Of a DNA stretch of 31,954 bases, positions 1-31,954 are shown in pieces. Within the stretch, counting starts at the first letter, position 1. The number at the start of each line of letters is the position of its first letter. The translations under genes were made by a program, and so were the position numbers. This stretch comes from a virus (taxonomy: Duplodnaviria; Caudoviricetes), in the IMG/VR virus record IMGVR_UViG_3300048598_000578, positions 1-31,954 of that record. One strand, given 5' to 3'. The notes beneath the pieces were generated by a model. The model searched no databases. It was not told where the DNA came from and saw only the letters and a program-made list of their open reading frames with translations.

Positions 1-3000
1 TCAATCCCACTGGTAGCCAACGCCTACCGAGACGCCGACGTCGCCATCGCTGTCCGCGCTTCCCTGGAGCTTGGTGACCCACTTGCCGTCCTTGGTGATG
101 TGCGACACGCCGACCGCCAGCGCCTGCTCGCCACGGAAGTTGCCCAGGCCGGCGGAGGTCATGCTCGCCCCCGGCGCATGGGGCTGGGGCAGGCTGGCCA
201 TGGCCATGGCCCCGGCGATGCCGGCACTGAGTTCGTCGTCCAGTTCGTTCATGTCCTTGCGCAGGGCGTGGTAGCTGGCGTCGGTGTAGGCCTTGGCGCC
301 GCTGATGCCGCTGTTCAACTGACCGAGGTTGACGGCGTCGGTGGCCTGGGTGCCGGCGGCGACATTGGTGATCTGCCGGGCGTTGGTCGCGCTGCCGACG
401 GATACCGTGTTCGCCCTGTCGGCCACCGAGTTGGCGCCCAGGGCCACCGAGTTGGAGGCCTTGGCGTGGGCGCTTTCGCCCAGCGCGGTGCTGTGCTCGG
501 CGCTCGCCTGGGCCCTGGTGCCGATCGCCGCGCTGTTCCTGCCGCTGGCCTGGGCGCCGGCGCCGCCGGCGATCGCATCCTGGCCGACAGCCTGCGGCTT
601 GCTCAGCGCAGAGCTGTTGTTGCTCTGGAACATGCCGTCGGTGCCGTTCTGCAGGTTGGTCACATGGTTATGGACATCGCTGACCCGCTGGTCCACCTGC
701 GCCACGCTGTCGTTCAGGGCGCCGGCCGAGGTGTTGACGGCGTCCGTGAGCTGGTCGACGTTGACCGCGTCGGTGCCGGCGGTGCCGCGGGCGACATTGG
801 TGATCTGCCGCTCGTTGCCCTGGCTGCCCACGGAAACGCTGTTGTCGCGATCGGCCAGGGAGTCCGCGCCCAGGGCCACGGCGTTGCTGGCGGTGGCATT
901 GGCGCCGCTGCCGATGGCGGTACTGCGTTCGCCGCTGGCTTGTGCAGCGCTGCCCACCGCCGTGGCGTCCGCCGCGCTGGCGGAGGCGCCGGCGCCAGCG
1001 GCCATGCTGCGCTCGCCGCTCGCCTGGGCGGCGTCGCCCAGGGCCATGGACGAGGTGCCGGTGGCCGAGGCGGCCGGTCCGACTGCGATGGAGTCCGCGC
1101 CGGCCGCAGAGGCATCGGCCTTTTCCGAATTGGCGCGGAAGTAGCGTGACACGCCGGTCTGGTTGATCCCGTCCTCCAGGGCGCTGACGCGGGTGTCGGT
1201 GCGGTACAGCTGCGAGCCGACCACCACGTCGCTGGAATCCGCGGCGATCCGGCCTTCCTCGACATTGGTGATGCGCGAGCGGCTGGTTGCGCCGGCGCTG
1301 CCATGCATGGCGCTGAAGGCGCCCAGGGAGTCGTCCCAGAGCAGGGCGTCACCGCGCAGTTCGCTCACTTCGTCGCGGGTGGCGTTGAGTTGGGAGACGT
1401 TCACGGCGTCGGTGTCATTGCTACCCGCGGCGACGTTGGTGATCCGCCGCTTGAGATCCTGGTTGCCCACCGAAACGCTGTCGTCGGCATCGGTTACCGA
1501 ACCATGGCCCAGGGCCACGCTGCGGGCGTGTTCGGCGCGGCTGGCGGTGCCCAGCGCCATGGAGTGCTCGCCGCTGGCCACGGACCAGCCGCCGATGGCG
1601 TTGGCGGCCTGGCCTGTCGCCGCCGAGGCGATGCCCAGGGCGGTGCTGCCGTCGGTGGAGGCCAGGGCTTCCTTGCCGAGCGCCGTGCTGCCTACGCCCA
1701 GAGCGCGGGACCAGGCGCCGGCCGCCGTGCTGGCGAGGGCCGCCGCCTCGGCTTCGGCGCCCAGGGCGGTGGCGCTTTGCGCCGTGGCTTCGGCGCTGTT
1801 GCCCAAGGCCACGCTGTGCCCGCCGGTGGCCTGGCTCCAGGCGCCGACGGCAGTGCTTTGCTGACCGCTGGCCTGCGCGCTGGTACCCAGTGCGGAGCTC
1901 TTTTCACCGCTGGCCTGCGCCTGCACACCCAGGGCGCTGGCGCCGGCGCCGCTGGCGCTGGACCAGCCGCCGACGGAGGTGGCGCTGCTGCCCGTCGCCT
2001 GGGCCTGCAGGCCTATCGCCGTGCTGCCATGGGTGCTGGCCCGGGCCTCCTTGCCGACCGCGGTGGCGCCAATGCCATGGGCCATCGCCCAGTTGCCGAC
2101 GGCGGTGGCGGAGTTCGCGCTCGCTTCGGCATCGACACCCACTGCCAGCGCGTCGCTGGCGGTGGCTTCGGCACTGCTGCCCAGCGCGGTGCTGCGCTCA
2201 CCGGTGGCCTGGCTCCAGCCGCCCAGCGCGGTGGCGCGATCGCCGAGGGCATCCGCCCTGACGCCAACGGCCGTCGCGTGCTGGCCGGATGCGTGGGCCT
2301 GGTTGCCGGCTGCCAGCGCGTTCTCGCCGCTGGCCAGCGCCGCCGTGCCCATGGCGATGGCGTTGCTGCCGCTGGATTCGGACTGCGGGCCTATGGCAAT
2401 GGCGTTCTCGCCGCTGGCGTTGGCGTCCGGGAGTTCGGAGTTGGCGCGGAAGTAGCGTGTGCCGCGCTGGTAAACGTCGCCCAGCCAGTCCGCTACGTCG
2501 CCAATGGCGTCGGCCGCTTCTTCGCCCAGGCGCTGGAGTTGCGAGAGGTTGACCGCGTCGGTGGCCTGGGTGCCCTCGGCCACGTTGGCGATGCGGCGCT
2601 GCAGGTCGGCGTTGCCGACCGAGACCTCGTTGTCCGCTCCTGTGGCGGAGTTCAGGCCCAGTGCGACGCTGCCCTGATGCGACGCCAGGGCTTCCTTGCC
2701 GAGAGCCACGCTGCCGATACCGCTGGCCTTGGACCAGGTGCCCACGGCAGTGCTGGCCAAGGCGGCGGCTTCGGCTTCGGCGCCGAGCGCGGTGCTGTCC
2801 TGTGCGGTGGCTTCGGCGCTACCGCCCACGGCGGTGCTGCGCAGTTGCGTGGCCTGGCTCCAGGCCCCGAGGGCGAGGGCACGTTCGCCCGCCGCGTCGG
2901 CGGAGACACCCACCGCAGTGGCGTTCGCGCCGCTGGCGGAGCTTTGCGTGCCGAGTGCGGTCGAGCCGCCGGCGGTGGCGCTGGCCAGCTTGCCCAGCGC

Positions 3001-4329
3001 AGTGGCGTTTTCGCCGCTGGCTGCGGTTCTTGCGCCAACTGCGGTTGCCCCGTCGCCGGTGGCCTGGGCCGCGATGCCCAGGGCGCTGGCATCGCCCTGG
3101 GAGGCCAGGGCTTCCTTGCCGATGGCCACGCTGCCGACGCCGCTGGCCTTGGACCAGGTGCCCACGGCAGTGCTGGCCAAGGCGGCGGCTTCGGCTTCGG
3201 CGCCGAGCGCGGTGCTGTCCTGTGCGGTGGCTTCGGCGCTACCGCCCACGGCGGTGCTGCGCAGTTGCGTGGCCTGGCTCCAGGCCCCGAGGGCGAGAGC
3301 GCGTTCGCCCGCCGCGTCGGCGGAGACGCCCACCGCAGTGGCGTTCGCGCCGCTGGCTTGGGCGGCGCTGCCCATGGCGATGCTGTCGCTGCCCGAAGCC
3401 ACGGCCTCGGGGCCGATGGCTACGCTGTCCTGGCCGTTGGCTTGGGCCATCGCCTTGTCGGAGTTCGCCTGGAAATACTTCGTCCCGCTTTCATAGACGT
3501 CGCTGAGCCAGTCGGAAACCGACTGCAGCGCTGCTTCGCCTTGCTGGCGCAGCGTCTCCAGCTGGGAAAGGTTGATGGCGTCGTTGGCCTGGGTGCCGTC
3601 GGCTACATGGGTCAACTGGCGATCGAGGTTGGCGTTGCCGATGGAGACGCTATCGTTCCTGTCGGTCGCCGAGCCGGCACCCAGGGCTACCGAGTTGGCA
3701 TGGTTGGCGCCAGCCCAGGCCCCCAGGGCCAGGCCATTGGCGCCGGCCGCCTGCGAATCCAGGCCCAGCGCGGTGCTGTGCTCGCCCTGGGCGGTGGCTC
3801 CCTTGCCGATCGCCGTGCTGGCCAGGCCCGATGCCGAGGAGTACGCGCCCAGGGCGGTGCTGCTGGCCTGGCTGGTGGCGGCGTTGCGGCCGATGGCCAG
3901 GCTGCTGTCGCCCTTGGCCTCGGTATTTCGTCCAAGCGCCACGCTGTTGTCGCCATAGGCGGCCGCCCACGGGCCGACGGCGGTGGCGTGGCTTGCCGAT
4001 GCCGTGGCGTAGTCGCCCAGGGCCGTGCTGTTTACACCTGACGCACTGGCGCCGGTGCCTTCCTGCACGCTGGTGAGCATGGCGCCCAGGCGCACCTCGG
4101 CGCGCGGCTGGACCACCTGGCTGGCGCTGGCCTTGTCGTCGCCCTCGATCTCGGCTTCGGTGACCGCCCCGGCAGGAATGCCGAACAGCGCCAGGCAGGC
4201 GGAGGAAAGCAGGCCCACTGCGCCGGCCAGGCCGCGGTTGCGGTGCTTGCCGTGGCTTCTGGCGAATTCGCTGGCGACTACCCAGGCGCGGCGCGCCGCA
4301 CTCCAGACCAGTCGGAATGACTTGTTCAT
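1..4329 (-). CDS. Trimeric autotransporter adhesin (YadA/UpaG/SadA-like), 1442 aa
   Basis: ESPR-type start MNKSFRLVWSAARRAWVVASE with AGGAG RBS, so start set at 4329 rather than 4437. Many 14-aa YadA head repeats, neck motifs (RQITNVAAGTQATDAVNLGQL), YFxANS and DALLWD motifs, and a C-terminal YadA anchor (AGIAGAMAMASLPQ...VGVGYQW). Confidence 0.95.
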   Translation of the reverse strand: MNKSFRLVWSAARRAWVVASEFARSHGKHRNRGLAGAVGLLSSACLALFGIPAGAVTEAEIEGDDKASASQVVQPRAEVRLGAMLTSVQEGTGASASGVNSTALGDYATASASHATAVGPWAAAYGDNSVALGRNTEAKGDSSLAIGRNAATSQASSTALGAYSSASGLASTAIGKGATAQGEHSTALGLDSQAAGANGLALGAWAGANHANSVALGAGSATDRNDSVSIGNANLDRQLTHVADGTQANDAINLSQLETLRQQGEAALQSVSDWLSDVYESGTKYFQANSDKAMAQANGQDSVAIGPEAVASGSDSIAMGSAAQASGANATAVGVSADAAGERALALGAWSQATQLRSTAVGGSAEATAQDSTALGAEAEAAALASTAVGTWSKASGVGSVAIGKEALASQGDASALGIAAQATGDGATAVGARTAASGENATALGKLASATAGGSTALGTQSSASGANATAVGVSADAAGERALALGAWSQATQLRSTAVGGSAEATAQDSTALGAEAEAAALASTAVGTWSKASGIGSVALGKEALASHQGSVALGLNSATGADNEVSVGNADLQRRIANVAEGTQATDAVNLSQLQRLGEEAADAIGDVADWLGDVYQRGTRYFRANSELPDANASGENAIAIGPQSESSGSNAIAMGTAALASGENALAAGNQAHASGQHATAVGVRADALGDRATALGGWSQATGERSTALGSSAEATASDALAVGVDAEASANSATAVGNWAMAHGIGATAVGKEARASTHGSTAIGLQAQATGSSATSVGGWSSASGAGASALGVQAQASGEKSSALGTSAQASGQQSTAVGAWSQATGGHSVALGNSAEATAQSATALGAEAEAAALASTAAGAWSRALGVGSTALGKEALASTDGSTALGIASAATGQAANAIGGWSVASGEHSMALGTASRAEHARSVALGHGSVTDADDSVSVGNQDLKRRITNVAAGSNDTDAVNVSQLNATRDEVSELRGDALLWDDSLGAFSAMHGSAGATSRSRITNVEEGRIAADSSDVVVGSQLYRTDTRVSALEDGINQTGVSRYFRANSEKADASAAGADSIAVGPAASATGTSSMALGDAAQASGERSMAAGAGASASAADATAVGSAAQASGERSTAIGSGANATASNAVALGADSLADRDNSVSVGSQGNERQITNVARGTAGTDAVNVDQLTDAVNTSAGALNDSVAQVDQRVSDVHNHVTNLQNGTDGMFQSNNSSALSKPQAVGQDAIAGGAGAQASGRNSAAIGTRAQASAEHSTALGESAHAKASNSVALGANSVADRANTVSVGSATNARQITNVAAGTQATDAVNLGQLNSGISGAKAYTDASYHALRKDMNELDDELSAGIAGAMAMASLPQPHAPGASMTSAGLGNFRGEQALAVGVSHITKDGKWVTKLQGSADSDGDVGVSVGVGYQWD
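2684..3357. repeat. ~254-bp near-identical direct repeat inside the adhesin (2684-2937 and 3104-3357, 420-bp offset)
   Basis: Line-by-line comparison shows about 7 mismatches. Both copies encode ASGANATAVGVSADAAGERALALGAWSQATQLRST... Confidence 0.9.
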
Positions 4330-4339
4330 GAGAGACTCC

Positions 4340-4359
4340 TTGCGGGGAGCTCCCCGCAA
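4340..4359. promoter_or_regulatory. Perfect 20-bp palindrome abutting the adhesin RBS
   Basis: TTGCGGGGAGCTCCCCGCAA equals its own reverse complement. On the minus strand it runs directly into AAGGAG-N6-ATG. Function not known. Confidence 0.5.
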
Positions 4360-4384
4360 ATGGTGAGAGGCCCCTGATCCGGGA

Positions 4385-5230
4385 TCAGCGGGCGTTCGAG
4401 GTGGGGAGAGGGGGAAGGGCGCGTGCCGCCTGGGCAATCAGCGGGCGCTCCGGACAGGCCACCGGCGGTAGCCCCAGCTCCACCTGGTAGAGCCATCGGG
4501 CAGCGGCAGCGTCGTTACGCATGCCTTGCAGGTAGCCGCCGGCGAAGAGGGTGGCTTCGGCGATCAGGGCCCGGCGTTGCGGCAGCGTCAGCGGCATCCG
4601 GTCGATCGCCGCGAAAACACTGGCGGAGTCGGCCTTGCCGCGATACAGCTCGACCAGCGCGTGCTGCGCCGCGTCGTCGGGCCGCACTGCGGCGAGCAGG
4701 CGCTTGAACGCCGTGTCGCGGGCGCGCCTGGAGGAGGCGTTGTCGCGCGTGACCAGCCATAGCCGCCAGAGCTGCGCATAGGCCTTCTCATCGGCGTTCG
4801 CGCCCTTCGAGGCGATTTGCGCGAAGGCACGGTCGGCGTCGCGGTAGCGCCCCAGGGCGGCCAGGTTGGCGGCAGAAGGCAGGGCGACCAGGTCGCTCCA
4901 GACGGAGCGGCCCAGCCGGTCGTAGTGGCGCCGTGCCTGCTGCGGCCTGCCCAGGGCGTCGTCGACCAGGGCCAGTTCCATTTCGAGCCGTCCGCTGCTG
5001 GTGCCCTTGGCCAGGAGTTTGTCGAGGAGGCGGTCGGCGCCCTGGAAATCGCCGGCGAGATAGGCCGCATGGGCGGTGCCCAGAAGCTGCTGGCTTTCGC
5101 TGGCGTTGACCATTGCGGCGAACAGCCAGCAGGCCAGGGCGATGAGCAGCCAGGTGGCTTGCGAGGGGCGGCCACGCCGGCCGCGGCCTCTGGCGTTCGT
5201 TCGAAGGCTATGAGCGCTGAATCCGAACAT
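4385..5230 (-). CDS. Exported TPR protein with NlpI-like C-terminal helices
   Basis: ATG at 5230 with GGAG RBS; basic N-region and hydrophobic signal (WLLIALACWLFAAMVNA). TPR-like helices (AYLAGDFQGADRLL, LGRPQQARRHY, LGRYRDADRAF) and the YAQLWRLWL...LVELYRG...AEATLFAGGY pattern. Confidence 0.7.
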   Translation of the reverse strand: MFGFSAHSLRTNARGRGRRGRPSQATWLLIALACWLFAAMVNASESQQLLGTAHAAYLAGDFQGADRLLDKLLAKGTSSGRLEMELALVDDALGRPQQARRHYDRLGRSVWSDLVALPSAANLAALGRYRDADRAFAQIASKGANADEKAYAQLWRLWLVTRDNASSRRARDTAFKRLLAAVRPDDAAQHALVELYRGKADSASVFAAIDRMPLTLPQRRALIAEATLFAGGYLQGMRNDAAAARWLYQVELGLPPVACPERPLIAQAARALPPLPTSNAR

Positions 5231-5322
5231 GATGTCTGCTCCCAAGAAAACGATGGGGGCAGGCTATGGCCGAAGGCTTCGTGTGGCTGTCGTGATGCGC
5301 CGGGATCGTTGTAGCGATTGCG

Positions 5323-7017
5323 CTACGCCGGGGGAGAGGGCGGCGGTTCAGGGCCGGAGAGCAACTGCAGTTCGATGACGCAGGGCAGCCGCAAGGGCAA
5401 GCCGGAAAACGTCAGCGAGGCCCGTATCAGGGGGGCCAGGCGCCTGGCCAGGCCGAGATGGGCGTCGAACCTGTCGAAGGGGAGGCCGGCATCCGGCGAG
5501 TTCACGTCGATCCGCCAGACGGACTCGCCGTGGCCGCGGTATTCCTGCCGTGCTTCCACATGCAGGTTCGCCGAGGACTCCGCGCTGACGAAGGCCAGGG
5601 CCGTCGCCAACAGTTCGCCGTACAGTCCGGCGTCCATCCAGGCGCATGTCGCCGTTTGCGGCAGCGAGAGCGTCACGCTGGCGGCGTAGCGCCTGGCGAA
5701 GGTCTCGACCGCCTGGTTGGTGAGCGCGTTCAGGTCGCAGGTCTCCGGTAGCGGAACCCTGTTGCCCTGGTCCAGTTCGGCCAGTTCCAGCAGCAGCTCG
5801 GTATGTCGCTTGAGCATGCCGACGGGGTTTCGCAGCGAAGCCGCCTCCGGGGTGCTTTTCGCCAGGTCGGCCAGTTGCTCTTCCAGGATCGATAGCTGCT
5901 CTTCGAAGCGCTTGCATTCGGCGATGAAAAAATGGGTGCGCAGCTGCCGCAGGGAGAGCATTCGCTGCTGCGCTTGCGTCAGTTGGGCCACTTCGCTGTC
6001 GAAGTCGCTGACATCCACGATCGCGCACAGCATGCCGAGCACCTGGCCGCTTTCGTCCCGGTGGGGCACGCCCCAGACCCGCACGGTGCGGGGGCCCTGG
6101 GGGAAGTGGGCCACGAAATCCGACACGAAGGATCTGGCGTCGGCCACGGCCTTGAGATAGCCACGACGCACCTGCTCGGTGAGTTGTTCCCCTACGATGC
6201 CGTTGGGGGCGATCTCCATGCCCAGACACGCCTGCCGGGAAAGACCATGCAGGTCGGCGAAGCCCTGGTTGCACAGCAGCAGGGCCCCGTCCCGCGCGCG
6301 CAGTGCCGTCGGGAAAGGCAGCATTTCGATGAATTCCTGCAGGCGCGAGCCTTGCCCGCTGGCGAAATGCATTTTCCCCAGGCCCGCGGCGGGGGCGACG
6401 CCATGCCGCCAGGCGAATGCCAGCAGGTCCGCGTTCGAGTGCAGGTCCAGCTTCTGGAACAGGCGCGTCTTGTAGGTGCTGACGGCGCTGGGGCTCAGCT
6501 TCATGGTGGCGGCGATGGACTTGATCGGGTTGCCCTGCGCCAGTTGCTTCATTACGGTCAGCTCGCGGGGTGACAGGGTGGCCAGCAGCCGGCTCTCCTG
6601 GCGGTCGCCCGGGCGCCGCGACACATCCTCGAAGGCATGGCGCGGAAAGAAGGTCCGGCCACTGAGCAGCGTCCGAACCGCGAGAAGCAACTGCTCGGGC
6701 GGCTCGGACCTGGACAGGTACCCGGCTGCCCCGTATTGGCGGGCGAGATCGATGAAATGGGGCTGGTAGTCGTTTCCCAGGACCAGCACGGGGAGGTTGC
6801 GTCCGCTTTGCCGCAGCCACTGCAGAACTTCGGTGCCGTTGGTATCCGGAAGCATGAAGTCGAGCACCAGCAGGTCCGGCGCAGTGCTCCGCAGCGCGGC
6901 TATCGCGGCGGCCCCGTTGAACACACAGGTGGGAACCTCATGCGCCTGGTCTTTCAGGGCGGAGCTGGCACCGGCGCTGAACAGGGGTTCAATGCATGCA
7001 AGCAGTATGTTCGCCAT
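5323..7017 (-). CDS. NarL/EvgA-type response regulator (REC + LuxR HTH) fused to PAS and a degenerate histidine-kinase-like tail, 564 aa
   Basis: Start MANILL at 7017 with GAGGTG RBS. REC motif PDLLVLDFMLPD; LuxR HTH LSPRELTVMKQLAQG...SAVSTYKTRLFQKL; PAS LPFPTALRARDGALLLCNQGF...PHRDESGQVLGMLCAIVDVS. Confidence 0.85.
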   Translation of the reverse strand: MANILLACIEPLFSAGASSALKDQAHEVPTCVFNGAAAIAALRSTAPDLLVLDFMLPDTNGTEVLQWLRQSGRNLPVLVLGNDYQPHFIDLARQYGAAGYLSRSEPPEQLLLAVRTLLSGRTFFPRHAFEDVSRRPGDRQESRLLATLSPRELTVMKQLAQGNPIKSIAATMKLSPSAVSTYKTRLFQKLDLHSNADLLAFAWRHGVAPAAGLGKMHFASGQGSRLQEFIEMLPFPTALRARDGALLLCNQGFADLHGLSRQACLGMEIAPNGIVGEQLTEQVRRGYLKAVADARSFVSDFVAHFPQGPRTVRVWGVPHRDESGQVLGMLCAIVDVSDFDSEVAQLTQAQQRMLSLRQLRTHFFIAECKRFEEQLSILEEQLADLAKSTPEAASLRNPVGMLKRHTELLLELAELDQGNRVPLPETCDLNALTNQAVETFARRYAASVTLSLPQTATCAWMDAGLYGELLATALAFVSAESSANLHVEARQEYRGHGESVWRIDVNSPDAGLPFDRFDAHLGLARRLAPLIRASLTFSGLPLRLPCVIELQLLSGPEPPPSPPA

Positions 7018-7175
7018 GCGGACACCTCGGGTTGCCGAGCAGAGTAGTAAAAAAACCGGCGATTGGCGAAAAGGCGGGGCATGGGCTGGAGCCGCCGCCC
7101 CGTTCGCGGGGCGCGACGCGGCATGGCGGGGCCCGAAGGGGCTTGCAGAGGGAAGGGCGGGGAAGGGCAGGCAAC

Positions 7176-7199
7176 AAAAAACCGGCTCGATGGCCGGTT
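7176..7199 (-). terminator. Intrinsic terminator downstream of the tRNA 3' fragment
   Basis: Minus strand reads AACCGGC-CATCGA-GCCGGTT running into a T6 tract. Confidence 0.75.
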
Positions 7200-7233
7200 C
7201 TTCTGGTGTTCCGAAATTCGCTGGGAATCTGGA

Positions 7234-7253
7234 TGGTGCCCCGGGAGAGACTC
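7234..7253 (-). other. Prophage att core: displaced 3' fragment of a tRNA (tRNA-Leu-like)
   Basis: Minus strand GAGTCTCTCCCGGGGCACCA is the T-arm 3' half, acceptor strand and ACCA end. Similarity stops at the T loop and there is no 5' half. It lies 155 bp before the integrase. The Leu identity is recalled, not searched. Confidence 0.8.
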
Positions 7254-7318
7254 TAGCGGAGTCTGGTAGGTTCATGCAACTACGTTAGATCACCTGAAAG
7301 TACCTGATTACAAAGGGT

Positions 7319-7395
7319 TTACGCCAAAATGAAAACAGCGGCCTCCAGTATCTTGGCGTAAATTCCTGCTACCCTTTACGCCAAAATTACGCCAA
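7319..7395. repeat. Four TTACGCCAA motifs, putative integrase arm-type sites
   Basis: Copies at 7319-7327, 7353-7361 (inverted), 7376-7384 and 7387-7395, plus an 8/9 copy at 8412-8420. IHF-like AATCAGGTACTTT on the minus strand at 7297-7309. Confidence 0.7.
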
Positions 7396-7408
7396 GGCGA
7401 GGTGTCGG

Positions 7409-8407
7409 GTGGCAACGTACAGGAAGCGGAGCGGCGGCTGGCGCGCCGAGGTAGCCAAGAAAGGAGTCAGGGACTCGGGGACGTTCTCCACGAAGGCCGA
7501 GGCGGTGGCCTGGGCGACCAAGAGGGAGGCCGACATCCTGGCTGGAGTTGGAGTCTCTGAGCGGGCATCCAACTACACCTTGAAGGACGCTATCGAGAAA
7601 TACAAGGCCGAGGTCACCCCAACCAAGGCCGGCCAGCGCTGGGAAGAGATCCGGCTGGACAAGTTCGTCAATGACCTGGAGTTCGTCGGCGAACGGATCA
7701 CCGATATCGAGGCTGACCAGATCGCAGACTGGCGCGATGCAAGGCTGAAGGTGATCAAGCCGCCATCAGTTCGGCGCGAAATGACTCTGCTGTCAAGCGT
7801 CTTCGAGCACGCCAGGAGCCCCTGGAAGTGGATCACCACCAACCCAGTCCGCGAAGTCAAGCGCCCGAGCAACGGCCGGCCGCGTGACCGCAGGATCTCC
7901 GCGGACGAGGAGCGCAAGCTGCTCGATGAACTGGGGTACACAGAGGGGGCCGCGCCGGAAACGAAGATGCAGGAGCTGGCCTATGCCTTCCTCCTCGCCC
8001 TGGAGACGGCGATGCGCCAGGGCGAGATCCTGGGCCTGAGCCGCGATCGCGTGCATCTGAAAGCCCGATATGTCGACCTCACCAAGACCAAGAACGGAGA
8101 CGCCAGGAAGGTGCCACTGAGCACTCGTGCTGCAGCGTTGCTGAAGGTCGTGGTAGACGGGGCTGGGGAGCGCGACGAGGTGTTTACGCTGACCTCAGGC
8201 TCTGCGGACGCCCTTTTCAGGAAGGTCCGCGATCGACTGAAGATCACAGACCTGCACTTCCATGATACCCGCCACGAGGCCACCACTAGACTGGCCAGGA
8301 AGCTGGATGTCCTGGACTTGGCGCGGATGACTGGACACCGTGACCCGCGCTCGCTCATGGTCTACTACAACGCGACGGCTACCGAAGTGGCAAGCCGGCT
8401 AGATTGA
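7409..8407 (+). CDS. int: Tyrosine recombinase / phage integrase
   Basis: Catalytic motifs TAMRQGEILGL (R), TKNG (K), HFHDTRHE (HxxR), MTGH and MVYYN (Y). GTG start with GAGGTG RBS. Confidence 0.95.
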   Translation: MATYRKRSGGWRAEVAKKGVRDSGTFSTKAEAVAWATKREADILAGVGVSERASNYTLKDAIEKYKAEVTPTKAGQRWEEIRLDKFVNDLEFVGERITDIEADQIADWRDARLKVIKPPSVRREMTLLSSVFEHARSPWKWITTNPVREVKRPSNGRPRDRRISADEERKLLDELGYTEGAAPETKMQELAYAFLLALETAMRQGEILGLSRDRVHLKARYVDLTKTKNGDARKVPLSTRAAALLKVVVDGAGERDEVFTLTSGSADALFRKVRDRLKITDLHFHDTRHEATTRLARKLDVLDLARMTGHRDPRSLMVYYNATATEVASRLD

Positions 8408-8408
8408 T

Positions 8409-8429
8409 GGGGTGGCGTAACACCACCCC
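8409..8429. terminator. Hairpin between convergent int and xis
   Basis: GGGGTGG-CGTAACA-CCACCCC, with only a weak T tail. Confidence 0.45.
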
Positions 8430-8734
8430 TATTTCCGAGGCTTGCCCTTAGGCAGCTTGCTGCTGTTCTGCCGCGCCCACTTCTTTACGTCCGCCGCGAA
8501 CCAGCGCTTCATCGACTTCACCGTGCCGCAGGGCTGCAGCGGCTCAGGGAAGTCCGGCCGGGTGGACACGCGCTGCTCAACGGTCACCGGCGAGAGCTTC
8601 AGGTATTCGCCGATCTCCTTCGTGGTCCACAGTTCCTCCTCGGGCGCCACCTTCGGCCCGCGGAGGTGGGCCAGCAGGTCGCGGATGGCGCCGGCCAGGT
8701 CCTGCTCCTGACTCTGGCGATTCTCTTCGATCAT
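8429..8734 (-). CDS. xis: Excisionase / AlpA-like winged-helix protein
   Basis: LWTTKEIGEYLKLSPVTV...RPDFPEP...KRWFAADVKKW pattern; last gene of the early-left operon, next to int. Confidence 0.7.
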   Translation of the reverse strand: MIEENRQSQEQDLAGAIRDLLAHLRGPKVAPEEELWTTKEIGEYLKLSPVTVEQRVSTRPDFPEPLQPCGTVKSMKRWFAADVKKWARQNSSKLPKGKPRK

Positions 8735-9150
8735 TCCTCACCCCCAGCGTGGCGCGCCACGTTTTGCTGTCGTGCGTTTTCGTGGCGCGCGATGAGCGCC
8801 TCCACCTCAGCGATGAGCGACTCCATGCCAGCGGCGAAGCTGGCCGGCCTGCTCGACGCCCCCTTCCTCAACTGCTGGAACACCTCCTGAGCCTTGCCGT
8901 GATGCGTGAGCATTCCGGAGAAGCTGCGGAGGATCTCCTGCGCTGCCCGGCGCCCTTCCAGGAACAGCGCCCTATCCACCCTGGGCCCTGCCGCCGGCGC
9001 CATGGACTGGGCCGGCGCCGCAGGTCGTTCCGCTTGAACCGGAGCAACCGGCGCTGCCTTCGCCTTGGATACCCGGCGCGCTGGTGCTGGCGCTATTCGC
9101 TTGGCCCGGTCCAGGGCTTTCCTTGCGAGTGATCCGAGAGGCTTAGCCAC
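8731..9150 (-). CDS. Phage hypothetical protein, 139 aa, basic Ala/Pro-rich N-terminus
   Basis: GTG at 9150 with GGAGG RBS; ATGA overlap with xis. Confidence 0.65.
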   Translation of the reverse strand: MAKPLGSLARKALDRAKRIAPAPARRVSKAKAAPVAPVQAERPAAPAQSMAPAAGPRVDRALFLEGRRAAQEILRSFSGMLTHHGKAQEVFQQLRKGASSRPASFAAGMESLIAEVEALIARHENARQQNVARHAGGEE

Positions 9151-9556
9151 GGCTTGCCTCCATTGCGCTGCAGTTCTCGCAGACGCCGTTGTTGGCGGCC
9201 ATGAAGCCGGCCCCGAAGCTGTCGCCCGGGTACACGTCGCCGCACGCGCATTGGTACTCGACGGGGATCGCGATGAAATCCGGCCAGCGTGGACGCCGGG
9301 TGTCGATCCTGGCGCGAACCGCCGCGACGATCGATGTCGCTGCGATCTCGATGCGCGAACGGTCCGCGTCGGACAGGTCGTTCCAGGGGATCGACTTGTA
9401 GGACGTGAAGCGATGAAGCTCCCGGGCCGCGGCGCGCACGTCGCTGGCATAGAGGTGCCCTTCGGCCGACTTGGCGCGCTGCTTCCAGTAGCTGGCCCGG
9501 CGCCGTGCTTCCTTGAGCTCGGCGAGCAGCTGACGCTGCTGGCGGTTGGTCTCCAT
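9143..9556 (-). CDS. Phage hypothetical protein with C-terminal Zn-ribbon-like motif
   Basis: CACG...CENC; coupled to both neighbours. Confidence 0.7.
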   Translation of the reverse strand: METNRQQRQLLAELKEARRRASYWKQRAKSAEGHLYASDVRAAARELHRFTSYKSIPWNDLSDADRSRIEIAATSIVAAVRARIDTRRPRWPDFIAIPVEYQCACGDVYPGDSFGAGFMAANNGVCENCSAMEASRG

Positions 9557-9759
9557 TACTCGCCCTCCACCACCTTGATGCGCAGGTCCATGCCGCAGGC
9601 GCTAGCCAGGCGCACCAGGTCGTCGATGGTGCTGCGCTGGTTCTGCAGGGCGGTGCCCAGGTCGACCAGGCGCGCGCCGAGGATGTAGAACGGGCTGGGG
9701 TTCGTCGGCTGCGGCGCGCTCTGGTGGGCGCCGGCCGGCACGTGTGCGGTCACGGTCAT
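9556..9759 (-). CDS. Phage hypothetical protein, 67 aa (MTVTAHVP...)
   Basis: ATG at 9759 with GAGGT RBS; overlaps the upstream stop (ATGA) and the downstream start (TAATG). Confidence 0.65.
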   Translation of the reverse strand: MTVTAHVPAGAHQSAPQPTNPSPFYILGARLVDLGTALQNQRSTIDDLVRLASACGMDLRIKVVEGE

Positions 9760-9980
9760 AGGATGAACCTCGGTTGTTGCCGGGGAGCGCCAGGGGCGGC
9801 CGCCGGCGTGATCGGCTTCGGGCACGAGACCACCAGGGTGGTGCCGCGCATCTCGATGGTGGGTTTGGCCAGGCGGCGGGCCTCGTCGCGCTGCTCGACG
9901 GCGGCGAGGAAGAGGCCGAAGAAGGCGATGGCTGCAATGCTGAGCAGGCAGTGCCAAGCCCAGTGCTGACGGCTGCTCAT
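9756..9980 (-). CDS. Small phage membrane protein
   Basis: One hydrophobic segment (CLLSIAAIAFFGLFLAAV); ATGA coupling. Confidence 0.65.
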   Translation of the reverse strand: MSSRQHWAWHCLLSIAAIAFFGLFLAAVEQRDEARRLAKPTIEMRGTTLVVSCPKPITPAAAPGAPRQQPRFIL

Positions 9981-10885
9981 GCGTCACCGCCTTCTGGCTC
10001 CTGCGCGCCAAGCCAGAAGTCGTCGACTGCGGCACAGTCACTGCAGATACCACGTTCGCGGATGAAGGCGGCCTCAGTGCTGTCGCCGGCGAACCAGTGG
10101 TTGTAGCGGCAGGCAACGGGTTCAGCCGATTGCTGCTGGCGCTTCAGTTCGGCCACCACCACCCCGACCGCTTCGATCACCGGCACGCCGACGTAGCCGT
10201 CCTCGATCTCCACGCGCTCCAGCCAGCCCTCCAGAACCAGGATGCTTTCGGCCAGCTCAGCCTGGCCCTCGCGCAGGCCGGCAGCCACTTGCTCGACCTG
10301 GGCCAGGTGTTCATCCAGCGGAGGAAGCTGCGCGCCCGAACCATCATCAGTGGTGCCGGCGGTGCCGGTGAGCATGTCGAAGATGCCGGGTTTGAGGGGA
10401 GCAACCGGCGCGGAGCGGGGTTGCTCGCCGGGATCAACCCGGCGGCGAGCGGCTGCGGCGCCAGGGTAAGCCGGTTCTGCAGCGGCACCAGAGACAGGGA
10501 CGCCTCGCTCTGCGCGCGCCCCGGAGTTATCCAGGAATGCCGCAGCGAGCTCGCGGATGCGGCGCAGGGCATCCATGGCTTGCAGGGCGGAGCCGTTCTG
10601 TCCGGCCTCTGCGTGCCGCTCAATGTTCAGCAGCGTGTTCTCCAGGCCAGCGACAACACCCTCCAGGGATTCGGCGCTCTCCATGTAGCGCTCGACCGAG
10701 TCGATGTAGCCCGCTGCAGCCTCGGCCGCCAGGCGCTTGTCCTCGATGGCGTTGCCCTCGGCCACCTCGGCAATCACGGAACCGCCGCGGCCGATAGCGA
10801 TCGGAGTGCCCGGCTTCAGGTAGGGGCGAACCGAGTCGAGCTGCATGCCCATGCCAGAGCGGAGAACGATGGTGATGGCGTTCAT
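9977..10885 (-). CDS. Phage hypothetical protein, 302 aa
   Basis: Long ORF with GGAG RBS in operon orientation; coiled-coil segments; C-terminal CxxC. Confidence 0.75.
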   Translation of the reverse strand: MNAITIVLRSGMGMQLDSVRPYLKPGTPIAIGRGGSVIAEVAEGNAIEDKRLAAEAAAGYIDSVERYMESAESLEGVVAGLENTLLNIERHAEAGQNGSALQAMDALRRIRELAAAFLDNSGARAERGVPVSGAAAEPAYPGAAAARRRVDPGEQPRSAPVAPLKPGIFDMLTGTAGTTDDGSGAQLPPLDEHLAQVEQVAAGLREGQAELAESILVLEGWLERVEIEDGYVGVPVIEAVGVVVAELKRQQQSAEPVACRYNHWFAGDSTEAAFIRERGICSDCAAVDDFWLGAQEPEGGDA

Positions 10886-10887
10886 GG

Positions 10888-11088
10888 TCAGTTGCTCCCG
10901 GCGGCCGTGGGCTGATGGCGCAGTTCTGCGCCATGGATGCGCTGATAGATCTCCTCGCGGTGGACCTCGGTGTCACGCGGGGCGGTCACGCCGAGGCGTA
11001 CCTGGTTGCCCTTGACGCCGAGCACCACGACCTCGATGTCGTCGCCGATGCAGATGGTTTCGCCTACGCGGCGGGTGAGAATGAGCAT
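10888..11088 (-). CDS. csrA: Phage-encoded CsrA/RsmA translational regulator, 66 aa
   Basis: [51 protein letters not shown] is close to canonical CsrA; AGGAG RBS. Confidence 0.95.
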
Positions 11089-11134
11089 GGTCCTACTCCT
11101 TGGCTTGGCGCGGGCTTCCCCGCGCCTTTTCGAT

Positions 11135-11380
11135 TCAGTGGTTGGGCGCTTCGCGCTGCGGCCCGCCAGGGCGGGGGCCTGCCACGGTCTCCGGGGCGAT
11201 GCCGTCGCCAATCACTTCCAGGCGGCCCTCGTCGAACCACTCGGTGCGGTTGATGCTTCCGTCCTTGGCGGGAGGGGCGAGCGAGTACTGGTCGCAACCG
11301 GTGAGGTACTGCGCGCGGCCAGTGACGATTCCCTCGAAGCCGGTGATCTTGTCGCGGGCCTTCTTGCCGAGCTGGATCAT
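11135..11380 (-). CDS. Conserved-looking phage hypothetical protein, 81 aa
   Basis: [32 protein letters not shown]...WFDEGRL; ATGA overlap with the SPFH gene. Confidence 0.75.
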
Positions 11381-12219
11381 TTGCCCGCTCCTACGCCGAT
11401 GAAGGGGAGGGGCGAGCCCTGGGCCATGTACTGCGGGAGCTTGCCGTCCCACTTCTCCACGGCATTCAGCGTCACCACATCGGGGTTCGCGCGCAGGGCC
11501 TGGGCACGGATCTCGATCGCCTTGGCGTCAGCCTGGGCCAGTGTCAGCTTCGCGTCGGCCTCACCTTGGGCTCGGGCCCGCTCCTTGTCCGCCTCGGCCT
11601 TGGCCTGGGCGACCTCATTGCGGCGCTGCTCGGCCATCTGGGTGGCCTGGATCTTGGCGTTCAGGCTCTGGGTGACCTGCGGAGGCAGCACCAGGTCGGA
11701 GGCGTAGTAGATGCGCTCGACGTTCAGCCCGATCGGCGCCACCTGTTCGCGCACGCGCTTCTCGACGGCCAGCAGGAGATCGCTCTTGCCGGCGCCGTAG
11801 ACGCTCTCCACCGGCAGCTTCGATGCGATGTCGTTGAAGGCGTCGCGCACCATGTTCCGCAGGAACTTGTTGGTGATCTCGTCGATGCCTGCCCGGTACT
11901 TCTGGAACAGCGTCGTCACCTTGTCGGGGGACACCGAGTAGGTGATGCCGACGGCGCCGCCGACCTTCATGCCCTCGACGGTCTGGAAGCTGATCGCTTC
12001 CTCGCCGCCCCAGGTCTCGGTCTGGGTGAAGGTGGGGAACAGGTACAGCTCTTCGTTGAGCCCGACCCAATAGCGGCCGGTGCCCACCTCCTTCATGTCG
12101 ACGCCCTTGTCGGAGCCGTACAGGTTGACGATCACGCCGACGTTACCGGCGGGGACTTTCGAGCAGGCCGACAGGGCGGCGAGCAGGCACAGCAGGAAGG
12201 CGGTGGTGATCCGCTTCAT
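11377..12219 (-). CDS. SPFH/Band-7 (prohibitin-like) lipoprotein, 280 aa
   Basis: Lipobox LSAC; KVPAGNVGVIVNLYG; C-terminal AEA coiled coil (AKAEADKERARAQGEADA) and EKWDGKLP. Confidence 0.9.
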   Translation of the reverse strand: MKRITTAFLLCLLAALSACSKVPAGNVGVIVNLYGSDKGVDMKEVGTGRYWVGLNEELYLFPTFTQTETWGGEEAISFQTVEGMKVGGAVGITYSVSPDKVTTLFQKYRAGIDEITNKFLRNMVRDAFNDIASKLPVESVYGAGKSDLLLAVEKRVREQVAPIGLNVERIYYASDLVLPPQVTQSLNAKIQATQMAEQRRNEVAQAKAEADKERARAQGEADAKLTLAQADAKAIEIRAQALRANPDVVTLNAVEKWDGKLPQYMAQGSPLPFIGVGAGK

Positions 12220-12473
12220 TGGTCTTTCTCCAGGTTGGTGGTGGTGCGTTTTTCCGCGCATGCGCGGAATTTCAGGACGATGTGCAGGGCGAGGCAGCCG
12301 GTGCCGATCAGCCACACGGCGGGGGCCAGGAAGCCCAGGCCGACCAGAACCGAGTCGGCGCTGCTGACCATGGCGGGCGCGATGCCGCCGAGCAGGGCGA
12401 TGGACAGGGCGGCATAGGCCAAGGCGGCGAGGCAGATCAGGAACAGGCGGCCAGGCCGCATCAGGTTTTGCAT
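12216..12473 (-). CDS. Small two-TM membrane protein
   Basis: Two hydrophobic helices; AAGGAG RBS; ATGA overlap with the SPFH gene. Confidence 0.75.
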   Translation of the reverse strand: MQNLMRPGRLFLICLAALAYAALSIALLGGIAPAMVSSADSVLVGLGFLAPAVWLIGTGCLALHIVLKFRACAEKRTTTNLEKDQ

Positions 12474-12583
12474 GTCGTCTCCTTTCTCCGGGCAAGCCGA
12501 TCCCCTGCCGGGGTACTTGGCTTCCCGAAAATCTGTGATAGGTGGTCACCGGACTGCGCTCGATCAGGAGCGCACGCCGCTGA

Positions 12584-12982
12584 TCACGCGGCTATCAGTC
12601 CTGCCTCTTCGCAGCGGCGGCCGGCCTGGCGCAGTTCGGTCTTGCGCTCGGGCGGGCGGCGGTCGCGGCGCATGGGATCGTCGTCGAGGATGGGGTGGAG
12701 TGCGGCCATGCCTGCGAGCATGACGACACAGGCCGGCGCGAGGATTCCGCGCTTGAACGCCTCGGCGACGAGGGCTGCCCGGCGGGTGATCCCGAGCTTC
12801 GTGGTAGCCGCCAGTACGCGCTTATCCACGGTGGCCGGCTGCATGTCCAAATCGCGAGCAAGCTCCTTCGAGGTACGACCAGCAGCGATGCCCAGGACGC
12901 ACTGCAGCTCCCGCAGGGAAAGGCCCTTGCCAAGGAAACCAGTGAGGCCATGTGCGGTGATGCTGGTTGTTGCAGTGGTCAT
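12584..12982 (-). CDS. Stand-alone LuxR-type HTH protein, first gene after PL
   Basis: LSLRELQCVLGIAAGRTSKELARDLDMQPATVDKRVLAATTKLG; GGAG RBS; no sensor domain. Confidence 0.85.
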   Translation of the reverse strand: MTTATTSITAHGLTGFLGKGLSLRELQCVLGIAAGRTSKELARDLDMQPATVDKRVLAATTKLGITRRAALVAEAFKRGILAPACVVMLAGMAALHPILDDDPMRRDRRPPERKTELRQAGRRCEEAGLIAA

Positions 12983-13051
12983 AAACATTGCTCCATGCAG
13001 ATGCTTAAATTTCTCGCCTTGCTGGCGGCACATCGCTTGATGTTGAGAAGA

Positions 13052-13093
13052 ATATTAGGCATGCCTTTCATTGAAATCAATAGGTATGCCTAA
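13052..13093 (-). promoter_or_regulatory. PL promoter with two OL operators
   Basis: Minus strand TTGATT-17 bp-TAATAT. Quasi-palindromes TTAGGCATGCCTTT (13055-13068) and ATAGGTATGCCTAA (13080-13093) match the OR sites. Confidence 0.85.
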
Positions 13094-13151
13094 TTTATTT
13101 CGTGACCACAATCGTATGAGGTGGTCAAAGGCCTGGGCTATAGGAACGGGC

Positions 13152-13194
13152 TTGCAGTACATTGAATCTCGAAATACTGTATGGATAAACAGTA
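13152..13194 (+). promoter_or_regulatory. SOS promoter with LexA box
   Basis: TTGCAG-17 bp-TACTGT; TA-CTGTATGGATAAACAG-TA (CTG-N10-CAG, 13177-13192) overlaps the -10. Confidence 0.85.
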
Positions 13195-13212
13195 AGTGGG
13201 TGGAGGTTCAGC

Positions 13213-13467
13213 ATGGCAAAGGCAGCACGCAAGCAGGAAAAGCAACCGTCCGGGTACAGTCTTCTGGTGGCGAGGCTTCAGCGGCTGATTAGCTCGCCGC
13301 CAGTGCAGCGGGTGCGAGCGGTGACAATCCGCAAGCTGGAAGAGGAGGCGCAGGAAGATTGGGAGCGCCTGTTGGAAGAGCTGCGCTCAAACGATGGGCT
13401 GGAGATCGAGGAGGGCGAGGAGGGCGCCGTCACCATCCGATGGCAGGTGGACGAGAGCGCCTGGTAG
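13213..13467 (+). CDS. DUF1654-like protein
   Basis: YSLLVARLQRLISSP...EDWERLLEEL...GAVTIRW pattern; GGAGGT RBS; LexA box upstream. Confidence 0.75.
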   Translation: MAKAARKQEKQPSGYSLLVARLQRLISSPPVQRVRAVTIRKLEEEAQEDWERLLEELRSNDGLEIEEGEEGAVTIRWQVDESAW

Positions 13468-13479
13468 GGGGCGGAAATG

Positions 13480-13505
13480 AAAAGCCCCGCGGGTGCGGGG
13501 CTTCT
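13480..13505. terminator. Probably bidirectional terminator between convergent genes
   Basis: AAGCCCCGC-GGGT-GCGGGGCTT with an A run on the left and TTCT on the right. Confidence 0.7.
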
Positions 13506-13523
13506 GTCATTGCGATGCGCGGC

Positions 13524-13862
13524 TTAGGCGCGCATCTTTTCCATGAACTCCTTAACAGGAGCGGTACTGGATTCGCTTACGGTTTCTTCGGATGCCTCGA
13601 TCTCGTTCAGGCGCTGGCACATGATCTTCTTGATCTCTGAGCGCGCGAAACGGTTGAGGAGATCCCGGATCATCGGCTGATAGCCAACGCCATGGTACTC
13701 GGCGATCTTCTTGAGGTCGCCAACCAGTTGTTTTTGCAGGCGAATGGAAATCAGCTGAAGGCCGAGCGCGTCATCCACCTCTTGCTTGGAGCCAGTGGCG
13801 ACGGCGGCATGCTCTTCGGAATGCCCGAGCTCGCCACTTTCCCACAGTTCAGTGTTGCTCAT
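13524..13862 (-). CDS. CopG/BrnA-like ribbon-helix-helix antitoxin
   Basis: LQLISIRLQKQLVGDLKKIAEYHGVGYQPMIRDLL; GAGGGAG RBS before MSNTELWE (alternative start at 13883). Confidence 0.8.
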   Translation of the reverse strand: MSNTELWESGELGHSEEHAAVATGSKQEVDDALGLQLISIRLQKQLVGDLKKIAEYHGVGYQPMIRDLLNRFARSEIKKIMCQRLNEIEASEETVSESSTAPVKEFMEKMRA

Positions 13863-13875
13863 AGCTCCCTCACCT

Positions 13876-14172
13876 TTAGTCATTGAGTGCGTATTTACGG
13901 TAGATTCGGATTTCTTCAGGGTTAGGTTCGTAGGTTGTCTTCAGAAAAATCTTGCCATCATCGAAGATGAAACAGACCTTGAGCAGGCGTCCTGCGTTGG
14001 TAGGGGCGATGAACCATTTCGTCGCCGGGTCCGTCTTGTGTTCCTCTCTCTGATCAATCAGATGCTCGCCCTCACAGTTTTCGAAGCACTGCTCAACCTC
14101 GCGGCGCGTGATGCCGCCATGCTTCTCCTGGAGCTTCTTGGCGATCTGCTCCGATATGATCAGGTTTTCCAA
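13876..14172 (-). CDS. BrnT/DUF4258-like (RelE-fold) toxin
   Basis: KLQEKHGGITRREVEQCF...WFIAPTNAGRLLKVCF...LKTTY; TTG start with AGGAG RBS; toxin-first order ahead of an RHH gene. Confidence 0.75.
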   Translation of the reverse strand: MENLIISEQIAKKLQEKHGGITRREVEQCFENCEGEHLIDQREEHKTDPATKWFIAPTNAGRLLKVCFIFDDGKIFLKTTYEPNPEEIRIYRKYALND

Positions 14173-14187
14173 ACGGCTCTCCTATTC

Positions 14188-14250
14188 GTGTTTGTATATA
14201 CAGATGATAGGGCCGATTCTCGGCCTATTCAATCTGTGTGTATATACAGA
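14188..14250 (-). promoter_or_regulatory. TA operon promoter flanked by two TGTATATACA palindromes
   Basis: Minus strand TTGAAT (14227-14232)-17 bp-TATCAT (14204-14209). TGTATATACA at 14193-14202 and 14239-14248; the upstream copy lies within CTG-N10-CAG (14234-14249). Confidence 0.8.
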
Positions 14251-14307
14251 CGGATGAATGGCGTCAGAAAGAAGGCGGATGGCTACTGCCCCATGATCTG
14301 CCTATAG

Positions 14308-14997
14308 CTACAGCACGCCGCGGGGTAGCTTGTAGTCGATCACGCGCCCAATGATGCGGACTGTCTCGCTGACCTCAAGCGTGCGATAGGTGGGATTCAG
14401 CGGTTTTAGGTATTCGAACCCAGCATCGCGGACATACTGCTTCACAGTGGTGTCGCGTTTCTTCCCCGGCTCGTAGCAGATCGCCACATAGTACTTCCCG
14501 CTGATCAGATCGAAGCCTTCAGGCTGCACCAATATCCGACTCCCCGGGGGGAAGAGAGGCGTCATTGAGTCCCCGTTAACGACCAGCCAATACCCATGGA
14601 GCCCGGCCTTCTCTTCCGATTCCAGCCATTCGTCTGCATCGCCTGGCTGGAAATTGTCCGGGCTCTCTGCCCAGTCTCCAGCTCTAACCCAACTGATCAC
14701 CGGGTATTTCGTCCTTTTCCTTGGCGGCGTGGTGATAGGCACAACGTTCGCGTGCTCGCTCAGCGGATGATCTGCCTGCTCGCGCATTGGGCCTTTTCCG
14801 GTTGCAAGCCATAGGGGGCTCACCTTCAGAAAGGCAGCAGCGTTGAGGAGATTTTCCCCCTCAATGCTTTTCGTCTTCCCGGATATCCAATCATTTACCG
14901 AAGGCGCCTTGACGCGGCAGGCACGCGCAAGCGCCGCCTGCGTAATCTTCGGCGGCCCAGCCATCGCGAGTTTTAGTCGTTCTTGAAGTGTCTGCAT
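14308..14997 (-). CDS. cI: CI-like repressor (HTH + S24 peptidase)
   Basis: HTH TQAALARACRVKAPSVNDW; Ala-Gly cleavage site in SWVRAG; catalytic Ser in GDSM and Lys in TVKQY. Confidence 0.95.
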   Translation of the reverse strand: MQTLQERLKLAMAGPPKITQAALARACRVKAPSVNDWISGKTKSIEGENLLNAAAFLKVSPLWLATGKGPMREQADHPLSEHANVVPITTPPRKRTKYPVISWVRAGDWAESPDNFQPGDADEWLESEEKAGLHGYWLVVNGDSMTPLFPPGSRILVQPEGFDLISGKYYVAICYEPGKKRDTTVKQYVRDAGFEYLKPLNPTYRTLEVSETVRIIGRVIDYKLPRGVL

Positions 14998-15063
14998 TAG
15001 GAGAGCCTATCACTAGGTATATAAGGTATTCCTATTGACCGTAATGGAAGGCATGCCTAATAT
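14997..15063 (+). promoter_or_regulatory. PR promoter with three OR operators
   Basis: TTGACC (15035)-17 bp-TAATAT (15058). Operators TTAGGAGAGCCTAT, TAAGGTATTCCTAT and GAAGGCATGCCTAA start at 14997, 15022 and 15047 (25-bp period). Confidence 0.85.
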
Positions 15064-15094
15064 CTGGAGGTCAGACCCAGCAGAGAAGCAGCAC

Positions 15095-15358
15095 ATGCAC
15101 CCCAGCGAAATCATTGATGCCCTCGGCGGGACATTCCGCGTAGCGGAGTTGTGCGAGGTGAAACCGCCATCGGTTAGTGGCTGGCGTAAGCACGGAATTC
15201 CTCGCGCTCGGCTGATGTTCCTTCGTATTGCCCGCCCGGACGCCTTTAAGGACATCGATAGCTCCGCCGACCATGCCCAAATGATGCCCGGCGACTGCCA
15301 ATCTGAGCAGCCCAGCAATCATGCTGGTCAGGTATCCAGTGCCGAGGTGACGCAATGA
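15095..15358 (+). CDS. cro: Cro-like repressor
   Basis: IIDALGGTFRVAELCEVKPPSVSGWRKHGIP; divergent from cI; recognition helix similar to that of cI (VKAPSVNDW). Confidence 0.9.
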   Translation: MHPSEIIDALGGTFRVAELCEVKPPSVSGWRKHGIPRARLMFLRIARPDAFKDIDSSADHAQMMPGDCQSEQPSNHAGQVSSAEVTQ

Positions 15359-15798
15359 CCGACATCGTCCAGTTCGGAATGATCCTGCTCGCCACGCTGC
15401 TGGCTTTTGTGTCCGGGCATGCAACCGCTCGCCGCTCCAGCGGCGTGCGCCTGGTGGATAAGTGGCCTCACGCGCACATCCAGTTCGACTCCGATATGAG
15501 CCAAGAGGACGTTCTGCGCTTCCTGGACATGACTCGCGAGATGGTGCTGACCGGCGAGCTAGCCAAACCTAAGAAGACGGAGGATCGGGCCACCGAGCTA
15601 TGCCGCTCGATCCGACCCTCGATCGTCCTTGAGCTTCGCGAGGATGGACTCGCTGTCATCTCTGGCTGGATAGGCGGAAGGCACGACTCGACCTACCGCC
15701 CGATGCCCATCAGCGAAGCGATTGGGGAGCTCAACGCTCTGGTCCAGGAGCTTCAACAACAAGCTCACCCTTCGAGTTCCGATGCACATGCTCGTTGA
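15355..15798 (+). CDS. Hypothetical protein with N-terminal TM/signal segment
   Basis: GAGGTG RBS and ATGA coupling to cro; hydrophobic FGMILLATLLAFVSG. Confidence 0.6.
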   Translation: MTDIVQFGMILLATLLAFVSGHATARRSSGVRLVDKWPHAHIQFDSDMSQEDVLRFLDMTREMVLTGELAKPKKTEDRATELCRSIRPSIVLELREDGLAVISGWIGGRHDSTYRPMPISEAIGELNALVQELQQQAHPSSSDAHAR

Positions 15799-15949
15799 AC
15801 TCGATATTCACCATCGTCTGACCTCGCCATTTGACGCGGTAGAAGGTCAGACCGCTGAAGCCTACGCGCGTGTCTTTTGGCAGCGCACTCAGCGTATCGA
15901 GCAGGGACTGTAAATCGATGGTCGGGATTCTTTCTTCAGCGTCAGTCAT
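15731..15949 (-). CDS. Counter-oriented 72-aa hypothetical protein (moron-like)
   Basis: MTDAEERIPTIDLQSLLDTL...; GGAGG RBS; extended -10 TGcTATCGT at 15985-15993; globular-looking composition. Confidence 0.65.
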   Translation of the reverse strand: MTDAEERIPTIDLQSLLDTLSALPKDTRVGFSGLTFYRVKWRGQTMVNIEFNEHVHRNSKGELVVEAPGPER

Positions 15950-16046
15950 GCCAGGCCTCCGAGCCCGTTTCGTGTGGAAGCAAAACGATAGCACGGAGTG
16001 TCCTGGCGCCTCTTTGCGCCCTGGCTGATCTCAAACGCCAGACAGC

Positions 16047-16073
16047 AAAAAGCCCGGCTGGTACCGGGCTCTT
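16047..16073. terminator. Terminator-like hairpin (tR1-like or minus-strand terminator)
   Basis: A5 run leading into AGCCCGG-CTGGTA-CCGGGCT, then CTT. Confidence 0.55.
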
Positions 16074-16129
16074 CAGAACCACCTGTTGACGCAGGTGGCG
16101 GGTACTTCTTTGTCTCAAGGAGACGAAAC

Positions 16130-16453
16130 ATGCAAGTCGAAAATACCAAAGCAGCGCCCCCGGCGCAAGAAGAGAAGCCTGAGCTCAGCACAACCGGCTG
16201 TGTCTTCTGGAACAGCTCGCCCACCCGCGGCGATATCCTCCAGGTTCTTCCTGGGATTCCCAGCTCTGATGTGATGGCCGACGTGACCACGCTGAACGAT
16301 GGGATTCTCTGCCTTCTGAAGCGACTCGCAGACGAGGGTGAGGGTGAGGCAAATGGTATGGAACTGCAGGTTCTTGCCATGGCTACTGCAACCGTCGGCG
16401 CAATGATCTCCTCCTGCTATCGCGCTTTCGAGCGCCAGGAAGGTGAAGCATGA
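16130..16453 (+). CDS. Small helical protein, DUF3077-like
   Basis: AAGGAG RBS; LQVLPGIP followed by two amphipathic helices. Confidence 0.7.
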   Translation: MQVENTKAAPPAQEEKPELSTTGCVFWNSSPTRGDILQVLPGIPSSDVMADVTTLNDGILCLLKRLADEGEGEANGMELQVLAMATATVGAMISSCYRAFERQEGEA

Positions 16454-16713
16454 GCCTCCTCAAAGTCGATCCGCTTCCCGCATACAAGTACTTCAGTGTC
16501 GACCCAAGCCTGTCGGTTGAAGCTGCTCTTGGCATGGCCGCCAGCGTCAACCACAGCCTCGCCGATCTGCTCAACCTGTACCTCCTCCAGCCGGATGGGG
16601 AGCTCACCAATCTCACCGCCTTGGAGCTTGCCGCGCGCTGCGCCGCCGAACTGATCGACGCCTCGGTGTCGGCCCTTCAGAAGGACCGGGAAGAAGGGGG
16701 GGCATCCGAATGA
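16450..16713 (+). CDS. Small helical protein, DUF3077-like
   Basis: YFSVDPSLSVEAALGMAASV...AAELIDAS; ATGA coupling. Confidence 0.7.
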   Translation: MSLLKVDPLPAYKYFSVDPSLSVEAALGMAASVNHSLADLLNLYLLQPDGELTNLTALELAARCAAELIDASVSALQKDREEGGASE

Positions 16714-17018
16714 ACCTCGGCCATGTGATTCGGAAGAAGTGCAAGCGCGATGCGGACGAGGTGCTCAACGCCGACCAGATCGGCGAGATCAAGCAGGACC
16801 TGAACACCGCCCGTGACGCCATCTGCAACATCTCGCTGGGGGTGGCCGCCATCGGCGCGCTGATCGCCACCGCTGCGACGGAAGGCGAACTTGGCCAGGA
16901 GACGGCTGGGCGACTGGGCTGGCTCCTTGAGGAGCTGGGCGGTGGCATCTACGGGCTGCTGAATTTCGAGACGGCCTGCACTGAGCGCCTTCGCGCGCAG
17001 GGAGGGCGCAAGGAATGA
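16710..17018 (+). CDS. Phage hypothetical protein
   Basis: ATGA-coupled 102-aa ORF in the PR operon. Confidence 0.7.
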   Translation: MNLGHVIRKKCKRDADEVLNADQIGEIKQDLNTARDAICNISLGVAAIGALIATAATEGELGQETAGRLGWLLEELGGGIYGLLNFETACTERLRAQGGRKE

Positions 17019-17359
17019 AGACTCGCGCTGATCTTTCTTTCACCGAGGGCGTTGATGTACGCCTGACCAACAACTGGAACCCCGGTCGCCCACTGATTTG
17101 GAACGATGGGTTCGCGTTGGGTGAGCGCTATGCCGAGGAAGTAATTGAGCTTTGCCGCAGCAGTGAATGGGGGGCTGTCACGGCAATCCGGTACGCGAGC
17201 AGTTCGCTGAACTGGAGGAACACCGGCGGCGGACCAGAGCTTGGGTTCATGGAGGTCATTTCCAAGCTGGCCCTGATTGGAATGCGCGCGGTTCTGTCCG
17301 GCGAGCCGCTCCCCGACCCGTCGGACCAATGGACTGAGGAGGGAGCCACCGATGACTAG
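17015..17359 (+). CDS. Phage hypothetical protein
   Basis: ATGA-coupled 114-aa ORF with GGAGG RBS. Confidence 0.7.
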   Translation: MKTRADLSFTEGVDVRLTNNWNPGRPLIWNDGFALGERYAEEVIELCRSSEWGAVTAIRYASSSLNWRNTGGGPELGFMEVISKLALIGMRAVLSGEPLPDPSDQWTEEGATDD

Positions 17360-17666
17360 GCCAACTCCTCGACACCTGATCCCCGACACCCCGGCGAAGC
17401 TGTCTGGATCGTTCCGCAGCGGCCTTCAGGTGCCCGGCCCTGAGCAGATCCTGGGCGACTTCCTGGGGCGCGTGGAGCGCGAGCCTGATCCTGCCAAGCG
17501 CCTGTTCCAGGCGCAGCGTGCCATCGGCGCCTTGATGGCGCTGAATGCTGCTCAGGTTGGGAAGGCTGGCTTCGTGTTCTTCCACAGGGACGTGTTCTCT
17601 CGTCTCTCGGTCCTGACCGGCGAGACGCCAAACGACCTTGTAGCCATGGCGGGAGTCGCACGATGA
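17352..17666 (+). CDS. Phage hypothetical protein, 104 aa (MTRPTP...)
   Basis: GAGGGAG RBS; overlaps both neighbours. Confidence 0.65.
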   Translation: MTRPTPRHLIPDTPAKLSGSFRSGLQVPGPEQILGDFLGRVEREPDPAKRLFQAQRAIGALMALNAAQVGKAGFVFFHRDVFSRLSVLTGETPNDLVAMAGVAR

Positions 17667-18460
17667 ACCTGACCACCACCATTGGCGGCTCGGCAGCCGC
17701 CACCATGACCAGCCTGGAACTGGTCGACTTCATCAATGAGCACCGCAAGCAGCAGGCAGAGCAGGCCGGGCAGCCGTTCCCCTCGGATGAGTTCCCCGAA
17801 CTGCTGCACAAGAACTTCCTGGCGAAGGTGCCGGAAGTGCTTGGCGAAAGATCGGCTGAATTTGCAGCCGATCTCCCTGACAGCTACGGGCGGCCGCGCC
17901 GTGGCTACCGCTTCCCGAAACGCGAGTCCTGCCTGATGGCCATGTCCTACAGCTACGAGCTGCAGGCTGCTGTCTTCGATCACATGACGGCGCTGGAGGA
18001 GAAGCTGAAGTCTCTTCCGGACGTGTCGAGCCACGAGGGCGCCTTGCTTGTGCTGCAGGGGGCGATTGGCCGTGAGCTGGCGCTGATCAGCGAGAACAAG
18101 CAGCTCGTCGCTGAGCGTGACCACGCCATCGCCACCAAAGCGCAGATCGGCAGCCGCCGGGAGGCCCAGGCTATGGCCGCCGCGTCCTCCGCTGTTCGCC
18201 AGGTGCGCCGGCTTGAGGATGAGCTGGGCCGCGGTACTCGCTTCGCTACGGTCACTGCTGTCGAGATAGCCACCGGCACCAAGTACCCGTTCAACGCCTA
18301 CGTCCACCTGCGCAAGTGGTGCAAGGCCAATGGCGTTCAGCCAGAGATCGTCCCCGACCGCCGTTTCGGCAAGGTCAAGGCGTGGCCTGCGGGAGCCTGG
18401 GCAGCCGTTTATCAAATCGATCTGGCGACCTTGTTCGGCGCCTCTGGAGCACAAGCATGA
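17663..18460 (+). CDS. Rha-family / antirepressor-like regulator
   Basis: MTSLELVDFIN...HKNFLAKV...YRFPKRESCLMAMSYSYELQAAVFDHMTALE, followed by a coiled coil and a C-terminal DNA-binding-like domain. Confidence 0.8.
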   Translation: MNLTTTIGGSAAATMTSLELVDFINEHRKQQAEQAGQPFPSDEFPELLHKNFLAKVPEVLGERSAEFAADLPDSYGRPRRGYRFPKRESCLMAMSYSYELQAAVFDHMTALEEKLKSLPDVSSHEGALLVLQGAIGRELALISENKQLVAERDHAIATKAQIGSRREAQAMAAASSAVRQVRRLEDELGRGTRFATVTAVEIATGTKYPFNAYVHLRKWCKANGVQPEIVPDRRFGKVKAWPAGAWAAVYQIDLATLFGASGAQA

Positions 18461-18762
18461 TCAAGCTACCCGACGAGCAGCAGCAACTCATCCAGATCGC
18501 CGAGGCGGCGGTTGAGTATCAACTGGCGGAGACCAAGCGGAACGCGCTGCGCCGCGAGCTGAATACGCTGTACACCACGTACTTCGCGGCCTATGGCCGT
18601 CCGTATGGCGACAACCGCCGTATCGATCCGTACGACGAGAGGTTCGAGCCAGTACTGGAGTTCACCAATCCCGCCTACAGGCGCTGGAAGGCTCAGCGTG
18701 ATCTGACCACCCGCCTCAAGCGCAAGCTGCGGACGCTGGTGCAGCGCCTGGAGCGTGCGTGA
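18457..18762 (+). CDS. Phage hypothetical protein, 101 aa (MIKLPDE...)
   Basis: GGAG RBS; ATGA coupling. Confidence 0.7.
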   Translation: MIKLPDEQQQLIQIAEAAVEYQLAETKRNALRRELNTLYTTYFAAYGRPYGDNRRIDPYDERFEPVLEFTNPAYRRWKAQRDLTTRLKRKLRTLVQRLERA

Positions 18763-19004
18763 TGAGCCGCCACCAGCTGCATCCCGGCCGGATCACCACC
18801 AGCCGCAACGGCCAAAGGGGGGGGGCAGTGATCTCCGGCCCCTGGCCCTCCTACAAACAATTCCGCGACCTGCGCGAAAGCGAGCGGCTGCTGATGTACC
18901 GCCACGCCAAGCTCAATCGCGCAGCGCTCGAGGCGGCGGGGTTTGCCATGGCTGAGCCCTACGACGACTTCATTCGGCGCGTCTGTGAGGAGTTGAACAT
19001 CTGA
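18759..19004 (+). CDS. Phage hypothetical protein
   Basis: GTGA/TGATG coupling on both sides; contains a G9 tract. Confidence 0.65.
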   Translation: MMSRHQLHPGRITTSRNGQRGGAVISGPWPSYKQFRDLRESERLLMYRHAKLNRAALEAAGFAMAEPYDDFIRRVCEELNI

Positions 19005-19969
19005 TGGCTCGTGCTCGCAACATCAAGCCAGGCCTGTTTGAGAACGAAGACCTGATGGAGCTCGGTCCGTTCGACCGGCTGCTGTTTATTGGGCTGTGGA
19101 CCTTGGCCGACCGGGAAGGTCGGCTTGAGGACCGCCCGAAGAAGATCAAGGTGAAGCTGTTCCCTGGCGACGACTACGACGTGGACCAGGGCCTCAATGC
19201 GCTCGCGGAGAAAGGTTTCGTCACGCGCTACCAGGTGGAAGGGTATGCCGTTGTCGAGGTGGTGAGCTTCCTCAAGCACCAGAAGCCCCACGGCACTGAG
19301 CGGGACAGCGTCCTCCCTGATGCCAACGGTTTCATTACCGTGAACGAACGTGGAAAGGGCGGCTGTGTGACTGGCGTAAAACGCCTTGTCCACGTTAACG
19401 CCAGTGCTTCCACCGGGGGCAATAACAGTGAACCTAACGTTATCGAGGCCGCTTCCACCGAGGGAAATAACGTTAATCCAACGTTAGACAACGGTTCGAT
19501 AACGGTGGATTCACCGTTCGATAACGCCCTGATTCTCCGATTCACTGATTCACCGAATCAAGAGCAAGAGCTGGCGCCGCAGGAGCAGCGCCCAGCACCG
19601 GAGCCCGAGCCGCCCCCTCCTGTCGGCAGGTCCAGGCGGGGCACACGCCTCCCGGCGGACTGGACCTTGCCGGATGGCTGGTTGGCCTGGGCGCTCAACG
19701 AGCGCAGGGAGTTCAGCGAGGCGGCCATGCGCAAGGTCGGGGAGAGCTTCGGTGACCACTGGCGAGCCGCTACCGGGAAGAACGCGACCAAGCTCGACTG
19801 GCTGGCGACCTGGCGCAACTGGGTGCGAAACCAGCGGGCCCCGTTCGGCGCCCAGCGAGCAGGGCCAGGGCACCCATCACCCCACTTGAACCTGAACCAG
19901 ACCGACCACGAAGAGGGCCTGGAGCGCCAGGCCGACGGCACCTACCGGATTGCGAGACCAAGACCATGA
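19004..19969 (+). CDS. Phage replication initiator with DnaT-like C-terminal domain
   Basis: ARARNIKPGLF...RLLFIGLWTLADREGRL N-terminus; GTRLPADW...DWLATWRNW C-terminus; upstream of loader and helicase. Confidence 0.85.
   Translation: MARARNIKPGLFENEDLMELGPFDRLLFIGLWTLADREGRLEDRPKKIKVKLFPGDDYDVDQGLNALAEKGFVTRYQVEGYAVVEVVSFLKHQKPHGTERDSVLPDANGFITVNERGKGGCVTGVKRLVHVNASASTGGNNSEPNVIEAASTEGNNVNPTLDNGSITVDSPFDNALILRFTDSPNQEQELAPQEQRPAPEPEPPPPVGRSRRGTRLPADWTLPDGWLAWALNERREFSEAAMRKVGESFGDHWRAATGKNATKLDWLATWRNWVRNQRAPFGAQRAGPGHPSPHLNLNQTDHEEGLERQADGTYRIARPRP
19391..19560. repeat. Putative replication origin (iterons) within the initiator gene
   Basis: 45-bp-period repeat starting GCTTCCACCG (19406, 19451); several AACGTTA; GTTCGATAACG twice (19494, 19516); tandem 8-mers GATTCTCC/GATTCACT/GATTCACC (19531-19554); locally AT-richer. 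Confidence 0.7.
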
Positions 19970-20748
19970 CCAACGATCAATCGAAAACCCGACACGTCAA
20001 CTGCCCCACCCATGGCGGTTTCGAGAGCAAGCTGCAGGAGCAGTTCGATGGCGGCTGGCGCTGGAGCGGCTGCCTGCGCTGCGAGTTCGATGCCTGCAAC
20101 TCGGATGATCCGGAGATCCGCGCCAAGGCCCGGGACCAGCGCGATGACCGAGAGGTCAACACCGTGCTGATGGACAGCCGCATTCCGCCGCGCTTCCGCC
20201 CCGCCACGTTCGCCAACTACCGCACCGACTTCGCTCCTACGGAGCAGCCGGGCGTTCTGGCTCGCTGCCAGGCCTACGCCAACGACTTCCAGTCCAACTG
20301 GAAGCTTGGTCGCTCGCTGTTGCTGCTGGGCACCATGGGGACCGGGAAGACGCACCTGGCCTGCGCGATCATCCAGCAGGTGCTGCGGACTGAGGGGCGA
20401 CAGGGGGCAACGGCACGGTACACCACCGCTTCCGAGATCATCATGACCGTGAAGGAAACCTTCGGCCGTCAGGACAAGACCGAGGCGGATGTGTACGCGG
20501 ACCTGCACTCCATGGACCTGCTGGTCATCGACGAGGTCGGCGCGCAGCATGGTTCGGACTTCGAATGCCAGGTGCTGTTCCAGGTCATCAACGGTCGGTA
20601 CGAGCGGCTGCTGCCCACCATCCTGATCAGCAACTTGAACCTGGCCGACATCCGTCGGTTCATCGGTGATCGCGTGATCGATCGCATGTGTGACGCCGGG
20701 GGCGAGGCCGTGCTCTTCCGCTGGCCTTCCGTGCGAGGTGACGTATGA
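19966..20748 (+). CDS. DnaC/IstB-like helicase-loader ATPase
   Basis: Zn motif CPTH...CLRC; Walker A GTMGTGKT; Walker B LLVIDEVG; PTILISNL. Confidence 0.92.
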   Translation: MTNDQSKTRHVNCPTHGGFESKLQEQFDGGWRWSGCLRCEFDACNSDDPEIRAKARDQRDDREVNTVLMDSRIPPRFRPATFANYRTDFAPTEQPGVLARCQAYANDFQSNWKLGRSLLLLGTMGTGKTHLACAIIQQVLRTEGRQGATARYTTASEIIMTVKETFGRQDKTEADVYADLHSMDLLVIDEVGAQHGSDFECQVLFQVINGRYERLLPTILISNLNLADIRRFIGDRVIDRMCDAGGEAVLFRWPSVRGDV

Positions 20749-22172
20749 GCGCATACGCCTATCTGGACGAGATGTCGGCGCTGGACGAAGTGCCGGCGTC
20801 GAAGCTGTACAGCCACGAGTCCGAGTACTCGCTGATCGGCTCGATGATCCAGCAGCCCGAGCTGATCGATGACCTTGGCGCCCGGCTCGATGTGGCGGAC
20901 TTCCACCACCCCGCCTGCGCAGAGCTGTTCGACCTGCTGGTGGCCATGCGCACCAAGGCGATGCCCATCGACGTCGTGACGCTGTACGAGACTCGCTCGC
21001 ACCTTGCCGACGGACAGAGCGTACTGGAGGCGGCCGGCACGCTGGTGAAGAACACCCCCAGCTCGGCCAATGCCGGCGAGTATGCGCGGATCGTCAAGCA
21101 GCGCTCGGTGGCCCGCCGGGTGATCGCCGCGGCGCAGATCATGAGCCAGCGCCTGCAGGATGGCGAACCGCTGGACGAGGTACTGAGCCAGGGCCAGCAG
21201 GCATGGCTTGCCCTGGAGGCCGAGGGGCTGGACGCCCGGAAGCGCTATCGCTTCGTCGGCGAGGTGCTGCCCGAGGCCATCGACGGCATCGACAGGCGCT
21301 TCAACCGGGAGGTCAAGCTGGGGTACGACACCGGCCTGCCTTCGCTGGACGCTTTCATCCCGGGCATCTGCCCCGGCCACATGGTGGTGGTGGCCGGCGA
21401 GCCGGGCAGCGGCAAGACCACGCTCGGCCTCGGGTTCGCTGAGCGGGTGGCGCTGACCTGCAACGAGCCGGCGCTGGTGTTCAGTCTGGAGATGACCGAC
21501 GTCGAGCTGACCAACCGTGTGCTGTCGTCGGTGGGCAGTGTCCCGCTCAAGCACATTGCCGAAGGCCACTCGATGGCCGATGCGGACTGGCCGGGCCTGA
21601 CCGGTGCGGTGAACAAGCTCAACGATGCCCCGCTGATCTTCTGCGATGACGCCTCGCTGACCATGCGGGATATCCGCCAGATCTGCCGCACGGTGAAGCG
21701 CGAGCACGGCCTGGGCATGGTCGCCGTCGACTACATCGGCCTGATCAAGGGCGAGCAGCGAAACGCGAGCCGCTACGACGTGGTGACCGAGATCAGCAAG
21801 GGCCTGAAGCGCCTGGCCAAGGAGCTCGGCGTGCCCGTGGTGGTGCTGGCCCAGCTCAACCGTGGGCCGAAGACGCGGGGCAACAAGCGCCCGACCAAGA
21901 GCGATTTGCGCGACTCCGGGCAGATCGAGGCCGACGCCGACGTGGTGGTGCTGGTGCACCGCGACAACGACAGCCCCGCGGGCCAGGCCGGCGTCACCGA
22001 GCTGATCGTGGACAAGAACCGTCATGGCCAGGTGGGCGTTGCACATGTCCAGCACCAGGGCCAGTTCCACCGCTTCGCTGAGCTTGTCGGCGGCTACCAG
22101 CCGAGCGATGAGGAGGTCGAGATGAACCGCCCGTACAAGGGCCGCCAGTACGGCAAGGGGAAAGCCGTATGA
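20745..22172 (+). CDS. dnaB: Replicative DNA helicase
   Basis: GEPGSGKT, FSLEM, VDYIGL, LAQLNR, SDLRDSGQIEADAD and KNRHG motifs. Confidence 0.97.
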   Translation: MSAYAYLDEMSALDEVPASKLYSHESEYSLIGSMIQQPELIDDLGARLDVADFHHPACAELFDLLVAMRTKAMPIDVVTLYETRSHLADGQSVLEAAGTLVKNTPSSANAGEYARIVKQRSVARRVIAAAQIMSQRLQDGEPLDEVLSQGQQAWLALEAEGLDARKRYRFVGEVLPEAIDGIDRRFNREVKLGYDTGLPSLDAFIPGICPGHMVVVAGEPGSGKTTLGLGFAERVALTCNEPALVFSLEMTDVELTNRVLSSVGSVPLKHIAEGHSMADADWPGLTGAVNKLNDAPLIFCDDASLTMRDIRQICRTVKREHGLGMVAVDYIGLIKGEQRNASRYDVVTEISKGLKRLAKELGVPVVVLAQLNRGPKTRGNKRPTKSDLRDSGQIEADADVVVLVHRDNDSPAGQAGVTELIVDKNRHGQVGVAHVQHQGQFHRFAELVGGYQPSDEEVEMNRPYKGRQYGKGKAV

Positions 22173-22450
22173 CCAACGTAACGGCCCTCGCGCCGCGGAA
22201 AAGCATGACCCAGCCCGAGCGCAAGCTGCTCCAGGTGCTGGCCCAGGAACTGCCATCCATGGCCGCCGGGCCCACGGTGATGGCGTGCCTGCTCCAGCTG
22301 GTCGCCAGTTGGATGGGCAGCCCGTCGCCCCTCGGCTTCGAGGACTTCGCCAAGGCCTGGGTGCTGCAGGGCAACGTCAAGGGCGCCGCGGCCGAGCAAC
22401 TGCTGCGCGATGTCCTGGGGATCACCCCGCCGCCGAAGGGGGCCGCATGA
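22169..22450 (+). CDS. Phage hypothetical protein
   Basis: ATGA-coupled 93-aa ORF between dnaB and the Q-like gene. Confidence 0.7.
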   Translation: MTNVTALAPRKSMTQPERKLLQVLAQELPSMAAGPTVMACLLQLVASWMGSPSPLGFEDFAKAWVLQGNVKGAAAEQLLRDVLGITPPPKGAA

Positions 22451-23004
22451 CAGGAATCTATCGAGACGTGCTGCCGGCGATCGTCCGCGTCCTGGCCGCC
22501 GATGCCATCGACAACACGGCGAAGCAGAGCTGGCAGAAGTTGATCGATCGCAAGGTCGACGGCGGCTACCGCGCCTTGCTGTCGGCCCGGGACCAGTTCG
22601 AGTTCGACTGCATGCTGCACGCCCTGCTGCACCGCGAGCTGCTGCCGGTGGAGTGGGATGTGCTGTACGCCCGGTATTCGACGCACAACGGCCGGCGATT
22701 GCAGGCGGTGAGCCGGATGCCAGCCAGGATCTCCAGCCCGGCGCCGCGTATCTTCCTGACCTACGCGGTATCGAGCTGGTGCATCCCGAAGCTGAAGGGG
22801 AAGGACGGCAAGCGCTCGACCGATGTCCTGGTGCTCTCTGACAAGTGGTACGACATCAACGAGTGGGACACCGAGGCGCGGCCTGACTCGACCCGGAGTC
22901 GATGGCGGCGAGATATCTGGAAGGCGCTGGATGCGTTGGAGGAGCAGGCCATGGTGCATGTGACCGAGATCCTGGAGCGCGAAAGGTTGCTGGAGGTGGG
23001 TTGA
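22447..23004 (+). CDS. Putative late-gene antiterminator (Q-like), 185 aa
   Basis: Last early-right gene, followed directly by a promoter-like sequence, a terminator and the lysis gene. Call is based on position; start MTGIYRDV at an ATGA overlap. Confidence 0.6.
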   Translation: MTGIYRDVLPAIVRVLAADAIDNTAKQSWQKLIDRKVDGGYRALLSARDQFEFDCMLHALLHRELLPVEWDVLYARYSTHNGRRLQAVSRMPARISSPAPRIFLTYAVSSWCIPKLKGKDGKRSTDVLVLSDKWYDINEWDTEARPDSTRSRWRRDIWKALDALEEQAMVHVTEILERERLLEVG

Positions 23005-23029
23005 CTTGTGTGAGCGTTTGAGCGAAATT
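23001..23029 (+). promoter_or_regulatory. Putative late promoter PR' with a direct repeat in the spacer
   Basis: TTGACT-17 bp-GAAATT (weak -10); TGAGCG at 23011 and 23019. Confidence 0.55.
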
Positions 23030-23072
23030 GCCCACATCTGCTGATCCGTGCGCGTCGCACAGACCGGCAACG

Positions 23073-23099
23073 AAACCCGGCCATCGCGCCGGGTTTTTT
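23073..23099 (+). terminator. tR'-like intrinsic terminator
   Basis: AAACCCGGC-CATCGC-GCCGGGTTT running into a T6 tract. Confidence 0.85.
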
Positions 23100-23120
23100 A
23101 TTGCCCAGAGATTTGGAACC

Positions 23121-23260
23121 GTGGTCGGCACGGCCCGCAAGGGGGAGCCGAACACCGTCTGCCGGCGGTGCGGTGATACGGGAAAACACCGGCAGAACAG
23201 GCGTATCGCCATCCTCGATACTCCCGGTGCGGCCTGTTCGGACGGCGTGGAAAGACACGC
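23121..23260 (+). ncRNA. Putative structured RNA elements (GNRA hairpin, pseudoknot, further hairpins)
   Basis: Stems found by eye: 23121-29/23147-55 with a GCAA loop; 23158-65/23189-96; 23172-80/23202-10; GCGTG/CACGC at 23245-23260. Confidence 0.5.
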
Positions 23261-23266
23261 ACTCAA

Positions 23267-23418
23267 TGCAGGTGAATGCCCAGGCTGATGGGCTAAGTCG
23301 GTAGAGGCGATTCGCAAACCCGTGAGGTCACTGCGAGTCAACGCGATGAGAGGCGGAGGTACGCGACCCAGCGAGCCCGCCCGTGAAGCAGGAGATCAGC
23401 GCCTGCCCCCTGCACCCA
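23267..23418 (+). ncRNA. tRNA-shaped ncRNA with an expanded middle domain
   Basis: Acceptor-like stem, D-like and T-like arms in tRNA positions, complementary loops, ACCCA 3' end, and a terminator directly after. No anticodon arm or TTCRA motif. Confidence 0.6.
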
Positions 23419-23425
23419 TACCAAG

Positions 23426-23450
23426 GCCCAGCCATAGCGCTGGGCTTTTT
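23426..23450 (+). terminator. Intrinsic terminator before the holin
   Basis: GCCCAGC-CATAGC-GCTGGGC-TTTTT. Confidence 0.8.
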
Positions 23451-23479
23451 CGTTTCCGCCCCGCAGAGGGGATATCGAG

Positions 23480-23809
23480 ATGATGAAGATGTCCGACAAG
23501 CCCGAGCTCCTGGCCATTGCGCTCGCGTGGCTGAGCCAGCACGCCCCTGTGCTTTACGCCGGCGCCCTGTCCTTCCTGGTCGCTGTGACCCGCGTCATCT
23601 ACGGCGGCGGCACAAGACGCCAAGCGCTGCTCGAAGCCACGTTGTGCACCCTGATCACCCTGGGCCTGATCCCGGTCTTGGAGTGGCTCGGCCTGCCCCA
23701 GAACATGGCTACGGCGGCCGGCGTGTTCACAGGCTTCCTCGGTGTGAAGAAGCTCGCCGAGCTTGCCGACCGCGTGGCCGACTGGAAACTGCCGAAGCGT
23801 GACAGCTGA
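23480..23809 (+). CDS. Lambda-S-family holin with dual-start motif
   Basis: Three hydrophobic segments; RVIYGGG...LLEATLC...FTGFLGVKKL; basic C-terminus; M-M-K-M start. Confidence 0.9.
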   Translation: MMKMSDKPELLAIALAWLSQHAPVLYAGALSFLVAVTRVIYGGGTRRQALLEATLCTLITLGLIPVLEWLGLPQNMATAAGVFTGFLGVKKLAELADRVADWKLPKRDS

Positions 23810-24147
23810 TGGCCAGGCTCCAGAGCCTCAAGCCGCGCCTGACTGAGCAGGTCGGCCGCCTGGCTGTCGTGGCGCCCGGTTCCTGGCGCGCTGGCAAGAC
23901 ATCGAGTCAGCGTGGGTACGGCTACCGATGGCAGCAGGCTCGTGAGCGATACCTGCTGGACCATCCGCTATGCGTCTACTGCGCGCGGAAGGGGATGACC
24001 ACCGCGGCGAGCGTGGTGGACCACATCGTTGCCCACGAGGGTGACCCTGAGCTGTTCTGGGATGAGGCGAACTGGCAGTCGCTGTGCAAGCCCTGCCACG
24101 ACTCGGACAAGCAGCGCGAGGAAGCGGCGGCGAGGGCAAGTCGATGA
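23809..24147 (+). CDS. HNH endonuclease (HK97 gp74-like terminase cofactor)
   Basis: RGYGYRWQQAR...HPLCVYC...VVDHIVAH...LFWDEANWQSLCKPCH. Confidence 0.92.
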   Translation: MARLQSLKPRLTEQVGRLAVVAPGSWRAGKTSSQRGYGYRWQQARERYLLDHPLCVYCARKGMTTAASVVDHIVAHEGDPELFWDEANWQSLCKPCHDSDKQREEAAARASR

Positions 24148-24371
24148 AGGCTGAGCTAACTGCTGATGAGGCAGGTGTGGTCGCCCTGCTCGCCCAGGCT
24201 TGGAACTCCTACCTGGAACTTCCGGTTGAGCATCAGGCCGAGGCGGCTGAGTTCTGCCGTGCAATCCACGCCTGTCAGGACATGGTGCTCGCCAGATGCG
24301 ACCGCCGGGCGCTGAACGGCGCTGAGCCTCCCCGAACGCCCGATTGCACCAATCTGGTGCGGTCGAGGTAG
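24144..24371 (+). CDS. Hypothetical protein, 75 aa (MKAELTADE...)
   Basis: ATGA coupling and GAGG RBS; AWNSYLELPVEH...EFCRAIHACQDMVLAR. Confidence 0.65.
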   Translation: MKAELTADEAGVVALLAQAWNSYLELPVEHQAEAAEFCRAIHACQDMVLARCDRRALNGAEPPRTPDCTNLVRSR

Positions 24372-24440
24372 GGGGGGATCGAATTATGGGGATTGGCGCT
24401 CAGCTAGACCGCCTTCGCCCCCATTCGCACATTTTTCCCC
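24371..24440. other. Probable cos/packaging region
   Basis: Non-coding gap before terS with a G7 run, TAGACCGCCTTCGCCCCC and a T/C run, the usual position in HNH-TerS-TerL cos phages. The exact cut site cannot be determined. Confidence 0.5.
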
Positions 24441-24459
24441 GGCCTAAGGACTTTTGTTA

Positions 24460-24951
24460 ATGGCGTTAACAGACAAACAGCGACGGTTTGTTGACGCGAA
24501 GGCCCGAGGAGCATCCAACAAGTCTGCCGCCGAAGCTGCGGGCTACGCGCCTTCCAGCGCGGCGGCGGCTGGTGCTCGACTCGCCAAGCACCCGGACATT
24601 GTAGCCGCCCTGGAGAAGTTAAAGGGCCGCCGCGATGTTAAATCCAAGGAGCCTTCGCCGAAGCATGACCTGGGCGAGGCCGACACCTCTGGCGATGAGC
24701 AGGAACCCGATGGCGAGTACCTGGACTGTCTGCCCTTCACCGATGACCCGCTGGTGTGGTTGGTCAACCTGATGAACGAGCCGCGGGCCAAGGTGTTCGA
24801 CCGCCGCAGCGCTGCACAGAAGGCGGTCGACTTCTTCCACGGAAAGAAGGGTGAGCAGGGCAAGAAGGACCAGAAGCAGGCCGCCGCCAAGGAAGCAGCA
24901 AAGGGCAAGTTCAGCGCCGGCAAACCGCCGCTCACTGTCGTGAAGAGGTAA
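24460..24951 (+). CDS. terS: Terminase small subunit
   Basis: LTDKQRRFV...AAEAAGYAPSSA...GARL HTH; AAGGA RBS; precedes terL. Confidence 0.9.
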   Translation: MALTDKQRRFVDAKARGASNKSAAEAAGYAPSSAAAAGARLAKHPDIVAALEKLKGRRDVKSKEPSPKHDLGEADTSGDEQEPDGEYLDCLPFTDDPLVWLVNLMNEPRAKVFDRRSAAQKAVDFFHGKKGEQGKKDQKQAAAKEAAKGKFSAGKPPLTVVKR

Positions 24952-24955
24952 CCCC

Positions 24956-26638
24956 ATGCTCTGGACAACTGCCTGCCCCGAATGGTGGCAGCGCCTGAGC
25001 GCGGGCGAATCTATCATCCCGCCGCCGCTATTCCCGGCCGAGGCCGAGGAAGGGCTGGCGGTCTTTCGGGAGCTGAAGATAGTCGACGCCCCGGGTAGCC
25101 CGAAGATCGAGGCCGCTTGTGCTCCATGGGTGCTGGACTTTGCCGGGGCGATCTTCGGCAGCTACAACAGCGAGACCGGCCAGCGGTTGATAACCGAGTA
25201 CTTCCTGTGCATCCCGAAGAAGAACTCGAAGTCGACCATCGCCGCTGCGATCATGCTCACTGCGCTGATTCGGAATTGGCGCCTCGAGGCCGAGTTCATC
25301 ATTCTGGCGCCGACGAAGGAGATCGCCGACAACTCCTTCAAGCCGGCCGCGGCGATGGTGAAGCACGATGATGAGCTGTCCGCGCTGCTGCATATCCAGC
25401 CGCACCAGCGGCTGATCACCCATCAGGAAACGGGGGCCACCTTGAAGGTGGTCGCGGCCGACAGCGACGTGGTGGGTGGCAAGAAAGCCGTTGGCGTGCT
25501 GATCGATGAGGCGTGGCTGCTCGGCAAGAACCCGAAGGCGCCGGACATGATCCGCGAAGCCACTGGCGGCCTGCTGTCGCGGCCGGAGGGCTTCATTATC
25601 TGGCTGACGACTCAGTCGAACGAACCGCCAGCCGGTATCTTCAAGTCGAAGCTGACCTACGCCCGCGGCGTCCGCGATGGCCGCATCGACGACAACCGCT
25701 TCCTCCCGATCATCTACGAGTTCTCGCCGGAGATGATCAAGAGTGGCGAGGCGCGGAAGCCGGAGAACTTCCACATCGTGAACCCCAACATGGGGTTCTC
25801 AGTGGACCGCCCAACCCTGGAGCGCCTGTTCATGCAGGCCGAACTGGATGGCGAGGGAGAGGTCCGTGGATTCCTGGCCAAGTTCCTGAACATCGAGATC
25901 GGCCTGGCGCTGATGTCGGACAACTGGGTGGGGGCGACCTTCTGGGAGCCTCAGGCGTCCCCGGGGCTCACGCTGGAGTCTCTGATCGAGCGCTGCGAGG
26001 TGATCGTGGCCGGCGGCGACGGTGGCGGCCTGGATGACCTGCTTGGCCTGGCCATCATGGGGCGCGAGCGCGAAACCCGGCGGTGGCTGCACTGGGCCCA
26101 TGCCTGGGTTCACTCGTCGGTGCTTGAGCTGCGCAAGTCAGAGGCGCCCCGGCTGTTGGATCTCCAGGCCGCTGGTGACCTGACCATCATCGACCGAGTC
26201 GGCGATGACGTGATGCAGTTTGCTGAGTACGTGGCACGAACCAACGAGCTCGGCCTGCTGGAAAAAGTGGGGCTGGACCCCGCCGGCATCGGTGCCTTGC
26301 TCGATGCGCTGGAGGAGGCTGGGATCGAGAAGGATCAGGTCGTCGGCGTCTCCCAGGGGTGGAAGCTCACCGGTGCGATCAAGACCACCGAGCGCAAGCT
26401 GGCGGGCGGCGAACTGCTGCACTGCGGCCAGCCGATCATGTCCTGGGCCTGCGGAAACGCCAAAGGTGTGCCGTCGGCGAACGCCTTCCTCATCACGAAG
26501 CAGGCCTCTGGCACGGCAAAGATCGACCCGCTGATGGCCACCTTCAACGCTGTGTCGCTGCTATCCCTCAACCCCGAGGCGCGCAACGGCATGGATGACT
26601 ACCTCAACAATGGCTTCTTCGGACTCGTAGGCTCATGA
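24956..26638 (+). CDS. terL: Terminase large subunit
   Basis: Walker A-like IPKKNSKST; Walker B VLIDE; nuclease motifs GGDGGGLDDL and KIDPLMA. Confidence 0.95.
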   Translation: MLWTTACPEWWQRLSAGESIIPPPLFPAEAEEGLAVFRELKIVDAPGSPKIEAACAPWVLDFAGAIFGSYNSETGQRLITEYFLCIPKKNSKSTIAAAIMLTALIRNWRLEAEFIILAPTKEIADNSFKPAAAMVKHDDELSALLHIQPHQRLITHQETGATLKVVAADSDVVGGKKAVGVLIDEAWLLGKNPKAPDMIREATGGLLSRPEGFIIWLTTQSNEPPAGIFKSKLTYARGVRDGRIDDNRFLPIIYEFSPEMIKSGEARKPENFHIVNPNMGFSVDRPTLERLFMQAELDGEGEVRGFLAKFLNIEIGLALMSDNWVGATFWEPQASPGLTLESLIERCEVIVAGGDGGGLDDLLGLAIMGRERETRRWLHWAHAWVHSSVLELRKSEAPRLLDLQAAGDLTIIDRVGDDVMQFAEYVARTNELGLLEKVGLDPAGIGALLDALEEAGIEKDQVVGVSQGWKLTGAIKTTERKLAGGELLHCGQPIMSWACGNAKGVPSANAFLITKQASGTAKIDPLMATFNAVSLLSLNPEARNGMDDYLNNGFFGLVGS

Positions 26639-27858
26639 CCTTTCGCTGGTTCAACCCCAAGACGTGGCGGATGTTCGGCTACACCGACCCCGCCACGGGC
26701 AACTATGTCGAGGTCGACATGGAGGTCGGAGGCAAGAGCACCAAGGCTGGCGTCCGCGTAACCACCAAGACCGCGCTGTCGATCAGCATGGTCTGGTCGT
26801 GCGTGAAGATCCTCTCGGAGTCGCTGTCGGGCCTCCCGCTGAAGCTCTACGAGGATTCGGACGGTACGGCGCCTCGCAAGCTGGTGCCGCGCAAGGATCG
26901 CGCGCAGAAGCTGCTGCGCAAGCCCAATCCGTTCATGACGATGCTGAACTTCCTCAAGTTCGTGGTCGTGAACATGGCGCTGAAGGGCAACGCCTTCGCG
27001 CTAATCGAGCGCAACCGGAATGGCGAGCCGATCGGCCTGGTGCCGTTGTCGATCGACACGGTGACCATCGATACCGACGAAGACCTGCTGTATTGGGTGC
27101 AGCCCAAGGGCGGGGACCGATTCCCGGTGTCGCCGGAGAACATGCTGCATTTCAAGATTTTCAGCATGGACGGGATCGTGGGGCTTTCGCCGATCGAGTA
27201 CCAGGCCGAGACCATGGGCCTGGCCAAGGCTGGCCAACAATGGTCGGCGCGCTTCATGCGCAAGGGCGGCTTTACCGGCGGCTATGTCATCTACAAGGAG
27301 TTCTTGACCGAGAAGCAGCAGGCGCAAGTCCTGGCGAAGTTCCCGGATGTGCGCAAGGGCGACGCCGACGACATCGGCAAGATGGCCATCCTCCAGGGCG
27401 GGCCAACCATCACACCAGCTGGCATCAGCCAGAAAGATGCCCAGTTCATCGAGTCGCAGCAGTTCCAGGAAGAGGCGCTGGCGGGCATCTACGGCGTGCC
27501 GCTCTGGCTGGCCAATCGCGCGGGCAAGACTTCGATCATGGGCTCCAACCTGGAGCAGCAACTGATCGGCTTCGTCACGTTTGGTCTGAAGCCCTACATC
27601 GACGCGGTCGAGGATGAGTTCAACGACAAGTTGTATGGGAGCACCCAGCGCTTCGTCGAGTTCGCGGTGGAGGGCCTGCTGCGCGCGGACAGCGCCGGCC
27701 GAGCCACGTTGTTTGCTGCGGCCCTTGGCGGCTCTGGCGGTTCCGGCTGGATGACCATCAACGAAGTGCGCCGCAAAGAAAACCTTCCGCCACTCGATGG
27801 CCCTGAATACGACCGGGTATCCCGGTGGGAGATGCAGACCAGTGCTCAGCAAACTTGA
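26635..27858 (+). CDS. HK97-family portal protein
   Basis: VWSCVKILSESLSGLPL, KPNPFMT, GNAFALI, GLSPI, YGVP, WMTINEVRRKENLPP. Confidence 0.95.
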   Translation: MTFRWFNPKTWRMFGYTDPATGNYVEVDMEVGGKSTKAGVRVTTKTALSISMVWSCVKILSESLSGLPLKLYEDSDGTAPRKLVPRKDRAQKLLRKPNPFMTMLNFLKFVVVNMALKGNAFALIERNRNGEPIGLVPLSIDTVTIDTDEDLLYWVQPKGGDRFPVSPENMLHFKIFSMDGIVGLSPIEYQAETMGLAKAGQQWSARFMRKGGFTGGYVIYKEFLTEKQQAQVLAKFPDVRKGDADDIGKMAILQGGPTITPAGISQKDAQFIESQQFQEEALAGIYGVPLWLANRAGKTSIMGSNLEQQLIGFVTFGLKPYIDAVEDEFNDKLYGSTQRFVEFAVEGLLRADSAGRATLFAAALGGSGGSGWMTINEVRRKENLPPLDGPEYDRVSRWEMQTSAQQT

Positions 27859-28486
27859 TTGCCCTTTCGAGGTGAAGGCCGCCGACGAGGCGGGCAACTT
27901 CGAGGGCTACGCCGCGGTGTTCGATAACGTCGACCTGGGTGATGACGTGATCCTCAAGGGTGCCTTCACCCGTGTGAAGACCGCCCGCAATGGCCGGCTG
28001 AAGCTGGCCCTGTACCACGACCTTACCCGCCTGGTCGGAACCTCGGAGTTCAGTCAGGACGACCGAGGCCTGTACCTCAAGGGGCGGGTGAACCTCGCTG
28101 TGAGCTACGCGAGGGACGCTTACGAGCTGATGAAGGACGGCTCCCTCGACAGCATGTCCATCGGCTTCAACACCATCGAGGCCACCTTCGAGCAACGCGC
28201 CGGCCGGCAAGTTCGCGTCATCAAGTCGGCCGAGTTGTGGGAGGCGTCCTTCGTTCCGTTCGGCATGAACCCTGAGGCCGAAGTGCTCAGCGTCAAGTCG
28301 GATATCCGGCTTTTCGAGAACGCCCTGCGCGAGCGCATGGGCCTCTCACAGAAGGAGGCGGCGGCAGTCGCTTCGCTCGGCTATCCCGCGCTACGCCGTG
28401 ACGGCGGCAGCGAGGCCACGGCGATCGTGGAAGAGCTGAAAGACATTTCAACCCTGTTCACAACCCATTTTGGAGCTACGCCATGA
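27842..28486 (+). CDS. HK97-family prohead protease
   Basis: FEGYAAVFDNVD...DVILKGAF, LYHD, MSIGF, LWEASFVPFGMN; GTG start chosen at 27842. Confidence 0.93.
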   Translation: MLSKLDCPFEVKAADEAGNFEGYAAVFDNVDLGDDVILKGAFTRVKTARNGRLKLALYHDLTRLVGTSEFSQDDRGLYLKGRVNLAVSYARDAYELMKDGSLDSMSIGFNTIEATFEQRAGRQVRVIKSAELWEASFVPFGMNPEAEVLSVKSDIRLFENALRERMGLSQKEAAAVASLGYPALRRDGGSEATAIVEELKDISTLFTTHFGATP

Positions 28487-29700
28487 GCGAAGTGAAAGAA
28501 CTGAAAGACTCCCTGGAGCTGCAACTGAAGCAAGGCTTCCAGGGCCTGCAGACCAAGTACGACGAAGCCATCGCCGAGGTGGAAAAGGGCAATGCCGTCG
28601 CGACTGAACTGAAGAAGGAAATCCAGGCGCAGAAGGATGAACTGCAGAAGGTCATCGACCAGGTGCAGGACCTGGAGCAGAAGGGCGTCAAGCTGCGCGG
28701 CCTGCCTGGCGAAGGCAAATCCTTCATCGACCTGGTCAAGGGCGACGAGACCTACAAGAGCCTGCAACAGAAGTCCGCGACTCGCGCCGAGATCGAGGTG
28801 GTCAAGTCCGACCTGGCCGCGATGAAGGAAACCAAGGTCACCAGCGCCGGCATCGTGGTGCCGAACTATGATCCGGTCATCCAACCGGGCATTCGCCAGG
28901 AACTGCGCATTCGCGACCTGCTTACCACCATCCCGGTCAGCGGGCAGAGCTACAGCTACTTCCGCGAATTGCTGCATACCCGCGGCGCCGCGCCGGTGGC
29001 CGAGGGTGGCCTGAAGCCCACCAGCAACGTGACCTTCGAGACCATCACTGACCGCGTGAAGAAGATCGCGGTGTGGATGCCGGTCACCGACGAAGCTCTG
29101 GACGACGTGCCCCAGCTGCTCGGCTATATCCAGGAACTGCTGCGCTACGACCTCAAGCTGGAGGAAGAGGCGCAGATCCTCAAGGGCGACGGCACCGGTG
29201 AGAACCTGAACGGGCTGATGACCCAGGCCACCGCATACGACGCCACGCTGACCAAAGCCGGCGACACCTCCATCGACATCGTGCGCCGCGGCATCTACCA
29301 GGTGCGCAAGCAGTCGAAGCTGTCCGCCGACGGCGTGGTGATGACCGAGCTGGACTGGATGAACATCGAGCTGCAGAAGGACGGCGAGAACCGCTATCTG
29401 TTCGCCAACCTGCAAGGCCTGGTCACCCCGGTCCTGTGGGGCCGCCCGGTGATCACCTCCGACAGCATGGATGAAGGCTCCCCGGCCAACGGCGAAGATC
29501 CGGCGACCGGCGGCGAGTTCCTGATTGCGAACTTCGCCCGCTCCTCGGTGCTGTTCGACCGCATGTCGTTCCTGTTCAAGATGGGCCTGATCAACGATCA
29601 GTTCATCAAGAACGAACGTGCGCTGTTGGTCGAGGAGCGTCTGGGCCTGGGCGTTCGCCGCCGTGAAGCTCTGGTCAAAGGTCAGTTCCCGACCGCGTAA
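28483..29700 (+). CDS. HK97-fold major capsid protein with N-terminal delta domain
   Basis: N-terminal coiled coil; VAEGGLKP; EEAQILKGDGTGENLNG; KDGENRY; LWGRPV. Confidence 0.95.
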   Translation: MSEVKELKDSLELQLKQGFQGLQTKYDEAIAEVEKGNAVATELKKEIQAQKDELQKVIDQVQDLEQKGVKLRGLPGEGKSFIDLVKGDETYKSLQQKSATRAEIEVVKSDLAAMKETKVTSAGIVVPNYDPVIQPGIRQELRIRDLLTTIPVSGQSYSYFRELLHTRGAAPVAEGGLKPTSNVTFETITDRVKKIAVWMPVTDEALDDVPQLLGYIQELLRYDLKLEEEAQILKGDGTGENLNGLMTQATAYDATLTKAGDTSIDIVRRGIYQVRKQSKLSADGVVMTELDWMNIELQKDGENRYLFANLQGLVTPVLWGRPVITSDSMDEGSPANGEDPATGGEFLIANFARSSVLFDRMSFLFKMGLINDQFIKNERALLVEERLGLGVRRREALVKGQFPTA

Positions 29701-29713
29701 AGCAACCCCTAAC

Positions 29714-29745
29714 CGAGAAGGCCGGCCGATGTGCCGGCCTTCTCG
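29714..29745 (+). terminator. 13-bp hairpin after the capsid gene (partial terminator or stabiliser)
   Basis: CGAGAAGGCCGGC-CGATGT-GCCGGCCTTCTCG; weak U tract. Confidence 0.6.
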
Positions 29746-29759
29746 CATCTGGAGGCGAC

Positions 29760-29963
29760 ATGAAAATCAAAGCGAAGTGGGGATTCATCGGTGACGCCGC
29801 CAGGCTCGGCGCTGAGTCGGCGAAGGTAAAGGCGGGCCAGGTATTCGAGAACGCCGACGATGAGTACGCCCACGTCCTGCTCGGCAAGGGCCTGGCCGAA
29901 GAGGTGACCGACAAGGTCAAGCCGAAAGAATCCAAGCCGGCGGCGGCGAAAGAGGCCAAGTGA
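29760..29963 (+). CDS. Small virion-associated hypothetical protein
   Basis: GGAGG RBS; VKAGQVFE...AHVLLGKGLAEE; typical post-capsid position. Confidence 0.75.
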   Translation: MKIKAKWGFIGDAARLGAESAKVKAGQVFENADDEYAHVLLGKGLAEEVTDKVKPKESKPAAAKEAK

Positions 29964-30286
29964 TGGTCATCGACTGGGACGCGCATCCCGAGCTCCTACC
30001 CAGGATCAAGCTGCAGGCCAAGGTCGACAACGACGTCGAGGACGAGCTGATCAAGGGCTATGTCGAGGCGGCGCTGTTCCACGTCGAGCAGCACTGCGAT
30101 GTCGAGCTGGTGGAGTCCGGTCCGACCGAGCCGAACCAGTTGGTGCTCACGCCTGACATCTGGCAGGCGGTCTACCTGCTGGTGGCGCACTGGTATTCGA
30201 ACCGCGAGGCGGTAGCGCTGGGCACTATCGCCACGGTCATTCCGCTCGGCGTAGAGCGGCTGCTCTGGTACAGGAAACGATTCTGA
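29960..30286 (+). CDS. Head-tail connector (HK97 gp6-like)
   Basis: EDELIKGYVEAA...QAVYLLVAHWYSNREAV...PLGVERLL. Confidence 0.92.
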   Translation: MMVIDWDAHPELLPRIKLQAKVDNDVEDELIKGYVEAALFHVEQHCDVELVESGPTEPNQLVLTPDIWQAVYLLVAHWYSNREAVALGTIATVIPLGVERLLWYRKRF

Positions 30287-30612
30287 TGCGCGCCGGTCCT
30301 CTTCGACACCTTGCGTCTCTGCAGGCGCTTCAGCGCGTGCCGGATGGCGGTGGTGGTCACAGCGAGCAGTGGGTGGAACTGCGCAAGGTCTGGGTGGAGA
30401 TCGCCCTACCTACCGGCCGCACCACTCCCGTGGCCAGCCAGTTGCAGGCAGTGGTCAGTGCCGAGATCCGTGCGCGTCCTGCTGACGACCTGATTGCCGG
30501 CCGCCGGCTGGTACACAAGGCCGTCACCTATTCCATCGAAGCCTCCTTGCTCGACAACGAGCTCAGCATGCTGCGGTTGCTGTGCTCCAACGTAACCCCG
30601 ACACCGAGGTAA
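30286..30612 (+). CDS. Head closure / head-tail adaptor protein
   Basis: MRAGPLRH...DGGGG...W...VWVEI...LRLLC. Confidence 0.88.
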   Translation: MRAGPLRHLASLQALQRVPDGGGGHSEQWVELRKVWVEIALPTGRTTPVASQLQAVVSAEIRARPADDLIAGRRLVHKAVTYSIEASLLDNELSMLRLLCSNVTPTPR

Positions 30613-30617
30613 CCGAC

Positions 30618-30800
30618 ATGGTCCTTCGTGCTACTGGACACCTGAGCGGCGCCGTCACGGCCGAGAAGGGCGCCAACGTCAGCCACCTTCCAGCCAGAAC
30701 GCTGAACAAGCTGATCGCTCGCGGCCTGGTCTTCGACGACGGCAAGGACAATCCACCGGTAGCGTCACCCGCGCCGCGCAAGCGAGCACGCAAGGAGTGA
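30618..30800 (+). CDS. Small basic hypothetical protein, 60 aa
   Basis: GAGGT RBS; fills the gap; LIARGLV motif resembles the 29760 protein. Confidence 0.6.
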   Translation: MVLRATGHLSGAVTAEKGANVSHLPARTLNKLIARGLVFDDGKDNPPVASPAPRKRARKE

Positions 30801-30803
30801 ACG

Positions 30804-31379
30804 ATGGCCAGGCGCTCGCGTATCAAGGGCGACTTCAAGCTGCGTGGAATCCTGCGCCGGCTGGCCGCCCTTGAGCAGAGCGACCTACCCAAGGCGATGG
30901 CCCAGGCCGCGGACCTGGTGCTGGCGACCCAGCAGAAGCTGATCCCGCGCGATACCGGCGATGGCGCCGCCGCGCTACAGGTGAAGATCAGCAGGAACGG
31001 TCTGGACGCCCGGATCGGGATCATCGGCAAGGCGGACAACCGCGAGTTCTTTTACCTGAAGTTCGCCGAGTACGGGACCAAGGGTTACAGCGGCACGATC
31101 TACCGGCGGCAGGATGCCGGCGCTGTCGGCGGCGAGCACACGGTCAATAGGGACCGCAGCCAGTTGTCGGGCCGCAATCGGCTGGGGCGGCGCGCCACCA
31201 AGAACAAGTCGGACGGTTCGCATTTCTTCGGCTACTACCCGGATATCCCGGCCCGGCCGGCGCATCCGTGGCTGCGACCAAGCATCGACATGAACCGGGA
31301 CGACATTCGAATCATCATCCGAGAGGCTATTGCCAGCACGCTGGCCAGGGCCGCGAAAGAGGCCGGCACCAATGGTTGA
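30804..31379 (+). CDS. HK97 gp10-like tail component
   Basis: PRDTG, FYLKFAEYGTK, PAHPWLRPS. Confidence 0.88.
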   Translation: MARRSRIKGDFKLRGILRRLAALEQSDLPKAMAQAADLVLATQQKLIPRDTGDGAAALQVKISRNGLDARIGIIGKADNREFFYLKFAEYGTKGYSGTIYRRQDAGAVGGEHTVNRDRSQLSGRNRLGRRATKNKSDGSHFFGYYPDIPARPAHPWLRPSIDMNRDDIRIIIREAIASTLARAAKEAGTNG

Positions 31380-31575
31380 CCATATCCATACCGCGAACGA
31401 TGGCCGCGGGCGCCGCGACGTGTTCGTGAACGGCAATCGTATTGAGTTTGTCGTGTGGGCAGACGAGCGTGCCGGGATTGTCTGGTTCTGCCCGCAACCA
31501 CTTAGGCTCAGCAGGCGCGGCGAGGTATACAGCCGGTGCCTGCGCGGGCGCGTCCAGGTGGTGTCGCATGGCTAA
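31372..31575 (+). CDS. Hypothetical protein, 67 aa (MVDHIHT...)
   Basis: 8-bp overlaps with both neighbours; GAGG RBS; beta-rich sequence. Confidence 0.65.
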   Translation: MVDHIHTANDGRGRRDVFVNGNRIEFVVWADERAGIVWFCPQPLRLSRRGEVYSRCLRGRVQVVSHG

Positions 31576-31954
31576 CCCAGGCTTTGCCCTGCAGAAGGCG
31601 CTGTACGAACGCCTGACCACCGAGCTGAGCGTGCCGGTCTACGACGCAGTGCCTGCCGACACCCCGTACCCCTACGTCACCATCGATCGCGAGGTGGCGC
31701 AGAACACCAGCCCCATCTCCGGCCGCCGCCGCAAGCAGCGGTTGATCTACCTCAGCGTCTGGAGCGCCCACCAGGGCCAGGCCGAGGTGAAGCGGATCCT
31801 GGGCGAGATCGAGGACGCACTGGACGAGCGCCGCCTGCCTGTCGATGAGGGGCGCGCCGTATCCGTCCGCGTCATCGCCTCCGACACCAACCGAGAACCG
31901 GACGGCCGCACCTACATGGGCTCGGCCACGGTTCGCGTCATCAGCACTTCCTGA
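31568..31954 (+). CDS. DUF3168 / tail-terminator-like protein
   Basis: ALQKALYERL...VYDAVP...YPYVTI...LSVWS...GQAEVKRI. Confidence 0.88.
   Translation: MANPGFALQKALYERLTTELSVPVYDAVPADTPYPYVTIDREVAQNTSPISGRRRKQRLIYLSVWSAHQGQAEVKRILGEIEDALDERRLPVDEGRAVSVRVIASDTNREPDGRTYMGSATVRVISTS

What the first reader, a model, noticed from the sequence alone, without database searches (positions are those of the whole stretch)
23267..23418. tRNA mimic with a Watson-Crick D/T-loop kiss and a 94-nt domain replacing the anticodon arm
Seen: acceptor-like stem GCAGGUG/CCCCUGC (6 of 7 pairs) followed by ACCCA. D-like arm GCCCA-GGCUGA-UGGGC (23278-93). A 5-bp T-like arm GCAGG-AGAUCAGCG-CCUGC (23388-406) stacks directly on the acceptor strand. 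D-arm GCUGAU is exactly complementary to T-loop AUCAGC, in place of the canonical GG/UUC elbow. The insert has its own stems (GAUUCGCA/UGCGAGUC, GGCGG/CCGCC). Known: tRNA-like folds are cut by RNase P (P4 CI RNA, P1 C4, tmRNA) and many defence toxins target tRNA. Inference: a processed, stable scaffold displaying a variable payload, or a decoy. I recall similar end motifs in other proteobacterial prophages, so the motif may be catalogued without a known function; this is unverified.
Basis: partly seen in the sequence, partly recalled or inferred. Interest (0 to 1): 0.78.

Follow-up and report, generated by a model that had tools for sequence, protein, structure and literature searches.

The report
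Phage tRNA-shaped RNA with swappable middle
This prophage carries one member of a large, unannotated phage sequence family whose two ends are predicted to fold like a tRNA, joined by loop-to-loop base pairs that change together across relatives, around a middle that is completely different in a near-identical sister phage; it is likely a stable carrier RNA for interchangeable cargo, but no RNA has been shown.

Summary
The element is real. It belongs to a widespread family (about 3000 viral stretches estimated) with no Rfam or ARAGORN match. A 7-bp acceptor-like stem, a D-like arm and a T-like arm bracket a 6-171-nt middle. The loop-loop pairing covaries in register at three positions (Fisher p 1e-5 to 5e-9 after thinning). 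Only 4 bp are supported, not the 6 claimed. CCA follows the stem in 40 of 144 members (background 11-15). A sister prophage with near-identical flanks carries a different 101-nt middle, and two relatives lack the element. The HK620 middle also sits in an ordinary tRNA frame in phage Det7, and one member carries a tRNA-Lys anticodon arm. Members lie in late and early operon leaders and in tRNA clusters (P1, D3). Best reading: a tRNA-shaped chassis, likely cut out by host tRNA-processing enzymes, that displays exchangeable RNA cargo, probably as decoys. Expression, processing and targets are not shown; both read-mapping attempts were uninformative. This scan noted the same family before on other DNA. 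Ten literature searches found no description.

The parts
22456..23004 (+). Gene at the Q position, likely the late antiterminator
   Evidence: phrog_3412, unknown function; no Pfam match; ESM Atlas lead to a cluster in which 13% of members carry PF06323 Phage_antiter_Q, score 0.94; lies between replication genes and holin. Function inferred.
23001..23029 (+). Promoter-like segment (TTGACT, 17 nt, GAAATT), likely the late promoter
   Evidence: Read by eye; below the threshold of the consensus scan (one search found 0 promoters); similar sequence follows the gene in relatives, also after inserted genes. Inferred.
23073..23099 (+). First terminator-like hairpin with T run
   Evidence: Seen in the sequence and in sister phages; not listed by the scan.
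23119..23197 (+). Rfam Proteo-phage-1 RNA (RF03044); the conserved structure appears to continue to about 23265
   Evidence: 60.9 bits, gathering score 42; stems 3' of the model differ but still pair in L295, L298 and phage Solano.
23268..23274 (+). Acceptor-like stem, 5' strand (U23267 may add an 8th pair)
   Evidence: Family pairing 0.91-1.0 at positions 1-7, 0.65 at 8, background by 10 (n=144).
23278..23293 (+). D-like arm; loop bases 23284-23287 (GCUG) form the kiss
   Evidence: Stem variants keep pairing (D stems were selected for pairing); loop covariation.
23294..23387 (+). 94-nt payload in place of anticodon and variable arms
   Evidence: Replaced by an unrelated 101-nt payload in L292/L293; no homologue found apart from the identical L294.
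23388..23406 (+). T-like arm, 9-nt loop; bases 23397-23400 (CAGC) form the kiss
   Evidence: Stem variants keep pairing; covariation.
23407..23418 (+). Acceptor-like 3' strand and ACCCA tail
   Evidence: CCA starts at +10 after the T stem; +9 to +11 in 40 of 144 members. The mismatch at 23408 is shared by only 2 of 215 parsed members (the parser favours paired stems).
23423..23448 (+). Intrinsic terminator-like hairpin
23480..23809 (+). Holin, first late gene
   Evidence: phrog_126, PF05106.

Best explanation
The element is likely a tRNA-shaped carrier RNA: its conserved ends are predicted to form an L-shape held by a 4-bp Watson-Crick loop kiss, host tRNA-processing enzymes would cut it out of the late leader transcript, and the resulting stable RNA would display an exchangeable middle that probably acts as a decoy or mimic of host RNA. 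Shown by comparison: the stems, the kiss covariation, the 7+5 bp helix, CCA enrichment, replacement of the middle between sister phages, and use of the same middle in an ordinary tRNA frame. Inferred: transcription after Q-like antitermination, RNase P cleavage at about 23267/23268, 3' trimming to or addition of CCA, swapping by recombination in the conserved arms, and the decoy role against host tRNA- or RNA-targeting defences.
For: Kiss covariation in 215 distinct elements parsed without using loop sequence: D2 A with T-loop U 22 of 28 vs 19 of 187; D3 U with A 4 of 6 vs 1 of 209; D4 C with G 6 of 7 vs 2 of 208; off-register positions from -2 to -6 show no comparable rise; p 5e-9, 1e-5, 3e-7 in 109 thinned elements. 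G.U 25 vs A.C 6 in kiss pairs favours the + strand as RNA. Closing stem 7 bp; CCA at +9 to +11 in 40 of 144 vs 11-15. ARAGORN tRNAs nearby on the same strand for 14 of 215, opposite for 1; inside tRNA clusters of P1 and D3. Payload swap in L292/L293; loss in L295 and Solano. Payloads of L054 (identical to HK620) and L276 match 27/31 and 30/31 nt of the Det7 pseudo-tRNA, which has canonical D and T loops. L033 carries a Lys(UUU) anticodon arm one base after the D stem. Five payload clusters of 3 or more members show 2-7 two-sided changes each. RNase P acts on hairpin-like phage RNAs without a T loop (PMC5499578, passages).
Against: No expression or end data: contigs were flat and raw reads did not cover the elements. 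CCA is absent at +9 to +11 in 104 of 144. Payloads are mostly singletons (157 of 212) and only weakly structured (median z -0.43, 6% below -2, n=145); one is 6 nt long. Anticodon-like hairpins occur in only 9 of 171 payloads (shuffles mean 3.0, max 7) and only L033 has one at the tRNA position. The window's payload has no homologue and no recognisable mimic. The element is present in only 3 of 62 loci with the same Q-like gene. No target is identified for any payload. The covariation within payload clusters was counted on structures derived from the same few sequences.
Confidence: 0.55

Rival explanations
1. The chassis itself is the function: a tRNA body with a non-canonical elbow that soaks up proteins acting on the acceptor or CCA end (for example tRNA-modifying toxins), while the middle is tolerated filler picked up from neighbouring cassettes.
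For: The arms are conserved in sequence beyond what pairing needs: whole-collection scans found only 60, 16, 15, 5 and 15 stretches with a change at D-loop positions 2-6 (stem pattern narrower than) against about 3000 estimated for the consensus loop. Payloads are 6-171 nt and 181 clusters among 212. The L010 payload matches a stand-alone cassette next to the element in L091, so capture of neighbours can occur.
Against: The same payload is kept in two unrelated frames (HK620 and Det7); payload families recur with two-sided changes in different hosts. Arm conservation could also come from use as recombination anchors.
Confidence: 0.2
2. It acts in cis as a processing signal (like a t-element): RNase P cutting shapes the leader mRNA or frees neighbouring RNAs such as Proteo-phage-1 and tRNAs, and the excised piece does nothing.
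For: Members sit in operon leaders (HK620 between qut and tQ; Q/lysis context in 9 and cI/N context in 5 of 53 loci checked) and between other RNA cassettes.
Against: Sister phages keep Proteo-phage-1, the terminator and holin without it (L295, Solano); the Proteo-phage-1 core lies near only 5 of 215 elements; a processing signal needs no conserved payload families.
Confidence: 0.14
3. A C4/CI-like antisense regulator whose variable middle pairs with a target in the same phage.
For: C4 and CI are phage RNAs cut by RNase P (PMC5499578, passages); that they act by antisense pairing is recalled.
Against: The window payload's longest match elsewhere in the window is 9 nt antisense and 10 nt direct, against 10-14 for 40 shuffles; only the 32-kb window was searched. 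No C4 or CI family match in Rfam.
Confidence: 0.05
4. A decayed tRNA, or a DNA-level recombination site or scar with no RNA role.
For: Some payloads hold tRNA pieces (L033, L175, L256); the arms mark swap boundaries; the window copy has a rare acceptor mismatch.
Against: In-register loop-loop covariation with several pair types, G.U over A.C bias, co-orientation with tRNAs and CCA enrichment imply selection on an RNA fold.
Confidence: 0.06

Closest known systems
Phage T4 stable RNAs C and D (rnaC, rnaD; species 1 and 2)
   Same: Phage small RNAs of 119-139 nt in a tRNA cluster, function unknown (PMC9697503 and PMC3014915, passages); rnaC ends in a T-arm-like hairpin.
   Different: No shared sequence; rnaC keeps a canonical GGTTCGAATCC T loop; T4 has no match to this D arm at 3 mismatches.
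Kuttervirus pseudo-tRNA (Det7 gene 194, 'tRNA-OTHER')
   Same: tRNA frame with the anticodon loop replaced; nearly the same payload as the HK620 and L276 members.
   Different: Canonical D and T loops, not the Watson-Crick kiss; annotated as a pseudogene.
C4 RNA of P1/P7 and CI RNA of P4
   Same: Phage RNAs cut by RNase P without a canonical T loop (PMC5499578, passages).
   Different: No Rfam match; no antisense target found in the window; not beside an antirepressor gene in the window.
tmRNA (RF00023)
   Same: A tRNA-like domain bracketing a larger domain in place of the anticodon arm.
   Different: Much shorter, has a D-like stem, no tag frame (the window payload reads Ala-Asn-Pro-stop after its only GCAAAC), ARAGORN and Rfam negative.
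Canonical tRNA (RF00005)
   Same: 7-bp acceptor, 5-bp T stem, D/T loop contact, CCA in a minority, an anticodon arm in L033.
   Different: 3-nt linker, 5-bp D stem, 6-nt D loop, 9-nt T loop, Watson-Crick kiss, no anticodon in nearly all members.
Proteo-phage-1 RNA (RF03044)
   Same: Neighbour in the window and in L061; phage RNA of unknown function.
   Different: A separate element 70 nt upstream; present without this one in L295, L298, L300 and Solano.

Membership tests
tRNA (RF00005) | 7-bp acceptor stacked on a 5-bp T stem | tested here: met
   (pairing 0.91-1.0 through position 7); window 6 of 7 pairs.
tRNA (RF00005) | Anticodon stem with a 7-nt loop | tested here: not met
   None in the window payload; 9 of 171 payloads, one at the tRNA position.
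tRNA (RF00005) | Canonical 7-nt T loop (UUCRA) and tRNA model score | tested here: not met
   9-nt loop in 147 of 171; ARAGORN and Rfam negative.
tRNA (RF00005) | Encoded or added 3' CCA, aminoacylation | tested here: inconclusive
   CCA at +9 to +11 in 40 of 144; addition and charging not testable.
tmRNA | Tag reading frame, pseudoknots, model match | tested here: not met
   no tag frame in the window payload.
C4/CI antisense RNAs | Match to the family model | tested here: not met
   No C4 or CI hit in the window or 57 locus scans.
C4/CI antisense RNAs | Complementary target in the same phage | tested here: not met
   window only, exact matches only.
RNase P substrates | Cleavage 5' of the acceptor-like helix | not testable with these tools
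   Geometry fits; read mapping uninformative.
T4 rnaC/rnaD | Sequence homology | tested here: not met
HK022 put-type antiterminator RNA | Lies directly after the promoter; present in HK022 | tested here: not met
   About 240 nt after the promoter-like site and beyond the first terminator in the window; no match in HK022 24000-40751. Put features are recalled.

The most novel reading that the evidence does not exclude
Phages keep a modular RNA display system: a standard tRNA-shaped chassis with its own Watson-Crick elbow, loaded by recombination with hundreds of different RNA payloads (anticodon arms, ribozyme-like and other folds) that work as interchangeable counter-defence decoys, the RNA equivalent of swappable moron genes.
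Probability: 0.3. Interest if true: 0.88.

Novelty: new variant of a known kind. Interest (0 to 1): 0.68.

Why it matters
A covarying Watson-Crick elbow is a natural alternative solution to the tRNA L-shape. The family is large: a member's sequence matches 1020 of 5426 complete E. coli genomes at E<=1 (partial matches included) with no annotation in the 30 rows shown, and classic phages P1, D3 and HK620 carry it, so it is directly testable. The conserved ends also define the exact boundaries of about 180 payload types, a ready-made list of candidate phage RNAs. That bears on the old question of what non-decoding RNAs in phage tRNA clusters do.

Tried and rejected
T4 rnaC/rnaD as the same motif (my recollection): rejected. 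phi80 M3 RNA: annotated as an oop homologue; no motif in phi80 26000-46150. Put-type antiterminator: no motif in HK022 24000-40751. No D-arm match in K-12 MG1655, P22, Gifsy-1, Gifsy-2, lambda (2 mismatches) or T5, 933W, Felix O1, T4 (3 mismatches). PAK_P3 ncRNAs: no such arms seen by eye in the region read. Six-bp kiss: position 6 variants pair in 2 of 8 (both G.U, T loop unchanged), position 5 variants in 0 of 2. Homologues of the window payload: none in phages, plasmids, 67 genomes of the genus of G001, or viral contigs apart from L294. Expression: runs X3, X7, X9 (contigs) cover L054 flatly and cannot show ends, X15 had no reads; X19, X22, X14, X17 do not cover the L018 element. Literature: ten searches, including six motif strings, found no description; subscription journals are largely missing; the supplement of Weinberg 2017 (PMC5737381) could not be read and may describe Proteo-phage-1 context or half of this motif; two older papers asked for were not held.

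Full report
Observation. The described parts are at the stated coordinates: GCAGGTG 23268-74 and CCCCTGC 23407-13 (6 of 7 pairs), D-like arm 23278-93, 94-nt insert, T-like arm 23388-406, ACCCA 23414-18. The isolated strand folds this way, but the folding z-score is only -1.75, and in longer stretches the acceptor stem loses to other pairings. The geometry without the kiss is common (41 sites in the window, 12-27 per shuffle). With the in-register 4-bp kiss this is the only site in the window, and 1 of 25 shuffles has one. ARAGORN and Rfam do not recognise it.

Setting. The window holds a temperate prophage of Pseudomonas type: integrase, cI, replication genes, terminase, portal and capsid; its late leader resembles those of Pseudomonas phages. 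The element lies after a gene at the Q position (phrog_3412; ESM Atlas lead to Phage_antiter_Q, 13% of a cluster's members), a promoter-like segment and a first terminator-like hairpin (both read by eye; one search listed neither), and Rfam Proteo-phage-1. It is followed by a terminator and the holin. Transcription would therefore likely need antitermination, that is late lytic growth (inferred).

Family. A pattern for the D-like arm hit 121 stretches in 3/64 of IMG/VR, about 3000 estimated. Of 109 matches there with a paired D stem, 93 parse as whole elements. An exact 22-mer hit 115 stretches in GTDB genomes, mostly gamma- and betaproteobacteria by the 80 titles shown; 81 of 115 parse. One member's sequence matches 404 phage records (many match only one arm or only the middle) and 1020 of 5426 E. 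coli genomes (partial matches included, no annotation in the 30 rows shown). The fixed pattern letters are conserved by construction.

The kiss. I scanned the whole viral collection for changes at D-loop positions 2-6 (60, 16, 15, 5, 15 stretches) and located the T arm by stem and acceptor pairing alone. Of 367 D-arm matches, 93 did not reach the parse score and 59 were redundant, leaving 215. D2 G-to-A goes with T-loop U in 22 of 28 (19 of 187 otherwise, as G.U); D2 U goes with A in 2 of 3; D3 C-to-U with A in 4 of 6 (1 of 209); D4 U-to-C with G in 6 of 7 (2 of 208). Off-register positions from -2 to -6 show no comparable rise; the freely varying last loop base differs in 4 of 7 D4 variants against 43 of 158. 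With one element per acceptor and D arm (n=109) p is 5e-9, 1e-5 and 3e-7, and the compensated cases have 16, 4 and 6 different acceptors. This is not a tree-based test. Position 5 variants pair in 0 of 2 and position 6 variants in 2 of 8 with no T-loop change, so the supported helix is GCUG/CAGC with three covarying pairs and one nearly invariant pair. G.U outnumbers A.C 25 to 6 in kiss pairs.

tRNA-like top half. In 144 distinct elements chosen without regard to the acceptor (268 D arms, 169 with a T arm by sequence), pairing is 0.91-1.0 through position 7, 0.65 at 8 (shuffled 0.40) and at background by 10. CCA starts at +9 to +11 in 40 of 144, against 11-15 in five downstream windows; 104 lack it. 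A 12-bp acceptor/T helix with CCA is what RNase P and the 3' trimming enzymes read (established knowledge), and E. coli RNase P cuts phage RNAs without a T loop such as P4 CI and P1 C4 (PMC5499578, passages). ARAGORN tRNAs lie nearby on the same strand for 14 of 215 elements and on the other strand for 1. In D3 the element sits between tRNA-Met and tRNA-Gly under a hypothetical ORF, in P1 after tRNA-Asn and tRNA-Thr, in HK620 between qut and tQ. Of 53 genome loci whose flanking ORFs I submitted (78 ORFs, my selection from the 80 loci), 9 have Q-like, phrog_3412 or lysis neighbours in late-leader order, 5 have cI or N-like neighbours, and 3 more share a downstream gene family with one of those; the rest were unknown or other genes.

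The middle is exchangeable cargo. Payloads are 6-171 nt, median 74; 212 fall into 181 clusters, 157 of them singletons. Among 62 viral loci with the window's Q-like protein, 3 have the element: L294 is identical to the window, and L292/L293 have 4 differences in the 262 nt upstream and the same downstream sequence but consensus arms around an unrelated 101-nt payload. L295 and phage Solano keep Proteo-phage-1, terminator and holin but lack the element. Of 165 payloads compared with the masked loci, 8 matched: 4 were self-matches from incomplete masking, 1 a variant element, 2 (L054, identical to HK620, and L276) matched the Det7 pseudo-tRNA at 27/31 and 30/31 nt inside canonical D and T arms, and 1 (L010, weak hammerhead HH9 match, E 0.002, below the gathering score) matched a free-standing cassette in L091. 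L033 carries a Lys(UUU) anticodon arm one base after the D stem, and its best phage matches are mostly annotated tRNA-Lys genes, each weak. Five clusters of 3 or more members show 2-7 two-sided changes each on their own predicted structures. Against a rich cargo reading: payloads are only weakly structured overall, anticodon-like hairpins are 9 of 171 against 3.0 in shuffles, and the window's payload has no homologue and no antisense match in the window beyond chance.

Mechanism. Most likely the two arms are a tRNA-shaped chassis. The kiss would replace the canonical elbow and would close the fold whatever lies between, host enzymes would release a stable RNA from the leader, and recombination in the conserved arms would swap cargo. 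That a tRNA elbow and this one carry the same cargo is the best sign that they do the same job. I commit to a decoy or mimic role for the cargo because of the lytic timing, the turnover and the Lys anticodon arm; this step is inference (0.55 overall). Rivals: chassis as the decoy with filler (0.2), cis processing signal (0.14), antisense (0.05), relic or DNA site (0.06). Read mapping gave no evidence either way.

What is known. It works like, but is not a member of, tRNA, tmRNA, C4/CI or T4 rnaC/rnaD (see the membership tests; T4 RNAs of unknown function per PMC9697503 and PMC3014915, passages). PMC10914365 (passages) reports processed ncRNAs in PAK_P3, where I saw no such arms. Ten searches found no description; PMC11662646, PMC7547250 and the other listed papers were seen only as listings, and the Weinberg 2017 supplement could not be read. 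Earlier notes of this scan describe the same family, or arrays holding it, in other prophages. They are unchecked AI notes and not independent support; the covariation, sister swap and shared-payload results were computed here.

Verdict. Real, widespread and apparently undescribed RNA architecture with strong comparative support and no functional data: a new variant of phage tRNA-shaped RNAs, interest 0.68.

Noticed in passing
L291 ~2250-2330 (HK620), L376 ~280-360 (P1), L377 ~1225-1300 (Klebsiella phage Magnus): Upstream of the element lies a tmRNA-tag-like reading frame (Ala-Asn...Ala-stop) after a conserved segment; weak tmRNA-family Rfam hits below the gathering score. Noted by earlier scan findings too.
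   Followed up: partly
L376 ~1400-1465, L291 ~2410-2515, L377 ~1388-1510: A second bracket motif (ACAACAGGTAAGAGCA ... TGCTCTTTCCGTTGT) encloses other variable inserts, and its 3' strand can overlap the 5' acceptor strand of this element; its core lies near 24 of 215 elements. Possibly an RNase III-type frame.
   Followed up: partly
window 23103-23265: Proteo-phage-1 seems to be about twice as long as the Rfam model: further stems keep pairing in L295, L298 and Solano, and it ends in a GAAAGA-loop hairpin followed by a CCA-like tail.
   Followed up: partly
L290 530-1000 (Det7 tRNA region): Several unannotated cassettes closed by acceptor-like stems ending in CCA-like tails; one shares motifs with the P1 element's payload (L376 1228-1273), seen by eye.
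   Followed up: no
L010 481-559 (-), L091, L377 ~1794-1837: Hammerhead-like segment (HH9, 28 bits, E 0.002, below the gathering score) inside one payload and free-standing elsewhere.
   Followed up: partly
L216 460-1985: An element lies between a BstA abortive-infection gene and an N-like gene.
   Followed up: no
L296, L297, L301-L305: The site just after the Q-like gene is an insertion hotspot: unrelated small genes lie before or after the conserved promoter-like segment.
   Followed up: no
window 11377-13033 (-): The early left arm carries an SPFH/Band 7 protein and a LuxR-type helix-turn-helix protein.
   Followed up: no
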